Source: a virus
Length of the DNA stretch: 17,593 bases
Direction: 5' to 3' (one strand)
UHGV virus genome: UHGV-1834291
In this document: piece after piece, positions 1 through 17,593 of the stretch
How positions within the stretch are numbered: the first letter of the stretch is position 1
How the letters are laid out: each line of letters opens with the position of its first letter
Translations under genes and position numbers: made by a program
The notes under the pieces: model-generated
What the model saw: the letters and a program-made list of their open reading frames with translations, nothing else
Databases searched by the model: none
Told to the model about the DNA's origin: nothing

Positions 1-89
1 GCGTTATCACGGTAATGATTAACAGCCCATGACAGGCAGACGATGATGCAGATAATCAGAGCGGAGATAATCGCGGTGACTCTGCTCAT
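1..89 (-). CDS. Rz: Rz spanin, N-terminal fragment (truncated by window edge)
   Basis: Minus-strand ATG at 87-89 overlaps the R stop (ATGA); translation [29 protein letters not shown]... matches the lambda Rz N-terminus as I recall it; hydrophobic N-terminal TM segment. Confidence 0.85.
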
Positions 90-562
90 ACCTCAATCTC
101 TCTGACCGTTCCGCCTGCTTCTTTGAATTTTGCAATCAGGCTGTCAGCCTTATGCTCGAACTGACCGTAACCAGCCCCAGGCATTGAAGCCCAAATATTG
201 CTGCAACGGTCGATTGCCTGACGTATATCACCGCGATCAATCATCGGTAAAGCGCCACGCTCTTTAATCTGCTGCAATGCCACAGCGTCCTGACTTTTGG
301 GAGAGAAGTCTTTCAGACCAAGCTGCTTACGGTAGGCATCCCACCAACGGGAAAGAAGCTGGTAACGTCCGGCTGCTGTTGATTTGAGTTTGGGGTTTAG
401 CGTGACAAGTTTGCGAGGGTGATCGGAGTAATCAGTGAATAGCTCTCCGCCAACAATGACGTCATAACCATGATTTCTGGTTTTCTGACGTCCGTTATCA
501 GTTCCCTCTGACCACGCCAGCATATCGAGGAACGCCTTACGTTGATTATTGATTTCCACCAT
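86..562 (-). CDS. R: Endolysin R (lambda-type lytic transglycosylase)
   Basis: 158-aa [38 protein letters not shown]..., near-identical to lambda R from memory (a few substitutions); start overlaps the S 3' end as in lambda. Confidence 0.95.
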
Positions 563-869
563 CTTCTACTCCGGCTTTTTTAGCAGCGAAGCGTTTGATA
601 AGCGAACCAATCGAGTCAGTACCGATGTAGCCGATGAACACGCTCGTTATATAAGCGAGATTGCTACTTAGTCCAGCGAAGTCGAGAAGGTCACGAATGA
701 ACCAGGCGATAATGGCGCACATCGTTGCGTCGATTACTGTTTTTGTAAACGCACCGCCATTATATCTGCCGCGAAGGTACGCCATTGCAAACGCAAGGAT
801 TGCCCCGATGCCTTGTTCCTTTGCCGCGAGAATGGCGGCTAACAGGTCATGTTTTTCTGGCATCTTCAT
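546..869 (-). CDS. S: Holin S, class I, with dual-start motif (Met1-Lys2-Met3: antiholin S107 / holin S105)
   Basis: 107-aa [25 protein letters not shown]... matches lambda S; two in-frame ATGs at 867-869 and 861-863; G-rich RBS GGGGG upstream; three hydrophobic segments. Confidence 0.95.
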
Positions 870-1407
870 GTCTTACCCCCAATAAGGGGATTTGCTCTAT
901 TTAATTAGGAATAAGGTCGATTACTGATAGAACAAATCCAGGCTACTGTGTTTAGTAATCAGATTTGTTCGTGACCGATATGCACGGGCAAAACGGCAGG
1001 GGGTTGTTAGCGCAGCCTCTTGCCACCCGCTTTCACGAAGATCATGTGTAGAAGGCCGCAGCGTAACTATCACTGATGAATTCAGGATAGCCAGTAGCTA
1101 CGGCTCAGTTTGGGTTGTGGCGGTCGGTGCTGAACTCCGACTTAATGACGATAGGCGTGTACCGACGCCTCGTTTTACTTCCTCCGCTTTCACGGCTTCA
1201 CCCTAGACCAGCTTTACGAAATCCTCGTAAACCTAACCGCGGCAGATATGACCGGCACGGTGTGCCATATCACGGACCGGCGGGTATCTCGTTCACCTGA
1301 TTAACGCATCAGCCTGCGTATTCACCACAACGATAAGAGCACTGCGCGGCACCTTTCACCAATTCCGCGAGGTCTGCGGGTTCAATGCTCTTACCTGTTG
1401 TGCAAAC

Positions 1408-1449
1408 AAAAAAAGCCACCGTTGCAACTTAAGAGTCACTAACGGCAGC
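1408..1449 (-). terminator. Intrinsic terminator just downstream of Q (tR'-equivalent)
   Basis: Minus-strand RNA gcugccguu-N17-aacgguggc forms a ~9-bp stem (two G-U pairs) followed by U7 (plus A-run 1408-1414). The sequence immediately after (tttgcacaacaggtaagagcattga) resembles what follows lambda tR' in my memory. Confidence 0.55.
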
Positions 1450-1459
1450 TTACCTTCTA

Positions 1460-1489
1460 ATTATGGCTAAATGGATAATTGCATGTCAA
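1460..1489 (-). promoter_or_regulatory. Candidate late promoter (pR'-like) overlapping the Q 3' end
   Basis: Minus strand TTGACA (plus 1484-1489), 18-bp spacer, CATAAT (plus 1460-1465). Would give a transcript of only ~45 nt before the terminator; qut site not identified. Confidence 0.3.
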
Positions 1490-1985
1490 GGCTTTTAACA
1501 GCAACATGCTTAACTTTCTCAACACGTTTACGCATTTTAAAAGCATTTTGCATTGGTTGGTACAAAACAAATAACGACGCTTTCAGGATGTCGTCAATTT
1601 CGTTTCTACAGGTTGCCAGTGAAGGTTTTCTCCATCCATCGCCACCACGTCCACACATCTTGCGTGGCTTTGCAGTCGCGTGATAGTAGGATGCAATTGC
1701 TCGCTTAGATGAACCATGAGCGTAGTAGCTGAGGAGGATGCCAAAGGCTTTCTTGTCAATGTACATGACGGAATCGACGACCTGAGAAATCAACATTCCA
1801 TCATCATCATTGCACATTGGCCTTGTCATAACTCTTCCCGGCTCTACGCTCTCCATGAACTTCGCTATTACGCTGCTCATGCGCTTTTCCAGACGACCTG
1901 AATAAACCCATGCGCCCCACAGTTCAAGCCAGCCATTCAGCCACTCGTGCTGCTCTTTGGTGAGGTTTAGTTCTCTTATGCCCAT
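1467..1985 (-). CDS. Q: Late-gene antiterminator, Q family (not lambda Q sequence type)
   Basis: 172-aa ORF between the nin region and the late terminator/lysis cassette; WGAW and [13 protein letters not shown] motifs resemble non-lambda Q-type antiterminators as I recall them; RBS GGGAGAA upstream. Confidence 0.7.
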
Positions 1986-2647
1986 GCGCCTTCTCCCTGT
2001 ACCTGAATCAATGTGAGGTTTCCGCAGAACACTGCGCCGGTATCGATATACATCTGGTTGGCAAACTTGAGTGGTTTCACTGCTGGCGTATGACCAAAGA
2101 TGAACGTGTCCGCTCCTTTGATTTCTTTCACGATCCCGTCTTGTGAGTTGCTGATTCGTTCGCGGTTCCAGATTACCTGCTGATGATCAACTGGCTTTCC
2201 AAACTCGTATTTATCACAAGGATAATCGGCGTGGCAGATGACATATTTTTTTTCTTTACTCACCAGTTCGATGATTAACGGAAGTTCATCTGCTTTATGG
2301 GCAAGAGCTTTAGCCAGAATTTCTTTGTCGTAATCGAGATTAAAGAACCAGCCACCGCCATTAAGCAGCCAGTGATTGACGTTTCCACGCTCTGATAAGC
2401 CATCAATCATCATTTGCTCATGGTTTCCACGTACAGCTCTGAACCAGGGGAATGTGATTAATTCCATACATTCGACGTTCTCTGTACCGCGATCAACCAA
2501 ATCGCCAACCGAGATAAGCAGGTCTTTTTTGGTGTCGAATCCTATCGTCTCCAGTTTTTTCATCAGGTTCGTGTAGCATCCGTGCAGATCGCCAACTACC
2601 CAAATATTTCGGTATTTGCTGCCATCAATTCTTTCGTAATAGCGCAT
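1976..2647 (-). CDS. ninI: Ser/Thr protein phosphatase (lambda PPase, NinI / orf221 type)
   Basis: Start trimmed from track ORF to internal ATG 2645-2647 ([25 protein letters not shown]...), matching the lambda PPase N-terminus; metallophosphatase motifs GDLHG, GDLVDRG, GNHE; RBS GGAG upstream. Confidence 0.9.
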
Positions 2648-2831
2648 CTCTTTCACTCCATCCGCGATGAACCATAAGAACGTCGTTGACGATGGCGTGC
2701 ATTTTCCCGTCTTTATCATCAACGTATTTTCTTACCGTGCCGCGACTACATTTCAGTCTGCGTGCCACTTCTGTCTGGTTTCCGTATGCTTCAACGAGCA
2801 TGTCTGGAATGGTTTTTACTGAGAACGTCAT
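2625..2831 (-). CDS. ninH: NinH
   Basis: 68-aa [40 protein letters not shown]... matches lambda NinH size and sequence from memory; ATGA overlap with ninG stop. Confidence 0.85.
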
Positions 2832-3439
2832 GCGGCCTCACTTCTGCTATTTCGCAGGTCTTTGAGTTTCTGTTGGTACTCTGCCTTGATCGCCTTGCAC
2901 TCTTCGACAGTCCAGCGATGGCGGTTATGGTTTGATTCGATTTCGTCTACTGCTTCCTGCCCGATTCGGTTAATCAGTTCGACGCGATACGGAACGAGAT
3001 TTCCGCTTTTATGCTGGTTGCACACCACGCATTGCTTGTGAATATTGCGTTCATCAAATCGGAGTTGAGGTGCCGCAGCAGTTGTCCTGTAATGTCCAGC
3101 ATCCCACTGAGCAGACGTGAGCGTTCCGCACGAGATACATGGTAAGTCGCGGTCTCTTTCTCTGATGAAGGCGTTTACGGCTTGAGCCAAGTGTTTAATC
3201 CAGTAACTGCGGGGCTTTAAGGCGAGTTTTCGAATCTTAAGTTTATCTTTCTGTTTCTGCTCCTCTCGTCGTCGTTTCTTCTCTGCTGCTTTTTCCGCTT
3301 TTTCGCGTTCTTTACTTCGTCGTTCGAGTGCTATCTTGGCTCCACACTCTGGAGAGCACCACCACTGATTAGCGAATGTAGGGTGAAACCATTCCCGACA
3401 TTCTTCGTTTTTACATCGTCTTCGCGCTGGTTTAGCCAT
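2828..3439 (-). CDS. ninG: NinG / Rap recombination-associated endonuclease
   Basis: 203-aa ORF with Cys-rich N- and C-terminal clusters and K/E/R-rich linker, lambda NinG-like; start overlaps ninF stop. Confidence 0.9.
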
Positions 3440-3608
3440 CGTCTTCTTCCTCGTACATTGAGCTATTCGGATCGCTCATCAGTTCTGCGCAGCAATCGGA
3501 GCACACATGAACTTCCAGCACATGCAGCTTCTGACCGCAGTTAGCGCACGTTAAAGCTCGCTCGACGCTTTCTTTCTGGTATTGAAGGGATTGGGATGGG
3601 CTAAGCAT
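3432..3608 (-). CDS. ninF: NinF
   Basis: Not in ORF track (58 aa). Minus-strand translation from ATG 3606-3608: [58 protein letters not shown], matches lambda NinF as recalled; stop 3432-3434. Confidence 0.8.
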
Positions 3609-3988
3609 TATTGGATTCTCTGCATCATGAGAAAGACAATCATGGCTGCGCGGAGAGGGTTGTCATCAAGAGTAATATGCTCACCAAAGCTATCAGCCTC
3701 CCACCATGACACTGCTTTCATGCCAGGGTTTGCTCGCTTGTATGCACATACGCTGATCATGTTTTCCATGATAATCGGCCATGCGTCTGCTGGGTTTGCG
3801 CATGGGTTAAAGGAACCGCGCTCAACTTCTACTTCAACTGCGTCTCCGTTTACAATGTCTCCCTCAAATGAGACAAACACCATATCGCCATTCTCACCTT
3901 CTTTGTAATCCGGTGATCCGTTATGAATGGCTTCGAATACCGCCACGTTAATTTCAAAATCACTTAACTGTGAATAATCCATTGTCAT
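3608..3988 (-). CDS. Hypothetical nin-region protein, 126 aa (occupies the P22 NinX position between ninE and ninF)
   Basis: Track ORF trimmed to ATG 3986-3988, which overlaps the ninE stop (ATGA); protein [24 protein letters not shown]...; no recognised motif; identity as NinX is positional only. Confidence 0.6.
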
Positions 3989-4161
3989 TTCCTCGCACGA
4001 TATCTTAGCCACCGGATATCCCACAGGTGAGCTGTGTAATTGAAGGTTTTTACGTCAGATTCTTTTGGGATTGGCTTGCGTTTATTTCTGGAGCGTTTCG
4101 TTGGAAGGTATTTGCAGTTTTCGCAGATGATGTCGGTGAAACTTCGTCGCTGTCGCCTCAT
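3985..4161 (-). CDS. ninE: NinE
   Basis: Trimmed to internal ATG 4159-4161: [58 protein letters not shown] (58 aa), matches lambda NinE from memory. Confidence 0.85.
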
Positions 4162-4685
4162 GCCGCCCTCCTGACGCCCTGCCCGATCGCCATCAATGCC
4201 GCTTTGGATACGGTAGTAAACATCCGTCGAGGACTGATGAACGGTCGCCAAATCAGCAGCATGGAGCCTTTGCTGTTTCCCTTCTTCTCCAACCCTGTCG
4301 ATGGTTCGATAAAATTAATCCGTCCATCAGTGATAATGCGAACTTCGTCGACACTCTCCAGAGCCTTGCTGAACCATCCGACTGACATATCCTCTGGCAC
4401 AAGCATAACTACCGTCTGTCGCTGTTGTATGCACTGCTCAGCGGCTTTTTCCACCCACGGCCTGATATTGCTGTACGGTGGGTTATTCCAGATTGCACCG
4501 TGGCTTATCCACTCAGAATTGAGTGCGTCGTCGGCCTCAGTTAGCCAGTGAGCGCACAGAGCATTTTTGTCGCTCGCTGCCGAATCCAGCCAGAATCCAA
4601 ACTCAATATCCAGTGCATCAAAAAGCCAAAGCGGCGTTTGCCAGCAGTCCTTGTCGTGTGCTGGCGTATTTGATTTGATAGTCAT
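4158..4685 (-). CDS. Orphan DNA N6-adenine methyltransferase (phage Dam-like, NPPY motif)
   Basis: Trimmed to ATG 4683-4685 ([25 protein letters not shown]...); 175 aa; catalytic motif IV NPPY present (IWNNPPYS); ATGA overlaps at both ends; no adjacent restriction endonuclease candidate. Confidence 0.75.
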
Positions 4686-5122
4686 GCAGCCCGATCTCCC
4701 CATCGCGCTTTCCATTCGAGAGCTAGTCGCGCTTCGTCTGACCACTTAACGCCACACTCTGTACCGAATGCCTGTATAAGCTCTAATAGCTCCGCAAATT
4801 CGCTTACACGCATCCTGCTGGTTGACTGGCCTATTACCACAAAGCCATTCCCGGCAAGGTTAGGAACAACATCCTGCTGCTTTAATGCTGCGGTAAACAC
4901 ACACTTCCAGCTTTCTGCATCCATCCAGCGACCATGCCATTCAACCTGACGAGAGACGTCACCAAGGCAAGCCCAAAGCTTTCGATTCTGGTCTAAGCTG
5001 CGGTTGCGTTCCTGAATGGTTACTACGATTGGTTTGGTTGGGTCTGGAAGAATTTGCTGTACCGCGTGAATAGCGTTTTGCTGATGTGCTGGAGATCGAA
5101 TTTCAAAGGTTAGTTTTTTCAT
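4682..5122 (-). CDS. ninB: NinB recombination protein
   Basis: Trimmed to ATG 5120-5122: MKKLTFEIRSPAHQQNAIHAVQQILPDPTKPIVVTIQERNRSLDQNRKLWACLGDV..., 146 aa, near-identical to lambda NinB from memory; RBS GGGGAGAGGGAAG. Confidence 0.9.
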   Translation of the reverse strand: MKKLTFEIRSPAHQQNAIHAVQQILPDPTKPIVVTIQERNRSLDQNRKLWACLGDVSRQVEWHGRWMDAESWKCVFTAALKQQDVVPNLAGNGFVVIGQSTSRMRVSEFAELLELIQAFGTECGVKWSDEARLALEWKARWGDRAA

Positions 5123-5140
5123 GACTTCCCTCTCCCCCAA

Positions 5141-5170
5141 ATAAAAAGGCCTGCGATTACCAGCAGGCCT
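5141..5170 (-). terminator. Intrinsic terminator between replication genes and nin region (tR2-equivalent position)
   Basis: Perfect 7-8 bp inverted repeat ggcctgc/gcaggcc (5148-5154 / 5163-5169) with 8-nt loop, followed on the minus strand by UUUUUAU (plus A-run 5143-5147). Confidence 0.65.
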
Positions 5171-5195
5171 GTTACAAGCTCAGTGATGTAGATGG

Positions 5196-6572
5196 TCATA
5201 CGTCAGCCCCTTGTGCATATCGTCTGCCACGTGCAGCAGGTGCATTTGATGTTGTGCAAATCTGTCTGGCTTCATCCTGGTCACATGCAACAAAGTGTCC
5301 GTTGCAGAACCGCTGGTAAACCGTACCAAGCGAGCCAAAACGGTTTTTCGTTACGATGATTTCAGCAAATGGCGCGGCGCTACTGTTCTCGTCATATACC
5401 GCTTCCCGATAGAGCATGATGATTGAGTCTGCGTCCTGTTCAATGCTTCCTGAATCACGCAAATCTGCGTTTGTCGGGCGTTTGTTTGGTCGCTTCTCAA
5501 CATCGCGCGAAAGCTGACTCAGGGAGATAACGGGCGTTTTCAGGTCTTTCGCCATCGCCTTCAGGCTTCCGGAGATGTGAGCAATTGCGAGGTCGTTGCG
5601 GTCTGCTTTCGGCTTCTCAATCAGGCCAAGATAATCCACCATGATGAGTGAGAGGTTTGGATTTTCCTGTTTGTGCCGTTCTGCGATTGAGCGTATTTCT
5701 TCGACCGATAACCGCGAGGCATCGACTACCCATACATCCAAATCTGCAAGCTGACTCATGCCGTTAGCAACGCGCGCCCAGCCTTCGTCATCCATCGCTG
5801 CAGGATTTCGCAGCACACTAACCGACATCCTCCCGGCGTTGGCAATGCTTCGCTCTGCAATCTGCAATGCGCTCATTTCCATTGAGAAAATCAATACCCC
5901 GCGCCGGACGTCAGAACCAGGAATAACGCGGCTTGCAACGCCTTCGGCAATCTTCAGCGCCAGTTCGGTTTTCCCCATACCAGGACGAGCAGCGATTATC
6001 ACCAGGTCTTCCGCGTTCATCCCTCCGGTGATGGCATCAAGTTCTTCGATTCCGGTCTTCAGGGTATCGGACTCTTCTCCGTTCCTCAGACGCCTGTCAA
6101 GCGTGTCAGTGTAGTCAGTAATGATTTCCCCTAACCGTACAGGTTTAACCTCGTCACGGGGCTTTCTGATGGCTGAAAGACGCTTTACAAGCTCATCCAT
6201 CGCCTGACTCGATGCGTCGATGGTTCCGCTCTGAATTGGTTCACGCATTTCATCCATGATTTCCAGCACCAGACGGCGGTGATAGTTATCCGCGACCATT
6301 CCGGCATATCCCTTCAGGTTTGCGGCACTAGGGCAGTTTTTGCTGGTCATCAGGATTGACGTGAAATGCTCCTCTCCGCACGCCTCGGCAACCATCAGCG
6401 CGTCGATTAGGTTTCTGTTTCGCGCCTGCTTGCGGATAACCTCGAAGGCTTTCCGGTAGAGCGGAATTGAAAACGCTTCCGGCTCAAGCGTTGCCAGAAC
6501 GTCACTGGCAGTTGGTGTTAATCCACCAATCAGCAGGCCACCGATAACGCTCGCTTCGATATCCTGTCTCAT
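5196..6572 (-). CDS. Replicative DNA helicase, DnaB family (P22 gene 12-like)
   Basis: 458 aa; Walker [13 protein letters not shown]; DnaB-like N-terminal domain; start ATG overlaps O-like stop (ATGA). Confidence 0.9.
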
Positions 6573-7390
6573 GCAATCCCCCTGTCTGCAAACTTCCCTT
6601 CCCGTACTCCCGTTAACGAATCTTCCCTCAACAGGTAATCAAAATCAGCTGTCCAGCCCGTGTCGTTGTCTCCGAAGTAAAACGGCTTGGCCTGATGCAC
6701 AAACGCCCTGACATACGCTCTGAAACCGTCCACGTTTGGCGTTTTCAGTTGCGGGATGATTTTCTTCAGGCGGCGTTTGCGTTTCTCGTTGACCGCAACA
6801 GCGTGTGGCAGTCTGTCACCTACTTCGGTGTTGTAGGCGTTCAGGAAGGATTCGTAGTCGATTCGTTCTGCCTTGCGACGTTCAGGTTTAACCTGCCCAT
6901 CGCCGCCCCCGTTAGGGGGTAAGGGGGTATTTGTATTTATTGTCTTTTGTATATTGTCTTTTGTGTTTAGCTGACTTGGCTTATACCCATTAGCCGACTT
7001 GGCTAATGTTTTATTAGCTGTTTTAGCTAATGTTAAGCTGTCCTGGCTAATCCACTGAGAAACCACCTTGTTCACTCCGATTTTCACGCCATCAGCAATG
7101 AGGAATTTACGCTCAATAAGCTGGCGCTTGGCAGCGCAAACATGAGTGTGATGAATACCTGTCATGGCTGCTATCTGCGTGTTTGTGAGTCGATCCATCG
7201 GCTTATTGAATCCGTATGTCTTGCGCATGATAGCGAGCATCACCTTCAACTGCCGGACGGTTAAATCAGCCATCAGCAGACTGTCGGTAATCTCGTTAGC
7301 AACGCGCATGAAACCATCTTCGGTATCTGCCACGCGATGCTCCACGACCTCCAGTTGAGGCCTGTAATCAGCTAACTTAACGACGCCCAT
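6569..7390 (-). CDS. Replication initiation protein, lambda O-like N-terminal domain
   Basis: 273 aa; N-terminal segment [25 protein letters not shown] resembles the lambda O DNA-binding domain; iterons lie inside the gene as in lambda; RBS AGGAG upstream. Confidence 0.85.
6911..7051. repeat. Candidate replication origin: four ~18-bp iterons plus adjacent AT-rich tract inside the O-like gene
   Basis: Direct repeats tagctgacttggcttata (6968-6985), tagccgacttggctaatg (6991-7008), tagctgttttagctaatg (7015-7032), taagctgtcctggctaat (7034-7051); AT-rich tract 6927-6967; G-rich gggggtaagggggta at 6914-6929. Confidence 0.7.
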
Positions 7391-7538
7391 GCTTCACTCC
7401 TGCTTTGGCTAGTCTGTAAACACCAACAAGGCGCTCTGCGAACGCCCTGTTATTTGCTGCGGCTACCACTAATCCCTCAGGTGAATCAGGGTGTCGAATC
7501 TCTTCTTTTTCCTGGTATTTCTTACGACGTTTTGTCAT
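7377..7538 (-). CDS. Small basic ORF (53 aa) between cII and O-like gene; uncertain
   Basis: ATG 7536-7538 with strong RBS AGGAG 5 nt upstream; [53 protein letters not shown]; overlaps O start by 14 nt; may instead be promoter/leader region of the antisense RNA. Confidence 0.25.
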   Translation of the reverse strand: MTKRRKKYQEKEEIRHPDSPEGLVVAAANNRAFAERLVGVYRLAKAGVKHGRR

Positions 7539-7544
7539 AATTAC

Positions 7545-7615
7545 TCCTGTGGATTGATCCAGTCTTTCTACATCAGGCCTCGAAGAATTCGCCGTTCTTC
7601 GGGGCTTTTTCTTTT
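7545..7615 (+). ncRNA. Candidate OOP-like antisense RNA (antisense to cII 3' end); 5' end not defined
   Basis: Strong plus-strand terminator at 7577-7615 inside the cII 3' coding end, the arrangement of lambda OOP RNA; promoter not confidently located (possible TTGTCA at 7532-7537). Confidence 0.35.
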
Positions 7616-7851
7616 GTCAGCATTCTGGCTACTTTCTTAGCCAGTTCCGCCAACTCCTCGTCTTCAACACCCCATTCAAGAACAGCCAGAAGCATTCCCA
7701 TTTTGGGGATGAAGCTATCTTTCCATCGCGAAATTTGCGATTCATTAATCCCTAACGCGTCGGCAACCTTTCGCTGACCACGTACAGCAATTCGATTCAG
7801 GATGTTGCTTGTAATTGCATTCGCTTTCTTGCGAGTACTTGTAAGTTGCAT
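7573..7851 (-). CDS. cII: CII-like transcriptional activator
   Basis: Trimmed to ATG 7849-7851 (downstream of nutR): MQLTSTRKKANAITSNILNRIAVRGQRKVADALGINESQISRWKDSFIPKMGMLLAVLEWGVEDEE..., aligns with lambda CII including SQISRWK and MLLAVLEWGV. Confidence 0.85.
   Translation of the reverse strand: MQLTSTRKKANAITSNILNRIAVRGQRKVADALGINESQISRWKDSFIPKMGMLLAVLEWGVEDEELAELAKKVARMLTKEKAPKNGEFFEA
7577..7615 (+). terminator. Intrinsic terminator on the strand antisense to cII
   Basis: 11-bp stem gcctcgaagaa / ttcttcggggc (one G-U) with 7-nt loop 7588-7594, immediately followed by tttttctttt (7606-7615). Confidence 0.75.
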
Positions 7852-7909
7852 ATGTAAGTATTTCCTTAACAAATAAGAAGTTATGCGCATCAAATTATGC
7901 GCGTTGTAT

Positions 7910-7953
7910 TCCCGCATTTCGGCGGGAATGATGACCATGACTGTTAAAGAGCG
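7910..7953 (-). promoter_or_regulatory. nutR: boxA plus boxB hairpin
   Basis: Minus strand cgctctttaaca (boxA, plus 7942-7953) then 13 nt then tcccgccgaaatgcggga (boxB hairpin, plus 7910-7927); lies between cro stop and cII start. Confidence 0.8.
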
Positions 7954-7959
7954 GTGTTA

Positions 7960-8154
7960 CTATTTGTTTTTCTTGTTGCTTGGGAAAGGACGAACTTCCT
8001 CTCCAATCACACTGCCATCAGGCTTTACCGTAACCATGATGTTACGGCCTGCCAGAATGGCCTTGCTGATAGCGCACTGGATTACACCAAAGTCACTGGC
8101 TGCTTTAGCCTGTCCATGGATTTTGGCGTAATCGGCAAGTGTCATTCGAATCAT
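7960..8154 (-). CDS. cro: Cro repressor (lambda Cro-like)
   Basis: Start at ATG 8152-8154 with RBS GGAGA; [62 protein letters not shown] aligns with lambda Cro ([21 protein letters not shown]...FPSNKK). Confidence 0.85.
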
Positions 8155-8183
8155 ATGCACTCTCCGTTATTAACCATGAACAA

Positions 8184-8254
8184 AGAATACTACAGGTATT
8201 CAAAGCAATCAATACTCAGGGTATTTTTAGTTTAAGTACCTTAGCTATTAGAAT
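8184..8254. promoter_or_regulatory. Right operator region: OR1, OR2, OR3 with divergent PR and PRM
   Basis: 17-bp palindromic sites gaatactacaggtattc (8185-8201), caatactcagggtattt (8210-8226), weaker aagtaccttagctatta (8234-8250), centres 24-25 bp apart. PR (minus) TTGATT-17-TATTCT overlaps OR2/OR1; PRM (plus) weak -35 and TAGAAT -10 at 8249-8254, cI ATG at 8261 suggests a leaderless mRNA. Confidence 0.75.
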
Positions 8255-8260
8255 TAAGCT

Positions 8261-8977
8261 ATGGAAAATAAAAAATCACTGACGACAGAACAGCTCGAAG
8301 ACGCTAAGCGGCTTAAGGCTTTGTATGAGTCAAAAAAGAAAGAATTGGGAATAACCCAATACTCAATCGCTGATGAACTGGGTATCACCCAAGGAGCGGT
8401 AGGGCATTATCTTAATGGCAGAAACGCGCTAAACGTTGAGGTCGCATCTGGTTTTGCACGTTTGTTGCAAGTCTCAATTGCTGATTTTAGCCAGTCAATT
8501 GCTGCCAAGGTTGCAGAACAGGCAGAAAGCCTTAAGAGCGATGCCAACGTAAGGTATGCAGGGGAATACAGAGCAGGAAAGAGGTATCCGGTGTTAAGCA
8601 GTATCCAGGCTGGCTCGTGGTGTGAAGCATGCGAACCATACACCATTAAAGACATAGATGTTTGGCTTGAGTCTGACGCGCATATTCAAGGTAATGCGTT
8701 CTGGCTTAAAGTGGAAGGTGATTCAATGACGGCACCGGTTGGGTTAAGCATTCCAGAGGGAACATTCGTTCTTTTCGATACCGGAAGGGAGGCGATCAAC
8801 GGCAGCTTGGTCATAGCAAAACTTTCTGACTCTAACGAAGCAACATTCAAGAAGCTGATAATCGACGGCGGAAATAAATACCTCAAGGGACTTAATCCTG
8901 CATGGCCTCTCGTGCCAATCAATGGAAACTGCAAGATTATAGGCGTTGCAATTGAGACAAAACTAAGGCTGGTTTGA
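8261..8977 (+). CDS. cI: CI-type prophage repressor (HTH_XRE N-domain, S24 LexA-like autopeptidase C-domain)
   Basis: 238 aa; HTH ITQYSIADELGITQGAVGHYLNG; C-domain with catalytic Ser (GDSM) and Lys (FKKL) and an Ala-Gly candidate cleavage site; divergent from cro across the operator region. Confidence 0.9.
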   Translation: MENKKSLTTEQLEDAKRLKALYESKKKELGITQYSIADELGITQGAVGHYLNGRNALNVEVASGFARLLQVSIADFSQSIAAKVAEQAESLKSDANVRYAGEYRAGKRYPVLSSIQAGSWCEACEPYTIKDIDVWLESDAHIQGNAFWLKVEGDSMTAPVGLSIPEGTFVLFDTGREAINGSLVIAKLSDSNEATFKKLIIDGGNKYLKGLNPAWPLVPINGNCKIIGVAIETKLRLV

Positions 8978-8994
8978 TCACGCAAGGGGCGATT

Positions 8995-9363
8995 ATGGTT
9001 GGAACCGCTATAGCAAGCTTTTTTGGGATGTTGGCAATCTCGACAATTTACGGCTTAGCGCATGCTTTTATTGCGAAATCTCTATCAGAAAAAATAAGCC
9101 AGGCTTGGGCGCATAGATCAGCTCGTTTCATGATTCTGGTGATCATAGCAATACAAGGGATATCTGCATTTATCCTCTATGGATCAAGCTTATACCTATT
9201 GTATCAAGGCGCGACATTTACGCCTTACACCAGTGATTACGGAACTCTATACGATGGTAGTGAAGACATCACTGTGGCTTGGATCGTCTTTGGTTTATCT
9301 ATGGCCGTGTCTGTTGTAGCAGACATCATTAAGGTAATTCTCGTCTTAACCTTCGCTGACTAA
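8995..9363 (+). CDS. Small membrane protein (122 aa, three predicted TM helices) directly downstream of cI; function unknown
   Basis: ATG 8995 with RBS AAGGGG 6 nt upstream, 18 nt after cI stop; MVGTAIASFFGMLAISTIYGLAHAFIAK...; three long hydrophobic stretches; occupies the rexAB-equivalent slot between cI and OL. Confidence 0.6.
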   Translation: MVGTAIASFFGMLAISTIYGLAHAFIAKSLSEKISQAWAHRSARFMILVIIAIQGISAFILYGSSLYLLYQGATFTPYTSDYGTLYDGSEDITVAWIVFGLSMAVSVVADIIKVILVLTFAD

Positions 9364-9448
9364 CCTATAATCCCGGCAGCAATAGCTATCGGGATCCACT
9401 TCACATATCCCGCATAAAAAGCACTGAACAAGCAGACACCGAAAAAAT

Positions 9449-9536
9449 AAATATCCTTTGTATTCATTTGCTTATCATTATTTCACCAAAAATAAATACC
9501 TTGGGTATTTACACAATAAAATACCTACAGTATTCT
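9449..9536. promoter_or_regulatory. Left operator region: OL1-OL3 with PL
   Basis: Sites aaatacctacagtattc (9519-9535), aaataccttgggtattt (9494-9510), aaatatcctttgtattc (9449-9465), same AATAC-N5-GTATT family as OR; PL TTTACA (9508-9513)-17-TATTCT (9531-9536) reading toward N. Confidence 0.7.
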
Positions 9537-9581
9537 TTAGCCATCAGCAGGACGCTGGAAGCCAAACGGAACAGATTGGCA

Positions 9582-9623
9582 GGCTCTTTAACATTGATGG
9601 GATTGTCCCGCCGAAATGCGGGA
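9582..9623 (+). promoter_or_regulatory. nutL: boxA plus boxB hairpin
   Basis: ggctctttaaca (9582-9593), 12 nt, then tcccgccgaaatgcggga (9606-9623); boxB identical to the nutR copy. Confidence 0.8.
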
Positions 9624-9730
9624 ACCAAAGAGTAGTTGGCTTTGGGGTGACGTGAAGTGCAGCTGCACGACGGCAACCGGAAGATAAGCACCTGGCGCGT
9701 CACCGCCAAAGTCAATCATCGGAGGTCAAC

Positions 9731-10003
9731 ATGACAGTAGTCATTACATATCTGGCTGACGATAACGCCAGAAATCGCCGCAGAGCACGCAGACAGGCTC
9801 AACGTGAACAGGCAATGCAAGAGCAGCGACTGGCGCGAAAAATTGCGCTAAAGCTCTCTGGTTGCGTCAGAGCAGATAAAGCAGCATCACTCGGAAGCCT
9901 TCGCTGCAAGAAGGCAGATGAATGCAATGGAAGTATTTGCCTGCCAAACGTAGCTATTTACGCGGCAGGCTACCGGAAATCAAAACAACTGACAGCGAGG
10001 TAA
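9731..10003 (+). CDS. N: N-type antitermination protein (arginine-rich motif; P22 gp24-like C-terminus)
   Basis: 90 aa; N-terminal Arg-rich motif DNARNRRRARRQAQREQ; C-terminal AAGYRKSKQLTAR resembles the P22 gene 24 C-terminus as recalled; first gene after PL/nutL; RBS GGAGG. Confidence 0.8.
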   Translation: MTVVITYLADDNARNRRRARRQAQREQAMQEQRLARKIALKLSGCVRADKAASLGSLRCKKADECNGSICLPNVAIYAAGYRKSKQLTAR

Positions 10004-10006
10004 GTG

Positions 10007-10231
10007 ATGAATCAGACATACATTCCATCATGCTTGAGAAATCTGCCAAAGCAGAAAGCAAAGCCCCGCAAGCAAGCCATAAAGGACGCTAAGGCAGATG
10101 TTATTGATCAAGCAATACAATTGCTCAGGGAGGAGTTAAGAAGTGGCAAGCTCGAAGGAATGATGATGTCCTATCAGCGCGGATATCTATCGGCGATTAG
10201 TAAGTTGGAAGTATTGAAGAGTGAATTATGA
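10007..10231 (+). CDS. Hypothetical protein, 74 aa, basic N-terminus
   Basis: ATG 10007 (GTG 10004 possible) 3 nt after N stop, RBS GAGG; MNQTYIPSCLRNLPKQKAKPRKQAIKDAKADVIDQAIQLLREELRSGK...; no recognised motif. Confidence 0.45.
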   Translation: MNQTYIPSCLRNLPKQKAKPRKQAIKDAKADVIDQAIQLLREELRSGKLEGMMMSYQRGYLSAISKLEVLKSEL

Positions 10232-10288
10232 ACTATCTGGAATTTCCGGATGGTTCATTGTTTTGGCAGCAAGCCACAGAGGTGATAT

Positions 10289-10375
10289 ATGGAAGAAGAA
10301 TTTGAAGAGTTCGAAGAGCATCCGCAGGATGAGATGGAACAATACCAGGACTATCCGTATGACTACGACTATTGA
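10289..10375 (+). CDS. Candidate 28-aa highly acidic/aromatic peptide overlapping the ral start
   Basis: ATG 10289, MEEEFEEFEEHPQDEMEQYQDYPYDYDY, stop 10373-10375; 17-nt overlap with ral in another frame; could be non-coding. Confidence 0.3.
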   Translation: MEEEFEEFEEHPQDEMEQYQDYPYDYDY

Positions 10376-10559
10376 TAAGAATCAATGGTGTGGACAATTC
10401 AAGCGATGCAATGGATGCAAGCTGCAATCGGAATGCATGGTTAAGCCTGAAGAAATGTTTCCTGTAATGGAAGATGGGAAATATGTCGATAAATGGGCAA
10501 TACGAACGACGGCAATGATTGCCAGAGAACTTGGTAAACTGAACAACAAGGCTGCCTGA
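10359..10559 (+). CDS. ral: Ral restriction-alleviation protein
   Basis: Trimmed to ATG 10359: MTTTIDKNQWCGQFKRCNGCKLQSECMVKPEEMFPVMEDGKYVDKWAIRTTAMIARELGKLNNKAA (66 aa), near-identical to lambda Ral from memory. Confidence 0.9.
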   Translation: MTTTIDKNQWCGQFKRCNGCKLQSECMVKPEEMFPVMEDGKYVDKWAIRTTAMIARELGKLNNKAA

Positions 10560-10582
10560 TGGTGGCCTTTATTTTCTTATTT
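10548..10582 (+). terminator. Candidate intrinsic terminator immediately after ral
   Basis: aaggctgcc / ggtggcctt 9-bp stem (two G-U) with tgat loop containing the ral stop codon, followed by tattttcttattt. Confidence 0.5.
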
Positions 10583-10595
10583 GAGAGGAATTAAT

Positions 10596-11219
10596 ATGTC
10601 ATCAATCCGCTTAACTACGAGAATGAAAGAGGAAATCGCTCGTAACGCTTTAATTAAGTCTGGGGTTTTCACTGAGCTTGAAGAAGTAACAAAGTTAAAG
10701 AACCAGCTTGCACTTGACGCCAGAGTTATTGCGTTTGGCGGTAAAAAGAAAACTGAGGAAGTGGATCAGTTATCATCCAAGTTGGTAGCTATAAGTGAAG
10801 AACTTGGAAAGATGGGATGTTCATTTTACTCATACGATTTTCGTTCTACTTCAATTTATCTGACTGTATCTGGCAGAAGGGTTGGATGGCATTCATATGG
10901 AAAAGACGGCAACGGCGAAGATATATTGCTCCCTACTCCGACCAGAGATAAATGCATGTTTGACGCAGAACACGAAATAACAAAAAGGTTTGATGAAATC
11001 TGCGCATTGCAACAAAAACTTGAAGTCAAGAAAAAGGATATCGAATCAAATGTATGGGCTGCTTTGAACTCAGTCACAACAGTTAAGCGACTCATTGAAG
11101 TTTGGCCTGAAAGCAAAGAATTGCTACCAAAAGAAGCAGATAAAGCAAGTACAGCACTTCCTGCTTTACGGGTAGAGGATTTGAATAAGATGATTGGACT
11201 TCCTTCCGAGGCCGCATAG
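10596..11219 (+). CDS. Hypothetical soluble protein, 207 aa; unknown function
   Basis: ATG 10596 with RBS GAGAGGA; MSSIRLTTRMKEEIARNALIKSGVFTELEEVTKLKNQLALD...; no TM segments or recognised catalytic motif; bracketed by terminators; occupies the slot where lambda/P22 carry sieB. Confidence 0.6.
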   Translation: MSSIRLTTRMKEEIARNALIKSGVFTELEEVTKLKNQLALDARVIAFGGKKKTEEVDQLSSKLVAISEELGKMGCSFYSYDFRSTSIYLTVSGRRVGWHSYGKDGNGEDILLPTPTRDKCMFDAEHEITKRFDEICALQQKLEVKKKDIESNVWAALNSVTTVKRLIEVWPESKELLPKEADKASTALPALRVEDLNKMIGLPSEAA

Positions 11220-11235
11220 TCGGCCTTTATTTTTG
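11209..11235 (+). terminator. Intrinsic terminator after the 207-aa gene
   Basis: aggccg / cggcct 6-bp stem with loop catagt (contains the stop codon TAG), followed by tttatttttgg. Confidence 0.7.
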
Positions 11236-11263
11236 GCATAAACAACAGAATAAACACTGCACT

Positions 11264-11291
11264 GTGTATTCATTCCAACGAGTGAATACAC
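11264..11291. repeat. Perfect 9-bp inverted repeat with 10-bp spacer in the inter-terminator region
   Basis: gtgtattca (11264-11272) ... tgaatacac (11283-11291); arms contain GTATTC/GAATAC, the same hexamers as the operator half-sites but in everted order. Confidence 0.5.
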
Positions 11292-11351
11292 GGAGCAATG
11301 TCGCTCGTAACTAAACAGGAGCCGACTTGTTCTGATTATTGGAAATCTTCT

Positions 11352-11380
11352 TTGCCCTCCAGTGTGAGGGCAATTTTTTT
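11352..11380 (+). terminator. Strong intrinsic terminator 12 nt upstream of the 322-aa gene start
   Basis: Perfect 8-bp stem ttgccctc / gagggcaa, 6-nt loop, then T7 (11374-11380); RBS GGAGG and ATG 11393 follow directly. Confidence 0.8.
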
Positions 11381-11392
11381 GACGGAGGATAT

Positions 11393-12361
11393 ATGAGTGA
11401 AGTAACAGATTTAGTTGTTATTGAAAAAGCAAATGCAATGACTGTATTTCAGTCTGCAGACCAGATTGAAGAAATCCTTCAAAAGGTTGAACGTGAAGTT
11501 ATGTCCTTTGTGCCTGATATCACAACGGCAAAGGGCAGAAAGGAGATCGCTTCTCTGGCGTATAAAGTTGCGCAGACGAAAACATATCTCGATGGTCTTG
11601 GCAAAGACCTTGTTGCTGAACTGAAGGAAATTCCAAAGCTAATTGATGCCAACCGCAAGACAGTGCGTGATCGCCTTGATGAGCTGAAAGCCAAGGCGCG
11701 CCAGCCTCTTACTGATTATGAGGAGGAACAGGCACGGATTAAAGCCGAAGAAGAAGCTAAGGCAGCAGCTGAAGCTCTCGCAAAGCAAATTGAGTCTGAC
11801 CATGAAATAGCGATTTTGATGGATCGCGAATTTGACCGCCAAAGAGAAGAGGCAAGACTCAAAGCGGAGCGGGAAAAGCGAGAGCATGAAGAACGCTTAA
11901 AAAGAGAAGCTGAAGAGAGAGCCAGAGCAGAAGCCGAAGCAAAGGCAAAAGCCGAAATTGAAGCAGCAGCAAGGCGAGAAGCAGAAGCTAAGGCCGCAGC
12001 GGAACGTGCAGAGCGTGAACGCATTGAAGCCGAGCAACGAGCACAGCGCGAAGCAAAAGAGGCAGCAGAACGAGCTGAAAGAGAAAAGCAGGCGGCAATT
12101 GAAGCAGAACGCCGAAAAGCACAGGAGGAGGCTGAACGAATCCGGCGCGAGGCTGAAGCAAAAGAGCAAGCCAGAATAGCAGAAGAAAAAAGAATCAAGG
12201 AAGAAGAAGAGCGTAGAGCAAAGGATAAAGCTCACCGGAAAGAAGTAAATAACAAAATACTTGCTGACCTTATCAAGGTTGGCGCATCAGAAGATGTTGC
12301 TAAAAATATCATAACAGCTATCGTAAAAGGCGAAGTATTCGCAACAAAAATAACCTACTAA
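11393..12361 (+). CDS. Hypothetical protein, 322 aa, with ~160-aa E/R/K/A-rich predicted single alpha-helix / coiled-coil domain
   Basis: ATG 11393 after RBS GGAGG; globular N-terminal ~120 aa (MSEVTDLVVIEKANAMTVFQSADQIEE...), then repeats of EAEAKAKAEIEAAARREAEAKAAAERAERE..., short C-terminal domain ...IITAIVKGEVFATKITY. Confidence 0.7.
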   Translation: MSEVTDLVVIEKANAMTVFQSADQIEEILQKVEREVMSFVPDITTAKGRKEIASLAYKVAQTKTYLDGLGKDLVAELKEIPKLIDANRKTVRDRLDELKAKARQPLTDYEEEQARIKAEEEAKAAAEALAKQIESDHEIAILMDREFDRQREEARLKAEREKREHEERLKREAEERARAEAEAKAKAEIEAAARREAEAKAAAERAERERIEAEQRAQREAKEAAERAEREKQAAIEAERRKAQEEAERIRREAEAKEQARIAEEKRIKEEEERRAKDKAHRKEVNNKILADLIKVGASEDVAKNIITAIVKGEVFATKITY

Positions 12362-12385
12362 TAAAACCAACATAAGGAACCACCC

Positions 12386-12517
12386 ATGATTTACGCAATC
12401 GCGGGAGGCGCTCGCATGGGTGCCTTCCAATTAAATGAATCTTTACTTGAACGAATCACCCGTAAATTACGTGACGGATGGAAAAGAGTTGAGATCTTAT
12501 TATGCGCAATGAAATAG
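12386..12517 (+). CDS. cIII: CIII (FtsH inhibitor)
   Basis: Not in ORF track (43 aa). MIYAIAGGARMGAFQLNESLLERITRKLRDGWKRVEILLCAMK; core SLLERITRKLRDGWKR matches lambda CIII as recalled; RBS AAGGAA. Confidence 0.8.
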   Translation: MIYAIAGGARMGAFQLNESLLERITRKLRDGWKRVEILLCAMK

Positions 12518-12654
12518 CCATCAATCACCAGATGCTTCGTGCTGCACAGAACAAAGCAGTAATAGCCAGATTTATTGGTGATTCAAAAATGTGGCTTGAA
12601 GCAAATAAAGCGATGAAATCAGCTATCAACCTTCCGTGGTATCGCAGGAAATGA
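12502..12654 (+). CDS. kil: Kil-like host cell division inhibitor
   Basis: Not in ORF track (50 aa). MRNEIAINHQMLRAAQNKAVIARFIGDSKMWLEANKAMKSAINLPWYRRK; the IARFIGDSKMW segment resembles lambda Kil as I recall it; positioned after cIII as in lambda. Confidence 0.55.
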   Translation: MRNEIAINHQMLRAAQNKAVIARFIGDSKMWLEANKAMKSAINLPWYRRK

Positions 12655-12729
12655 GTTTTACAGATAACTGGTCAGACGAAGAATTCATTCGTCAGATGAA
12701 AGAATTAATCGGTAACGAAGGAGATATTC

Positions 12730-12900
12730 ATGTCACTTGCAACCACAGTGAAGGAGAGCAAGTTACAGAGACGCATGTACACGCAGAAAGCTCTCTGGTA
12801 TCGCCATAATGGTGACCGCGAAGGAATGCGGGTATGCCTTAATTTGTCCCGAGTTGAAGTATTAAATCAGCGTTATTTCCTTGGGCCGTGTCCATTCTGA
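12730..12900 (+). CDS. Small ORF (56 aa) immediately upstream of erf (P22 arf position)
   Basis: ATG 12730 with strong RBS AAGGAGA 5 nt upstream; MSLATTVKESKLQRRMYTQKALWYRHNGDREGMRVCLNLSRVEVLNQRYFLGPCPF; ends 10 nt before erf ATG. Confidence 0.35.
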   Translation: MSLATTVKESKLQRRMYTQKALWYRHNGDREGMRVCLNLSRVEVLNQRYFLGPCPF

Positions 12901-12910
12901 GAACAATCAT

Positions 12911-13516
12911 ATGAGCAAAGAATTTTACGCAAGACTGGCAGCTATTCAGGAGAATCTGAACGCGCCAAAGAATCAGTACAACTCATTCGGCAAATATAAA
13001 TACAGAAGCTGCGAAGACATTCTTGAAGGCGTTAAGCCGTTACTGAATGGCCTGTTTTTATCAATCAGCGATGAAGTTGTGTTGATTGGTGATCGGTATT
13101 ACGTGAAAGCCACAGCAACTATTACCGATGGCGAAAACAGTCATACAGCAATCGCTCTTGCACGAGAGGAAGAAAGCAAGAAAGGAATGGATTCTGCACA
13201 AGTTACGGGAGCTACAAGCTCTTATGCACGCAAGTATTGCCTCAATGGTTTGTTCGGCATTGATGATGCGAAAGATGCAGATACAGACGAGCATAAACAT
13301 CAGCAGAACGCAGCAGCAAAGCAATCAAAACCATCACCTACACCTGAACAGGTTCTAAAAGCATTCACTGACGCAGCAATGCAGAAAAACACCGTAGAAG
13401 AGCTTAAACAGGCGTTCGCCAAAGCGTGGAAGATGCTCGAAGGCACACCGGAGCAGCACAAAGCGCAGGACGTTTACAACATCAGACGAGATGAATTAGA
13501 AGGAGCGGCTGCTTAA
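12911..13516 (+). CDS. erf: Erf single-strand annealing recombinase (P22 Erf-like)
   Basis: Trimmed to ATG 12911: MSKEFYARLAAIQENLNAPKNQYNSFGKYKYRSCEDILEGVKPLLNGLFLSISDEVVLIGDRYYVKATATITDGENSH..., matching the P22 Erf N-terminal domain from memory; C-terminal domain divergent. Confidence 0.9.
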   Translation: MSKEFYARLAAIQENLNAPKNQYNSFGKYKYRSCEDILEGVKPLLNGLFLSISDEVVLIGDRYYVKATATITDGENSHTAIALAREEESKKGMDSAQVTGATSSYARKYCLNGLFGIDDAKDADTDEHKHQQNAAAKQSKPSPTPEQVLKAFTDAAMQKNTVEELKQAFAKAWKMLEGTPEQHKAQDVYNIRRDELEGAAA

Positions 13517-13899
13517 TGGCACATTCGATTACTGTAAGACTAAACAAGCCCGTAAGAGAGTTTCAGGCCGGGGAAAATATCGGATTCAACATCCGTGCTG
13601 GCGTTCAGTATTACGATCGCCAGACAAAAAAGAAAGAATGGACAAACTACAGCGCCGTTGTATTTGCCAAGCCGGGAGCGCAAGCGGATTACTACCGTAG
13701 TGTTCTTGTTGAAGGTGGCATTGTGGAAATTACCGGAGAAAACATCAGGGTTGATGTTTATCAGGGGCAAAATGGTCAATCAATCACTCTTGAATTACTG
13801 AATGCAAAGATTGGATTTGCAGCTTCAGGAAATGGCCCGCAGCAGCAAAGTAGTAACCAGCAGAACACTCCTGTATACGACGATTCCATCCCATTCTGA
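13516..13899 (+). CDS. SSB-like single-stranded DNA-binding protein (short form with acidic C-terminal tip)
   Basis: 127 aa; OB-fold-like core, Gln/Ser-rich linker, C-terminal DDSIPF resembling the SSB tail DDDIPF; ATG overlaps erf stop (TAATG). Confidence 0.7.
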   Translation: MAHSITVRLNKPVREFQAGENIGFNIRAGVQYYDRQTKKKEWTNYSAVVFAKPGAQADYYRSVLVEGGIVEITGENIRVDVYQGQNGQSITLELLNAKIGFAASGNGPQQQSSNQQNTPVYDDSIPF

Positions 13900-13922
13900 T
13901 TTAGAAAAATAAGGGTTCCATT

Positions 13923-14219
13923 ATGCCAGCGCCTCTGTATGGTGCGGATGACCCGCGCCGCTGTTCCGGCAATTCCGTATCGGAGGTGCTGGAAAGTATC
14001 AAGAATAATCTCGGCGCGTTTCTTGCTCTGCCACCAGAAACAAAAGCAGAACGGAAGTACCGACGCGATATACAACTCGCAGAAAAACAGGAAAAAGACC
14101 GAATAAACGAAACATCAATCCGACCATTCCGCAAAGCCACATATACCCACTTCCCTGAATATATCGACCCGCGCCTGCGTAATTACCGCTCACGCTATGG
14201 CGCTATCAGTAATGACTGA
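13923..14219 (+). CDS. Hypothetical protein, 98 aa
   Basis: ATG 13923, RBS AAGGG; [52 protein letters not shown]...; no recognised motif. Confidence 0.45.
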
Positions 14220-14229
14220 GGAATTTACC

Positions 14230-14397
14230 ATGAGAGGACTTGCATACAATCCCGGCATTCTTCCGGCAGAAATGATTATTCGCCAACGCGTAAAGCCAAT
14301 GCCATCGAGAGAGGAATTGCTTAAGAGAAATTCTTTTCCTTCAGTGAATCAAAACAAATATCTGAATGCGATGTGGCGTAAAGGAGGCAAGCAGTGA
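14230..14397 (+). CDS. Hypothetical protein, 55 aa
   Basis: ATG 14230 with RBS GAGGA 7 nt upstream (in-frame ATGs at 14197 and 14212 lack an RBS); [55 protein letters not shown]. Confidence 0.35.
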
Positions 14398-14693
14398 GTG
14401 TATATCTTATTGATAAACGTCGACGTGGGCAACAAATACCACCTGTAGGAATTCCGAATCACACATGGTTTTGCGTACTTGATATCGATGGTATGGATGC
14501 GTTGGTTGACACTCGTCATTACTGCGATACCGCAACAGCTACTCCGGCGAAAGCAAAGAAAATGGCTGCTCTGATAGAAAACTGGACTCCACCTGATGGT
14601 TGGTGCAATGGGAATGATCGAGATTGGCATGAAAAAATGAAGGGCTATATCTGCGATTTCTTACGTAAATGCAACGGATTCAGGGTGATGTGA
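14394..14693 (+). CDS. Hypothetical Cys/His-rich protein, 99 aa (possible metal-binding)
   Basis: GTG start 14394 with RBS AGGAGG 6 nt upstream, overlapping the previous stop (GTGA); Cys/His clusters [33 protein letters not shown]. Confidence 0.5.
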
Positions 14694-14694
14694 C

Positions 14695-15471
14695 ATGAAC
14701 AAGATTGACTATCAGGCACTGCGTGCCAAGGCAGAAAAAGCAACGTGTGGTGAGTGGTCGCTCGAATATGGAGATGGCCGATTTGATGGTGATGATGCAC
14801 TAATTCATCGTGAAGTTGCTGGATATATTCCCATTTGCAGAATTGAAGGAGCGCATCCAGAAAGCGGTTTCGATGAAGATTTCCAAATGGAACAGCAGGC
14901 CAATGCTGAATTCATCGCCGCAGCCAATCCGGCTACCGTCTTGGCGCTGCTGGATGAGCTGGAAAGAAAACAGCAATACATCAAACGCCGCGACCAGGAG
15001 AACGAGGATATTGCGCTAACAGTAGGGAAACTGCGTGTTGAGCTTGAAACAGCAAAATCAAAACTCAACGAGCAGCGTGAATATTACGAGGGAGTAATCG
15101 TGGATGTGAGTAAGCGCATAGCAGAACTGGAAGCCGAACCTGTAAGCCAGGCTTACAAGTTGAACGCGCTGGCTGGCAACTCTCCGGTAACTCCAGATGG
15201 TTGGATAAGCTGTAGTGAGCGAATGCCTGTAATTGGCGAGCTAAATTGGAGAACTAGTTTTCCTTTACTGGTTACGTGTGAGATCGGCGTTATACCTGCT
15301 TATTACGGCTTTGTGAGAGTTAATGGGAATAAGCATTATGGTTTTATGGAGAGTCTTAAATATGGAGATGGTAGCGGCAACCATCCTCAAACTAATGAAT
15401 ATGACCTGATTAGCAATGTCACACACTGGATGCCTCTACCAGAACCGCCTCAGGAGGTTAACCGTGGCTAA
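14695..15471 (+). CDS. Phage protein with coiled-coil N-region and C-terminal DUF551-like domain (Ead/Ea22-like architecture)
   Basis: 258 aa; central heptad-rich segment; C-terminal DGWISCSERMPV...THWMPLPEPP resembles the DUF551 hallmark as I recall it; ATG 14695 one nt after previous stop. Confidence 0.65.
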   Translation: MNKIDYQALRAKAEKATCGEWSLEYGDGRFDGDDALIHREVAGYIPICRIEGAHPESGFDEDFQMEQQANAEFIAAANPATVLALLDELERKQQYIKRRDQENEDIALTVGKLRVELETAKSKLNEQREYYEGVIVDVSKRIAELEAEPVSQAYKLNALAGNSPVTPDGWISCSERMPVIGELNWRTSFPLLVTCEIGVIPAYYGFVRVNGNKHYGFMESLKYGDGSGNHPQTNEYDLISNVTHWMPLPEPPQEVNRG

Positions 15472-15748
15472 TCTGCAACTTGCCGTTAAAGGTGAATACT
15501 TCGATGCCATGATTCGCGGAGAGAAAACGGAAGAGTATCGCCTGTTTAATGACTACTGGAATAAGCGCCTCGTTAACCGTAAGTATGACCGCCTGATTAT
15601 CACAAAGGGATATCCGAAGCGCGACGATTCCAGCCGCAGAATTGATGTTCCGTATGACGGCTATGAAATAAAGACAATCACACATCCCCACTTCGGCGAT
15701 AAACCGGTAAAGGTGTACGCGATAAAGGTGAATATCGGCAATGAATAA
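15464..15748 (+). CDS. ASCH-like domain protein, 94 aa
   Basis: GTG 15464 with RBS AGGAGG 6 nt upstream, overlapping previous gene end; GEKTEEYR fits the ASCH GxKxxExR signature. Confidence 0.55.
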   Translation: MANLQLAVKGEYFDAMIRGEKTEEYRLFNDYWNKRLVNRKYDRLIITKGYPKRDDSSRRIDVPYDGYEIKTITHPHFGDKPVKVYAIKVNIGNE

Positions 15749-15782
15749 CAATCCTCGCACTCGCGGGAATTTCTTTTATCTG

Positions 15783-15807
15783 AACTCGCTACGGCGAGTT
15801 TTGTTTT
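15783..15807 (+). terminator. Intrinsic terminator after the ASCH-like gene
   Basis: aactcgc / gcgagtt 7-bp stem with tacg loop, followed by ttgtttt. Confidence 0.65.
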
Positions 15808-15820
15808 ATGGAGACAAGAA

Positions 15821-16165
15821 ATGTCAGATTTGGCTATGAAGGTTTTGAAATGGCAATCGACTGGCGATGTCGGCATCAGTAGCGCAACTCTTGCCTCAAT
15901 CGCATGTGGACTGAAAAAGAATATCTATGGTCATCACTTCGGCGCTCCACATGACGCAGCCGATTTCCGGCGATGCGTTGCACTTGTTGAGCAGATTCCA
16001 GAAATCAGAGATTCATTCGACAAGGTTGCAAAGCGCGTTCCGGCATTCAAAGGAATCCTCAACGAATGGGATTCACTCGTTGCTCTGTTGAAGTCTGAAA
16101 TGAAGATACACGGAAACAAAGCACCAGAGACTTACAGAAGAATTAGCGAGCTACGCAAGGACTAA
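15821..16165 (+). CDS. Hypothetical protein, 114 aa
   Basis: ATG 15821 with RBS GGAGA; MSDLAMKVLKWQSTGDVGISSATLASIACGLKKNIYGHHFGAPHDAADFRRC...; bracketed by terminator-like hairpins. Confidence 0.55.
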   Translation: MSDLAMKVLKWQSTGDVGISSATLASIACGLKKNIYGHHFGAPHDAADFRRCVALVEQIPEIRDSFDKVAKRVPAFKGILNEWDSLVALLKSEMKIHGNKAPETYRRISELRKD

Positions 16166-16166
16166 C

Positions 16167-16228
16167 GCCTCACACTCGATGAGGCCTGTACATATCTGAT
16201 AGATCCGCTATATGGCGGTTTCTTTTTG
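16167..16228 (+). terminator. Terminator-like region after the 114-aa gene (two hairpins, second followed by a U-tract)
   Basis: gcctca/tgaggc 6-bp stem (16167-16185) without U-tract; then ccgc/gcgg short stem (16205-16218) followed by tttcttttt. Confidence 0.4.
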
Positions 16229-16242
16229 CCTGGAGAATTAAG

Positions 16243-16434
16243 ATGACCGATACCAGCCTGATTCCTGAGAAAGAAGTGATGAACAAGCTCGGTGTTTCAT
16301 CACGTCAGACAATCTGGAACTATACCAAACGGCACGGATTTCCGAAGCCAGTCAGAACCCACCCCAAATCATACCTTCGTGAAGCTGTTGAGGGGTGGAT
16401 TCTTAACGGTGGCGTTAATCAGAAATGCTCCTGA
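16243..16434 (+). CDS. xis: Excisionase-like small DNA-binding protein (Xis)
   Basis: 63 aa, basic, adjacent to integrase; RBS GGAGA 6 nt upstream; 3' end overlaps the convergent int 3' end by 20 bp. Confidence 0.65.
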   Translation: MTDTSLIPEKEVMNKLGVSSRQTIWNYTKRHGFPKPVRTHPKSYLREAVEGWILNGGVNQKCS

Positions 16435-17593
16435 TGTGCCAGAACAATTTATCAGCGTGAAGCTCATACGCTTTGCGCTGAGCCTCTATCCAGTCGTGTT
16501 TATTGTATACGGACATTATCCCGCCAAGTTCATGACCGAGCATTCGCTCAGTAACATGAGGCTCGACATTCATCTCGGACAGACGTGTAACAAGCGTTCT
16601 TCTGAAATCATGTGTTCGCCAGTAACCTAGATCCATCCCTCCCCTTATTCTATTTACGAATCGGTTGGCTGCAGCGATGCTGATCGGTTTGTTTATGTCT
16701 TCTCCAGGGAAAAGAACATCATTGTACGTTGTCATGGCCTTTTCGAGAAAAGGCTTAATTTGTTCGAAGATTGGACGACGGATAACATTACCCATCTTGC
16801 TATGCTCTTTCGGTACGGTCCATACGTTGTCCAGCAGGTCAAATTCTGTCTTTGTTGCCAGCCTAAGCTCTGAGAGCCTCGCCCCCCACAGCATAAGCAT
16901 CTGATGAAGGAGCTTATTTGACGTAGACGCACGGCTTCTTTCAATAGCAAGCCAAATCTTAGCCAGTTCGTGATACGACAGTACCCGATCCCCTACCTCA
17001 GCGCGGGAGCCGAAGTCCCTTGGCTGGATGCTCATAATTGCGCAACTATCTATCAACTGACGCCGCATGCACCAACTAATTGCTGATCTTAGTTGACTTA
17101 GCACCTGCCTTGCTCGGCGTGGATTATCTTTTTCTTCTTCGGTAAGCAGGTCAACCCATTGCTTAACCGTGATAGAAGATGCCGGACGATTAGGGAAGGC
17201 GTCATGCATGCGCTTCATAACCGTTGATCGGTAAAGTGCCTGGGTCTTTTCTCTGAGAGTTGTAGAGACGTAGTTGTCGAACCAGTAGTCGAGACACTGG
17301 GCGACCGTCATGGAGTTCTCCACCTTCTCTTCAAAATAAGTGCGTGGATCCGTTCCTGAGAAATAGAGCTTTCGCAAGTCAGCAGTGATCTGTCTGGCAT
17401 CCTTCAAAGACAGGGATGGGTATCGACCAAGCCCAAGTCGATTAGGCTTGCCATGCCAGCGATAGCGGTACTGGAACTGGATGACCCCCTTCGGTGAAAT
17501 TCGTACGCTGAGGCCATCAGCATCAGCCACTTCTTGTGGGCCCGAATATGGTTTACCATAAATAGTACGCAGTTTTGTGTCGCTTATAGCCAT
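16415..17593 (-). CDS. int: Tyrosine site-specific integrase (P4-type architecture)
   Basis: 392 aa; catalytic-domain motifs GARLSELRLATKTEFD (Arg box), THDFRRT (H-x-x-R) and LGHELGGIMSVYNKHDW (catalytic Tyr); start codon is the last three bases of the window. Confidence 0.95.
   Translation of the reverse strand: MAISDTKLRTIYGKPYSGPQEVADADGLSVRISPKGVIQFQYRYRWHGKPNRLGLGRYPSLSLKDARQITADLRKLYFSGTDPRTYFEEKVENSMTVAQCLDYWFDNYVSTTLREKTQALYRSTVMKRMHDAFPNRPASSITVKQWVDLLTEEEKDNPRRARQVLSQLRSAISWCMRRQLIDSCAIMSIQPRDFGSRAEVGDRVLSYHELAKIWLAIERSRASTSNKLLHQMLMLWGARLSELRLATKTEFDLLDNVWTVPKEHSKMGNVIRRPIFEQIKPFLEKAMTTYNDVLFPGEDINKPISIAAANRFVNRIRGGMDLGYWRTHDFRRTLVTRLSEMNVEPHVTERMLGHELGGIMSVYNKHDWIEAQRKAYELHADKLFWHIRSISD

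What the first reader, a model, noticed from the sequence alone, without database searches (positions are those of the whole stretch)
3608..4685. Remodelled nin region: orphan Dam-like methyltransferase and an unknown 126-aa ORF inserted among lambda-type nin genes
ninB, ninE, ninF, ninG, ninH and the PPase are lambda-like, but the ninC/ninD interval is replaced by a 175-aa NPPY-motif N6-adenine methyltransferase with no partner endonuclease, and a 126-aa unknown ORF sits between ninE and ninF (the P22 ninX position). Every junction from ninB to ninF uses ATGA or TAATG overlaps, indicating tight translational coupling. An orphan methyltransferase here is a likely anti-restriction function; its target site is unknown.
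Basis: partly seen in the sequence, partly recalled or inferred. Interest (0 to 1): 0.45.

Follow-up and report, generated by a model that had tools for sequence, protein, structure and literature searches.

The report
Ordinary lambdoid nin region: Dam plus NinX
This is a standard, already catalogued version of the small-gene "nin" block of lambda-like prophages. It carries the well-known phage GATC adenine methylase and a NinX-family gene, so it is ordinary rather than new.

Summary
The sequence features are real. On the minus strand the order is ninA-ninB-dam-ninE-ninX-ninF-ninG-ninH-ninI-Q, with ATGA or TAATG overlaps at the junctions.

The interpretation overstates novelty.
- The 175-aa methyltransferase belongs to the phage Dam family (PF05869; TIGR01712 equivalog). 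It is 174/175 identical to the only methyltransferase of phage VT2-Sakai, M.EcoVT2Dam, which the literature reports as GATC-specific. It is 100% identical to the phage Nil2 protein. Its target is therefore not unknown.
- The "unknown 126-aa ORF" is a NinX/DUF2591 family member (PF10765). It is more likely 124 aa, starting at the ATG at 3982. The identical protein is on record in at least 135 blocks of the public assembly collection, and in every context read it lies between ninE and ninF.
- The same gene order occurs in phages HK544 and Sf101, in phages HF4s, N7 and IME10 by DNA match over at least 96% of the 1.8-kb query, and in 153 complete E. coli genomes.
- The ninB|ninE slot is a known cassette site. 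In different prophages it holds nothing, a lambda NinC-type PAPS reductase, or Dam.
- ATGA overlaps are a documented general property of nin regions.

An anti-restriction role for Dam is plausible but unproven. NinX function remains unknown: its predicted fold matches only uncharacterised structural-genomics proteins.

Verdict: already known, low interest.

The parts
5119..5199 (-). ninA-like 26-aa ORF ([26 protein letters not shown]). Its ATG overlaps the helicase stop codon (ATGA) and its stop overlaps the ninB ATG (ATGA).
   Evidence: 25/26 residues identical to P22 ninA.
5147..5170 (-). tR2-like intrinsic terminator hairpin, followed by a T-run, embedded in ninA.
   Evidence: Terminator scan: 8-bp stem with 6 G-C pairs, then TTTTATTT. 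P22 annotates tR2 inside ninA at the same place. This is a consensus match only.
4682..5122 (-). ninB (Orf-family recombination mediator), 146 aa.
   Evidence: PF05772, 180 bits. 98% identical to lambda NinB.
4158..4685 (-). dam: orphan phage Dam-family N6-adenine DNA methyltransferase, 175 aa. GATC specificity is inferred from near-identity to M.EcoVT2Dam.
   Evidence: PF05869, 218 bits. TIGR01712 equivalog, 264 bits against a cut-off of 97. 174/175 identical to VT2-Sakai NP_050531. 100% identical to the phage Nil2 protein. PADLOC best match is an orphan methyltransferase model.
4473..4484 (-). Catalytic motif IV, NPPY (residues 68-71 of Dam).
   Evidence: Read from the sequence and the translation.
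3985..4161 (-). ninE, 58 aa.
   Evidence: PF05322, 143 bits. 95% identical to P22 and HK544 NinE, 87% to lambda NinE.
3608..3982 (-). ninX (DUF2591 family), 124 aa from the ATG at 3982. Function unknown.
   Evidence: PF10765, 56 bits against a cut-off of 22.6. PHROG 444, E 8e-42, category 'unknown function'. The identical 124-aa protein is listed in 135 blocks of the collection, and in every context read it lies between NinE and NinF. 41% identical to P22 NinX.
3432..3608 (-). ninF, 58 aa. Its ATG overlaps the ninX stop codon (TAATG).
   Evidence: PF05810. Junction sequence.
2828..3439 (-). ninG (Rap-type junction endonuclease), 203 aa.
   Evidence: PF05766, 299 bits. 95% identical to lambda NinG.
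2625..2831 (-). ninH, 68 aa.
   Evidence: PF06322. 100% identical to lambda NinH.
1976..2647 (-). ninI Ser/Thr protein phosphatase, 223 aa.
   Evidence: PF00149. 95% identical to lambda NinI.
1467..1985 (-). Q-type late antiterminator that closes the operon. It is not the lambda Q type.
   Evidence: PF06530. No meaningful identity to lambda Q.

Best explanation
The interval is the central part of a conventional mosaic nin region, the delayed-early block between the replication genes and Q, of a lambdoid prophage of the E. coli/Salmonella gene pool.

Expression (inferred). The genes are probably transcribed from pR once N-mediated antitermination reads through the tR2-like terminator embedded in ninA. 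This follows from the lambda/P22 paradigm. They are probably translated as a coupled string through ATGA and TAATG stop-start overlaps.

The ninB|ninE slot (shown). This is a cassette site that holds nothing, a NinC-type PAPS reductase, or Dam in different prophages. Here it holds the widespread phage Dam-family orphan methyltransferase.

Dam activity (inferred). From 174/175 identity to M.EcoVT2Dam, the enzyme should transfer a methyl group from S-adenosylmethionine to N6 of the adenine in GATC, using its NPPY motif.

Dam role (inferred). The most likely role is to keep rapidly replicating phage DNA fully GATC-methylated when host Dam is limiting or absent. That would protect progeny DNA from methylation-sensitive GATC-cutting restriction enzymes and from MutH nicking of hemimethylated DNA.

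NinX (shown that it is a family member; function unknown). The ORF between ninE and ninF is one allele of NinX/DUF2591, a small accessory protein. Its predicted conserved helical core carries the near-invariant motifs PCxNPxDAWPII and NPLRAAM, and its middle part (predicted beta-hairpin plus loops) is hypervariable.
For: Family assignments are above the curated cut-offs for every gene.

The same gene order is annotated in phage HK544 and in an E. coli RefSeq genome; HF4s shows the same order, but its record annotates no ninE or ninF. Nine phage records and 153 complete E. coli genomes cover at least 80% of the 1.8-kb query in one place.

Dam:
- 174/175 identical to VT2-Sakai orf32, the only methyltransferase annotated in that phage.
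- M.EcoVT2Dam is 'known to target 5'-GATC-3'' (PMC6602927).
- The phage Phi24B dam product is 100% identical to the VT2-Sakai protein. It was detected as expressed in lysogen cultures, and its expression changed significantly on induction (PMC3342100).
- Virion DNA of lambda and P22 is under-methylated by host Dam, possibly because replication outruns modification (PMC8022706).

Cassette nature:
- Contigs carrying the identical NinX have NinB-NinE, NinB-PAPS_reduct-NinE or NinB-Dam-NinE.
- Locus L012 matches window 3437-4169 and 4682-5200 at 98% and lacks exactly the dam gene.

NinX:
- 537 phage records and 1545 protein clusters match.
- The conserved and variable parts are mapped.
- The AlphaFold2 model has mean pLDDT 82.

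ATGA overlaps are general in nin regions (PMC8022706).
Against: - No experiment was done on this sequence. GATC specificity rests on one substitution-level identity to an enzyme characterised in a 2001 paper that I could cite only second-hand.
- The biological role of phage Dam is stated in the literature to be 'still not well understood' (PMC7556043).
- GATC is itself depleted in this window (41 observed, 91 expected). That fits avoidance of Dam sites at least as well as reliance on them.
- NinX has no functional evidence of any kind. The fold search returned only uncharacterised proteins.
Confidence: 0.9

Rival explanations
1. This is a newly remodelled nin region in which a methyltransferase of unknown specificity has been inserted as an anti-restriction device that creates a new methylation motif in the lysogen or the phage.
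For: The methyltransferase is orphan. The prophage also carries another anti-restriction gene, ral, at 10221-10559, so counter-restriction is part of its repertoire.
Against: The protein is 174/175 identical to the GATC-specific M.EcoVT2Dam. GATC is already methylated by host Dam, so no new motif is expected. The arrangement is common and annotated in isolated phages and in 153 complete E. coli genomes.
Confidence: 0.05
2. The phage Dam acts mainly as an epigenetic or regulatory factor. By supplementing host Dam, it helps to stabilise lysogeny or to time the lytic programme, rather than protecting DNA from nucleases.
For: Host Dam is reported to be essential for stable lysogeny of Stx phage 933W. 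The identical Phi24B Dam was detected in lysogen cultures, and the authors suggest it supplements host Dam (PMC3342100).
Against: The gene lies in the delayed-early lytic operon downstream of tR2, and no promoter-like site stands out in front of it (2 sites found against 3.1 expected). Detection in lysogen cultures may come from spontaneously induced cells. There is no direct test.
Confidence: 0.25
3. NinX is a host-interaction or counter-defence protein. Its hypervariable middle part, the predicted beta-hairpin and loops, is the recognition surface and diversifies in an arms race. That would explain why it is the one divergent gene within otherwise about 95-100% identical nin regions.
For: - NinX is 41-42% identical to the HK544 and P22 alleles, while the flanking nin proteins are 95-100% identical to their HK544 counterparts.
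- DNA homology to HK544 is lost in the middle of ninX, except for one 45-nt stretch at 87% identity.
- The Sf101 and HK544 nin regions are identical except for ninX, at 43% (PMC4159516).
- The conserved core and variable part are mapped.
Against: There is no homology to any known anti-defence or defence family. The structural neighbours are uncharacterised. Allelic replacement by recombination among old lineages explains the pattern without positive selection.
Confidence: 0.15

Closest known systems
nin regions of phages HK544 and Sf101 (also HF4s, N7, IME10) and many E. coli prophages
   Same: The gene order is identical: ninB-dam-ninE-ninX-ninF-ninG-ninH-ninI. The Dam, NinB, NinE, NinF, NinG, NinH and NinI proteins are 95-100% identical to those of HK544.
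   Different: - The ninX allele is only 42% identical to that of HK544.
- The Q antiterminator is of a different type.
- HK544 has two small ORFs between the helicase and ninB, where this window has the P22-type 26-aa ninA.
M.EcoVT2Dam (VT2-Sakai orf32, NP_050531); phage Dam family PF05869/TIGR01712
   Same: 174/175 residues are identical, with the same length, the same NPPY motif and the same position between ninB and ninE.
   Different: There is one conservative substitution, I60V. Activity was not tested for this copy.
Bacteriophage lambda nin region (ninB-ninC-ninD-ninE-ninF-ninG-ninH-ninI)
   Same: NinB, NinE, NinF, NinG, NinH and NinI are homologous at 78-100% identity. The genes are tightly overlapped, and the block lies between the replication genes and Q.
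   Different: Lambda has ninC (a PAPS reductase-like gene) plus ninD where this window has dam. Lambda has no ninX. Lambda uses the P protein rather than a DnaB-type helicase.
Bacteriophage P22 nin region (ninA-ninB-ninD-ninE-ninX-ninF-ninG-ninY-ninH-ninZ)
   Same: The ninE-ninX-ninF order is the same. The ninE/ninX junction sequence (GAGGAAATGACAATGGATTATTCACAG) is the same. The ninA peptide is 25/26 identical and contains tR2.
   Different: NinX is only 41% identical. P22 has ninD, not dam, after ninB. P22 has ninY and ninZ and lacks ninI.
Host Dam (E. coli alpha-class GATC methyltransferase)
   Same: The inferred target (GATC) and the chemistry (N6-adenine methylation) are the same.
   Different: It is an unrelated sequence family and a much larger protein. 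The phage enzyme matches PF05869, not the host Dam family. This is functional mimicry, not membership.

Membership tests
Phage Dam family (Pfam PF05869; NCBIfam TIGR01712 'phage N-6-adenine-methyltransferase', equivalog) | Full-length match to the family profile above the curated cut-off. | tested here: met
   PF05869: 218 bits against a cut-off of 28.1, covering profile positions 1-167 of 169. TIGR01712: 264.2 bits against a cut-off of 97.05, covering 1-165 of 165.
Phage Dam family (Pfam PF05869; NCBIfam TIGR01712 'phage N-6-adenine-methyltransferase', equivalog) | Intact catalytic motif IV, (D/N)PP(Y/F). | tested here: met
   N68-P69-P70-Y71, encoded at window 4473-4484 on the minus strand.
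Phage Dam family (Pfam PF05869; NCBIfam TIGR01712 'phage N-6-adenine-methyltransferase', equivalog) | N6-adenine methylation of GATC. | not testable with these tools
   Inferred from 174/175 identity to VT2-Sakai orf32 and the statement that M.EcoVT2Dam targets GATC (PMC6602927, citing PMID 11720311).
Phage Dam family (Pfam PF05869; NCBIfam TIGR01712 'phage N-6-adenine-methyltransferase', equivalog) | Orphan status: no cognate restriction endonuclease gene nearby. | tested here: met
   None of the larger ORFs screened across the 17.6-kb window matches a restriction endonuclease family. The best PADLOC matches are 'oMTase' orphan methyltransferase models.
NinX / DUF2591 (Pfam PF10765) | Full-length match to the family profile above the gathering score. 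| tested here: met
   56 bits against a cut-off of 22.6, covering profile positions 1-114 of 114. PHROG 444, E 7.9e-42.
NinX / DUF2591 (Pfam PF10765) | Position between ninE and ninF, as in P22. | tested here: met
   Window order. P22 annotation. The same order is seen in all nine contexts read for the identical or 98%-identical protein.
NinX / DUF2591 (Pfam PF10765) | Family-conserved residues: N-terminal helix, C61/N63/P64/D66-I71, L110-I115. | tested here: met
   The window protein carries every invariant and near-invariant residue of a 128-sequence alignment.
NinX / DUF2591 (Pfam PF10765) | A defined biochemical function. | not testable with these tools
Lambdoid nin region | A block of small, overlapping delayed-early genes between the replication genes and Q, preceded by tR2. 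| tested here: met
   The order is O-like and DnaB-like replication genes, then ninA with a terminator-like hairpin, the nin genes, then Q. Overlaps are listed. The general property is documented in PMC8022706. Terminator function was not tested.
Type II restriction-modification system | A methyltransferase paired with an adjacent cognate endonuclease. | tested here: not met
   The flanking genes are ninB and ninE. No endonuclease family match was found among the ORFs screened in the window.

The most novel reading that the evidence does not exclude
NinX may be a counter-defence or host-targeting protein. Its hypervariable middle part, the predicted beta-hairpin and loops, would be the specificity determinant, and its conserved helical core the scaffold. 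That would explain why ninX is the one strongly divergent gene (about 41-43% identity) inside nin regions whose other proteins are 95-100% identical. This window would be one allele in that series, not a discovery in itself.
Probability: 0.12. Interest if true: 0.45.

Novelty: already known. Interest (0 to 1): 0.06.

Why it matters
It matters little. The finding re-describes a catalogued arrangement of lambdoid prophages. Two residual points have some value.

1. The biological role of the very common phage-encoded GATC methylase is still not settled in the literature.
2. NinX is a widespread accessory family: 537 phage records, 1545 protein clusters, and a reach as far as Vibrio phages. It has no known function and shows a conspicuous pattern of a conserved core with a variable insert.

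Neither question is made more tractable by this particular window.

Tried and rejected
- Sequence searches of the methyltransferase, of NinX and of a 128-sequence NinX profile against PDB chains found nothing significant.
- Literature searches for NinX and DUF2591 returned only genome-annotation mentions and no functional study. A search for the PDB codes 1R7L and 4PUP returned nothing relevant.
- A search for work on phage-encoded Dam in Stx phages added nothing beyond PMC3342100.
- A restriction partner for the methyltransferase was considered and rejected. No ORF screened in the window matches an endonuclease family.
- A dead enzyme was considered and rejected. The NPPY motif is intact, and the protein differs by one conservative residue from a characterised active enzyme.
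- I did not model the methyltransferase structure or spend the last large homology search on it, because the verdict does not depend on either.

Full report
**What is there**

All the genes concerned lie on the minus strand. Read in the direction of transcription, the order is as follows:
- an O-type replication gene (6569-7390);
- a DnaB-type helicase (5196-6572);
- a 26-aa ninA-like ORF (5119-5199);
- ninB (4682-5122);
- a 175-aa methyltransferase (4158-4685);
- ninE (3985-4161);
- the "126-aa ORF" (3608-3988, or 3608-3982);
- ninF (3432-3608), ninG (2828-3439), ninH (2625-2831) and the Ser/Thr phosphatase ninI (1976-2647);
- a Q-family antiterminator (1467-1985).

Each named gene matches its Pfam family well above the gathering score. 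The finding's interval, 3608-4685, therefore covers exactly three genes: dam, ninE and ninX.

The NPPY motif is real. It is residues 68-71, encoded at window 4473-4484.

The overlaps are also real. ATGA occurs at ninB/dam, at dam/ninE and at ninE/first ATG of the ORF. TAATG occurs at ninX/ninF.

Identity to the lambda proteins is 78-100% for NinB, NinE, NinF, NinG, NinH and NinI.

**Two small corrections to the observation**

1. The start of the ORF. The Shine-Dalgarno sequence GAGG lies only 2 nt before the ATG at 3988 but 8 nt before the ATG at 3982.
   - Public gene calls of the identical protein use the 124-aa form.
   - HK544 and an E. coli RefSeq genome also leave a 2-nt gap between ninE and ninX.
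   - The ninE/ninX ATGA overlap is therefore probably not the start that is used.
2. The extent of the compact packing.
   - Helicase/ninA, ninA/ninB and ninG/ninH also use ATGA.
   - ninF/ninG overlap by 8 nt and ninH/ninI by 23 nt.
   - The literature describes this as a property of the nin regions of all lambdoid phages (PMC8022706, citing Kroger & Hobom 1982 and Cheng et al. 1995).

**The methyltransferase**

- Family: it is a full-length member of the phage Dam family. PF05869 scores 218 bits. The NCBIfam equivalog TIGR01712, "phage N-6-adenine-methyltransferase", scores 264 bits against a cut-off of 97.
- Distribution: tblastn finds it in 1901 phage records. Of these, 140 are at least 99% identical, and the phage Nil2 copy is 100% identical.
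- Nearest characterised enzyme: it is 174/175 identical (I60V) to orf32 of phage VT2-Sakai, which also sits between ninB and ninE. That is the only methyltransferase annotated in VT2-Sakai. It is therefore the enzyme named M.EcoVT2Dam.
- Specificity: PMC6602927 states that M.EcoVT2Dam is known to target 5'-GATC-3', citing Radlinska & Bujnicki 2001. "Target site unknown" is not correct.
- Expression: the dam product of Stx phage Phi24B is 100% identical to the VT2-Sakai protein. It was detected as expressed in lysogen cultures, and its expression changed on induction (PMC3342100).
- Orphan status: this holds. The neighbours are ninB and ninE. No ORF screened in the window matches a restriction endonuclease family. 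The best PADLOC matches are orphan-methyltransferase models.

**The "unknown" ORF**

- Family: it is a NinX/DUF2591 family member. PF10765 scores 56 bits against a cut-off of 22.6 over the full profile. PHROG 444 matches at E 8e-42.
- Public record: proteins 98-99% identical are annotated as "phage protein NinX family protein" in E. coli and Salmonella. The identical 124-aa protein is listed in 135 blocks of the public assembly collection.
- Context: in all nine contexts read, it lies between NinE and NinF. This is the P22 order.
- Divergence: the allele is 41% identical to P22 NinX, 42% to HK544 NinX, and at most 77% to any isolated-phage record.
  - The divergence is concentrated in the middle of the gene.
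  - DNA homology to HK544 holds at 95.5% up to window 3666 and resumes at 98% from 3947. In between there is only a 45-nt stretch at 87% identity, which overlaps the conserved PCxNPxDAWPII motif.
  - The same pattern is published: the Sf101 and HK544 nin regions are identical except for ninX, at 43% (PMC4159516).

**NinX structure and function**

- A 128-sequence alignment reaching Vibrio phage homologues shows a conserved N-terminal helix. It also shows near-invariant C61, N63, P64 and D66-I71, and a conserved C-terminal NPLRAAM helix.
- The AlphaFold2 model (pLDDT 82, pTM 0.74) places these conserved segments in three helices around a long, variable beta-hairpin.
- BFVD gave nothing useful. 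PDB sequence and profile searches gave nothing. The literature holds no functional study.
- NinX function therefore stays unknown. My only inference is that it is a dispensable accessory protein whose variable surface may bind a variable partner.

**How common the arrangement is**

- The 1.8-kb stretch from ninF to ninB matches 431 phage records. Nine of them cover at least 80% of it in one place: N7, HF4s, IME10, Sf101 and HK544, some present in more than one record.
- It matches 2209 of 5426 complete E. coli genomes, 153 of them over at least 80%.
- The annotated order ninB-dam-ninE-ninX-ninF-ninG is seen in HK544 and in an E. coli RefSeq genome. HF4s shows the same order, though its record annotates no ninE or ninF.
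- The whole 17.6-kb window is a typical mosaic. The best single E. coli genome covers 86% of it at 97.5% identity.

**Cassette structure**

- Contigs carrying the identical or near-identical NinX have, between ninB and ninE, either nothing, a PAPS-reductase gene of the lambda ninC type, or dam.
- Locus L012 matches window 3437-4169 and 4682-5200 at 98% and lacks exactly the dam gene.
- The junctions on both sides of the cassette share the sequence GGGC(T/G)GCATGA, which encodes Ala-Ala-stop overlapping the next ATG.
- The same GCNGCATGA junction occurs at lambda ninB/ninC and ninC/ninD, at P22 ninB/ninD, and at ninG/ninH in this window.
- Three matches in the window is not statistically remarkable (22 of 200 shuffles reach it). 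All three, however, lie exactly at gene junctions.
- This fits the long-standing picture of module exchange at gene boundaries in lambdoid phages. I do not claim it as new.

**Mechanism, with the status of each step**

- Shown: gene identities, gene order, the overlaps, the intact catalytic motif, orphan status, near-identity to M.EcoVT2Dam, and the cassette boundaries.
- Inferred from the lambda/P22 paradigm:
  - transcription from pR through the tR2-like hairpin (5147-5170) after N antitermination;
  - translational coupling through the overlaps.
- Inferred from identity: SAM-dependent N6 methylation of the adenine in GATC.
- Inferred, with moderate confidence only: the biological role. The idea is that the enzyme tops up GATC methylation on fast-replicating phage DNA and so protects it from methylation-sensitive GATC-cutting nucleases and from MutH.
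  - For: lambda and P22 virion DNA is under-methylated by host Dam (PMC8022706).
  - Against: the literature says the role of phage Dam is not well understood (PMC7556043).
  - Against: GATC is depleted in this window, 41 observed against 91 expected.
- A regulatory role in lysogeny is a live rival (PMC3342100).

Comparing the methylome of a lysogen with that of a cured strain would show no new motif in a dam+ host, because GATC is already methylated. This would be so even if the enzyme is fully active. The decisive assay is expression in a dam- background followed by DpnI/MboI digestion or by methylome sequencing. PMC7556043 describes that design for another phage GATC methylase.

**Verdict**

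The feature is an already known, annotated and common configuration of the lambdoid nin region. Interest is low. The only open thread is the unknown function of the NinX family and its hypervariable middle segment, and this window adds nothing specific to that question.

Noticed in passing
window 5119-5199 (-), hairpin at 5147-5170: A 26-aa hydrophobic ORF that is 25/26 identical to P22 ninA. It has a strong terminator-like hairpin and T-run (tR2-like) embedded in it. ATGA overlaps link it to the helicase stop codon and to the ninB start codon.
   Followed up: yes
window 4682-4690, 4158-4166, 2828-2836 (-); also L016 (lambda), L005 (P22), L012, L013: The junction sequence GCNGCATGA (Ala-Ala-stop overlapping the next ATG) recurs at the boundaries of alternative cassettes: ninB/dam, dam/ninE, ninG/ninH, lambda ninB/ninC and ninC/ninD, and P22 ninB/ninD. 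Prophages that lack dam join ninB to ninE exactly at this sequence. It may serve as a short recombination linker. The count in the window is not itself significant.
   Followed up: partly
window 3667-3946 (-), middle of ninX: DNA homology to HK544 is lost only in the middle of ninX, which encodes the predicted beta-hairpin and loops. The 5' and 3' ends of the gene and all flanking genes stay at 95-98%. ninX is thus the hypervariable gene of the region.
   Followed up: partly
window 10221-10559 (+) and 10581-11219 (+): The pL operon carries ral (PF11058, anti-restriction against Type I systems). Immediately downstream is a solitary Nmad5 protein (PF18757, 'nucleotide modification associated domain 5', 239 bits). 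Its function is unknown (PHROG 1965, category 'unknown function').
   Followed up: no
window 8974-9363 (+): A 129-aa ORF lies directly downstream of the cI-type repressor (8261-8977), at the position where lambda has rexAB. It matches only PHROG 6534 (unknown function) and no PADLOC model. It is a candidate lysogen-expressed exclusion gene.
   Followed up: no
whole window: GATC is strongly under-represented: 41 observed against 91 expected from a maximal-order Markov model, a ratio of 0.45. Among palindromic tetramers only CTAG is lower, at 0.33. No GATC occurs between 5094 and 7192, the helicase and O genes. This holds even though the prophage encodes its own GATC methylase.
   Followed up: no
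window 12881-14219 (+): The recombination module is P22-like, not lambda-like. It has Erf (PF04404), an SSB-like protein (PHROG 44) and the anti-RecBCD protein Abc2 (PF11043). This underlines the lambda/P22 mosaic nature of the prophage.
   Followed up: no
L012 1-2311; L009 3523-4029; L015 3544-4110: Related prophages that carry the identical or 98%-identical NinX show other insertions in the same operon. One is a 797-aa DnaB helicase with a faint LAGLIDADG hit, which suggests an intein. Another is an HNH_3 endonuclease gene inserted after ninF: between ninF and ninG in L015, and before an antirepressor gene in L009.
   Followed up: no

What the first reader, a model, noticed from the sequence alone, without database searches (positions are those of the whole stretch)
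7377..7615. OOP-like antisense RNA terminator inside the cII 3' end, with an enlarged cII-O spacer containing a 53-aa ORF
A strong plus-strand terminator (11-bp stem, U-rich tail, 7577-7615) lies inside the last codons of cII on the opposite strand, the arrangement of lambda OOP antisense RNA, which down-regulates cII. The cII-to-O gap is ~180 bp, much larger than the lambda gap as I recall it, and holds a 53-aa basic ORF with a strong RBS. Either the ORF is real or this region is the promoter and leader of the antisense RNA.
Basis: partly seen in the sequence, partly recalled or inferred. Interest (0 to 1): 0.42.

Follow-up and report, generated by a model that had tools for sequence, protein, structure and literature searches.

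The report
Known oop antisense RNA plus gp53-like gene
This is the ordinary, already described oop antisense-RNA unit of lambda/P22-type phages, which damps the lysogeny activator cII, sitting next to a small conserved phage gene of unknown function (the HK97 gp53 family).

Summary
The window is a lambdoid early-right operon read backwards: cI, cro, cII, a 53-aa ORF, O, then a DnaB-like helicase gene.

**The antisense RNA.** On the + strand, a 33-bp block at 7531-7563 matches lambda's pO -10 and OOP 5' end at 30 of 33 bases. A 14-pair terminator (7575-7607) with a T tail (to 7615) follows, inside the last 14 codons of cII.
- P22's RefSeq record annotates "oop" promoter and terminator at the homologous place.
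- A 63-nt P22 oop RNA seen by small-RNA sequencing shares its first 30 nt with window 7552-7581.
- Prophage BTP1 has an RNA-seq-detected OOP, and its terminator is identical to the window's.
- The stem is kept in 20 relatives despite sequence turnover, with 5 two-sided compensatory changes against P22.

**The 53-aa ORF** (7377-7538, - strand) is a real gene.
- It matches phrog_1331 (HK97 gp53, Sf6 gp42, ES18 gp58).
- Homologues across Enterobacterales give a median dN/dS of 0.16.
- Its stop always overlaps the O start.
- Its start codon lies inside the pO -10.

Hayes et al. 2012 already describe this cII-oop-orf-O layout. The gp53 function and the strength of this weak-(-35) promoter remain open.

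The parts
7573..7851 (-). cII (P22 c1-type lysogeny activator), 92 aa. Its last ~14 codons are encoded opposite the oop terminator.
   Evidence: Pfam Phage_CII E = 1.8e-42 over residues 1-91 and phrog_191 E = 2.1e-37. The homologous CDS is annotated in Sf6, ES18, HK620 and P22.
7531..7563 (+). Conserved 33-bp pO/oop block (the 'boundary sequence' bsq5 of Sf6/HK620): TTTGTCATAATTACTCCTGTGGATTGATCCAGT.
   Evidence: 30 of 33 positions identical to lambda TTTGTCATAATGACTCCTGTTGATAGATCCAGT. Sf6 annotates the boundary sequence bsq5 in this cII-to-gene-42 interval. Hayes 2012 describes a 33-bp block of homology shared by lambdoid phages.
7533..7541 (+). Predicted pO -10 with TGn extension (TGT-CATAAT). 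CAT 7536-7538 is the complement of the ORF's ATG.
   Evidence: The same bases as lambda pO -10 and the P22 'oop promoter' feature. In 14 diverged relatives the second (A) and sixth (T) hexamer positions are invariant while the others vary.
7513..7518 (+). -35 position of pO (TGGTAT, 17-bp spacer). This is a weak match, 2 of 6 to TTGACA.
   Evidence: Read. P22 has TGGTCA and lambda TTGAGT at this position. The promoter scanner did not call the site at its 9-of-12 threshold.
7549..7615 (+). Predicted oop RNA, about 65-68 nt. The +1 at G7549 is placed by alignment to lambda OOP +1. The 3' end falls in the T tail.
   Evidence: The P22 63-nt oop RNA from small-RNA sequencing is identical over its first 30 nt to window 7552-7581. 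From the terminator through GTCAG the window is identical to BTP1, and the 5' part differs at 2 positions. OOP-BTP1 was detected by RNA-seq.
7548..7572 (+). 5' stem-loop of the predicted RNA.
   Evidence: MFE and centroid structure. A 5' hairpin is also predicted in most relatives.
7575..7615 (+). tO-like intrinsic terminator: 14-pair stem 7575-7607, then the T-rich tail 7608-7615.
   Evidence: The stem is retained in 20 relatives with different sequences. Against P22 there are 5 two-sided compensatory changes, read. P22 annotates the homologous site as 'terminator: oop'.
7377..7538 (-). 53-aa basic protein gene of the HK97 gp53 / Sf6 gp42 / ES18 gp58 family (phrog_1331). Function unknown.
   Evidence: phrog_1331 E = 1.4e-37 over the full length. 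It is annotated in about 97 phage records. Intact homologues occur in 17 bacterial species genomes. Median dN/dS is 0.16 and variable states at codon positions 1/2/3 are 55/41/115.
7544..7548 (-). Shine-Dalgarno AGGAG of the 53-aa gene, directly abutting the predicted oop +1.
   Evidence: Sequence. Homologous to the SD of lambda O.
6569..7390 (-). O-like replication initiator. Its ATG overlaps the end of the 53-aa gene by 14 nt (ATGGGCGTCGTTAA).
   Evidence: Pfam Phage_rep_O E = 5.8e-33 and phrog_345 E = 3.4e-105. The 14-nt overlap (17 nt in two loci) is kept in all 23 loci listed.

Best explanation
Window 7531-7615 (+) is the oop gene of a P22/HK97-type lambdoid phage. It comprises promoter pO, a short self-terminating RNA of about 67 nt, and the terminator tO.

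The RNA is transcribed against the pR early-right transcript. It is fully complementary to that transcript across the last ~14 codons of cII and the 34-nt cII-to-next-gene spacer, and it ends one base short of the next gene's Shine-Dalgarno.

The mechanism is inferred from lambda. OOP pairs with cII mRNA, RNase III cleaves the duplex, and less CII is made, which pushes the decision towards lytic growth. Convergent pO transcription also tempers pR transcription into the replication origin.

Between oop and O lies a genuine small gene for a 53-aa basic protein of the HK97 gp53 family (phrog_1331). It belongs to the replication-side module and is probably translationally coupled to O through a 14-nt stop/start overlap. 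Its biochemical role is unknown. Its first codons double as the pO promoter: the ATG lies within the -10, and codons 7-9 lie at the -35.
For: SHOWN
- Gene order is cI-cro-cII-ORF53-O-helicase.
- The conserved block matches lambda pO/OOP 5' at 30 of 33 positions.
- P22 RefSeq carries features 'promoter oop' and 'terminator oop' at the homologous site.
- In the six-phage alignment, the BTP1 terminator is identical to the window's and the P22 5' half is identical.
- The terminator scan gives 14 pairs, and the fold has z = -4.7.
- The stem plus T-run is kept in 20 relatives, with 5 two-sided compensations against P22.
- The -10 second (A) and sixth (T) hexamer positions are invariant across 14 diverged relatives.
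- More distant homologues carry good -35 boxes at the same place (TTGAAT, TTGAGT, TTGAAA).
- The ORF is coding: phrog_1331 E = 1.4e-37, 22 distinct homologues, median dN/dS 0.16 with saturated dS, and a third-position excess of 55/41/115.
- The stop/start overlap with O is invariant.

FROM THE LITERATURE
- A 63-nt P22 oop RNA was detected (PMC13397905).
- OOP-BTP1 was detected by RNA-seq (PMC7067206).
- OOP acts on cII mRNA through RNase III (Krinke & Wulff 1987, as cited).
- pO and pR interfere with each other (PMC3985674).
- The cII-oop-orf-O layout, including the HK97 162-nt ORF, is described in PMC3349717.

INFERRED: that this particular copy is transcribed and acts on cII.
Against: - The -35 of this copy is poor. 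TGGTAT matches 2 of 6, or CTGGTA matches 3 of 6 with an 18-bp spacer, and the consensus promoter scan called nothing here.
- The experimentally observed transcripts come from phages (P22, BTP1) whose -35 lies in a different downstream ORF (orf48, TGGTCA). Promoter activity in the gp53 context is therefore not directly shown.
- No Rfam model exists to score membership. Lambda and P22 themselves also give no hit.
- Nothing is known about what the 53-aa protein does. It has no Pfam, NCBIfam or PDB relative. The AlphaFold model is only moderate, with pLDDT 68, a disordered basic N-terminus and two helices.
Confidence: 0.9

Rival explanations
1. The hairpin and T-run are real, but in this phage no functional antisense RNA is made. 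On this reading the promoter has decayed (weak -35) after the gp53-type ORF replaced the orf48/O-type sequence, and the terminator persists only as a relic or as an mRNA 3'-end or stability element.
For: The -35 matches 2-3 of 6, and the promoter scan found 0 sites in 6900-8400. Direct transcript evidence exists only for P22 and BTP1, which carry orf48 and TGGTCA at -35.
Against: - The TGn-extended -10 is intact and identical to lambda's. Extended -10 promoters tolerate poor -35 boxes (established knowledge).
- The -10, the 5' hairpin and the terminator are maintained together with gp53-type ORFs across genera, with compensatory stem changes. A relic would not show this.
Confidence: 0.07
2. 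The 53-aa ORF is not a gene. On this reading the 182-bp interval is only non-coding promoter or leader DNA for the antisense RNA, or an untranslated spacer of the pR transcript.
For: The ORF is short, with no Pfam, NCBIfam or PDB relative. Lambda does without it.
Against: - All 22 distinct homologues from about 12 genera are intact at 52-55 aa.
- Median dN/dS is 0.16 with saturated dS, and variation is concentrated at third codon positions.
- A strong SD is present, and the stop/start overlap with O is conserved.
- The predicted RNA starts downstream of the ORF's start codon, so the ORF body is not part of the RNA.
Confidence: 0.02
3. The hairpin's main role is on the other strand, as an attenuator or terminator of the pR transcript between cII and the replication genes, rather than as the terminator of a leftward RNA.
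For: A perfect inverted repeat forms on both strands.
Against: On the - strand the stem is followed by GATGTAGAAAG, which is not a U-run, so it is not an intrinsic terminator in that direction. In every relative the T-run is on the oop strand only.
Confidence: 0.01

Closest known systems
Bacteriophage lambda OOP RNA (pO-oop-tO, 77 nt)
   Same: - Same position and orientation: antisense, overlapping the 3' end of cII and starting just past the SD of the next gene.
- The 33-bp -10/5'-end block matches at 30 of 33 positions.
- The predicted architecture has two hairpins in both, with an intrinsic terminator inside the cII C-terminal codons.
   Different: - The terminator sequence is unrelated, and the cII overlap is shorter (43 nt against 55 nt).
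- The RNA is about 10 nt shorter.
- The -35 lies in a small extra gene rather than in O, and it is weaker (TGGTAT against TTGAGT).
P22 oop (annotated in NC_002371.2; 63-nt RNA in PMC13397905) and OOP-BTP1 (PMC7067206)
   Same: - The same cII (c1) family.
- The 5' 30 nt are identical to the P22 RNA.
- The terminator and T tail are identical to BTP1's.
   Different: - P22's terminator stem differs at 7 of 14 positions: 5 compensated on both sides, 1 changed on one side, 1 mismatch.
- P22 and BTP1 carry orf48 (phrog_1913) rather than the gp53-type ORF downstream, so the -35 region is different DNA.
HK97 gp53 / Sf6 gene 42 / ES18 gp58 small protein family (phrog_1331)
   Same: The protein is 100% identical to HK97 gp53 and Sf6 gp42. 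The position between oop and O is the same, and so is the 14-nt overlap with O.
   Different: Nothing of note. The window's copy is an ordinary member. The family has no assigned function.
P22 orf48 / HK620 hkaW / HK022 homologue (phrog_1913)
   Same: It occupies the same slot between oop and the O-like gene. Its start codon lies in the pO -10, and its end overlaps the replication gene's start.
   Different: There is no detectable sequence similarity to the 53-aa protein. The PHROG family is different, and its 'tail protein' label is probably a mis-annotation.

Membership tests
Lambdoid oop antisense RNA (pO-oop-tO) | Encoded antisense to the 3' end of a cII-type activator gene, between cII and the replication genes, and convergent with pR transcription. 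| tested here: met
   cII lies at 7573-7851 (-) (Pfam Phage_CII). The hairpin and tail lie at 7575-7615 (+). O lies at 6569-7390 (-).
Lambdoid oop antisense RNA (pO-oop-tO) | Carries the conserved ~33-bp block spanning the pO -10 and the OOP 5' end. | tested here: met
   30 of 33 positions identical to lambda. In the six-phage alignment A2 the block is nearly invariant. Described as a family hallmark in PMC3349717.
Lambdoid oop antisense RNA (pO-oop-tO) | A sigma-70 promoter correctly placed upstream of +1. | tested here: inconclusive
   The -10 CATAAT with a TG extension is present (7533-7541). The -35 matches only 2-3 of 6, and the scanner made no call. Activity could not be measured.
Lambdoid oop antisense RNA (pO-oop-tO) | A Rho-independent terminator giving a short (60-80 nt) self-terminated RNA. 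| tested here: met
   14-pair stem plus T tail, z = -4.7. The stem is conserved with covariation in 20 relatives.
Lambdoid oop antisense RNA (pO-oop-tO) | The transcript is actually produced. | not testable with these tools
   Shown only for near-identical sequences in P22 and BTP1.
Lambdoid oop antisense RNA (pO-oop-tO) | Lowers cII expression through RNase III cleavage of the OOP-mRNA duplex. | not testable with these tools
   Demonstrated for lambda (Krinke & Wulff 1987, cited). Inferred here from full complementarity.
HK97 gp53-like small protein (phrog_1331) | Full-length match to the family profile. | tested here: met
   E = 1.4e-37, residues 1-53 against profile positions 1-53. 100% identical to HK97 gp53 and Sf6 gp42.
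HK97 gp53-like small protein (phrog_1331) | Protein-coding, with purifying selection. | tested here: met
   Median dN/dS 0.16 over 202 pairs. Variable states at codon positions 1/2/3 are 55/41/115.
HK97 gp53-like small protein (phrog_1331) | Sits immediately upstream of an O-like gene and overlaps its start. | tested here: met
   A 14-nt overlap (17 nt in two loci) in all 23 loci listed.
Rfam RNA families | A covariance-model hit at or above the gathering score. | tested here: not met
   No hit in the window. This is uninformative, because lambda and P22 oop regions also give no hit, so Rfam evidently has no oop model. The weak E > 0.2 hits (ctRNA_p42d, sX13) are chance.

The most novel reading that the evidence does not exclude
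The gp53-like 53-aa protein might not be a passive passenger. It could be a dedicated modulator at the junction of the lysis-lysogeny and replication modules. For example, a basic DNA- or RNA-binding helper could tune O-dependent initiation or pO/oop output. Its codons carry the pO -35, its ATG lies in the -10, and its stop is coupled to the O start. In that case translation of gp53, OOP synthesis and O synthesis would be mechanically linked. Nothing in the evidence excludes this, and the family has no experimental characterisation that I could find.
Probability: 0.15. Interest if true: 0.35.

Novelty: already known. Interest (0 to 1): 0.1.

Why it matters
It matters little beyond correct annotation. 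The oop unit is a textbook regulator of the lambda lysis-lysogeny decision. Its presence in P22/HK97-type phages, and the extra small ORF between oop and O, are already in GenBank annotations and in the literature.

There are two modest open points. The first is what the widespread but uncharacterised 53-aa gp53 protein does. The second is whether the weak-(-35), extended -10 version of pO embedded in its coding sequence gives a different OOP level from lambda or P22.

Tried and rejected
- **Rfam** at the gathering score and at E <= 10 gave nothing meaningful. Controls with lambda and P22 also gave nothing, so Rfam cannot judge this RNA.
- **The sigma-70 scanner** called no promoter in 6900-8400. 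The pO-like site scores 7-8 of 12 and had to be identified by homology.
- **The IMG/VR scan** with the 53-aa protein returned 80 loci that were all 100% identical in protein. These were useless for a coding test. I used diverged phage records and a profile scan of species genomes instead.
- **MAFFT plus RNAalifold** on 14 terminator segments predicted no pairs, because a 1-nt register shift misaligned the 3' arms. I replaced this with a stem-anchored comparison in Python.
- **A covariance model** was considered but dropped, because the MAFFT alignment of diverged oop regions was not structurally consistent, and direct homology already settles membership.
- **Function of the 53-aa protein:**
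  - It has no Pfam, NCBIfam or PDB-sequence hit.
  - An exhaustive profile search found only 24 clusters, all of small proteins.
  - The AlphaFold2 model reaches pLDDT 68 and shows a disordered N-terminus plus two helices. I did not send it to fold search, because a two-helix model of moderate confidence gives meaningless matches.
- **Literature searches** for 'HK97 gp53' and 'orf48' returned no functional study of either small protein. The 'orf48' of PMC12373910 is an unrelated numbering.

Full report
**What the window is.** The region around the finding is a lambdoid early-right operon read in reverse.
- cI repressor at 8261-8977 (+).
- cro at 7960-8160 (-).
- cII at 7573-7851 (-), 92 aa, Pfam Phage_CII E = 1.8e-42.
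- A 53-aa ORF at 7377-7538 (-).
- An O-like initiator at 6569-7390 (-), Pfam Phage_rep_O E = 5.8e-33.
- A DnaB-like helicase at 5196-6572 (-).

The 651-bp query 7300-7950 matches 212 phage records, for example vB_EcoP-611R6 at 98% and Sf6, HK446, mEpX2 and HK544 at about 99%.

**Checking the observation.** All four stated facts hold.
1. The + strand has a terminator-like site with a 14-pair stem at 7575-7607, a 5-nt loop and a TTTCTTTT tail to 7615. Window 7545-7618 folds at -27.9 kcal/mol, z = -4.7, and no shuffle out of 200 folds as well.
2. The cII stop codon is 7573-7575, so the hairpin and tail are encoded opposite the last ~14 cII codons.
3. The cII-to-O interval is 182 bp, against 32 bp in lambda.
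4. The 53-aa ORF has an AGGAG 5 nt upstream of its ATG.

**Homology to oop.** Reading lambda's OOP strand against the window gives a 33-bp block:
- lambda: TTTGTCATAATGACTCCTGTTGATAGATCCAGT
- window 7531-7563: TTTGTCATAATTACTCCTGTGGATTGATCCAGT

They agree at 30 of 33 positions. In lambda this block holds the pO -10 (CATAAT with an upstream TG), the complement of the next gene's SD and ATG, and the first bases of OOP RNA. By alignment, the window's +1 is G7549.

The P22 RefSeq record carries the features 'promoter: oop; similar to phage lambda' and 'terminator: oop' at exactly the homologous place. A 2026 small-RNA-seq study reports a 63-nt P22 oop RNA (PMC13397905). Its first 30 nt are identical to window 7552-7581. 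Prophage BTP1 has an RNA-seq-supported OOP (PMC7067206). In alignment A2, BTP1's terminator and tail are identical to the window's, and its 5' part differs at 2 positions.

Rfam gives no hit. It gives none for lambda or P22 oop either, so that silence means nothing.

**Comparative support for the RNA.** I collected diverged copies from ES18, Cronobacter phage ENT47670, Erwinia phage EhrS_49, Enterobacter phage ENT1 and 17 species genomes of Enterobacterales.
- All but one (L104, which has a different upstream gene) keep the same layout on the antisense strand. A -10 hexamer overlaps or abuts the downstream ORF's start codon, a 5' hairpin is predicted in most, and a terminator hairpin with a T-run follows.
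- In a stem-anchored comparison, all 20 sequences have 8-16 uninterrupted or nearly uninterrupted pairs followed by a T-rich tail, although the stem sequences fall into about nine unrelated classes.
- The window and P22 stems differ at 7 of 14 positions. Five are compensated on both sides (G-C to A-T twice, A-T to C-G, A-T to T-A, T-G to G-C), one is changed on one side, and one is a mismatch (read).
- These changes alter the cII C-terminal tail from KAPKNGEFFEA to KPQDCGNSFEA. The RNA structure, not the peptide, is therefore the conserved feature.
- In an alignment of 14 diverged copies, the second (A) and sixth (T) positions of the -10 hexamer are invariant while the other hexamer positions vary. 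This is the pattern expected of a working sigma-70 -10 (established knowledge).

**The weak point.** With the 17-bp spacer used in P22 and lambda, the window's -35 is TGGTAT, which matches 2 of 6. P22 has TGGTCA and lambda TTGAGT. The consensus scanner called no promoter. The TG extension may compensate. More distant gp53-type loci do carry TTGAAT, TTGAGT or TTGAAA at the right spacing. Even so, pO activity in the E. coli/Salmonella gp53 context is not directly shown, because the sequenced transcripts come from phages carrying orf48.

**The 53-aa ORF is a gene.**
- It matches phrog_1331 over its full length at E = 1.4e-37.
- It is annotated as HK97 gp53, Sf6 gene 42 and ES18 gp58.
- It occurs in 97 phage records and in prophages of Edwardsiella, Trabulsiella, Yokenella, Enterobacter, Citrobacter, Chimaeribacter, Serratia, Rahnella, Brenneria and others.
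- All copies examined are intact at 52-55 aa.
- Across 22 distinct sequences, median dN/dS is 0.16 with dS near saturation. Variable states at codon positions 1/2/3 are 55/41/115.
- Its stop overlaps the O start by 14 nt (17 nt in two loci) in every locus, which suggests translational coupling.

It has no Pfam, NCBIfam or PDB-sequence relative. An exhaustive profile search finds only 24 clusters of small proteins. AlphaFold2 gives a disordered basic N-terminus plus two helices at pLDDT 68. Its function remains unknown.

P22, BTP1 and HK620 carry an unrelated 48-aa ORF (orf48/hkaW, phrog_1913) in the same slot.

**How it most likely works.** This part is inferred from lambda.
- pO fires leftward and makes an RNA of about 67 nt. 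The RNA is perfectly complementary to the pR transcript from cII codon ~79 to one base before the SD of the 53-aa gene.
- RNase III cuts the duplex and CII synthesis falls, which favours lytic growth (Krinke & Wulff 1987, cited).
- Convergent pO transcription also moderates pR transcription into ori (PMC3985674).
The ORF is real, and its first codons are also the promoter. The RNA body lies in the 34-nt spacer and the cII tail, not in the ORF.

**Novelty.** None. Hayes et al. 2012 (PMC3349717) describe three things:
- the 33-bp conserved pO/oop block across 23 lambdoid phages;
- the explicit point that lambda lacks the small ORF present in P22 (orf48) and HK97 (162 nt).

Sf6 annotates the boundary sequence bsq5 here. 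I rate this as already known, with interest 0.1. The only open questions are the function of gp53 and the strength of this pO variant.

Noticed in passing
window 6969-7051 (inside the O gene): There are four ~16-nt iterons (AGCYGNCTTGGCTAAT-like) spaced 20-24 bp apart, next to an A+T-rich stretch (~6930-6965). This is the expected lambda-type replication origin inside O. The terminator-like site the scanner reported at 6988-7008 is part of these iterons, not a terminator.
   Followed up: partly
window 7576-7615 and relatives: The cII C-terminal tail co-varies with the oop terminator. Stem changes that keep base pairing rewrite the last ~11 residues (KAPKNGEFFEA in the window, KPQDCGNSFEA in P22, others elsewhere). 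The peptide tail seems free to change, while the antisense RNA hairpin is what is conserved.
   Followed up: partly
window 7360-7390 and loci L086-L105: The 53-aa gene travels with the first ~10 codons of O ([10 protein letters not shown]). After these, O switches between at least two unrelated N-terminal types (…[13 protein letters not shown]… against …QEASSMGYVSIHRQF…). This looks like a second mosaic junction just inside O, so the small gene is flanked by recombination boundaries on both sides.
   Followed up: partly
loci L088 (Enterobacter phage ENT1), L094, L101: In some prophages the gp53-type gene and an oop-like -10/hairpin/T-run unit follow a different upstream gene rather than cII. 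In L094 that gene matches Pfam YdaT_toxin (E = 1.7e-27); the L088 and L101 upstream proteins look similar by eye but were not scanned. In L088 and L094 a 25-26-aa ORF (31 aa in L101) follows, and the antisense terminator lies over it. An oop-like antisense unit may therefore also serve YdaT-type switches.
   Followed up: partly
window 8974-9363 (+): A 129-aa predicted multi-pass membrane protein (phrog_6534, unknown function) starts at the cI stop codon, in the position lambda uses for rexA/rexB. It is a candidate prophage-expressed exclusion or defence gene.
   Followed up: no
locus L106 341-487 (P22 orf48) and HK620 hkaW: PHROGs and RefSeq label the 48-aa orf48/hkaW family (phrog_1913) as 'tail protein'. 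Its position is between oop and the replication initiator in the early operon, so the label looks like a propagated mis-annotation.
   Followed up: no

What the first reader, a model, noticed from the sequence alone, without database searches (positions are those of the whole stretch)
8978..9448. Lysogen-expressed three-TM membrane protein in the rexAB-equivalent slot directly after cI
A 122-aa protein with three long hydrophobic helices starts 18 nt after the cI stop with its own RBS and ends before OL, so it should be co-transcribed with cI from PRM in the lysogen. In lambdoid phages this slot carries exclusion or abortive-infection genes (lambda rexA/rexB, others in other phages). I do not recognise the sequence as any family. 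A cccggcagc...gctatcggg hairpin (9369-9394) follows the gene. This is my top candidate for an undescribed prophage-encoded phage-exclusion or membrane-acting toxin function.
Basis: partly seen in the sequence, partly recalled or inferred. Interest (0 to 1): 0.72.

Follow-up and report, generated by a model that had tools for sequence, protein, structure and literature searches.

The report
Orphan membrane protein gene after cI
Directly behind the repressor gene of this lambda-like prophage sits hkaS, a real, conserved gene for a small three-helix inner-membrane protein; it was named in phage HK620 in 2001, its function has never been determined, and it is a reasonable but unproven candidate for a phage-exclusion factor made by the lysogen.

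Summary
ATG 8995 to stop 9363 (+) encodes a 122-aa protein 17 nt after the cI stop, with an AAGGGG ribosome-binding site. It has three predicted transmembrane helices (AlphaFold2 pLDDT 92) and ends 85 nt before the first operator-like site of OL. A stable hairpin follows at 9370-9395.

The gene is already catalogued. It is hkaS of coliphage HK620 (product "unknown"), PHROG 6534 (unknown function), and is called "hypothetical" in every source checked.

The family is tiny: 12 clusters among 5.8 billion proteins and 2 representatives among 1.84 billion. It occurs in E. coli, Salmonella, Enterobacter and Hafnia, and in every locus examined it lies right after one cI type. It is under purifying selection (dN/dS 0.13-0.2) but diverges faster than cI or cro.

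No sequence, profile or fold search links it to RexB, SieA, SieB, HK97 gp15, holins or any PADLOC, Pfam or NCBIfam family.

cI relatives at 76-78% identity carry different cargo in the same slot, including an MqsA-antitoxin module. This fits the published view of cI-N as an accessory-gene hotspot (rexAB, bstA).

Co-transcription with cI is well supported by anatomy. The exclusion or toxin function is only inferred from position and membrane location. Interest is moderate.

The parts
8185..8250 (.). OR1-OR3 operators and the divergent PR/PRM region between cro (7960-8160, -) and cI
   Evidence: AATACN5GTATT matches at 8186-8200 (0 mismatches), 8211-8225 (0) and 8235-8249 (2). They correspond to OR1-3 annotated in the HK620 record.
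8261..8977 (+). cI repressor gene (238 aa, HTH_3 + Peptidase_S24), first gene of the lysogenic operon
   Evidence: Pfam PF01381 8e-10 and PF00717 5e-24. 99.6% identical to HK620 cI.
8984..8989 (+). Ribosome-binding site AAGGGG of hkaS, inside the 17-nt cI-hkaS spacer (8978-8994)
   Evidence: Read from the sequence. AAGGA/AAGGGG lies 5-8 nt before the ATG in Salmonella, Hafnia and a metagenomic lineage, with spacers of 17-20 nt.
8995..9363 (+). hkaS: 122-aa three-transmembrane-helix protein (PHROG 6534, function unknown). Predicted topology: N-terminus out; cytoplasmic loop 28-44 with an amphipathic helix; periplasmic Tyr/Asp-rich loop 71-93 with a beta-hairpin; C-terminus in.
   Evidence: ORF. 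HK620 hkaS at 99.2% amino-acid identity. PHROG 6534 at 2.4e-79. AF2 pLDDT 92. Hydropathy and charge distribution. Family alignment with invariant Q54, D110, K113 and C-terminal ILVLTFAD. dN/dS 0.13-0.20.
9370..9395 (+). Stem-loop 7 nt after the hkaS stop (AUCCCGG.CAGC/GCUA.CCGGGAU type). Candidate 3'-end or terminator element of the cI-hkaS transcript.
   Evidence: -13.7 kcal/mol, z = -4.1. Hairpins of unrelated sequence occupy the same position in Salmonella L003 and metagenomic L007. The Hafnia version has G>A, turning a G.U into an A-U pair. It has no U-tract and was not called by the terminator scan.
9396..9448 (+). C-rich, G-poor untranslated tail between the hairpin and OL (possible Rho-loading region; inference)
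   Evidence: C/G ratio is 1.9 over 9364-9448 against 1.0 for the whole window. The equivalent stretch in three other lineages gives 1.5-3.0. GC skew is negative here.
9449..9465 (.). Operator-like site AAATATCCTTTGTATTC, probably the real OL3
   Evidence: One mismatch to AATACN5GTATT. Conserved in the Salmonella, Hafnia and metagenomic loci. The HK620 record places 'tIMM' here, but the segment does not fold (-0.6 kcal/mol; 94 of 200 shuffles fold as well).
9494..9536 (+). OL2 (9494-9510), OL1 (9519-9535) and PL (-35 TTTACA 9508, -10 TATTCT ending 9536)
   Evidence: Perfect operator matches. The only promoter-like site in 8100-9800. HK620 annotation.
9731..10003 (+). N antiterminator gene, first gene of the PL operon; marks the far side of the cI-N slot
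   Evidence: Pfam N_peptide 1.2e-15 and PHROG 271 5e-34.

Best explanation
hkaS is the second gene of the cI operon of an HK620-immunity lambdoid prophage. It is transcribed from PRM in the lysogen, and from PRE during establishment, and translated from its own Shine-Dalgarno site. The product is a 122-aa inner-membrane protein with three transmembrane helices: N-terminus periplasmic, a basic amphipathic cytoplasmic loop, an acidic Tyr-rich periplasmic loop, and a cytoplasmic C-terminus.

Its most likely role is that of a lysogen-expressed accessory protein that protects the lysogen against other phages at the inner membrane. The leading mechanism is interference with genome entry of superinfecting phages, in the manner of P22 SieA, T4 Imm or HK97 gp15, but with an unrelated protein.

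Shown here: the gene is real; it has operon anatomy; the protein is a membrane protein; it is conserved under purifying selection; it is an orphan family; and the slot is variable. Inferred: transcription with cI, topology, and the entire functional assignment.
For: Gene reality and operon anatomy:
- The 17-20 nt spacer with an SD site is conserved in every lineage, and no promoter or terminator lies between cI and hkaS.
- hkaS follows a 238-240-aa cI in all 10 loci fetched by protein identity.
- It is present in all 64 IMG/VR loci whose cI is at least 87% identical and that have downstream sequence.
- Flanking N and replication modules differ between these loci, so cro-cI-hkaS travels as one cassette.

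Precedent for expression: the cI-bstA pair of BTP1 is one operon from a single transcription start even with an 88-bp gap. The cI-N interval is described as a common site of accessory loci, including rexAB (PMC7067206; PMC8585504).

Slot variability shown here: cI relatives at 76-78% identity carry instead a three-gene module with an MqsA-type antitoxin and its own promoter, or a convergent signal-peptide protein.

Membrane protein: AF2 pLDDT 92 with three long helices. Four K/R in loop 28-44 against four D/E and no K/R in loop 71-93.

Selection: dN/dS is 0.13-0.20, yet HkaS is only 50-83% identical where cI is 85-95% and Cro 79-92%. This is compatible with an arms-race target.

Other points: it is carried by phages with different virion types, including Lederbergvirus HK620 and Lambdavirus HK630. 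Single small inner-membrane proteins expressed from prophages that have been characterised, such as P22 SieA (PMC10883804), act by blocking DNA delivery.
Against: There are no experimental data for hkaS, and no paper on its function was found.

There is no similarity to any defence family: PADLOC 0 hits; hhalign probabilities below 1% against RexB, SieA, SieB and gp15; fold searches give only generic helical bundles.

The gene is strictly linked to one cI type across deep divergence rather than coming and going like a typical moron. GC content shows no foreign signature.

The best-conserved surface is cytoplasmic: loop 28-44, the cytoplasmic half of TM3 and the C-terminus. That is not what one would first expect for a protein that obstructs an injection channel from the periplasmic side.

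Faster divergence than cI could simply reflect lower constraint on transmembrane segments.
Confidence: 0.4

Rival explanations
1. HkaS is an abortive-infection effector. It is a latent pore or depolariser in the inner membrane, RexB-like or holin-like in effect, which opens when an infecting phage is sensed and kills the cell before progeny are made.
For: It occupies the same slot as rexAB and bstA, both abortive-infection systems. Its size and three-helix N-out/C-in topology resemble class I holins (holin topology from general knowledge). Invariant polar residues lie inside the membrane: Q54 in TM2 and the D110/K113 pair in TM3. A conserved cytoplasmic amphipathic helix could receive a trigger.
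Against: No sensor partner gene lies between cI and OL. hhalign probability against RexB is 0.7%, and RexB has four helices. No holin family appears in PHROGs or Pfam at E up to 1. The charged C-terminal tail typical of holins is absent, as the protein ends three residues after TM3. Nothing indicates toxicity.
Confidence: 0.2
2. HkaS is a lysogenic-conversion protein unrelated to phage defence. It would be a small membrane protein that alters host physiology or protects against membrane-acting toxins such as pore-forming colicins, or that modulates a transporter or stress response.
For: Prophage genes expressed in lysogeny include many non-defence functions and many unknowns (PMC7067206). Three-helix proteins of about 110 aa are also the format of pore-forming colicin immunity proteins (general knowledge). 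The gene is widespread in commensal, animal and pathogenic E. coli and in Salmonella, Enterobacter and Hafnia.
Against: No Pfam or NCBIfam match to colicin-immunity or any transporter-accessory family at E up to 1-10. It is never found on plasmids or away from the phage immunity region.
Confidence: 0.2
3. HkaS serves the phage's own regulatory circuit. It would be a membrane-anchored modulator of the lysis-lysogeny decision or of induction, for example by acting on FtsH/HflKC-dependent CII turnover, rather than serving as an accessory gene.
For: Co-inheritance with this cI/Cro/operator set is strict across lineages in which HkaS itself has fallen to about 50% identity. It would also be made from PRE during establishment. 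The most conserved parts face the cytoplasm, where FtsH and CII act. GC content shows no moron-like discontinuity.
Against: Closely related cI proteins with a near-identical C-terminal domain work without hkaS. P22 and other lambdoid switches have nothing in this position. Tight linkage is expected anyway from a 17-nt spacer.
Confidence: 0.12
4. The ORF is not a functional gene. It would be either a chance open frame or a decaying remnant.
For: No homologue has a known function, and the family is very small.
Against: Length is conserved at 122 codons with no gaps. There are 43 invariant positions across sequences down to 52% identity. dN/dS is 0.13-0.20 with synonymous sites saturated. An SD site is conserved and the structure prediction is confident.
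Confidence: 0.02

Closest known systems
HkaS of coliphage HK620 (AAK28867.1; PHROG 6534), also in HK630, HK140, mEpX2, HF4s, phi296/phi367, 611R6, HZ41 and two Stx2c phages
   Same: It is the same gene: 98.9-99.8% nucleotide identity over cI-hkaS-OL and 99.2% amino-acid identity, in the same position between cI and OL.
   Different: Nothing of substance differs. The family is annotated 'unknown' or 'hypothetical' everywhere, so membership gives no function.
Lambda RexB (with RexA), the abortive-infection pair after cI
   Same: It lies immediately downstream of cI, upstream of OL/PL, in the repressor operon. It is a small polytopic inner-membrane protein.
   Different: No sequence or profile similarity (hhalign probability 0.7%). 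HkaS has three helices rather than four. There is no rexA-like partner, and the slot holds a single gene.
P22 SieA (also T4 Imm, HK97 gp15): prophage- or phage-encoded inner-membrane proteins that block DNA delivery
   Same: A small inner-membrane protein made in the lysogen from a single gene. This is the functional model I consider most likely (PMC10883804).
   Different: No similarity to SieA or gp15; T4 Imm was not compared directly. The genomic position differs: sieA sits next to gene 16 with its own promoter, and gp15 sits in the tail genes. The function of HkaS is untested.
BstA of Salmonella prophage BTP1
   Same: It has the same architecture: an accessory gene directly downstream of cI, transcribed from the cI promoter, in the cI-N hotspot.
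   Different: BstA is described as acting at sites of phage DNA replication, not as a membrane protein (abstract). HkaS is a 122-aa transmembrane protein matching no Pfam family above threshold.
Class I holins (lambda S type) and pore-forming-colicin immunity proteins
   Same: About 105-120 aa with three transmembrane helices. Holin S105 is N-out/C-in, like the prediction here (general knowledge).
   Different: No family match. There is no charged C-terminal tail. It is not in a lysis cassette or a colicin operon. It is expressed, by inference, in the lysogen.

Membership tests
HkaS / PHROG 6534 (function unknown) | Full-length sequence match to the family profile | tested here: met
   phrog_6534 at E 2.4e-79 over residues 1-122 of 122. 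99.2% amino-acid identity to HK620 HkaS.
HkaS / PHROG 6534 (function unknown) | Position directly after an HK620-type cI, before OL/PL and N | tested here: met
   True in the window and in all 10 identity-fetched loci. Also true in all 64 IMG/VR loci with cI at least 87% identical and downstream sequence available.
Lambda RexAB abortive-infection system | Homology of the membrane component to RexB | tested here: not met
   hhalign of the HkaS alignment against lambda RexB gives probability 0.7%. No RexB family appears in the Pfam or PHROGs scans at E up to 1.
Lambda RexAB abortive-infection system | Two-gene system with a cytoplasmic sensor (RexA) encoded next to the membrane protein | tested here: not met
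   Only one conserved ORF lies between cI and OL. The 35-aa minus-strand ORF at 9360-9467 is not conserved.
Lambda RexAB abortive-infection system | Located in the cI operon between cI and OL | tested here: met
P22 SieA-type superinfection exclusion proteins | Sequence homology to one of the SieA types | tested here: not met
   hhalign against P22 SieA gives probability 0.3%. Only the P22 type was tested directly; no other PHROG matched at E up to 1 apart from weak noise.
P22 SieA-type superinfection exclusion proteins | Inner-membrane protein that blocks DNA delivery by superinfecting phage | not testable with these tools
   Membrane location is predicted only. Exclusion requires plating and DNA-entry assays.
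HK97 gp15 and P22/lambda SieB | Sequence homology | tested here: not met
   hhalign probabilities are 0.2% for gp15 and 0.1% for SieB.
Known anti-phage defence systems (PADLOC-DB v2) | Match to any defence-protein model | tested here: not met
   0 families at E up to 10.
Class I holins | Three transmembrane helices, N-out/C-in | tested here: inconclusive
   Three helices are predicted with confidence. Orientation rests only on the positive-inside rule.
Class I holins | Charged cytoplasmic C-terminal tail, a holin family signature and location in the lysis cassette | tested here: not met
   The protein ends FAD three residues after TM3. No holin hit in Pfam or PHROGs. The gene is in the immunity region.
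Intrinsic (Rho-independent) terminator for the hairpin at 9370-9395 | GC-rich stem followed by a U-tract | tested here: not met
   The stem is stable (-13.7 kcal/mol), but the tail is AUCCACUU and the scan did not call it. The same lack of a U-tract is seen in three other lineages.

The most novel reading that the evidence does not exclude
HkaS may not be a generic moron. It could be a membrane-embedded partner of this particular immunity switch, kept with one cI/Cro/operator set while diverging to about 50% identity. It would couple a membrane or envelope signal, such as an injection attempt or envelope stress, to prophage maintenance or induction. Alternatively, it could act as a one-protein sensor-plus-effector defence of a kind not represented in current defence catalogues.
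Probability: 0.1. Interest if true: 0.7.

Novelty: new member of a known kind. Interest (0 to 1): 0.38.

Why it matters
The interval between the repressor gene and PL is the most reliably expressed accessory site of lambdoid prophages. It has already yielded RexAB and BstA.

HkaS is an orphan family that sits there in about 2.7% of complete E. coli genomes, and also in Salmonella, Enterobacter and Hafnia prophages, including Stx2c-converting phages. No function has been assigned to it in 25 years.

If it excludes or aborts other phages, it would add a single-gene, 122-aa membrane defence that current catalogues miss. It would also be relevant to phage-therapy host range and to competition among Stx phages. 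The experiment is simple: one small gene, standard phage panels, and well-behaved model phages (HK620, mEpX2, HK630).

If it has no such phenotype, its strict linkage to one repressor type becomes the more interesting question.

Tried and rejected
1. The 35-aa hydrophobic ORF on the minus strand (9360-9467) was considered as a convergent small toxin or type I TA candidate. It overlaps the hairpin. I rejected it because the frame is absent in the Salmonella and metagenomic lineages, and the residual similarity in Hafnia merely follows the conserved hairpin DNA. It has no family hit.

2. The 'tIMM' annotated in the HK620 record maps to window 9445-9475. I rejected it as a terminator because it folds at only -0.6 kcal/mol, no better than shuffles, and it matches the operator consensus.

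3. The TTG 8974 start (129 aa), used by some gene callers, overlaps the cI stop. I rejected it in favour of ATG 8995, which is conserved with an SD site in all lineages.

4. Three N-terminally aberrant database entries (P0006, P0007, P0009) look like frameshift or mis-start variants. I left them out of the profile.

6. Rfam found nothing in the window at gathering thresholds, and only a noise hit in 8900-9760.

7. Literature searches used HkaS, HK620+hkaS, mEpX2, HK620+exclusion, 'downstream of cI' and general prophage-defence terms. None found a functional study of this gene. Clark et al. 2001 and Cumby et al. 2012 are not in the held library.

8. There is no composition-based evidence of foreign origin. 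GC is 0.42-0.44 in hkaS against 0.46 in cI.

Full report
**What is there**

On the + strand the window reads as the 'leftward' side of a lambdoid immunity region:
- cro, 7960-8160 (-)
- three OR operators
- cI, 8261-8977 (+; HTH_3 + Peptidase_S24)
- a 17-nt spacer
- a 122-codon ORF, 8995-9363 (+)
- OL/PL
- N, 9731-10003 (+)

It is preceded by AAGGGG at 8984-8989. Between cI and the ORF there is no room for a terminator or promoter. The consensus scan found only PL (9508-9536) in 8100-9800.

**Identity**

The 821-bp stretch 8900-9720 is 98.4-99.8% identical to HK620, HK630, HK140, mEpX2, HF4s, phi296, phi367 and HZ41. The GenBank record of HK620 calls the ORF hkaS, product 'unknown'. It places the gene between cI and a 'tIMM; termination of cI transcript', so the depositors already regarded it as part of the cI transcript.

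The protein matches PHROG 6534 (unknown function) end to end at E 2.4e-79. It matches no Pfam family above threshold (best hit E 0.0035, well below the gathering score) and nothing in NCBIfam, PADLOC or PDB sequences.

It occurs in 16 of 50,697 phage records, 0 plasmids and 146 of 5426 complete E. coli genomes. It is always chromosomal and always 'hypothetical protein'. The exact sequence is on at least 1000 contigs, none carrying an informative name.

**Is it a real gene?**

Yes. A word-indexed search of 5.8 billion proteins returned 12 clusters. An exhaustive profile search of 1.84 billion representatives returned only 2, so this is a genuine orphan family.

Members from E. coli, Hafnia, Salmonella, Enterobacter and metagenomes are 52-98% identical. 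All are 122 residues without gaps, with 43 invariant positions. Nei-Gojobori dN/dS is 0.13-0.20 where synonymous sites are not saturated.

**Structure and topology**

AlphaFold2 on the 7-sequence alignment gives pLDDT 92.1 and pTM 0.79. The model has helices 2-29, 31-38, 41-73 and 89-121, with a small beta-hairpin in the 74-88 loop.

Hydropathy shows three membrane-spanning segments. Loop 28-44 carries 4 K/R, whereas loop 71-93 carries 4 D/E and no K/R. The positive-inside rule therefore puts the N-terminus outside, loop 1 in the cytoplasm, loop 2 in the periplasm and the C-terminus inside. This orientation is an inference.

Conservation is highest on the predicted cytoplasmic face, across loop 28-44 (KISQAW.H..ARF), the D110..K113 pair in TM3 and the terminal ILVLTFAD. 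A second conserved patch, YLLYQGATF.PY, lies at the periplasmic end of TM2.

**Context in relatives**

In every locus fetched through diverged HkaS proteins, the gene lies 17-20 nt after a 238-240-aa cI, with an SD site, and before N. The N, replication and recombination modules on either side differ between loci. This covers Salmonella, Hafnia and metagenomic lineages.

I fetched 80 IMG/VR loci through the cI protein:
- All 64 with cI at least 87% identical and downstream sequence available have hkaS; one further locus ends 3 nt after cI and could not be scored.
- All 15 with cI at 76-78% identity lack it.

The cI relatives that lack hkaS have a near-identical C-terminal domain but a different N-terminal region, and carry other cargo:
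- a self-promoted three-gene module whose middle gene is an MqsA-type antitoxin (PF15731, 8e-19);
- or a hairpin followed by a convergent gene for a signal-peptide protein;
- or something else again.

The slot is therefore variable between immunity types, as published for lambdoid phages (Degnan 2007, as cited in PMC8585504 and PMC7067206). Within the HK620 immunity type, hkaS is fixed.

Between the same pairs of loci, cI is 85-95% and Cro 79-92% identical, but HkaS only 50-83%.

**The 3' end**

Stable hairpins of unrelated sequence occupy the same place in two other lineages. The Hafnia version differs by a change that improves a pair. The structure therefore appears to be maintained rather than the sequence.

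None of these hairpins has a U-tract, and the scan does not call them terminators. The untranslated tail is C-rich and G-poor in all four lineages (C/G 1.5-3.0 against 1.0 for the window). This is compatible with Rho-dependent termination plus a protective 3' hairpin, but that is inference.

The 'tIMM' of the HK620 record maps to 9445-9475. It does not fold and instead matches the operator consensus with one mismatch (9450-9464), so it is more probably OL3.

**Comparison with known systems**

Profile-profile comparisons of the HkaS alignment with lambda RexB, P22 SieA, P22 SieB and HK97 gp15 all give probabilities below 1%.

RexB has four helices and needs RexA, whereas here there is one gene. 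The only other ORF in the interval, a 35-aa hydrophobic frame on the minus strand, is not conserved. BstA shares the architecture (downstream of cI, one operon) but is an unrelated protein.

**Mechanism**

What can be said with confidence is anatomical. HkaS is a small polytopic inner-membrane protein whose gene is built to be expressed whenever cI is.

From there I commit, at about 0.4, to a lysogen-protecting function at the inner membrane, with blockage of incoming phage genomes as the leading mechanism. The basis is threefold:
- This is what the characterised single-gene prophage inner-membrane proteins do (SieA: PMC10883804).
- The slot is used for anti-phage cargo in lambda and BTP1.
- The protein evolves faster than its neighbours.

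The rivals are an abortive-infection pore (0.2), a non-phage lysogenic-conversion role (0.2) and a role in the phage's own switch (0.12). The last draws some support from the strict linkage to one cI type and from the cytoplasmic location of the best-conserved surface. None of these can be separated computationally.

**Verdict**

The finding is a well-posed experimental lead rather than a surprise. Specialists expect unknown accessory genes after cI, and this is one more, albeit an unusually isolated and well-conserved one.

Noticed in passing
window 9449-9465 (and 9445-9488): AAATATCCTTTGTATTC matches the operator consensus of this immunity type with one mismatch and is conserved in Salmonella, Hafnia and metagenomic relatives. 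The HK620 GenBank record instead annotates 'tIMM' over this stretch and puts OL3 at the equivalent of 9472-9488, which matches the consensus poorly. The OL3 and tIMM annotations of HK620 are probably misplaced.
   Followed up: partly
window 9360-9467 (-): A 35-aa strongly hydrophobic ORF (MNTKDIYFFGVCLFSAFYAGYVKWIPIAIAAGIIG) lies convergent with hkaS, starts inside the OL3-like site and covers the hairpin. It is not conserved as an ORF in diverged lineages, so it is probably spurious.
   Followed up: yes
L080, L085-L087, L090 (about 3250-4862 in L085): Behind a 76%-identical cI, the same slot holds a self-promoted (TTGACA-17-ATAATG) three-gene module of 141 aa (no Pfam), 205 aa (zinc-ribbon MqsA_antitoxin, PF15731 8e-19) and 159 aa (no Pfam). 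It is a candidate TA-like or defence cassette in the cI-N hotspot.
   Followed up: partly
L077-L079, L081, L083, L084, L088, L089 (just after cI, about 3220-3640): Another cI relative is followed by a GC-rich hairpin with a T-run (GGGGCGTTTGCGCCCTCTATTT). Next comes a convergent minus-strand gene whose product, by my reading of the reverse strand, begins with a signal-peptide-like sequence (MRLLVAAAALALPMVANA...). This is a third kind of cargo for the slot; I did not run a translation or family search on it.
   Followed up: no
window 10221-11219 (+): Downstream of N lie a Ral antirestriction domain (PF11058, 1e-47; the listed 112-aa ORF probably starts further in) and a 212-aa Nmad5 'nucleotide modification associated domain 5' protein (PF18757, 7.6e-71). 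This differs from the hkaQ/hkaP content of HK620 at this position.
   Followed up: no
window 11339-12361 (+): A 340-aa ORF has a long, highly charged E/A/R/K-rich low-complexity central region (…AEAEAKAKAEIEAAARREAEAKAAAERAERE…) and no Pfam match.
   Followed up: no
window 16415-17593 (-): A tyrosine integrase (Arm-DNA-bind_3 + Phage_integrase) is encoded on the minus strand. This is opposite to the PL operon that runs towards it, unlike the int orientation in lambda and P22. It runs to the window edge.
   Followed up: no
window 9458-9655 (+): The HK630 record annotates a 65-aa 'hypothetical protein' across OL, PL and nutL. Given the regulatory sites it covers, this is almost certainly a gene-caller artefact.
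   Followed up: partly

Follow-up and report, generated by a model that had tools for sequence, protein, structure and literature searches.

The window analyzed here (i.e., the whole 17,593-nucleotide stretch of virus genome UHGV-1834291) harbors, downstream of the antiterminator gene N and directly after ral, a gene of the Nmad5 family. In this P22/lambda-like prophage, the gene forms an accessory, exchangeable single-gene cassette within the variable N-to-cIII interval. The gene and the features that surround it are as follows.

9731..10003, plus strand, antiterminator N of the early-left (pL) operon (PF25694, N_peptide)
10359..10559, plus strand, ral, restriction alleviation, 66 aa (PF11058, E = 1e-47)
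10548..10579, plus strand, upstream terminator-like hairpin (9-bp stem 10548-10556 / 10561-10569, loop TGAT, T-rich tail)
10564..10575, plus strand, left copy of the 12-nt direct repeat GGCCTTTATTTT, made of the 3' hairpin arm and T tract
10576..10595, plus strand, cassette leader, 20 nt before the ATG, including the Shine-Dalgarno-like GAGAGGA
10596..11219, plus strand, Nmad5-family gene (207 aa, 23.2 kDa, pI 6.8, soluble)
11208..11234, plus strand, downstream terminator-like hairpin (7-bp stem 11208-11214 / 11221-11227, loop CATAGT, then TATTTTT)
11222..11233, plus strand, right copy of the 12-nt direct repeat GGCCTTTATTTT
11235..11392, plus strand, conserved intergenic boundary sequence, the equivalent of Sf6 bsq4, with an inverted repeat at about 11262-11291
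11393..12361, plus strand, 322-aa charged coiled-coil protein, homologue of Sf6 gene 33, without a Pfam family

The start of ral was taken from the sequence and from an identical Ral sequence in a literature supplement. Erf, an SSB-like ORF and Abc2 are encoded in the same operon as the Nmad5 gene of the window.

The reading frame at 10596-11219 (plus strand) runs through 207 codons without an internal stop and is preceded by the Shine-Dalgarno-like GAGAGGA at 10583-10589; the ATG at 10596 is favored as the start codon, as homologues begin with the same MSS(I/V)RLT. Among 65 alleles the polymorphic sites are distributed 43/36/75 over the codon positions and dN/dS is ~0.29, and 82 out of 85 copies in close relatives are intact. 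The gene, which an earlier note on this DNA had called from the open reading frame, is thus genuine and maintained by purifying selection. An antisense ORF (10856-11257, minus strand, 133 aa) was discarded since the codon-position polymorphism tracks the plus frame. The same note's description of the protein as soluble holds as well: the maximum hydropathy in a 19-residue window is 0.61 and the pI 6.8, with no membrane segment. Acidic and basic residues are balanced (32 of each; family median pI 7.6), and the G+C content of the gene is 40.5% versus 47% for the window.

The protein had been described as lacking any recognizable motif and as belonging to no known family. Neither statement survives, as it matches a curated family over its full length: Pfam PF18757 (Nmad5, nucleotide modification associated domain 5) is hit with 239 bits against a cut-off of 27 (E = 6.9e-71), residues 4-203 being aligned to model positions 1-206 of 206, i.e., end to end. 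It also matches phrog_1965 (E = 7.8e-83), and the RefSeq product name, "Nmad5 family putative nucleotide modification protein", occurs in 211 of 5,426 complete E. coli genomes (~4%). Membership in PF18757 and the anatomy of the cassette are essentially certain. Given that the gene is already catalogued, with a Pfam family, a PHROG, a RefSeq name and near-identical copies in sequenced phages, it is ordinary as a discovery. NCBIfam gave zero matches for the 207-aa protein, the PADLOC-DB v2 defense models no family and the SieB family of Pfam no match at E values up to 10, and Rfam nothing in the window or its intergenic regions. A profile search recovered 2,317 cluster representatives, nearly all of them stand-alone proteins of 190-220 aa; among the best 150 of these 2,317, almost all have this length and match end to end. 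Members of the family are found in phages, both temperate and virulent, that infect Enterobacterales, Pseudomonas, Vibrio, Bordetella and cyanobacteria.

Hairpins followed by a T-run flank the gene on both sides, and, as the earlier note had seen, their loops hold the ral stop codon (TGA, 10557-10559) and the gene's own stop (TAG, 11217-11219). The upstream hairpin (10548-10569, then TATTTTCTTA) folds at -14.6 kcal/mol (z = -3.2), a stability equaled by 2 of 200 shuffles, and belongs to the ral module, ral-carrying loci sharing homology with the window over 10262-10575. The downstream one is weaker (-11.0 kcal/mol, z = -1.4; equaled by 21/200 shuffles): of the "clean terminator" announced for this side the hairpin and T-run are indeed present, with a statistically modest stability. 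Of 83 close loci, ~63 have it intact and ~20 carry single changes that weaken it without compensation, and it also lies 3' of unrelated cargo (Sf6 gene 34 and the 149-aa gene of HF4s). Both hairpins are shared module-boundary or backbone sequences rather than parts of the Nmad5 cassette. The 3.2-kb region contains eight terminator-like sites, against 3.5 +/- 1.9 expected.

The joints of the cassette can be placed by comparison with related loci. The window contains just two copies of the 12-mer GGCCTTTATTTT, those at 10564 and 11222 (0.14 expected), and the empty site of HK544 holds one hybrid copy of it, the ral hairpin being joined there directly to the backbone that lies 3' of the Nmad5 hairpin in the window. 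At the left joint, homology with related loci begins at 10576, 20 nt 5' of the ATG, in 72/85 loci. Positions 10576-10584 (CTTATTTGA) are the last N codons and stop in phages in which the gene directly follows N, and the N gene of HK542 terminates within the equivalent of 10576-10595. On the right, the homology of many related loci stops at 11377/11379. Window positions 11209-11498 are 98% identical to Sf6 13011-13300, and a terminator-like hairpin at 11352-11373 (-13.2 kcal/mol, z = -3.4) is marked in the Sf6 record as homologous to lambda tL2a. We consider that the cassette may be gained or lost by recombination of short shared boundary sequences, which here would be the GGCCTTTATTTT of the two hairpins.

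The cargo of this slot varies: Sf6 carries the unrelated gene 34, HF4s a 149-aa membrane protein, and many phages have the order N-Nmad5-ea10 versus N-sieB-orf28-ral-ea10 in lambda. The earlier note had proposed to see whether the gene alternates with sieB or other known cargo in the N-to-cIII interval; the comparison returned Sf6 gene 34, the HF4s 149-aa gene or the empty site of HK544 in its place. The slot genes of lambda (sieB, orf28, ral and ea10), Sf6 and HF4s resemble the Nmad5 gene in occupying the same pL-operon interval as accessory, exchangeable genes and share with the window the same boundary sequence and tL2a-like terminator, but have no sequence or fold kinship to it. The suggestion that the gene sits in the sieB slot is accurate insofar as this is the variable N-to-cIII cargo site, though not for the exact position. 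SieB is a membrane protein encoded in the lambda record on the opposite strand, between N and ral, whereas the Nmad5 protein is soluble, encoded on the pL strand and placed after ral in the window, where lambda has ea10 and Sf6 gene 34.

A consensus scan found no sigma-70-like promoter near 10540-10595 (an atypical promoter inside the upstream gene could escape it), and promoter-like matches in the region number two versus 4.4 expected, one of them inside the gene (10898-10927). Starting just 20 nt ahead of the ATG, and with no promoter-like site in that stretch, the cassette appears to be without a promoter of its own, and the gene of the window would be transcribed only within the early-left (pL) operon, via N-antiterminated read-through. 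In most related phages N is the immediate 5' neighbor of the Nmad5 gene; HK542 has no terminator-like site between pL, N and the Nmad5 gene, and in this commoner arrangement the gene is probably co-transcribed with N, before the first terminator. In prophages of Serratia, Providencia, Pantoea and others, homologues with 43-55% identity follow the gene of the cI-type repressor directly or with one gene in between. The "classic moron" layout seen by the earlier note therefore stands only in part: there is an insertion between sequences that are adjacent in a relative (the HK544 empty site, with flanking GGCCTTTATTTT), but no promoter of its own is apparent and the hairpins are shared boundary sequences.

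The closest relatives (HK542 gp33, mEp235, HK244, APC_JM3.2 and Stx1/Stx2a-converting phages) are 96-98% identical to the window gene in nucleotides and protein, with about 98% for HK542, mEp235 and Stx phages. All encode 207 aa within the N-to-cIII interval of the early-left operon, and their cassette and its left joint are those of the window. Most of them have the gene directly after N, whereas that of the window follows ral, and the downstream neighbors vary (ea10, cIII, an IS element and others). An IS3-family element interrupts the gene in 48 Stx2a phages, and the gene is for this reason dispensable to the phage, to which it may nevertheless be helpful.

An AlphaFold2 model of the protein (pLDDT 85) consists of long helices and a hairpin, its C-terminal region falling below a pLDDT of 60. 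The product is thus predicted to be a soluble 23-kDa helical bundle with a small beta-hairpin, in which a conserved C-terminal peptide (LPAL.V.DLNKMIGLP) would follow a flexible linker. Conserved positions are R5-L6, N17-A18, G48-G49, G93, T162, L166, W170-P171-E172, E175-L176, P178, L196-N197 and G201-L202-P203. The conserved polar residues (R5, N17, R43, T162, E172, E175 and N197) form no recognizable catalytic set, and the predicted helical-bundle fold gave no match to any enzyme. The model suggests that Nmad5 works by binding and not by catalysis. A DNA mimic (Ocr-, ArdA- or Gam-like) was ruled out by the pI of 6.8, the 32/32 charges and the absence of a Pfam or PDB match, by sequence or fold, to such mimics.

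Contexts of distant relatives were drawn from IMG/VR and from exact-protein look-ups, a scan of species-representative genomes having yielded four loci. The order DUF2800 PD-(D/E)XK nuclease, Enc34-type SSB, Nmad5, DNA polymerase A recurs in 34 of 75 diverse viral loci (9 of 27 non-redundant groups). In a census of 212 neighbors from these 27 groups, the nuclease was counted 9 times, the SSB 8 and PolA 7, accompanied by primase and helicase domains, RecT, YqaJ and Sak4/DUF669; none of the 212 was a base-modifying enzyme, and none was assigned a domain of a known defense system. Homologues of the 322-aa protein of the window lie one to four genes downstream of distant Nmad5 genes in seven IMG/VR loci. 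In N4-like phages the gene is flanked by ThyX on one side and by a PD-(D/E)XK nuclease plus primase on the other. The N4-like genera among the matches listed are Ithacavirus, FSL SP-058-like, KpCHEMY26 and Vibrio phages; a link to the replication genes of coliphage N4 itself was dropped, as N4 is absent among the homologue matches listed. In PAE1 the gene is near a thymidylate-synthase-like gene, a PLP enzyme and a radical-SAM-like gene, and in M6/SN1-like phages Nmad5 is listed within a thymidine hypermodification cassette (PMC9476957). Base-modification neighbors were seen only in such Yuavirus-type phages, as a contextual association and not as a criterion of Pfam membership, and no hypermodification enzyme was found in the cI-to-int early-left region of the window or in the related lambdoid pL operons examined. 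The genes of the relatives are mostly among DNA replication/recombination genes, rather than defense genes. Nmad5 proteins of Enc34-type modules (DUF2800 nuclease, DUF2815/Enc34 SSB, Nmad5, DNA polymerase A, VRR-NUC), N4-like phages and Yuavirus have the same size and motifs as that of the window at ~30-35% identity. These phages encode their own polymerase, some with thymidine hypermodification, whereas the window prophage relies on host replication proteins with O/P-type initiators and on Erf/Abc2-type recombination.

Another homologue is found in Dhillonvirus (SECphi18 gp24; PhiSMS22/PhiSMA8). It aligns end to end with the window protein (24% identity) and has in common with it the RLT N-terminus, the GG hairpin, T-x-K-K-L-I-x-x-W-P-E and the C-terminal L-N-x-x-x-G-I-P, but is longer (at least 254 aa), with a ~45-residue insertion in the beta region, and its gene stands alone on the opposite strand among the head-assembly genes of a virulent phage. 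The phage stays viable without this gene, which proved impossible to clone in E. coli (PMC11846954). One K-to-E substitution in the protein, but not deletion, leads to escape from Tmn; the wild-type protein gives no protection and the deletion leaves sensitivity to Tmn unchanged (PMC11846954). Residue 216 of the SECphi18 homologue is a lysine that, in a mapping derived from residue numbering, aligns to R165 of the window protein in T-x-K-[KR]-L-I-x-x-W-P-E. Tmn escape by this point mutation, seen in the Dhillonvirus protein, is the sole phenotype on record for the Nmad5 family. Some other reported genes proved to be distinct from Nmad5: Ksap1, the SECphi18 protein that triggers KpAvs2, has 74 aa and is encoded at another place in the genome, RAZR is triggered by an Erf-like ring protein and by portal proteins, and the model of orf184 (the gop-beta-cII trigger of the "ral accessory region") has ~108 residues. 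The Nmad5 motif is likewise absent from the 200 accessory genes of an accessory-gene screen preprint. The lone position of the Dhillonvirus gene among head genes and a recorded phenotype that concerns Tmn run counter to a role in replication.

Based on gene neighborhood, timing and fold, from which its functional class is inferred, we give an even chance to Nmad5 being an early, non-catalytic accessory protein of phage DNA replication/recombination, carried here in a promoter-less cassette of the pL operon. Such a protein would contact a conserved partner, be it DNA, a single-strand-binding protein or a replisome or repair protein. Since lambdoid phages replicate with the host polymerase, a polymerase-specific partner could not be general for the family. 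The role in replication/recombination would be assigned through guilt by association, and T7 gp5.9, lambda gam and P22 abc2 are small anti-defense genes that are also found inside replication/recombination modules, so that neighborhood does not separate a replication helper from an inhibitor of a host nuclease or defense system. Like Nmad5, these three are early, dispensable, non-enzymatic and sometimes toxic. They act by binding host proteins and the likeness is one of lifestyle, without homology, Nmad5 being neutral rather than acidic, larger and far more widely conserved. It is possible, if distinctly less than probable, that Nmad5 is an anti-defense or host-takeover factor, an early protein that neutralizes or evades a conserved host immune or DNA-repair component from within the counter-defense hotspot of ral. 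Its promoter-proximal place in early operons, next to ral and in an operon shared with abc2, would fit this, as would the high variability of the slot among related loci, its dispensability and its toxicity when cloned, and the predicted fold of a non-enzymatic binder would suit an inhibitor. Inhibitors of single defense systems, however, usually have a narrow distribution and evolve fast, whereas this family spans a very wide range of phages at a uniform length, its motifs are strongly conserved, the synteny between SSB and DNA polymerase A is conserved too, and its members are not acidic DNA mimics (pI 6.8; family median 7.6). The ral region is a top-scoring "accessory region" of a systematic screen (bioRxiv 10.1101/2023.04.06.535777), yet Nmad5 is not among the 200 accessory genes of the accessory-gene screen preprint. 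Similarly, the K-to-E change in Dhillonvirus escapes Tmn, yet wild-type Nmad5 is no shield against it and deletion has no effect (PMC11846954).

The remaining explanations have lesser claims. The family was named after its association with nucleotide-modification genes, and a component of a base-modification pathway, e.g., a non-catalytic subunit targeting modifying enzymes to replicating DNA, would account for the name, for the neighbors in PAE1, for the ThyX gene adjacent in N4-like phages and for the hypermodification cassette of M6/SN1-like phages (PMC9476957). We regard this as improbable, given that no such enzymes occur near the window gene, near its lambdoid relatives or among the 212 distant neighbors and that the predicted fold is not enzyme-like; in Yuavirus the link may be secondary, as the modification genes there are embedded in the replication module. 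A further reading is a moron expressed from the prophage and giving the lysogen defense or superinfection exclusion, in functional replacement of sieB; the earlier note had spoken of a moron layout and of a candidate defense or anti-defense gene. Its location in the interval that holds sieB in lambda and P22, the terminator-like hairpins on both sides, the lower G+C content and an occurrence in ~4% of E. coli genomes, as for cargo, are in keeping with it. Against this stand the 20 nt of cassette before the ATG without a promoter-like site, the hairpins that lie outside the cassette as shared backbone, the lack of a PADLOC or SieB-family match and of a membrane segment such as SieB has, and the frequent occurrence of the family in strictly virulent phages and within replication modules. 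A defense role for the prophage gene is unlikely, this moron reading very much so, and the earlier interpretation is, overall, partly supported. Hardly any weight falls on Nmad5 being a transcription partner of N (an antitermination cofactor or modulator). In most close relatives 12 nt lie between N and the gene that follows it, the joint falling within the last N codons, and the gene is linked to several different N types; but homologues also occur in prophages that lack N and have only Q-type antiterminators and in virulent phages with transcription strategies of their own, two genes separate N from Nmad5 in the window, and the conserved distant neighbors are replication proteins, not transcription factors.

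A broader conception, to which we attach a rather low probability, is that Nmad5 is no nucleotide-modification protein but a widespread non-enzymatic effector whose C-terminal peptide docks on a universal bacterial component of DNA metabolism or immunity. If so, docking would shield replicating phage DNA or turn off an immune sensor, the lambdoid Nmad5 would be an immediate-early gene, co-transcribed with N, that functionally stands in for the sieB/ral cargo of lambda, and the Tmn-escape Lys-to-Glu change in T-x-K-K-L would mark a surface where defense systems and Nmad5 meet. The name of the family implies base modification, while the neighborhoods examined point to replication/recombination modules and promoter-proximal early expression; for a family of more than 2,000 sequence clusters across the phages of many hosts, this context is the part worth keeping. 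HK542 and mEp235 are convenient for the study of Nmad5, owing to the ease with which they are engineered and to their clean, dispensable single-gene cassette.

The ORF at 10596-11219 belongs to the leftward (pL) operon, here on the + strand, of a P22/lambda-like prophage whose early region the window covers; the ORF translates into 207 residues, and GAGAGGA stands six bases 5' of its ATG. The genes assigned within the window are, in order:

8261-8977, cI-type repressor
9731-10003, N
10004-10231, 75-aa ORF
10359-10559, ral
10596-11219, ORF in question (Nmad5 gene)
11393-12361, 322-aa coiled-coil gene
12881-13516, erf
13516-13899, 127-aa ORF
13923-14219, abc2
14695-15471, ead/Ea22-like gene
16415-17593 (-), integrase

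An earlier note had assigned the protein to an unknown family, which does not hold: it matches the whole model of PF18757, "Nmad5" (nucleotide modification associated domain 5; Pfam, E = 6.9e-71), and PHROG 1965 (unknown function, 8e-83), and the RefSeq product name of the E. coli copies is "Nmad5 family putative nucleotide modification protein". PADLOC, NCBIfam and PDB sequence searches with the protein returned nothing. The gene is real, belongs to Nmad5 and is already catalogued. The same gene (96-98% identity) is found in HK542, HK244, mEp235, APC_JM3.2 and many Stx1- and Stx2a-converting phages, and 211 of 5,426 complete E. coli genomes carry it. The family occurs in 377 phage records, virulent phages among them (tblastn), and an exhaustive profile search (E <= 1e-3) found 2,317 cluster representatives; almost every one of the best 150 is a stand-alone protein, 190-220 residues long. 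As a phage family Nmad5 is large and uncharacterised, and the lambdoid cassette is a tractable way into studying it.

The reading frame is conserved as coding, a point the earlier note had wanted checked: 82 of 85 close loci keep the intact 207 codons, two have 204, and in one a premature stop cuts the frame short. First, second and third codon positions hold 43, 36 and 75 polymorphic sites, with dN/dS ~0.29. The copy cut short (L041, an IMG/VR contig, around 6001-6621) stops at codon 55. A 1.3-kb insertion, accompanied by a 4-bp duplication, interrupts the gene behind codon 35 in 48 records of Stx2a-converting phages; it encodes IS3-family OrfA (108 aa) and OrfB (296 aa) and resembles IS629. 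In phage Stx2_716 (L183) it spans 1196-2504, at the equivalent of window 10699-10702, with a 4-bp target duplication. The gene is selectively maintained yet dispensable. Transposase genes also lie directly 3' of an intact copy in SH2026Stx1.

Bracketing of the ORF by terminator-like hairpins, each with a stop codon in its loop, was confirmed by a consensus scan. The upstream one (10548-10569, 9 bp plus T-run, ral stop in the loop) is plainly more stable than its shuffled versions (-14.6 kcal/mol, z = -3.2), and the downstream one (11208-11227, 7 bp plus T-run, the ORF's own stop in the loop) only modestly more so (-11.0 kcal/mol, z = -1.4). About three in four copies keep the latter intact, and the others have it weakened by single, uncompensated changes; it is at best a leaky terminator, and selection on it is not tight. 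Homology of Sf6 and HF4s to the window starts exactly at 11209, the start of this second hairpin, which there follows unrelated genes: gene 34 (140 aa) in Sf6 and a 149-aa membrane protein in HF4s. The conserved intergenic stretch that ends at 11379 has an Sf6 counterpart, annotated in the Sf6 record as boundary sequence bsq4 plus a lambda tL2a-homologous terminator, whose window counterpart is a hairpin at 11352-11373 (-13.2 kcal/mol, z = -3.4). In 13 loci homology stops at 11249 and restarts at 11259 or 11293, and the small boundary piece is therefore itself mosaic. Within this conserved intergenic sequence an inverted repeat, GTGTATTCA...TGAATACAC, occupies 11262-11291 and has no match in Rfam. 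The strongest hairpin of the region (10228-10258, 14-bp stem, -20.3 kcal/mol, z = -6.0, equalled by 0 of 200 shuffles, then TGTTTTGG) lies where the 75-aa ORF ends, just 5' of the ral module's left joint (10262), and may be another module-boundary or terminator element. That 75-aa ORF, between N and ral, occurs in just a few related loci and has no Pfam family.

Homology to related loci starts at 10576, 20 nt 5' of the ATG, in 72 of the 85 loci, and in about ten others at 10261-10279, where the ral module starts. As the gene directly follows N in most relatives, with the last codons and stop of N within the shared 20 nt, the upstream hairpin is part of ral and not of Nmad5. In the empty site of HK544 the ral hairpin runs directly into '...GGCCTTCATTTTTGGCATAAAC', the sequence after the second hairpin in the window. 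The 12-mer GGCCTTTATTTT occurs within the window at 10564 and 11222 only (0.14 expected), so that the insert is bracketed by a direct repeat in which a T tract follows the 3' arm of a hairpin. The layout had been called that of a classic moron, and insertion between sequences adjacent in a relative agrees with this, but the terminator after the gene is common to other cargo and a consensus scan found no promoter-like site 5' of the gene, in a cassette without room for one; the moron reading does not stand. G+C is somewhat low (40.5% vs 47% for the window). The Nmad5 cassette is exchangeable, has no promoter of its own and lies between shared boundary/terminator sequences; lacking a promoter-like site and room for one, and sharing its terminator with other cargo, the gene would be expressed within the pL operon and its product made early. 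In HK542 a scan found no terminator-like site from pL to the tL2a-like hairpin 3' of the gene, so that transcription there would reach Nmad5 together with N before any antitermination was required.

Lambda has the order N - sieB (opposite strand) - orf28 - ral - ea10 - cIII, whereas in many phages with Nmad5 the order is N - Nmad5 - ea10 - cIII, and one Stx2a phage has an Ea10 99% identical to that of lambda; Nmad5 thus alternates with the sieB/ral block, as the proposed comparison of the N-to-cIII interval was meant to reveal. The description "sieB-equivalent slot" is right as to a variable cargo slot and only loosely so as to position, as the window gene follows ral, a position filled by gene 34 in Sf6 and by ea10 in lambda. 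The 3' neighbours of Nmad5 are very diverse across the 85 loci. In HF4s (L002, 10894-11343) the 149-aa protein, annotated with a transmembrane helix and without a Pfam family, fills the slot between N and the boundary sequence in place of orf75, ral and Nmad5, and may be exclusion-type cargo. The 322-aa protein, a homologue of Sf6 gene 33 without a Pfam family, combines a conserved N-terminal domain with a long, highly charged E/K/R/A-rich coiled coil; its homologue is named "phi80 Agt-like, Gam antitoxin" in the HF4s record. In 7 IMG/VR loci a homologue lies 1-4 genes 3' of a distant (~33% identical) Nmad5 gene, and HK544, Sf6 and HF4s have the protein without Nmad5.

More distant relatives are associated above all with genes of DNA replication and recombination. 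Homologues 43-55% identical are the first or second gene after a cI-type repressor in prophages of Serratia, Providencia, Pantoea and other Enterobacterales. In N4-like phages Nmad5 has ThyX on one side and a PD-(D/E)XK nuclease plus primase on the other, with DNA polymerase I nearby; in Yuavirus PAE1 and M6 it adjoins a thymidylate-synthase-like gene and DNA polymerase A, and Dhillonvirus SECphi18 gp24 is a lone Nmad5 gene amid head genes. The commonest arrangement (34 of about 75-80 diverse IMG/VR loci; 9 of 27 non-redundant groups) reads 300-aa unknown protein, DUF2800 PD-(D/E)XK nuclease, Enc34-type SSB, Nmad5, DNA polymerase A, with VRR-NUC further 3'. These are the same kinds of genes as in the Enc34 replication module, which holds DNA primase, DNA polymerase, VRR-NUC, helicase, ORF6 SSB and hypothetical proteins (PMC5686142).

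Domains among 212 neighbours of Nmad5 (one locus from each of 27 groups, four genes each side)
DUF2800 / PD-(D/E)XK nuclease, 9
Enc34-type SSB, 8
DNA polymerase A, 7
S24 repressor, 3
Helicase C-terminal domain, 3
SNF2-related domain, 1
Primase-type (VapE-like, DnaG zinc ribbon, NrS-1 polymerase HBD, Pox_D5, DUF5906), 1 each
RecT, YqaJ, AAA_24 (Sak4-type), DUF669, T7 gp5.9, P22 gp17, N, 1 each

An AlphaFold2 model built from 20 homologues (mean pLDDT 85) predicts the following elements:

residues 8-72, three long helices
residues 86-100, beta-hairpin
residues 127-158, 32-residue helix
short helices with the signature T-x-K-R-L-I-E-V-W-P-E-S-K-E-L-L-P
residues 184-191, disordered linker
conserved tail, LPAL-V-DLNKMIGLP

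Seven polar residues are conserved across 24 diverse members (R5, N17, R43, T162, E172, E175, N197), no catalytic set is recognisable among them, and the predicted fold is not enzyme-like. The protein (pI 6.8) lacks hydrophobic segments and is soluble, as had been supposed; because it is neutral, a DNA mimic was rejected.

Relatives of Nmad5 cluster with replication and recombination genes, early in operons, and we give about even chances to a reading in which the protein, made early from pL, would work through binding to a conserved partner that takes part in DNA replication or recombination. An anti-defence role is the main rival, possible but clearly less probable; such a neighbourhood is also home to T7 gp5.9, Gam and Abc2 and for that reason does not separate the two. 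The literature search found one paper with experiments on Nmad5 proteins, and its result on escape from the defence system Tmn hints at anti-defence: a Lys-to-Glu change in Dhillonvirus Nmad5 (K216E or K296E, by N-terminus) gave escape, deletion did not, and the wild-type gene was toxic and not clonable (PMC11846954). In the SECphi18 homologue residue 216 is a Lys aligned with window R165, in the conserved motif T-x-K-[KR]-L-I-x-x-W-P-E, and would be the mutated site if PhiSMA8 and SECphi18 share a numbering. Other candidates for Nmad5 proteins, namely Ksap1/KpAvs2, the RAZR triggers and orf184 (ral accessory region), were rejected as unrelated.

Three other readings are disfavoured. Base modification, which the family name implies, is improbable: the 212 neighbours include no base-modifying enzyme, the "nucleotide modification" association is limited to Yuavirus-type phages, and the name is probably misleading. 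A role in prophage defence or exclusion seems more doubtful still; the defence part of the earlier proposal does not stand, PADLOC having given nothing. None of the 212 neighbours has a domain assigned to a known defence system. A role in transcription with N, the gene's neighbour in most relatives, we consider the least probable.

In the HF4s record a shorter ORF at the position of the window's 127-aa ORF, which lies between erf and abc2 and has no Pfam match, is labelled "ssb protein". A Providencia prophage that carries Nmad5 (L090/L091) also has, at 13130-13891 just 3' of its phage DNA polymerase A, a CAP12-PCTIR TIR-domain gene, a candidate prophage-borne defence gene.

Follow-up and report, generated by a model that had tools for sequence, protein, structure and literature searches.

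A probable orthologue of the lambda small RNA PreS (LPR1) downstream of ral in a lambdoid phage with non-lambda operators

The interval at positions 11236-11392 of a 17,593-nucleotide stretch of viral DNA (UHGV virus genome UHGV-1834291; this whole stretch is referred to below as the window) is very probably the cassette that encodes the small RNA PreS (LPR1) in the early-left (pL) operon of a lambdoid phage. The locus as such has already been described, as the PreS small RNA together with the tL2a terminator, and is found here in a phage with operators other than those of lambda. Judged by sequence homology, positions 11293-11380 on the + strand encode an 88-nt orthologue of lambda PreS/LPR1, with 86 of the 88 positions identical, so that a preliminary description of this DNA, made from the letters alone, was correct where it offered a small RNA locus as one of its readings. 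The only detail that goes, modestly, beyond published work is a hairpin, conserved in structure, at the 5' boundary of the small RNA.

In lambda, the Hfq-dependent small RNA LPR1, renamed PreS, is encoded between ea10 and ral and has its 3' end at tL2a (PMC12197685; 10.1101/2024.10.31.621285). The work is that of Silverman, Nashef, Bruner, Noy and Melamed (bioRxiv 10.1101/2024.10.31.621285, 2024; PMID 41418758 according to the reference list of a review). PreS runs on northern blots as bands of ~88 and ~68 nt, the RNA being processed further to about 68 nt, and the 5' end was derived from northern sizes and read coverage, not from RACE (10.1101/2024.10.31.621285). It is detected by 10 min after induction, in the lytic cycle only, and is absent in lysogens; it is enriched with Hfq, and RIL-seq connects it to dozens of host targets (10.1101/2024.10.31.621285). 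It opens a structure over the ribosome binding site (RBS) of dnaN, by which dnaN translation goes up, and it represses alaS, both effects being confirmed by compensatory mutations, while deletion of its seed reduces both the replication of phage DNA and the spontaneous release of phage (10.1101/2024.10.31.621285). The upstream hairpin is not mentioned in this preprint and the formation of the 5' end is not addressed in it (10.1101/2024.10.31.621285), and the literature on tL2a, on RNase III sites between ral and ea10 and on Pas or other prophage small RNAs yielded nothing further on the interval.

The ends of PreS in the window, as well as the positions of the seed deletion and of the M1 and M2 mutations, were placed from the cloning and deletion primers of the lambda authors (P810, P1103, P1104 and P969). 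The 5' end reads GAGCAATGTCGCTCGTAACT here and the lambda +1 (GAGCAATGTCGC...) falls on position 11293; the lambda 3' end, transferred to the window, is the T-run that extends to 11380. Comparison over the full length leaves 2 of the 88 positions different from lambda: an A for G at 11373, which makes one pair of the terminator stem U-A where lambda has U-G, and a T where lambda has an A, which lengthens the T-run to seven. The stem thus closes with U-A followed by T7 here, and with U-G followed by T6A in lambda. By BLAST, the interval is 98.2% identical over 163 nt to the ral-ea10 spacer of lambda (NC_001416, 33925-34087), and a search of phage records with 11200-11395 returned 331 records, of which nearly all were at least 95% identical. 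The 88-nt RNA is predicted to fold with -29.2 kcal/mol (z = -3.8). Homologues were collected as 120 IMG/VR loci retrieved with the seed, giving 73 distinct sequences in the alignment. In this alignment 11 of the 13 pairs of stem-loop 1 and all four pairs of stem-loop 2 never vary; these internal helices are without covariation support because the body of PreS hardly varies in any homologue.

Rfam at gathering thresholds gave 0 hits over the whole window, a permissive Rfam scan of 11150-11450 gave sub-threshold noise only (the best, RyhB, at 19.1 bits against a cut-off of 55), and Rfam 15 holds no family for the PreS block. A sigma-70 promoter scan of 10500-12500 found none near the interval. 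A promoter of its own at 11293 was considered and rejected: the best -35/-10 match found by eye has 3 of 6 positions in each hexamer and is not kept in the class of homologues with a variant hairpin described below. The absence of a promoter at 11293 agrees with the absence of LPR1 in lambda lysogens.

The surroundings resemble those of lambda PreS as well: the cassette lies on the same strand and occupies the same position in the pL operon, after ral and before the cIII side. The + strand of the window is the leftward (pL) direction of a lambdoid phage, and carries in order cI (8261-8977), N (9731-10003), ral (10221-10559), a gene for an Nmad5-domain protein (212-aa ORF, 10581-11219), PreS, a gene-33-like gene, cIII (12386-12517) and erf (12881-13516), where cI, N, Ral, the Nmad5 domain, CIII and Erf were assigned by Pfam. 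The gene-33-like gene, which lies outside the small RNA, encodes 322 aa related to Sf6 gene 33 (phrog_1376) and occupies 11384-12361 on the + strand together with its RBS (GGAGGA, 11384-11389; ATG at 11393). A nutL boxA and boxB are found at 9583-9623 (rrn-like boxA 9583-9593, boxB 9606-9623), and the boxB hairpin of nutR, on the - strand at 7910-7927, is identical to that of nutL. The present phage departs from lambda in its immunity operators, in the Nmad5-domain gene inserted between ral and the cassette, and in a downstream gene that is Sf6 gene 33-like and not ea10. Shared with lambda are the tL2a-type terminator with its U-tail, the seed including the M1 and M2 nucleotides, and the predicted pairing with dnaN.

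The putative seed region (11328-11354, + strand) was delimited by the primer sequences, sequence checks and complementarity to dnaN. The segment removed in the lambda lpr1 seed deletion (TGTTCTGATTATTGGAA) corresponds to 11328-11344 and is intact in the window, as are the M1 site directed at dnaN (CTG, 11332-11334) and the M2 site directed at alaS (GAA, 11342-11344). Two perfect blocks are complementary to dnaN of E. coli K-12, one of 11 nt (11328-11338 with dnaN -27 to -17) and one of 12 nt (11343-11354 with dnaN -47 to -36). The predicted duplex of 11323-11351 with -45 to -11 of dnaN, taken from E. coli K-12 and thus maybe not that of the host, reaches -27.7 kcal/mol; shuffles gave -14.6 +/- 3.0 kcal/mol for the seed region, with 0 of 1000 as good. 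A prediction with full-length PreS over-extended the duplex and discriminated weakly (4 of 500 shuffles as good), and was replaced by this seed-restricted run. All aligned positions from 11320 to 11355 are invariant among the 73 distinct homologue sequences, an invariance that is partly circular because the sample was retrieved with the seed as search pattern, the 22 nt used (11329-11350) being invariant by selection. When genome contigs were scanned with an anchor outside the seed, most of what came back was lambda control DNA contaminating unrelated assemblies, next to four chance 18-mers, so that little independent information on seed variation was gained.

From these likenesses we infer that PreS serves the same function in the present phage as in lambda. 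After induction or infection, pL transcription would run through N, ral and the inserted Nmad5-domain gene into the interval, and an 88-nt RNA (11293-11380) with its 3' end at the tL2a-type terminator would be produced. Its single-stranded seed (11328-11354) would pair with host mRNAs on Hfq, as in lambda; opening of the structure that masks the dnaN RBS would then raise beta-clamp synthesis and phage DNA replication, and alaS would be repressed. RNA polymerase modified by N would be expected to read through both terminators of the region, which would allow expression of the 322-aa gene and of cIII, kil and erf. Since tL2a should thus be ignored by N-modified polymerase, PreS may arise partly by termination and partly by processing.

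A comparable arrangement is known from StxS of Stx phages (PMC7547250) and from the small-RNA class in PMC9438474, which are also 3'-end-derived, terminator-ending RNAs from longer operon transcripts that depend on Hfq and act in trans. StxS and PreS both have an intrinsic terminator at their end and both lie inside an antitermination-controlled phage operon. They share no sequence similarity, and StxS originates at the late PR' terminator and is produced by lysogens (PMC7547250), whereas PreS belongs to the early-left operon and to the lytic cycle only.

The two terminators that frame the interval are located where the preliminary description had placed them. The second one, which forms the 3' hairpin and U-tail of PreS, consists of 8 perfect pairs and T7 at 11352-11380 on the + strand, as confirmed by fold and scan: the stem TTGCCCTC/GAGGGCAA joins 11352-11359 to 11366-11373 around a 6-nt loop and is followed by T7 at 11374-11380. 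It folds with -13.2 kcal/mol (z = -4.3) and is homologous to lambda tL2a, its counterpart in Sf6 being annotated as 'terminator; homology to phage lambda; tL2A'. Compared to lambda tL2a, the version in the window has a longer stem, of 8 bp, and a longer T-run, and otherwise shows no difference of substance. Among the homologues the core GCCCTC/GAGGGC is kept, the variable positions being those of the loop and of the two outer U-A pairs. By its form, this hairpin with U-tail would be a 3' module of the Hfq-binding type.

The upstream one, at 11208-11235 on the + strand, is a terminator-like hairpin followed by TTTATTTTT and was found by scan, fold, a direct repeat and the mEp234 annotation. Its stem (11208-11227) has 7 pairs, 5 of them G-C, and a loop of 6, after which comes the T-rich tract TATTTTTGGC (TATTTTT); it folds with -11.0 kcal/mol (z = -2.1), and the TAG stop of the Nmad5-domain ORF, which ends at 11219, lies within its loop. 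In the mEp234 record both hairpins are annotated as rho-independent terminators. Directly 3' of ral, a further hairpin with T-run (10548-10578, + strand; 9 pairs by scan, and -13.9 kcal/mol with z = -3.6 by fold) carries the TGA stop of ral in its loop and corresponds to the post-ral hairpin of lambda. The 'GGCCTTTATTTT' boundary module is duplicated around the inserted gene, with copy 1 in 10548-10578 and copy 2 in 11208-11235, and includes a 12-nt direct repeat (10564-10575 and 11222-11233). The surrounding 2-kb region holds 6 terminator-like sites, compared to 1.8 +/- 1.5 in shuffles.

The 11352-11380 terminator lies only 12 nt before the start of the 322-aa gene. Such a strong terminator would be tolerable at this place because N-modified polymerase is expected to read through it. 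Its position, together with an ORF of 32 codons that reads through it, had suggested an attenuator or leader-peptide switch, in which translation of the ORF or an alternative fold would control the terminator and hence the 322-aa gene. The ORF itself is as was described (11298-11396 on the + strand, inside PreS from its ATG at 11298), and its TGA (11394-11396) forms an ATGA overlap with the ATG of the downstream gene at 11393. We nevertheless regard a switch of this kind as extremely unlikely. The attenuator reading found no support when folds were checked for alternatives between antiterminator and terminator, as no competing structure appeared: the 250 nt upstream contain no complement of at least 5 nt to either terminator arm, and the mean probability of the terminator pairs stays at ~0.96 whether the RNA is started at 11100, 11200, 11236, 11293 or 11313. 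The leader-peptide reading is likewise unsupported, since neither the length nor the frame nor the C-terminus of the ORF is kept and its Shine-Dalgarno spacing is poor. Among 116 homologues the ORF has between 23 and more than 60 codons and takes its C-terminus from the right flank; insertions or deletions amounting to +2 nt in the loop of the terminator put it out of frame, and the ATGA overlap is confined to the right flank of the window type, one of 10 right-flank types. The GGAG is only 2 nt from the ATG at 11298, and the variant-hairpin class lacks it. Since the block is found in front of unrelated genes, it cannot be a sensor tuned to one gene. Moreover, it is established that read-through in the lambda pL operon is governed by N.

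The same ORF raises the question whether PreS is a dual-function RNA that also encodes a peptide of ~30 aa (MSLVTKQEPTCSDYWKSSLPSS...). The ATG at 11298 is kept in 115 of the 116 homologues, the first 21 codons are nearly invariant, and dual-function phage small RNAs are known, for example IsrK. We hold a peptide to be highly unlikely, as the constraint on the RNA, which is itself nearly invariant, explains the retention of the ATG and of the codons, and at most of the positions where the ORF does vary the amino acid differs (S to N, D, G, K or Y; V to M or A; P to S). Its C-terminus is unconserved and frameshifts are tolerated; next to the poor Shine-Dalgarno spacing, the ATG lies inside a predicted stem. 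The ORF, with its flank-dependent length and C-terminus, is thus probably incidental to PreS.

Between the two terminators, the perfect 9-bp inverted repeat noticed earlier is present, with the arms GTGTATTCA (11264-11272) and TGAATACAC (11283-11291) and a 10-nt spacer. Taken alone, such a repeat is within chance for 17.6 kb: shuffles of the window contained on average 0.91 perfect 9-bp repeats with a loop of 3-12 nt, and 45 of 100 shuffles held at least one. We judge it to be real because the stem extends further at the RNA level, and its conservation adds support. The hairpin, with the repeat at its core, has 14 contiguous pairs including G-U (11262-11275 with 11280-11293) around a 4-nt loop, and extends to 17 pairs with one A/A mismatch (11261/11294) over 11258-11297 on the + strand. 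It folds with -22.8 kcal/mol (z = -7.05), and none of 200 shuffles was as stable. Read on the + strand, the non-Watson-Crick pairs of the 14-bp stem are U-G; as these pairs exist only in + strand RNA, a structure at the RNA level in the pL transcript is favoured.

The arms of this repeat hold GTATTC and GAATAC, the hexamers of the outer parts of the OR/OL dyads, and GTATTC occurs 13 times in the window where 6.8 would be expected, from which a link to the phage operators had been drawn. However, that the repeat (11264-11291) is a DNA binding site of CI or Cro, a remote operator, is close to impossible in our estimate, and the hexamers are best seen as a coincidence, since their order and spacing differ from those of the true operators. 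The latter (8185-8201, 8210-8226, 9496-9512 and 9520-9536) are converging 17-bp dyads of the form AATAC-N7-GTATT (GAATAC-N5-GTATTC and relatives), whereas in the repeat the hexamers are everted and 12 nt apart (GTATTC-N12-GAATAC). Lambda, Sf6 and mEp234 carry the repeat without a single base change. The operators of lambda differ from those of the present phage. Those in the Sf6 record are likewise annotated in another form, ACRAARNNNNRTTGT. The extension of the hairpin needs the U-G pairs of the + strand RNA, and in the variant class an unrelated palindrome without the GTATTC/GAATAC hexamers stands in place of the repeat. The repeat is not an operator.

This rare variant class consists of six distinct sequences, among the 120 loci retrieved with the seed, that carry the hairpin AUAGCAGAUU-UACG-AGUCUGCUAU in exactly the register of the window hairpin, the flanks on either side being conserved (GAATAAGC upstream and GAGCAATG downstream). 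The variant folds with -15.9 kcal/mol (z = -4.2) and forms 11-14 pairs. Over the alignment of 73 sequences, 8 of the 13 hairpin pairs have changed on both sides while 99.1% of the cells remain paired; when the partners were slid by 1-3 columns as a control, pairing fell to 37-47% over the whole tested structure of 38 pairs. A different sequence in the same register with paired changes indicates that structure, not sequence, is conserved in the hairpin. The six variant sequences probably derive from one replacement event and hence represent one strong case and not many independent ones.

In the variant class homology resumes at the PreS +1, and in the window the 3' base of the hairpin overlaps this +1 (11293), a coincidence that is good only to a few nucleotides because the published 5' end comes from northern sizes and read coverage. 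The position suggests that the hairpin marks or creates the 5' boundary of PreS, be it as a processing signal, as a protective stem at the 3' end of the upstream mRNA or as a folding insulator. More specifically, and only tentatively, the hairpin could be a dedicated maturation signal that excises PreS from N-antiterminated pL transcripts, or that protects the upstream mRNA after the cut; hairpin, small RNA and terminator would then make up a self-contained, portable cassette yielding the same RNA in any early-left context, with the block doubling as a homology anchor for swaps of early-left modules. Cleavage by RNase III at 11258-11297 is possible. The enzyme accommodates about 22 bp (PMC6212723), and against a substrate of ~20-22 bp, about two helical turns, the hairpin with its 17 pairs and a mismatch and the variant with 11-14 pairs are on the short side.

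The limits of the conserved block were mapped by ungapped identity over 123 instances. Identity is at least 0.93 in every 10-nt bin of 11259-11368, falls to 0.82 at 11369-11378 and is about 0.3-0.4 from 11379 on; to the left it declines stepwise, to ~0.7 at 11239-11258 and ~0.54 at 11219. Around this block, 111 loci show at least 18 types of left flank and at least 10 types of right flank, in 46 combinations. The 'bsq4; boundary sequence' annotated in Sf6 (GenBank AF547987) maps to 11259-11371, that is, to the block conserved between unrelated flanks; this label denotes an evolutionary pattern and not a function, and the same DNA is now known to encode a small RNA.

These observations could be taken to mean that the block is a recombination linker only, a patch of homology for the exchange of lambdoid modules in which the terminators are passengers and no RNA function is exerted here. 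The sharp edges of homology, the many flank combinations, the Sf6 annotation and the duplication of a second short boundary module around the inserted gene all fit such a role. Yet we consider a mere linker very unlikely. The lambda copy, with its 86 of 88 identical positions, has RNA functions proven by compensatory mutations, and a homology patch would need no paired changes in its hairpin, nor does it fit a terminator in which variation is concentrated in the loop while the stem is kept. A linker role is compatible with that of a small RNA, as a property added to it rather than as its replacement.

Of 5426 complete E. coli genomes, 2237 (41%) carry the PreS block, with up to 6 copies each and roughly 3200 copies in all; copies also occur in Salmonella, Klebsiella and Shigella. 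Only 9 of the 2253 matching records fall below 95% identity. Among the 30 matches listed, none has an annotated feature over the intact block.

A reading of the raw sequence thus picked out a real regulatory RNA locus, one that stands outside Rfam 15 and is unannotated in the listed RefSeq matches, yet occurs in 41% of the complete E. coli genomes. For annotation, this means that the ral-proximal spacer of lambdoid prophages is to be read as PreS with tL2a, and not as an attenuator or a small ORF. The hairpin at the 5' end of the small RNA raises the question how a small RNA is released from an operon whose polymerase ignores terminators.

The operator hexamers GTATTC and GAATAC to which the preliminary description likened the arms of the inverted repeat at 11264-11291 come from the OR and OL positions. 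There, within 8185-8226 and 9496-9536, cI is flanked by four operator-like dyads, each of 17 bp and patterned AATAC-N7-GTATT. Immediately downstream of cI and on the same strand, a 129-aa ORF (8974-9363), of which phrog_6534 is the sole match, occupies the position that rex has in lambda and could be expressed in the lysogen.

Two copies of a boundary module, both within 10548-11235, bracket the gene for the Nmad5-domain protein (PF18757 in Pfam), which probably starts with the ATG at 10596 and ends at 11219. Each copy consists of a hairpin with a stop codon in its loop and TTTATTTT, and a 12-nt direct repeat, GGCCTTTATTTT, is found at 10564-10575 and 11222-11233. Since lambda carries a single such module, directly 3' of ral, whereas this phage has one on either side of the gene, the gene has the look of a cassette that recombination at this module has inserted. 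The 322-aa gene (11393-12361), located 3' of the terminator at 11352-11380, is probably itself mosaic: it has no Pfam match and phrog_1376 matches it over its full length, while PHROGs 17211 and 21365 separately match its N-terminal and C-terminal parts, which fits the note for phage mEp234 that likeness to Sf6 gene 33 is limited to the termini.

Among the retrieved homologues of the block encoding the small RNA PreS, fifteen loci (L125, L126, L128, L129, L132, L133, L136-L140, L142-L144 and L148) lie on contigs whose identity to lambda is 99.8-100% across as much as 500 nt surrounding PreS, in assemblies of Pseudoxanthomonas, Shewanella, Bradyrhizobium, Kitasatospora, Pseudomonas, Neobacillus and other unrelated taxa. 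Three of these contigs measure ~48.4-48.5 kb, two of them at ~1x or ~10x coverage. These contigs represent contamination by lambda control DNA and not natural spread of PreS to these taxa.

A probable nutL (9583-9623) combines a boxA of the rrn type, GCTCTTTAACA, with the boxB hairpin TCCCGCCGAAATGCGGGA, and an identical boxB on the - strand (7910-7927), adjoining the cII side, marks the putative nutR. These elements are consistent with N-dependent read-through of both terminators, at 11208-11235 and 11352-11380. The sRNA body of PreS is identical across the classes of right-flanking DNA. Among the loci of the right-flank group that ranks second in frequency, 'GGGC(C/T)TTTTTATATGCATACC' (L006, L015, L023 and others), the PreS terminator is without the two outer U-A pairs and its T-run is only T5-T6, broken by A; because of these features, terminator strength is predicted to differ between right-flank classes, and possibly the Hfq-binding tail of PreS would differ as well.

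Follow-up and report, generated by a model that had tools for sequence, protein, structure and literature searches.

The DNA analyzed for the current report, which we refer to as the window, is a stretch of 17,593 nucleotides from a virus genome (UHGV-1834291). Pfam and PHROG scans of its ORFs reveal a lambdoid early-left operon on the + strand, between ~9.7 and 16.4 kb, with an integrase gene on the opposite strand. The operon begins with the genes for N, an unknown gene, and the genes for Ral, an Nmad5 protein, a long coiled-coil protein, cIII, Kil and an Arf-like peptide; it continues with Erf, an SSB-like protein and the three small ORFs considered here (ORF1, ORF2 and ORF3), and it ends with an Ead/Ea22-DUF551 protein, two unknown genes and an AlpA/Xis-like gene. 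The features that surround the three ORFs are listed in Table 1.

Table 1. Coordinates of ORF1, ORF2, ORF3 and neighboring features in the window
Feature	Coordinates	Strand	Details
ORF1 = abc2	13923-14219	+	ATG start, 98 aa; AAGGG 7 nt upstream of start
ORF2 = DUF2737 family	14230-14397	+	ATG start, 55 aa
ORF3 = DUF7739 family	14394-14693	+	GTG start, 99 aa; AAAGGAGG 6 nt upstream of GTG
abc2 stop / DUF2737 start junction	14217-14232	+	TGA, GGAA (giving the GAGGA Shine-Dalgarno), 7-nt spacer, ATG
erf, single-strand annealing protein	12881-13516	+	PF04404 ERF, E 7.8e-44
Atypical SSB-like protein, 127 aa	13516-13899	+	phrog_44 'single strand DNA binding protein', E 3.3e-27
Ead/Ea22-like + DUF551 protein	14695-15471	+	PF13935, E 1.6e-37; PF04448, E 7.2e-12

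The sizes and close spacing of the three ORFs that were pointed out in a preliminary description of this locus, as well as the Shine-Dalgarno sequence that precedes each one of them, can be read directly from the DNA. The stop codon of erf overlaps the start of the SSB-like gene (TAATG at 13514-13518), the Shine-Dalgarno sequence of ORF2 overlaps the TGA stop codon of ORF1 within a junction that leaves a gap of 10 nt between the two genes, ORF2 and ORF3 overlap by their stop and start codons (GTGA, 14394-14397), and the gene that comes after ORF3 begins 1 nt past the ORF3 stop codon. An alternative reading of ORF2 would yield 66 aa from an ATG at 14197, but the 55-aa form is preferred because the Pfam match starts at its Met. 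A scan of the + strand from 13052 to 15754 for promoter-like and terminator-like sites found none, which fits the existence of a single transcription unit.

We conclude that ORF1, ORF2 and ORF3 are real genes and not chance ORFs, since they exhibit full-length matches to Pfam and PHROG families, are constrained as coding sequences in pairwise comparisons with related loci (dN/dS of 0.53 for ORF1, of 0.31 for ORF2, computed over 45 distinct sequences, and of 0.43 for ORF3) and have counterparts, all three of them, in the RefSeq annotation of E. coli chromosomes, where the equivalent of ORF1 bears the name 'phage anti-RecBCD protein'. The preliminary description had considered the ORFs unrecognizable; all three belong to named families (PF11043, PF10930 and PF24881, respectively). 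NCBIfam contains no model for any of the three proteins.

ORF1 matches the Pfam profile for the Bacteriophage P22 anti-RecBCD protein 2 (PF11043) with an E-value of 1.5e-42 and a score of 144.2 bits (cut-off 25), residues 1-98 being aligned to positions 1-97 of the 97 in the profile, and it matches phrog_656, 'abc2 anti-RecBCD', with an E-value of 1.9e-48. Among proteins of determined structure it matches PDB chain 8b1t_A, 'Anti-RecBCD protein 2' (E 7e-39, 1-98 aligned to 1-97), which is the P22 Abc2 chain of entries 8B1T and 8B1U. The ORF1 protein (98 aa) and P22 Abc2 (97 aa) can be aligned end to end, with 66 of 98 residues identical (69% identity by tblastn). They share all of the first 23 residues (23/23) and most of the C-terminus (27/35), including Pro68 within an IRPFRK motif, and they differ mainly in the central helix (residues 24-63), where only 16 of 40 positions, or 40%, are identical. 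The biochemical and cryo-EM analysis of P22 Abc2 has established that this protein binds RecC, leaves the RecBCD helicase active and recruits the host prolyl isomerase PpiB, that Pro68 sits in the PpiB active site and that the substitution P68A abolishes the co-purification of PpiB (PMC9836394). Judged by its sequence, ORF1 is an ortholog of Abc2, rather than an analog. Its putative ability to bind RecC and to block the Chi-dependent activity of RecBCD is predicted from homology to the P22 protein, and this assignment of function rests on an identity of 67-69% overall and on the lower value given above for the middle helix.

The genetic surroundings of ORF1 are also those of an abc2 gene. It lies downstream of kil, the arf-like gene, erf and the SSB-like gene, and abc2 has the same early-left placement in phages P22, HK97, ES18 and Sf6. 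Within the early-left operon of P22, as within that of the window, abc2 comes after the strand-annealing gene and precedes a small gene of the DUF2737 family. The two loci differ in their hosts, which are Salmonella for P22 and E. coli/Shigella for the prophage described here, and in the gene that lies upstream of abc2. This upstream gene is abc1 in P22, where it encodes the classical partner of Abc2, and it is replaced in the window by the SSB-like gene. A tblastn search with P22 Abc1 (L002:1866-2150) as the query detected no match in the window at an E-value of 1e-4; the same query does match other loci. The protein encoded in the abc1 slot of the window has no Pfam match, and a PDB sequence search with it finds nothing; its relatives in Vibrio phages are annotated as OB-fold/SSB proteins. 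Its C-terminus, ...YDDSIPF, resembles the tail of E. coli SSB, which is DFDDDIPF. The same replacement of abc1 by an SSB-like gene is seen in phage HK620, for which the protein encoded in the 'abc1' slot has been demonstrated to be an SSB (PMC5928155).

The preliminary description had also noted that Erf and SSB are encoded upstream of the three ORFs and that Gam is missing. Both observations stand, as evident from the matches to PF04404 and phrog_44 (Table 1) and from Pfam and PHROG scans of the operon ORFs, which detected no member of the Gam family (lambda Gam, GamL or MuGam). With Erf, SSB and an anti-RecBCD protein but no nuclease, the recombination module can be assigned to the functional type named 'HK75' (PMC12315714). 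Lambda Gam and T7 gp5.9 serve the same purpose as the one predicted for ORF1, i.e., the neutralization of RecBCD on behalf of the phage, but they are unlike Abc2 in sequence as well as mechanism: they are DNA mimics that occupy the DNA-binding site and shut down every activity of RecBCD, whereas Abc2 binds RecC and the helicase remains active (PMC9836394).

ORF2 is a member of the DUF2737 family, with matches to PF10930 (E 1.6e-31, 108.4 bits, cut-off 25, positions 1-51 of the 53 in the profile) and to phrog_1117 (E 1.3e-37). Its sequence is that of Sf6 gp23 (100% identity) and is 77% identical to that of P22 ORF56, and it contains all of the residues that are invariant in the family (P23, R27, E29, R33, S35, F36, N42, Y44 and L45). 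P22 ORF56, HkaI of HK620, Sf6 gp23 and a protein of the gp38 region of HK97 belong to this family and are encoded in the same slot after abc2, and nothing sets ORF2 apart from the other members. Those from the Guernseyvirinae share only a C-terminal core (P-x-P-[ST]...NKYLN). The protein is very basic (pI 11, charge of +7.5 at pH 7). Its AlphaFold2 model consists of three short helices predicted with low confidence (pLDDT 62.8, pTM 0.22), as one would anticipate for a peptide whose folding requires a binding partner, and ORF2 is probably a protein of this kind. The model is too poor for a fold search, and we have dropped structure-based inference for this protein. Sequence searches of the PDB detected no relative of ORF2, and a profile search with DUF2737 yielded 670 small proteins, among which there were no informative fusions.

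The property of the DUF2737 family that we consider most revealing is its linkage to abc2. A DUF2737 gene is located just downstream of abc2 in every Abc2 locus that we examined, i.e., in ~95 distinct loci in which the identity of Abc2 extends down to 33%; a further 49 closer loci, which overlap partly with the ~95, were examined as well. In IMG/VR, all 80 of the Abc2 loci among the matches listed with ORF1 as the query (80-99% identity) contain the DUF2737 gene, with the 10-nt gap in 73 of them and with a gene of ~290 nt (DUF5405/Sf6-gp24-like) inserted between abc2 and DUF2737 in the other 7. The genes upstream of the pair vary across these 80 loci (Erf with the SSB-like gene, Erf with Abc1, and others), and so do the genes downstream. 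A scan of species-representative genomes found five full-length DUF2737 loci, all five of them just downstream of abc2. The gene order is retained where the proteins have diverged greatly, as in an Enterobacter locus with 33% identity in Abc2 and 53% in DUF2737; the divergent Abc2 subtype that this locus represents is accompanied by DUF2737 in 4 of 4 loci. In the siphovirus Flyfo, from bat faeces, an Abc2 with 35% identity is likewise followed by a DUF2737 ORF, which is present but unannotated, and the pair also occurs in P22, Sf6, ES18, epsilon34 and HK97, the last of which has a minimal early-left operon. Where the two genes abut, the junction between them is constant, with a TGA or TAA stop codon, then GGA(A/G), and 10 nt between the stop codon and the ATG. 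This junction is shared by P22, HK97, epsilon34 and loci in which Abc2 is only 33% identical (L096, L098 and L101), and it is typical of translational coupling.

The idea of a symmetric, obligate Abc2-DUF2737 pair is contradicted by the existence of loci with DUF2737 only. Among the matches listed for a search with DUF7739 there are 80 loci, which carry abc2 together with DUF2737 (49 loci), DUF2737 alone (15 loci) or neither gene (16 loci), and none of which carries abc2 alone. In the 15 loci with DUF2737 only, the gene comes after a module consisting of RecT, Sipho_Gp157 and a 104-aa double-HTH protein, without Abc2, and in the virulent Guernseyvirinae (Jerseyvirus and Kagunavirus) a shorter DUF2737 gene is situated among nin-like small genes. 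In the loci examined, the linkage is one-directional: Abc2 always occurs with DUF2737, and DUF2737 occurs also without Abc2.

These patterns bear on what the DUF2737 protein might do. One reading, to which we would give somewhat less than an even chance, is that ORF2 is an independent small peptide for host takeover and that it stands after abc2 only because this position, at the distal end of lambdoid recombination modules, has been conserved. The existence of DUF2737 genes behind RecT/Gp157 modules that lack Abc2 and among the nin-like genes of Jerseyvirus and Kagunavirus is in line with this reading, as is the loose correlation between the identities of the Abc2 and DUF2737 proteins encoded at the same locus (e.g., 83% and 100%, or 99% and 91%, respectively). 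An independent peptide would, however, hardly explain why no Abc2 locus that we examined lacks DUF2737, even where Abc2 is only 33-35% identical or where the operon is as small as that of HK97, nor why the junction of the stop codon and Shine-Dalgarno sequence has been conserved while the genes that flank the pair vary freely. The linkage of the two genes suggests to us that DUF2737 most likely assists phage recombination modules as an accessory factor made in step with Abc2; in our reading, the gene is an accessory that occupies the distal end of the lambdoid modules and is co-expressed with Abc2.

A role related to RecBCD is possible for ORF2 because DUF2737 invariably accompanies Abc2, and its putative direct participation in the hijacking of RecBCD might be one form of such a role. 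The RecBCD-Abc2-PpiB complex and the effects of Abc2 on RecBCD were obtained with Abc2 alone (PMC9836394), which indicates that DUF2737 is unnecessary for Abc2 binding, and tests of recombineering have used Abc2 without the DUF2737 gene (PMC5928155). In the strongest version of the connection, the DUF2737 protein would be an overlooked partner that works with Abc2 and, beyond it, with lambdoid recombination modules in general; its production would be translationally coupled to that of Abc2, and it would act on the RecBCD-Abc2-PpiB complex or offset a cost of disabling RecBCD. The constancy of the gene pair and of its junction among the loci examined argues for this version, which we nevertheless regard as rather doubtful. 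An example of such a cost might be provided by host 'guard' systems that sense the inhibition of RecBCD.

ORF3 belongs to the DUF7739 family, as indicated by matches to PF24881 (E 4.1e-19, 69.4 bits, cut-off 27, positions 3-92 of the 98 in the profile) and phrog_1239 (E 2.6e-54) and by the presence of the invariant motifs DKRR, TWF.VL.I, AKAKK, PP.GW and CNGF. It is 99% identical to the product of gene 22 of Sf6 (gp22), has the same length and likewise precedes an ead/Ea22-like gene, and it shows no difference of note from this protein or from its homologs in CUS-3 and HK75; an Ead/Ea22-like gene lies directly 3' of DUF7739 in most of the related loci. The AlphaFold2 model for ORF3 is confident (pLDDT 89.5, pTM 0.80). 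No PDB structure was matched significantly in a Foldseek search with this model (best E 0.08), and among viral models there was one marginal match, unnamed (E 5.6e-4); the nearest folds, all of them weak matches, are those of DMP12, CdiI, YfbM and the N-domain of DapD. No relative was detected in a sequence search of the PDB. The family is small: its profile, run against 1.84 billion representatives, gave 73 clusters at 50% identity, and the full-length members are ~90-100 aa long with no second domain. We distrust the few calls of DUF2737-DUF7739 and Abc2-DUF7739 fusions, which are rare singletons from assemblies.

The preliminary description had envisioned all three ORFs as possible anti-RecBCD or anti-defense cargo, i.e., a coordinated cassette in which ORF2 and ORF3 would act beside ORF1. 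The expectation that an Erf module devoid of Gam would encode small proteins of the Abc type is upheld by profile searches for ORF1, through its match to Abc2, whereas neither ORF2 nor ORF3 is homologous to Abc1, Abc2 or Gam, and the defense models of PADLOC match neither the three ORFs nor their neighbors. ORF2, as described above, occurs without Abc2. The distribution of DUF7739 also speaks against the cassette: the gene is present in only 3 of the 80 IMG/VR Abc2 loci among the matches listed, and it is found in phages without Abc2, at sites unrelated to recombination. Since ORF3 is slightly basic (pI 8.3, charge of +1.7 at pH 7), it does not qualify as a DNA mimic of the DMP12 type, and its Foldseek matches are below significance. 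We consider a cassette of this kind to be improbable.

Relatives of ORF3 are encoded in a variety of settings that are remote from the lambdoid early-left operon. Tail tube and tail chaperone genes flank one of them in the BcepMu-like phage PhiKM, another adjoins rdgC-like genes in an Edwardsiella phage, and others are located near the gene for a giant virion protein in phages of ~95 kb. These settings characterize DUF7739 as a variable, roaming cargo gene that undergoes single-gene moves between unrelated phage types. The location in PhiKM might also be taken to mean that ORF3 is associated with the virion, as a packaged or assembly-related protein rather than an early accessory factor, and the same could be said of one of the relatives from the ~95-kb phages, that of Yersinia phage fHe-Yen8-01 (35% identity), which is annotated as a 'particle associated protein' and encoded near the gene for a giant particle-associated toxin. 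That annotation is a depositor's label, however, for a phage on which we found no paper, and in the window as well as in all of the P22-like and lambdoid relatives the ORF3 gene is part of the early-left operon, where its neighbors are recombination and ea genes and the structural genes are distant, so that a virion protein seems a very unlikely identity for ORF3. The suggestion in the preliminary description that ORF3 is rich in Cys and His and might bind metal holds for the composition of the copy in the window (99 residues, of which 5 are Cys and 3 are His), but a zinc or other metal-binding protein is scarcely credible when only Cys93 and none of the His residues are invariant among 19 members of the family that are 54-92% identical, Cys27 being replaced by Lys, Thr or Glu, Cys44 by Asn, Cys70 by Val, Ile or Tyr and Cys87 by Val or Ile in relatives. 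Most likely, ORF3 is a dispensable accessory protein that would act by binding to another protein, and it would appear to be neither a metalloprotein nor a part of the RecBCD hijack.

The interpretation that we prefer, and in which we have considerable confidence, is that Abc2, DUF2737 and DUF7739 are consecutive early-left genes of a P22-like/lambdoid prophage, with the following roles. The three genes would be co-transcribed in the N-antiterminated early-left (PL) operon. By homology to its P22 counterpart, the ORF1 protein might present Pro68 to PpiB of the host and leave the helicase of RecBCD running while blocking its response to Chi. The ends of the phage DNA would then be protected, and the resected DNA might be passed to the Erf and SSB proteins of the phage, rather than to RecA. 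The DUF2737 protein would be translated in step with Abc2 through the conserved junction, as an accessory of the recombination module, and the DUF7739 protein, which is a compact alpha/beta protein, would be dispensable to the phage and bind another protein.

For the most part, these assignments constitute a routine annotation result: the three genes are already known and annotated in public genomes, as follows from the agreement of ORF1 with Abc2 in every sequence-level respect and from the membership of ORF2 and ORF3 in ordinary Pfam DUF families. The sole point that goes beyond annotation, and that we regard as modestly new, is that, among the loci examined, a DUF2737 gene invariably comes after abc2, the two being joined by a conserved coupling junction. 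The recombination system of P22 has been studied for decades through the genes arf, erf, abc1 and abc2, and to our knowledge ORF56 has been ignored in this work. The observed linkage nominates ORF56 as a candidate for an extra component of the classical recombination/anti-RecBCD module. Our literature search encountered the names DUF2737 and DUF7739 in a single phage-annotation paper; the DUF2737 gene goes unmentioned in the searchable papers on these recombination modules, and there is no DUF2737 entry in the supplements of an accessory-gene screen (Silas et al. preprint). If DUF2737 were to modulate RecBCD, or to shield phages with Abc2 from defenses that guard RecBCD, it would represent a new component for a textbook system and for the toolkits of recombineering.

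The region that carries these genes is a mosaic of sequences like those of Sf101, HK544, CUS-3 and APC_JM3.2, with ~96% identity. A search of 5426 complete E. coli genomes located DNA resembling the segment from 13516 to 15471 in 3179 of them, and the window can be viewed as an example of a common E. coli prophage in which a known type of RecBCD-hijacking protein, Abc2, is encoded beside two catalogued genes that are annotated without a function.

The position that abc1 occupies in P22 is taken in the window by a gene for a 127-aa SSB-like protein (Table). No Pfam SSB match was obtained for this protein, and relatives annotated as OB-fold or SSB occur in ~320 Vibrio phage records. The protein ends in ...YDDSIPF, which resembles the C-terminal tip of E. 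coli SSB. This gene product probably represents an atypical phage SSB, one able to dock onto host SSB-interacting proteins.

Table. Coordinates of features of the early-left operon and of related loci
Feature	Locus	Coordinates	Strand	Remarks
Ral (anti-restriction)	window	10221-10559	+	112-aa ORF as listed
Nmad5 "nucleotide modification associated" protein	window	10581-11219	+	PF18757, E 7.6e-71
Coiled-coil protein, ~320 aa, Glu/Ala/Lys/Arg-rich	window	11339-12361	+	phrog_1376; follows Nmad5 gene
SSB-like protein, 127 aa	window	13516-13899	+	phrog_44 (SSB)
Ead/Ea22-like protein, DUF551 domain fused C-terminally	window	14695-15471	+	
ORF after Ead/Ea22-DUF551 gene	window	15416-15748	+	overlap of 56 nt as listed
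DUF5405-like insert	L003	2050-2340		Sf6 gp24
DUF5405-like insert	L182	1805-2092		ES18 gp45
RecT-family, Sipho_Gp157 and 104-aa HTH module	L107	1117-3004		14 similar loci among L102-L181
DUF7739 relative	L007	3001-3309		Yersinia phage fHe-Yen8-01
DUF7739 relative	L004	3001-3282		phage PhiKM

Elsewhere in the operon, the coiled-coil protein has no Pfam match, and two of the listed starts probably lie too far upstream. The true start of ral is probably an internal Met near 10359, because the Ral match spans only residues 47-112, and that of the ORF at 15416-15748 probably lies near 15464, since its PHROG match begins at residue 17. The Chi site (GCTGGTGG) does not occur on either strand of the whole window, against 0.43 sites expected by chance. 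This absence is uninformative on its own but fits reports that lambdoid phages with an anti-RecBCD function are poor in Chi.

A facultative DUF5405-like gene of ~95 aa, which does not occur in the window, is inserted exactly at the border between abc2 and DUF2737 in Sf6 and ES18, in the loci L097, L099 and L100 and in 7 of the 80 IMG/VR Abc2 loci; lineages whose Abc2 is only 33-35% identical also have it at this same site. In L107 and the 14 loci like it, where Abc2 is missing, DUF2737 is preceded by an alternative module: a RecT-family protein, Sipho_Gp157 and, lastly, a protein of 104 aa that contains two HTH repeats resembling Myb/SANT. This HTH protein is reminiscent of P22 Abc1, for which weak HTH/Myb matches were likewise found.

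DUF7739, a gene of the early operon in lambdoid phages, has relatives in fHe-Yen8-01 and PhiKM that instead lie among virion or tail genes. One relative is annotated as a "particle associated protein", and close to it is a gene of 6.4 kb labelled "ADP-ribosyltransferase toxin".

Among the database proteins, P0047 and P0049 carry an internal tandem duplication of one 12-residue segment of DUF2737, and a few singleton calls from assemblies are DUF2737-DUF7739 or Abc2-DUF7739 fusions (P0004, P0006, P0007 and P0018); these probably reflect frameshifts or deletions. A Jerseyvirus-type DUF2737 gene also lies on contig L095, which is attributed to the Bacteroidota genome of Taishania pollutisoli but is most likely an enterobacterial phage contig that contaminates this assembly.

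Follow-up and report, generated by a model that had tools for sequence, protein, structure and literature searches.

Does the overlap of two phage genes indicate that their products act together? The question is raised by a 1054-nt region within a 17,593-nt stretch of viral DNA (UHGV virus genome UHGV-1834291, hereafter the window), in which a gene for a 258-aa protein (gene A) runs into the start of a gene for a 94-aa protein (gene B). The initial annotation described the first as a DUF551-type protein and the second as ASCH-like, placed both in an accessory 'ea' region and read their shared junction as the mark of a functional pair. The observation itself is confirmed, and the annotation as a whole is partly supported. 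Based on the genomic and structural data we consider it probable that genes A and B are neighbouring, independently shuffling accessory genes of an HK022/P22-like lambdoid prophage, whereas a dedicated functional pair is weakly supported, since the overlap coincides with a ribosome-binding cassette that belongs to the ASCH gene itself and that many unrelated upstream genes share. Both are real genes rather than chance open reading frames, as indicated by the E-values of their PHROG matches, by their many homologues and by the finding that pieces of the surrounding 2-kb region (window 14394-16434) are matched in 3844 of 5426 complete E. coli genomes. The features of the locus are listed in Table 1.

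Table 1. Features of the gene A-gene B locus, in window coordinates.
Feature	Coordinates	Strand	Evidence
Gene A, 258-aa Ea22-family mosaic	14695..15471	+	ORF; Pfam Ead_Ea22 and DUF551; PHROG
Ead/Ea22-like domain, residues 3-146, with central long helix	14701..15132	+	Pfam PF13935
Linker, residues 148-168, AEPVSQAYKLNALAGNSPVTPDGW region	15136..15198	+	pLDDT < 50 (AlphaFold)
DUF551 domain, residues 169-253, ends in conserved THWMPLPEPP	15199..15453	+	Pfam PF04448
Initiation/junction cassette CAGGAGGTTAACC-GTG-GCTAA	15451..15471	+	sequence; ~49/92 related loci
Gene B, 94 aa, single-domain ASCH/PUA-like beta-barrel (predicted)	15464..15748	+	PHROG 625, AlphaFold, Foldseek
ASCH octapeptide G19-E-K21-T-E-E24-Y-R26, GxKxxExR, 'GKER' type	15518..15541	+	sequence, conservation
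Terminator-like hairpin and T-run, 34 nt past gene B stop	15782..15811	+	pattern scan

The open reading frame of gene A is present as annotated and ends in ...NVTHWMPLPEPPQEVNRG. From the N-terminus on, its product comprises an Ead/Ea22 domain, a long helix and a linker, with DUF551 at the C-terminal end, and it matches PHROGs 250, 60 and 368 with E-values of 1e-51 to 1e-65 (one value 5.7e-65). The DUF551 domain, which the initial annotation had recognized from its terminal motif, was borne out by Pfam (PF04448, 46.4 bits, E 7.2e-12, residues 169-253 on model positions 1-68 of 68; gathering threshold 22 bits). The name DUF551-type protein is nevertheless incomplete, as it missed the N-terminal 146 residues, which match Ead_Ea22 (PF13935, 129.6 bits, E 1.6e-37, residues 3-146 on model positions 2-139 of 139; gathering threshold 27 bits). 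The coiled-coil centre that had been proposed corresponds in the AlphaFold model to one unbroken helix of about 70 residues (residues 79-147, nt 14929-15135; pLDDT 88-98), and the DUF551 part is modelled at a pLDDT of only 42-59.

The two halves of the region match different phages, and no phage record covers 80% or more of its 1054 nt; over nucleotides 1-438 of the query, identity is 93% to genes of Shigella and Stx phages annotated as 'ead/Ea22-like family protein'. In the alignment of homologues several unrelated N-terminal halves converge at the linker of gene A, and the PVTPDGW linker also precedes C-terminal modules other than DUF551, the linker being the point at which varied N-terminal and C-terminal modules join. 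The DUF551 domain itself has 4510 homologues in the database; nearly all of the 120 closest to gene A carry the precomputed PF04448 label, and their N-terminal partners include Ead_Ea22 and dATP/dGTP pyrophosphohydrolase, stand-alone copies occurring as well. Judged from its domain order, gene A is more than a DUF551-type protein, namely an Ea22-family mosaic of the published Ea22_V2 architecture.

The Ea22 architecture, its tetrameric state, its pro-lysogenic phenotype and the DUF551-bearing variant Ea22_V2 have been described (PMC10834534), the tetramer and the pro-lysogenic effect being known for lambda Ea22 and Ea22_V3 only (PMC10834534). Gene A shares with lambda Ea22 and Stx Ea22_V2 the exo-xis position in the pL operon, the Ead/Ea22 N-terminal signature and the long central helix, and with Ea22_V2 also a swappable C-terminal module that is DUF551. 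Lambda Ea22 carries a different C-terminal domain (PDB 8DSX, which our search did not match), and within the Ea22 family gene A is a mosaic of its own. On the model of Ea22 from lambda and Stx phages, the helix of gene A would be expected to oligomerise the protein. The resulting oligomeric scaffold may expose its exchangeable C-terminal domain to some target in the host, and the protein may bias the phage toward lysogeny.

The second gene overlaps the end of the first, as annotated, by 8 nt (GTGGCTAA) and begins at GTG 15464. A start at ATG 15416, given by the mechanical ORF listing (110 aa), was rejected: the codon position that opens M-A-N(-L) is common to all 92 related loci, about a third of which have ATG in place of GTG, and PHROG 625 aligns residues 1-93 on profile positions 1-93 (E 5.7e-50). 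Longer versions of gene B in the database (P0121 and P0122, for example) are fusions produced by read-through or a frameshift and were likewise set aside; in one locus (L004) a 1-nt deletion in the Shine-Dalgarno sequence yields such a fusion. Gene B has 644 homologues in the database, extending to Pseudomonas, Ralstonia and jumbo phages; RefSeq already calls homologues ASCH, and some sources name them 'RNA-binding protein'.

Its assignment to ASCH was upheld by fold and by the GEKTEEYR motif, and fell short in domain searches. Pfam ASCH (PF04266) gives 14.9 bits (E 0.046) over residues 6-48 only, below the gathering threshold of 21.2 bits, so that of the two families named in the initial annotation DUF551 passes its threshold and ASCH does not. 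NCBIfam gives no match, and neither phmmer nor two profile searches of the PDB with gene B returned anything significant by sequence. Comparisons with ASCH proteins align the N-terminal motif region only, as with YqfB (hhalign E 0.12 over 17 columns, residues 10-26 on YqfB 10-26). The sub-threshold Pfam match confined to residues 6-48, the short YqfB alignment and the PDB profile searches would all fit a small beta protein of another kind, in which GEKTEEYR resembles the ASCH signature by chance. We regard this as highly improbable, as the independently predicted fold retrieves almost exclusively ASCH/PUA-like structures from both PDB and BFVD. The AlphaFold model (pLDDT 82) begins with strand 2-8, helix 10-18 and strand 23-27, followed by further elements (DSSP), and its top Foldseek matches in the PDB (2z0t, 3iuw, 1xne, 5gus and 9kyh) are all ASCH/PUA-like and include PH0355, ASC 3iuw, PF0470, ZmASCH and YqfB; the probability is 0.98-0.99 for the top two, with TM-scores of 0.48-0.57 and E-values of 0.025 or worse. 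More distant kin, the YTH/PUA-like readers, rank lower in the list, and the structural matches in BFVD are phage proteins named ASCH or DUF3850. Moreover, among the 125 family members 8 match Pfam ASCH at E < 0.01 and 4 match DUF3850, a sister family of ASCH, and the motif (residues 19-26) sits at the expected junction of helix 1 and strand 2 and is the most conserved stretch of the family. We therefore count gene B as ASCH on its fold matches and its complete conserved octapeptide, despite the sub-threshold Pfam score; the predicted fold is ASCH/PUA-like, at modest E-values.

At the junction, the AGGAGG reported in the initial annotation lies at 15452-15457 and is followed by a 6-nt spacer, the GTG of gene B (15464-15466) and the TAA of gene A (15469-15471). 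This block, AGGAGG-TTAACC-GTG-GCTAA, codes the QEVNRG tail of gene A. In the form AGGAGGTTAACC-GTG-GCTAA it is found joined to ten or more different, unrelated genes upstream of ASCH, whose products share the QEVNRG ending. Between classes of upstream genes nucleotide identity rises only from about position -14. We propose that gene B has in this cassette a conserved initiation site of its own, and that the cassette, of about 14 nt, is a recombination joint onto which varied upstream genes were spliced, which accounts for the same tail on unrelated proteins. Since the stop of the upstream gene falls in codons 2-3 of gene B, coupling by reinitiation is available with any upstream gene. The arrangement of the junction suggests that genes A and B may be translationally coupled, and yet the functional pair that had been deduced from it is unsupported as stated, given the number of unrelated genes to which the same cassette is joined. 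Overlap is also ordinary in this part of the window, where four of the six junctions in 12881-15821 overlap, by 1-23 nt.

In lambdoid mosaics, joints are typically short conserved blocks located where two genes meet, with unrelated sequence on one side. The joint described here is alike in that a conserved boundary block is common to many otherwise different phages, and unlike in that the block is exactly a Shine-Dalgarno sequence, a start codon and an embedded stop. As the block comprises the initiation signals of gene B, the six-residue tail QEVNRG is imposed on whichever unrelated protein lies upstream. Recombination joint and ribosome-binding site thus cleanly coincide in one block, of which we found no description (as a QEVNRG/ASCH joint) in the literature searched, and which illustrates that a shared C-terminal motif or a gene overlap is poor evidence for functional pairing. 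The tight overlap of genes A and B is better read as normal operon packing plus a mosaic joint than as a dedicated system.

How often DUF551 accompanies ASCH was examined in 92 related loci, gathered with an alignment of close homologues (A1) and hence biased toward Enterobacterales; 18 distant loci picked by hand were added to offset the bias. The 92 loci, and the 88 on which the following counts are based, are related prophages and not independent samples. DUF551 lies directly upstream of ASCH and overlaps it in 30 of the 88, a further locus being a fusion, and lies further upstream in another 30, in most of them by one gene, which places it within two genes upstream of ASCH in 61 of 88. It is absent from the 4-kb upstream flank in 27. 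Sorted by their tails, the genes upstream of ASCH in the 92 loci form about 55 classes; in a set of 53 sequences (52 class representatives plus gene A) Pfam assigns DUF551 to 21, gene A included, followed by DUF4752, the TraR zinc finger, Lar and HNH, most having no Pfam family.

These counts bear on whether DUF551 and ASCH make up a true two-component module, the two proteins acting on the same target or binding each other and their adjacency being selected for stoichiometry. We regard such a module as unlikely. It is consistent with the 30 immediate, overlapping neighbours and with most of the other 30 that are one gene off, with phage HK022, in which a stand-alone DUF551 gene directly precedes ASCH, and with the virulent Jerseyviruses AG11 and SETP13, a second lineage that keeps the adjacency despite an inverted order, a DUF551-only gene of 64-69 aa directly following ASCH with a 4-nt overlap. 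However, ASCH is linked through the cassette to ten or more unrelated upstream genes, the upstream flank is devoid of DUF551 in the 27 loci mentioned, and the tail of the ASCH junction is found on only about 24% of the close DUF551 cluster representatives, 76% having non-EVNRG tails. No DUF551 adjoins ASCH in the 11 other lineages examined, which comprise phages of Klebsiella, Pantoea, Ralstonia, Sinorhizobium and Acidovorax, E. coli phage 6947, prophages of Pseudomonas, Uliginosibacterium and Cetobacterium and one metagenomic contig; it has also been lost beside ASCH in Jerseyvirus 'pink', and outside enterobacterial lambdoid and Jersey-like phages the association is gone. In addition, the HWMPLPEPP codons extend the homology by about 25 nt, which could alone favour DUF551-ASCH joints. 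Independent shuffling remains the reading that we prefer.

As an observation in its own right, the proximity in 61 of 88 loci and the reversed adjacency in Jerseyviruses exceed what independent shuffling alone predicts, and this residual association leaves room for a functional link.

The placement of the two genes in an accessory 'ea' region proved correct. Upstream lie abc2 (Pfam 1.5e-42) and a DUF2737 gene, and downstream an xis-like HTH gene and an integrase gene, which puts genes A and B in the exo-xis ('ea') part of the early-left operon, in a layout as in HK022. The order in HK022 is nearly the same: erf-like, a 127-aa gene, abc2, ..., Ea22-like, ..., DUF551, ASCH, ..., a 114-aa homologue of an N15 early gene, xis and int. 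The HK022 ASCH protein is 90% identical to gene B, and its gene is likewise overlapped by the DUF551 gene. Unlike in gene A, where the modules are fused, the Ea22-like and DUF551 modules of HK022 are encoded separately, with a further gene in between (HK022_37, HK022_35 and HK022_34 are an Ea22-like protein, a homologue of the C-terminal half of EaA and a hypothetical protein, respectively); identity between gene A and the HK022 sequence is 82% at the helix end and 43% in DUF551. The window differs further in that its integrase gene is on the opposite strand. We found no paper that links the exo-xis region with ASCH. For the most part our findings tidy the annotation of the locus, as the Ea22 mosaic type is known and the ASCH family is already labelled by RefSeq.

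What gene B might do can be approached through its octapeptide. Among 125 diverse homologues K21 is invariant and G19, E24 and R26 are each conserved in at least 90%. The ASCH octapeptide has been defined as GxKxx[E/T/S]xR, with a catalytic Lys/Glu dyad; Lys and Glu are essential for the removal of ac4C from tRNA by TthASCH, EOLA1 and TRIP4, and free ac4C is not hydrolysed by the GKER-type proteins ZmASCH and TRIP4 (bioRxiv 10.64898/2026.02.27.708502). The 19 ASCH proteins assayed in that preprint include none from phages (bioRxiv 10.64898/2026.02.27.708502). Gene B resembles TthASCH (2DP9), EOLA1, the ASCH domain of TRIP4 and ZmASCH (5GUS) in its predicted PUA-like barrel and in its complete GxKxxExR with both Lys and Glu. 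It differs from these Glu-type proteins in being smaller (94 residues), in falling below the Pfam ASCH cut-off, in being phage-encoded within an early operon, with a putative activity, and in carrying two further family-conserved motifs, GYP (residues 49-51) and THPHFG (73-78), which known ASCH mechanisms do not explain. E. coli YqfB (1TE7, 9KYF), an N4-acetylcytidine amidohydrolase, is a single-domain ASCH protein of similar size (103 aa), matched by Foldseek at a TM-score of 0.55 and with an identical motif register (G19, K21, residue 24 and R26). However, YqfB has Thr24 (GKTR type) where gene B has Glu24, identity in the structural alignment is about 12%, and Glu74 of YqfB is without a demonstrated counterpart in gene B.

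By analogy with these proteins, gene B may bind a nucleotide or RNA in the cleft of its barrel, and its likeliest reaction would be hydrolysis of N4-acyl-cytidine (ac4C), free or in tRNA, through the Lys/Glu dyad, as other Glu-type (GKER) ASCH proteins do so; we put forward this specific activity tentatively. It is also conceivable, if somewhat unlikely, that gene B is a small, non-catalytic PUA-like module that recognizes a modified RNA or DNA base, or simply single-stranded nucleic acid. Its role would then be that of an early regulator, or of a decoy against restriction or defence, and not that of an amidohydrolase. The lower Foldseek matches are indeed YTH m6A readers and SRA/MspJI-type modified-DNA readers, EVE/PUA readers are widespread in modification-dependent systems (PMC7641849, PMC7897488), and the name 'RNA-binding protein' given to some homologues agrees with such a role. 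So do the recurrent neighbours, which include Lar restriction-alleviation proteins, DNA methylases and a fusion of ASCH with PAPS reductase that adjoins a cytosine methyltransferase, and so does one BFVD structural match named 'restriction alleviation protein'. However, a pure reader has no need of an invariant catalytic Lys or of Glu and Arg conserved in at least 90% of the family, phage early regions in general often carry methylase and Lar genes, so that the neighbourhood signal is unspecific, and the PADLOC-DB models give no match at E <= 0.01 to gene A, gene B or three neighbouring genes.

Carrying the catalytic reading further, PHROG 625 would be a viral RNA de-modification enzyme with the recurrent DUF551 neighbour as its targeting or regulatory partner, a combination that we consider quite improbable. 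Expressed from the early-left operon within minutes, such an enzyme would use K21 and E24 to erase the ac4C at the wobble position of the host's elongator tRNA-Met, or to act on another N4-acylated cytidine, and host translation or nucleotide salvage might be retuned during infection or induction. As the ASCH family is common and keeps the Lys/Glu dyad, gene B is a cheap and testable candidate for a phage RNA de-modification enzyme.

In keeping with an operon, a scan of 13800-16700 found no promoter-like site where 4.7 were expected, and no Rfam family was found in the whole window. Past the stop of gene B, the terminator-like hairpin consists of an 8-bp stem (GAACTCGC-tacg-GCGAGTTT) followed by TGTTTTATGG, and is a putative terminator.

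The initial annotation of this region quoted the peptides THWMPLPEPP and GEKTEEYR and an AGGAGG-coupled overlap between gene A (258 aa, DUF551-type) and gene B (94 aa, ASCH-like), and every one of them is present in the sequence; the observation is confirmed and its interpretation is partly supported. The coupled junction had been taken as the sign of a functional pair, a reading that now looks unlikely, as the junction is, on sequence comparison, the region from which the ASCH module itself is initiated, and also a joint of mosaic recombination. The arrangement ...AGGAGGTTAACC-[G/A]TG-GCTAA is common to ~49 loci, ~20 of them with an upstream gene that is not of the DUF551 type, and the upstream genes at this cassette, whatever their family, all end in a QEVNRG tail, the stop codon of the upstream frame being provided by codons 2-3 of the ASCH gene (GCT AAC). 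Nucleotide identity among the upstream classes is near random to about -14 and then abruptly exceeds 90%. As unrelated upstream genes share both cassette and tail, and as identity jumps at -14, the junction belongs to the ASCH module. The conserved HWMPLPEPP codons lengthen the joint to ~40 nt for DUF551 genes, and other loci have GGAGGTGAGGTAATGGCTAA instead, a second cassette whose overlap reads TAATG. The overlap of genes A and B is 8 nt; overlap is usual in this operon (4 of the 6 junctions between 12881 and 15821), and in distant lineages, too, ASCH and the gene before it overlap.

Since the alignment of PHROG 625 to gene B begins at residue 1 and the same Met-Ala-Asn start is found in 92 of 92 related loci (as ATG in about one third), the 94-aa reading is correct, and a 110-aa mechanical ORF from the ATG at 15416 is ruled out. 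At one related locus (L004:3386-4285) the Shine-Dalgarno sequence has lost 1 nt (CAGGAGG to CAGAGG), which joins the DUF551 frame and ASCH in a single 299-aa ORF. The 'long' ASCH proteins of the databases (201-267 aa; homologues P0121 and P0122) are likewise read-through or deletion products rather than a natural fusion of domains.

Co-occurrence of the two genes in other genomes, proposed as a check on their pairing, gave a mixed picture. Close ASCH homologues were taken from 80 viral and 12 genome contigs, and the genes immediately upstream of them fell into ~55 classes by C-terminal sequence. Pfam detects DUF551 in 21 of 53 upstream sequences (52 class representatives and gene A), the remainder having DUF4752, a TraR/DksA zinc finger, Lar, HNH or no Pfam family. 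When 88 loci were scored with an HMM made from these loci's own DUF551 matches, DUF551 was immediately upstream of ASCH and overlapping it in 30, fused to it via the 1-nt deletion in one, further upstream, mostly one small gene off, in 30, and absent from the 4-kb upstream flank in 27. There is no DUF551 nearby in 11 other contexts (12 loci, two Pseudomonas prophages being one lineage), namely the phages Klebsiella KLB22 and Eowyn, Pantoea AAS23, Ralstonia YO029_3, Sinorhizobium Phosso, Acidovorax Alfacinha3 and E. coli phage 6947, the two Pseudomonas prophages, Uliginosibacterium, Cetobacterium and a metagenomic contig. Conversely, when 113 representatives of close DUF551 clusters, all with an intact C-terminus, are compared, only 27 have an EVNRG-type tail; the others have different tails (L, QEVK, EQDGE and RLKEL among them), pointing to different downstream genes. 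A stand-alone DUF551 gene adjoins ASCH on the upstream side in HK022. Unlike the lambdoid order, that of the virulent Jersey-like Salmonella phages AG11 and SETP13 is reversed, a 64-69-aa DUF551 gene lying directly downstream of ASCH with a 4-nt overlap (L093:2501-2967, L108:1501-1982), and in the Jerseyvirus 'pink' (L109) DUF551 is absent beside ASCH. The reversed arrangement leaves room for a true functional link between DUF551 and ASCH, yet such a link is rather unlikely, since adjacency is frequent within enterobacterial phages but facultative in both directions, and conserved synteny together with the shared joint largely accounts for it.

Gene A itself is a mosaic gene, as judged from its domains and matches. 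Pfam places Ead_Ea22 at residues 3-146 (1.6e-37) and DUF551, as the initial annotation had proposed, at residues 169-253 (7.2e-12), both above threshold. In the AlphaFold model residues 79-147 form a single long helix (pLDDT 88-98), followed by a disordered linker and a beta-rich C-terminal part at low confidence. In lambda, Ea22 is an exo-xis protein that forms tetramers and promotes lysogeny. It has a coiled coil between a short N-terminal part and a swappable C-terminal domain, and in the Stx-phage variant Ea22_V2 the latter is DUF551 (PMC10834534); the architecture of gene A is thus already published. By analogy, gene A may form an oligomeric helical scaffold that displays DUF551 to a host partner and favours lysogeny. 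For its opening 438 nt the matches are Ea22 genes from Shigella and Stx phages; the last 575 nt match other phages. One DUF551 subtype is joined to several unrelated N-terminal halves (alignment A5) at the linker ...AEPVSQxYKLNxLxGNxPVTPDGW, and the closest DUF551 domains also stand alone or follow a dATP/dGTP pyrophosphohydrolase domain. No phage record covers at least 80% of the 1054-nt gene A/gene B region. Both are established families that public genomes already annotate, and the copy described here adds a new mosaic member.

The two genes lie in a plus-strand run of small, tightly packed genes at 12.9-16.4 kb, the exo-xis or 'ea' segment of a lambdoid prophage's early-left operon; the layout and a gene order almost identical to that of HK022 bear out their earlier placement in the accessory 'ea' region. 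A 2.9-kb scan found no internal sigma-70-like promoter, against 4.7 expected by shuffling. The integrase opposes the operon strand and converges on the 63-aa helix-turn-helix gene, their 3' ends overlapping by 20 nt, whereas in HK022 both xis and int point the same way as the operon. Of 5426 complete E. coli genomes, 3844 have pieces of the 2 kb at 14394-16434 and none has a contiguous 80% of it; the accessory region is extremely common, but almost every prophage has reshuffled it.

Genes and signals of the early-left region around genes A and B
Feature	Position	Strand	Remarks
erf-like gene	12881-13516	+	
127-aa gene	13516-13899	+	
abc2	13923-14219	+	Pfam Anti-RecBCD_p2, 1.5e-42
DUF2737 gene	14197-14397	+	
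DUF7739 gene	14394-14693	+	
Gene A	14695-15471	+	
Shine-Dalgarno AGGAGG	15452-15457	+	6 nt before GTG
Gene B start GTG	15464	+	inside final codons of gene A
Gene A stop TAA	15469-15471	+	
Gene B	15464-15748	+	
Terminator-like hairpin and T-run	15782-15811	+	just 3' of gene B; hairpin 15782-15801
114-aa gene	15821-16165	+	PHROG 1229
Terminator-like hairpin and T-run	16205-16228	+	just 3' of 114-aa gene
63-aa helix-turn-helix gene	16243-16434	+	xis/AlpA-like
Integrase, 392 aa	16415-17593	-	start codon is final base triplet of window

As fold, motif and existing annotation agree on ASCH, we accept gene B as a member of that superfamily; the earlier assignment stands by predicted fold and octapeptide and falls short of the Pfam-defined family (14.9 bits, below the 21.2 cut-off). 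NCBIfam returned nothing, and a PDB sequence search returned nothing significant for gene B alone or for two family profiles. Among 125 diverse homologues, 8 reach E < 0.01 for ASCH and 4 for the sister family DUF3850; RefSeq and UniRef name the homologues 'ASCH domain-containing protein'. When the AlphaFold model (mean pLDDT 82) is compared with the PDB, ASCH/PUA-like structures rank top (PH0355, Enterococcus 'activating signal cointegrator' 3iuw, PF0470, ZmASCH and YqfB; probability <=0.99, TM-score 0.48-0.57, E only 0.025 or worse), with YTH and other remoter PUA-like readers below, and among viral models its matches bear the names ASCH or DUF3850. Residues 19-26, G-E-K-T-E-E-Y-R, which the model places at the helix1-strand2 junction, are of the 'GKER' type of the ASCH octapeptide GxKxx[E/T/S]xR (bioRxiv 10.64898/2026.02.27.708502); across the family K21 never varies, and each of G19, E24 and R26 is kept by at least 90% of members. 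K21, E24 and R26 coincide in number with K21, T24 and R26 of the E. coli ac4C (N4-acetylcytidine) amidohydrolase YqfB (sequence identical to PDB 1te7), whose residues 10-26 hhalign aligns, weakly (E 0.12), to residues 10-26 of gene B. H74 shares its number with the YqfB general acid Glu74, an equivalence supported by no alignment. The phage family has nearly invariant motifs of its own, GYP (49-51) and THPHFG (73-78; window 15610-15700), which lie outside published ASCH mechanisms.

Gene B would be a nucleotide- or RNA-binding barrel. Because Lys and Glu are essential in TthASCH, EOLA1 and TRIP4-ASCH (bioRxiv 10.64898/2026.02.27.708502), we propose N4-acetylcytidine, free or within tRNA, as its most likely substrate, to be hydrolysed via K21 and E24. 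Some Glu-type ASCH proteins leave free ac4C uncleaved (same preprint). ZmASCH is a ribonuclease, and no link of the exo-xis region to ASCH was found in the literature searched. A phage-encoded ac4C eraser has a slim chance of being real, and it is the sole reading that, if true, would raise the interest of the finding. The main rival to hydrolysis by gene B is a non-catalytic reader or an anti-restriction role, at which recurrent Lar, methylase and PAPS-reductase neighbours hint. In Acidovorax phage Alfacinha3, gp49 (L099:1501-2880) has ASCH fused N-terminally to a PAPS-reductase domain (Pfam 6.9e-27), three genes (~1.5 kb) downstream of a cytosine-specific methyltransferase, a context suggestive of a connection with the chemistry of nucleic-acid modification. 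A DNA methylase lies near the ASCH gene of a Pseudomonas prophage, and Lar-type restriction-alleviation domains recur beside, or apparently fused to, this ASCH family in unrelated hosts (L105:2231-3004, L107:3967-4275, two upstream classes in alignment A4, and BFVD A0A8S5UN54).

Follow-up and report, generated by a model that had tools for sequence, protein, structure and literature searches.

The genes of the lambdoid exo-xis region are reported to be expressed earliest in lytic development and to influence the lysis-lysogeny decision (PMC8614690, PMC3824215). Morons in the strict sense carry their own promoter and their own terminator, deviate in GC content and are expressed from the repressed prophage (Juhala et al. 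2000, summarised in PMC3594210). The gene studied here, which we call ORF114 after its first annotation in the phage 434 record (GenBank M60848), is not covered in the exo-xis papers just cited, and a literature search on tL4/HK022, phrog_1229 and 434 ORF114 found no paper. The open reading frame and its terminators have been present in GenBank since about 1990, and the record of the HK022 counterpart, gp32 (AUM59808), bears the label 'N15 early protein homolog'.

The window, i.e., the whole stretch of DNA that was analysed, comprises 17,593 nucleotides of the UHGV virus genome UHGV-1834291. An earlier note had described in it a 114-aa ORF with a good ribosome binding site (RBS) and no recognisable motif, bracketed by terminators just upstream of xis, and had taken it for independently acquired, moron-like cargo. 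The ORF is indeed present on the + strand, and a GGAGA sequence lies 6 nt 5′ of its ATG (Table 1). The homology search that the note had proposed gave a full-length match to PHROG 1229 (E = 7.1e-52; residues 1-114 of the window protein against profile positions 1-113 of 116), and this places the product in a conserved, non-structural family. The window protein is 97-100% identical to 434 ORF114, HK022 gp32 and the mEp043 protein, and genes with the same degree of identity were found in mEp213, Gally (99%) and many Stx phages; 940 of 5,426 complete E. coli genomes (about 17%) carry the gene. Since dN/dS was 0.03-0.19 across six orthologs, ORF114 is a real gene and the reading of 15821-16165 as a spurious ORF was ruled out; by this measure the protein is under strong purifying selection. 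The window gene i) belongs to a long-annotated, ordinary family and is not a new discovery, and ii) is an accessory gene, conserved and non-structural, of a mosaic P22-like/lambdoid prophage.

Table 1. Features of the window in and around the early-left region
Feature	Position	Strand	Identification
N-like antitermination protein	9731-10003	+	phrog_271 'anti-termination protein N-like', E = 5e-34
ASCH-like small protein	15464-15748	+	phrog_625, E = 2e-49; weak ASCH match; homolog of HK022 gp34
Hairpin and T-tract, CCTCGCACTCGCGGGA ATTTCTTTTAT	15752-15779	+	Equivalent of tL4 / t-L4; scan, fold, annotation of X51962 and M60848, alignments
Second intrinsic terminator (predicted)	15782-15809	+	8-bp stem GAACTCGC/GCGAGTTT at 15782-15801, then TGTTTTAT
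Shine-Dalgarno sequence GGAGA of ORF114	15810-15814	+	
ORF114-family gene, 114 aa	15821-16165	+	Phage 434 ORF114, HK022 gp32, Gally GALLYPH_20, PHROG 1229
Hairpin GCCTCA-N7-TGAGGC	16167-16185	+	Directly 3′ of the stop codon; U-tract absent; fold z = -2.7
Terminator-like hairpin, CCGCTATATGGCGG + TTTCTTTTTG	16205-16228	+	Just 5′ of xis; positional counterpart of 434 t′-I
AlpA-type excisionase/regulator (xis)	16243-16434	+	Weak Phage_AlpA/HTH_17 matches; phrog_66
Tyrosine integrase	16415-17593	-	Arm-DNA-bind_3 and Phage_integrase domains

ORF114 is the last early-left (PL) gene and lies downstream of the gene for the N-like antiterminator. The order of the operon (cI, N-like, Ral, Erf, SSB-like, Abc2, Ea22/DUF551, ASCH-like, ORF114, xis) is that of HK544, whose record annotates PL and N. 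The same last position before xis/int was observed in 434, HK022, Gally, WGPS8, SPN9CC and ENT47670, and a near-last one in g341c. Immediately upstream, the place of the ASCH-like gene is held by at least three alternative genes among related phages, with Gally and 434 differing there. The window xis has a counterpart in WGPS8 and HK544 that their records call an AlpA family protein; the integrase gene is convergent with xis, overlaps it by 20 nt, and has its start codon at the window end.

Four hairpins surround ORF114. The upstream terminator that the earlier note had placed at 15783-15807 was recovered as an 8-bp stem with a T-tract at 15782-15809, which folds at -11.9 kcal/mol (z = -4.15; 0 of 200 shuffles folded as well) and is kept in lambda, 434, HK022, Gally and WGPS8. 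The two hairpins reported 3′ of the gene, the second with a U-tract, were also found, at 16167-16185 and 16205-16228. Directly 5′ of the 15782-15809 terminator lies a weaker hairpin, overlooked in the note, at 15752-15779; its counterpart is annotated 'tL4' in HK022 (X51962) and 't-L4' in phage 434 (M60848). The 16167-16185 hairpin accompanies ORF114 in all phages compared, and was hence taken as the 3′ end of the conserved block. The most distal element has a 5-bp GC stem (16205-16218) followed by TTTCTTTTTG; alone it is not unusually stable (z = -1.5), yet it is conserved and is common to HK544 and Stx2a_WGPS8, both with the same AlpA-type xis/int module. A GC-rich stem followed by a U-tract, as in predicted terminators, is present in three of the hairpins and absent from that at 16167-16185. 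Terminator-like sites numbered 6 in 14600-17593, against 2.6 ± 2.1 expected. In phages that were sequenced independently all four hairpins keep their position, and the records label two of them as terminators; we consider this positional conservation more persuasive than the site count as support for the predicted terminators. The bracketing elements thus named in the records appear to be the t-L4 and t′-I of the PL operon, not private signals of ORF114. An Rfam search returned only rsmX (E = 0.32), which was ruled out because its score was far below the gathering score.

Comparison of lambda, 434, HK022, Gally and HK544 revealed how the gene comes and goes. In the alignment, lambda has the same layout of tL4, hairpin, ORF55 and xis, and ORF114 is absent. 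The extra DNA of 434 relative to lambda begins just past one terminator T-tract and stops just past the next. In the window, the T-tract of 15782-15809 runs straight into the RBS, a junction that recurs as the motif 'T-tract-TAT(T)GGAGA'. At this junction phages differ in ORF55, which HK022, 434 and Gally have and the window lacks, between two 'GGCGG-T-tract-TATGGAGA' repeats that are nearly identical. Upstream of the ORF114 block stands one of at least three different genes, depending on the phage, and downstream of it one of two different xis/int modules, and the homology between the lambda-xis and AlpA-xis groups of phages stops about 10-20 nt past the 16167-16185 hairpin. HK544 keeps only the last ~17 codons of ORF114, fused to another gene, and chimeric fragments are numerous. 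By these alignments, ORF114 is a presence/absence cassette composed of RBS, ORF, hairpin and terminator, with its ends at terminator T-tracts. The T-tracts may act as recombination joints in this region, and the cassette would have been inserted at such a joint.

Promoter prediction, another check that the note had named, was run on 14600-17593: no sigma-70-like site was found on the + strand against 4.1 expected, weak or non-sigma-70 promoters lying outside the test. The + strand of the equivalent region of Gally likewise had no sigma-70-like site, and a search for a CRP-like site near ORF114 found none. The cassette opens with its RBS about 1 nt past the terminator T-tract (T-tract into RBS, 15802-15814); since the RBS abuts the T-tract, a promoter would find no space there, and the cassette is, as far as its nucleotide sequence can be read, promoterless. 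The GC content across ORF114 (0.47) falls within that of the flanks (0.44-0.50). The features of a strict moron are hence found in part. The gene is extra DNA relative to a close relative, lambda, and bounded by T-tracts where present, and the insert in 434, HK022 and Gally carries a hairpin plus t′-I as a terminator of its own; in the window, the downstream terminator (16205-16228) co-segregates with the AlpA-xis module. Since the cassette offers no space for a promoter, shows no GC anomaly and lies downstream of an N-type antiterminator, we regard it as 'more DNA' and not as a strict moron. The idea of independently acquired, moron-like cargo held as far as separate gain and loss of the cassette is concerned (lambda versus 434), but failed for promoter and GC content.

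Published transcript data exist for the 99% identical gene of Gally (GEO GSE154648; the stretch concerned is LF82 1,000,402-1,001,400). In a lysogen grown overnight in LB its RNA-seq value was 13.9 against a prophage median of 15.6, i.e., background, and the authors of that study list no morons in Gally. In the B6 samples, the ORF114 homolog was at log2 6.7-7.0 and the upstream PL genes were at 3.6-4.3 (3.6-4.5 for N, recT, EaA, EaD and EaE), an excess of about 8-10-fold; over xis the excess was put at about 8-10-fold and, from the fall in RNA between the two genes, at about 16-fold. Together with its two upstream neighbours the homolog covered log2 6.3-7.6. Simple read-through from PL does not explain the B6 pattern. 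The HK022 lysogen paper contains no transcriptome of the ORF114 region.

A rival reading is a true moron: a lysogenic-conversion or defence gene, transcribed from the repressed prophage independently of PL, insulated by its terminators, and of benefit to the lysogen, e.g., by superinfection exclusion. Cassette-like presence and absence, the bracketing by terminators, and a B6 level ~8-10-fold above the upstream PL genes and ~16-fold above xis agree with it. So do two distant relatives: the member in Vibrio phage K67 is encoded within the tail module but on the other strand, and has an upstream palindrome/-10 and a terminator of its own, and that of Arthrobacter phage KHumphrey lies downstream of the repressor and integrase genes. 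We nevertheless judge this reading unlikely. In addition to the missing promoter space, the unremarkable GC content and the background expression in LB, the B6 signal also spans two unrelated upstream genes, and it could stem from a promoter peculiar to Gally or from RNA fragments stabilised by hairpins. The PADLOC-DB defence models gave 0 families at E ≤ 0.1 with the window protein. Furthermore, the family occurs in virulent phages, e.g., Sashavirus Solent, in which a gene of benefit to lysogens makes little sense.

The family comprises 2,814 clusters at 50% identity. It is found in phages that infect Proteobacteria or Actinobacteria as well as on Pseudomonas megaplasmids, and a giant virus contributes a fold-level match. 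The absence of a recognisable motif reported earlier was confirmed: Pfam, NCBIfam and PADLOC searches of the window protein and a Pfam search of 72 relatives gave no match, and no relative was found in the PDB. The AF2 model (pLDDT 93.5) is all-alpha, with seven helices. An alignment of 72 sequences with 30-45% identity revealed seven invariant residues (S20, P43, D45, D48, R51, C52 and W83), and the motif PxD(P)xD[FL]xRC is invariant across the family; the window protein has all seven (GISS...APHDAADFRRC...EWD). In the model, helix N-termini hold many of the invariant residues (S20/S21, D45, P60/E61, W83/D84 and P102), which could thus cap the helices instead of forming a binding site. The pI varies from 4.6 to 10.1 within the family, and because it is not conserved a generic nucleic-acid binder or a DNA mimic is disfavoured. 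Forms of ~270 and ~190 aa carry heterogeneous extensions without a Pfam match, a few of them with a Zn-ribbon. A lipoprotein annotation (AP012530) was ruled out: the column of the presumed lipobox cysteine, C29, varies (L25/C9/V7), and residues 1-28 are confidently modelled as two helices of the globular domain.

The invariant residues could alternatively mark an active or ligand site (Asp, Asp, Arg, Cys) of a small enzyme or a nucleotide-binding/sensing module, possibly tied to nucleotidyltransferase or tRNA biology. D45, D48, R51 and C52 are among the residues invariant over the 72 sequences, one member (P0168) is a fusion with an enzyme that combines CCA-adding/poly(A) polymerase and HD parts, and a YfbR-like HD nucleotidase adjoins the gene at some loci. 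However, the CCA-enzyme fusion was dismissed as evidence, since its sole source is one 1.9-kb contig of one sample and internal Met codons occur where the two parts meet. The JGI name 'UTP:GlnB uridylyltransferase' for P0267 was dismissed as well: it has no HMM support, and the gene lies in an ordinary phage context. Catalysis is unlikely for an all-helical protein of 114 aa that has only one Cys and lacks a metal-binding pattern, and the position of many invariant residues at helix N-caps speaks for structure; an enzyme is accordingly improbable in our estimate.

A role as accessory factor or regulator of the adjacent xis/int, in excision directionality or xis/int expression, is very improbable: the gene stands last or near-last before xis/int in lambda-like and P22-like phages at 58-100% identity, and its N-terminal G-[IV]-S-S-x-T-[LM] stretch resembles an HTH motif, but it is paired with two unrelated xis/int modules, the family occurs in virulent phages, Mu-like early regions and plasmids without xis, the HTH families of Pfam gave no match with the window protein or its 72 relatives, and the putative recognition helix (helix 2, SSATLASIA) lacks the basic residues expected of an HTH protein in a family whose pI is not conserved.

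The reading that we prefer, and hold with moderate confidence, is that a PHROG 1229 accessory gene, carried as a promoterless cassette expressed from PL under N, encodes an early host-directed binder. In the repressed prophage, the PL-operon terminators (tL4-type and t′I-type) would keep stray transcription from xis. After infection or induction, N-modified RNA polymerase would, by analogy, read through the terminators around ORF114, and operon position and lambda biology suggest delayed-early synthesis of the protein at that stage, together with Ral, Erf and Abc2. The product is predicted to be a small soluble all-alpha domain, and its family-wide invariant residues suggest, in the model, one conserved interaction surface. 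Most likely it would bind a conserved host component stoichiometrically and thereby aid the establishment of the incoming or induced phage, e.g., through counter-defence, anti-restriction or the takeover of the host. Our best guess is hence a protein that binds a host target early; the anti-defence or establishment role is read from neighbourhood and timing. The protein is dispensable for laboratory growth.

The distant members bear on this neighbourhood. They are present in virulent phages and in early accessory regions beside RdgC, Lar, GemA/Gp11 and an HD nucleotidase; on phage contigs, and also on Pseudomonas megaplasmids, they have orphan DNA methyltransferases as neighbours. Among 98 IMG/VR loci no neighbour family recurred in more than 8, from which we deduce that the gene acts alone. 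A bolder proposal, that these are stand-alone phage and plasmid proteins whose PxDPxDFxRC surface neutralises a broadly conserved host defence or nuclease, is tentative and, in our estimate, rather improbable. If an anti-defence or establishment role were true, it would add a new factor of this kind to the classic lambdoid exo-xis region, and, should it apply to the family as an anti-defence or host-takeover factor, a widespread new component of phage-host conflict that includes the exo-xis region of Stx phages. As a sequence feature the locus changes nothing. It is a clean worked example of lambdoid early-left operons gaining and losing single-gene cassettes at terminator/RBS joints, and it flags a large, strongly conserved family without a Pfam model or structure.

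The closest described counterparts, 434 ORF114, HK022 gp32 and Gally GALLYPH_20, are 97-99% identical in amino acids and have the same position as the window gene between tL4-type terminators and a pre-xis terminator, and the same downstream hairpin. Over 15752-15809 the hairpin and T-tract elements match the annotated tL4 region of 434 and HK022 base for base, whereas the pre-xis terminator of the window is a positional counterpart of t′-I that differs in sequence and belongs to the AlpA-xis module. The window also differs from these three phages in having no ORF55 between the terminators and ORF114, and in its AlpA-type xis with a convergent integrase where they have a lambda-type xis-int. 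As in the N-antiterminated PL operon of lambda, an N-like gene is present, and by analogy the terminators of the window would be read through. The lambdoid exo-xis genes (lambda orf55, ea8.5, ea22, orf60a, orf61, orf63 and orf73) occupy the same distal PL region; like ORF114, those of lambda are small, non-essential, variably present, and located between the recombination genes and xis, but they have no sequence or fold relationship to it. Lambda, phi24B and 933W have no ORF114, the family of which reaches far beyond lambdoid phages. With the morons of Juhala and Hendrix (e.g., HK97 gp15) it shares the character of extra DNA, a single small gene, a terminator after it, and terminator/RBS junctions, and the family member of Vibrio phage K67 even lies in the same tail-chaperone/tape-measure slot as HK97 gp15. 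Unlike them, ORF114 has no promoter of its own and no GC deviation, its Gally copy is at background in LB, and the gene belongs to an early operon under antitermination, whereas theirs is the late region.

The gene and its flanking terminators are both real, and the earlier note, which had recognised a 114-aa ORF with a good RBS, an intrinsic terminator upstream and two hairpins downstream, the second with a U-tract, described them correctly. The upstream hairpin (hairpin 2) folds at -11.9 kcal/mol with z = -4.15, and 0 of 200 shuffles were as good. A weaker hairpin with a T-tract, overlooked in that description and slightly extending it, lies immediately 5′ of hairpin 2; alignment places the annotated tL4 terminator at this first hairpin of the tandem pair, hairpin 2 being the second.

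Features of the ORF114 region and of the early genes in the window
Feature	Position	Strand	Basis
ORF114, ATG start, 114 codons	15821-16165	+	ORF call on the window
ORF114 RBS, GGAGA	15810-15814	+	sequence
Hairpin 2, intrinsic terminator, 8-bp stem, tail TGTTTTAT, directly upstream of ORF114	15782-15801 (stem)	+	terminator scan
Weaker hairpin plus T-tract, equivalent of tL4	~15752-15779	+	scan, fold, alignment
Post-stop hairpin without U-tract	16167-16185	+	sequence, fold
Short GC stem plus TTTCTTTTTG, just 5′ of the xis RBS	16205-16228	+	terminator scan, fold
In order: cI repressor, rex-slot gene, N-like antiterminator, Ral, two genes of unknown function	9731-10003 (N-like)	+	
Continuing: Erf, SSB-like, Abc2, phrog_1239 protein, Ea22/DUF551, ASCH-like, ORF114, AlpA-type xis		+	
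Integrase, convergent with xis; window stops at the int start codon		-	
xis-int overlap, 20 nt, within 16243-17593	16415-16434	+/-	
Gene directly after cI, rex slot (phrog_6534)	8974-9363		
212-aa ORF between Ral and a 340-aa gene (phrog_1965, unknown function)	10581-11219		

The feature is an ordinary and long-annotated one, namely phage 434 ORF114 between t-L4 and t′-I. The 434 record (GenBank M60848) carries the order t-L4 terminator, ORF55, ORF114, t′-I terminator, xis and int; tL4 is also annotated in HK022 (X51962), and the complete HK022 record lists the homolog as gp32, "N15 early protein homolog". Proteins 97-100% identical to ORF114 are encoded by phages 434, HK022, mEp043, mEp213, mEp234, Gally, Huey and many Stx1/Stx2 phages, and the gene is present in 940 of 5,426 complete E. 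coli genomes, nearly all copies being chromosomal. Over its whole length the protein fits PHROG 1229, a family of unknown function (E = 7e-52), and a literature search found no paper on this gene.

The window covers the immunity and early region of a mosaic P22-like/lambdoid prophage, with best overall matches to HF4s, HK544, CUS-3, Sf101 and some Stx phages. From the gene order on the + strand, ORF114 is the final gene of the early-left (PL) operon, the "exo-xis" region of the literature. Whereas xis and int are co-directional in lambda, 434 and HK022, here they are convergent; since int cannot be expressed from PL, the terminator before xis shields xis alone from upstream transcription. In lambda, the PL-operon terminators are overridden by N antitermination. 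Because of this established biology and the N-like gene in the window, the hairpins around ORF114 would most simply be PL-operon terminators, a simpler reading than that of a moron: in the lysogen they would insulate xis, and after induction N antitermination would override them.

Morons are defined as additions to a genome with deviant GC content, their own promoter and terminator, and expression from the repressed prophage (PMC3594210). The earlier note's term "moron-like" stands as far as addition and terminator are concerned. However, the GC content of ORF114 (0.47) lies within that of its flanks (0.44-0.50), and the gene appears to lack its own promoter: the + strand between 14600 and 17593 contains no sigma-70-like site against 4.1 expected. 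The same search came up empty on the + strand of the Gally counterpart. The cassette opens with the RBS, about 1 nt past the terminator tail. Expression was gauged by proxy from published RNA-seq of E. coli LF82, where a 99% identical copy (GALLYPH_20 = LF82_096) sits in prophage Gally. In overnight LB cultures this homolog gave 13.9 normalised reads, the median over the prophage being 15.6. A moron in the strict sense is thus not supported, because ORF114 has neither a recognisable promoter nor a GC anomaly, belongs to an N-antiterminated operon and, in its Gally copy, does not rise above background in LB. Of the other genes in the window, the one in the rex slot would be likelier to be expressed in the lysogen, and the 212-aa ORF is probably the other, "207-aa" moron-like gene of the earlier note.

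The authors of the RNA-seq study list no morons for Gally, a conclusion drawn from LB only (PMC9928086). In the bacteria-only samples B6 (culture condition defined in the PMC8149705 supplement), the Gally homolog and its two upstream neighbours reached log2(fpkm+5) values of 6.3-7.6, with N, recT, EaA, EaD and EaE at 3.6-4.5 and xis at 2.7-3.4. This pattern is not that of simple PL read-through, and shows effective termination before xis in Gally. In B6 and MB1, GALLYPH_20-22, GALLYPH_30-31 and int were 4-16-fold over their neighbours, and N was near background while these small early-left blocks and int were raised (PMC9928086 S1 Table). Such patchiness is explained neither by PL read-through nor by an absence of morons in Gally. 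The B6 signal could come from a promoter peculiar to Gally and lying upstream of GALLYPH_22 (the window has no such gene), or alternatively from preferential survival of hairpin-protected RNA segments. On this one published data set, ORF114 may be expressed independently of PL under some conditions. Between GALLYPH_22 and the tL4 hairpin, Gally also contains an unannotated 29-codon Cys-rich ORF (MMWPICVNCGRMCLSGWCRKCDKCTKKRQ; 2650-2739 of locus L008), without counterpart in the window, that could encode a small zinc-ribbon peptide.

Among six orthologs dN/dS was 0.03-0.19, so purifying selection on the encoded protein is strong. When 1.84 billion representative proteins were searched with a profile, 2,814 family clusters passed E <= 1e-3 and 623 passed E <= 1e-10; most members stand alone and measure 105-135 aa. 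They occur in lambdoid, P22-like and N15-like phages, in about 150 Vibrio phage records, in the virulent Sashavirus and in Aeromonas, Mannheimia, Arthrobacter and Clavibacter phages, with a fold-level match in a giant virus; distant members (26-31% identity) are a conserved feature of 109 Pseudomonas megaplasmids (290-520 kb). In 72 family sequences with 30-45% identity to the query, S20, P43, D45, D48, R51, C52 and W83 were invariant and W11, G18, S21, L55 and P60 nearly so, giving the signature G-x-S-S ... P-x-D-(P)-x-D-[FL]-x-R-C ... W-D. Several of the invariant positions coincide with the N-termini of predicted helices, where the residues may be structural. The spread of pI across the family (4.6-10.1) speaks against the protein being a generic nucleic-acid binder or mimicking DNA. 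An Rfam search returned nothing. The "lipoprotein" label of one record is not credible, the JGI name "uridylyltransferase" lacks HMM support, a fusion to a CCA-adding enzyme comes from a single 1.9-kb contig of one sample and has Met codons where the two parts meet, and longer members differ in their N- and C-terminal extensions. What remains of interest is a very large, strongly conserved family of phage and plasmid proteins with no assigned name, structure or function.

At 98 IMG/VR loci the family gene generally shared the orientation of the genes around it, and none of the adjoining families occurred at more than 8 of these loci, which indicates that the gene works alone. Recurring neighbours are early or accessory genes (Mu Gp11, GemA, RdgC, a YfbR-like HD nucleotidase, an RNase T-Lar fusion and Q). 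Orphan DNA methyltransferases adjoin the gene on metagenomic phage contigs and on Pseudomonas megaplasmids, a non-phage niche of the family where an integrase/HTH pair, an ASCH protein and a 3′-5′ exonuclease are further neighbours (members at 5995-6351 on P. aeruginosa pBM413, L116, and 6001-6444 on a P. putida plasmid, L117); in the window, Ral and Abc2 share the ORF114 operon. This theme is circumstantially compatible with a role in establishment or counter-defence, and the best-supported reading of the product is a delayed-early, host-directed binding protein aiding establishment. Two contexts point the other way. In an Arthrobacter phage the copy lies downstream of repressor and integrase. 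In Vibrio phage K67 (L006, OZ196463.1, 3886-4366) it is a lone, opposite-strand gene flanked by those for the tape measure and the tail chaperone, in the slot of the HK97 gp15 moron, and is followed by a bidirectional terminator. In the 92-nt gap before the gene, a TGTGA-N6-TCACA palindrome matches the CRP consensus perfectly, its centre lying about 41.5 nt upstream of the TSS inferred from a TATAGT -10. With three perfect copies in 8.3 kb (0.01 expected), all intergenic (the others at 5857-5872 and 7803-7818), the palindrome is a real regulatory motif, of either host CRP or a phage regulator.

Four-way and three-way alignments of related phages delimit a conserved block: the tL4 hairpin and hairpin 2 come first, then, in some phages, ORF55 together with a terminator of its own, and finally the RBS, ORF114 and the post-stop hairpin. 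At least three unrelated genes lie 5′ of tL4 (ASCH-like in the window and HK022, a different one in Gally, another in 434). About 10-20 nt 3′ of the post-stop hairpin, homology splits into a group with t′-I and a lambda-type xis, and one with the 16205-16228 element and an AlpA-type xis (the window, HK544 and Stx2a_WGPS8). ORF55 (lambda lambdap35, HK022 gp33) is a separate presence/absence cassette, bracketed in other phages by two near-identical GGCGG-T-tract-TAT(T)GGAGA sequences. Comparison of window 15782-15820 with HK022 (L002, 3327-3600), 434 (L009, 295-565) and lambda (L010) shows that the window lacks ORF55, the joint lying inside this repeat, an indication that recombination in the distal PL region uses terminator-plus-RBS sequences as joints. 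HK544 (L109) has the same xis and int as the window, but its ORF114 is reduced to the last ~17 codons plus both downstream hairpins (about 14860-15070), fused to another gene (gp28). Such a remnant explains many truncated or chimeric database homologs, fused to Erf, Kil, Ea22 or (dATP/dGTP) pyrophosphohydrolase; in many prophages a partial ORF114 is in frame with unrelated upstream early genes, as in database proteins P0015, P0017, P0028, P0036, P0049, P0051, P0052 and P0063. These fusions are deletion scars, the distal PL region often being eroded from its upstream side with the ORF114 3′ end and hairpins retained. Given cassette ends at terminator/RBS sequences and the presence/absence pattern, ORF114 and ORF55 are single-gene cassettes, independently gained and lost, and comparative genomics thus supports the proposal of an independently acquired cargo gene. 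Lambda has tL4, hairpin 2, ORF55 and xis without ORF114; relative to lambda, the extra DNA of 434 starts right after the ORF55-terminator T-tract (ATTGGAGACAAGAAATG...) and stops right after that of t′-I.
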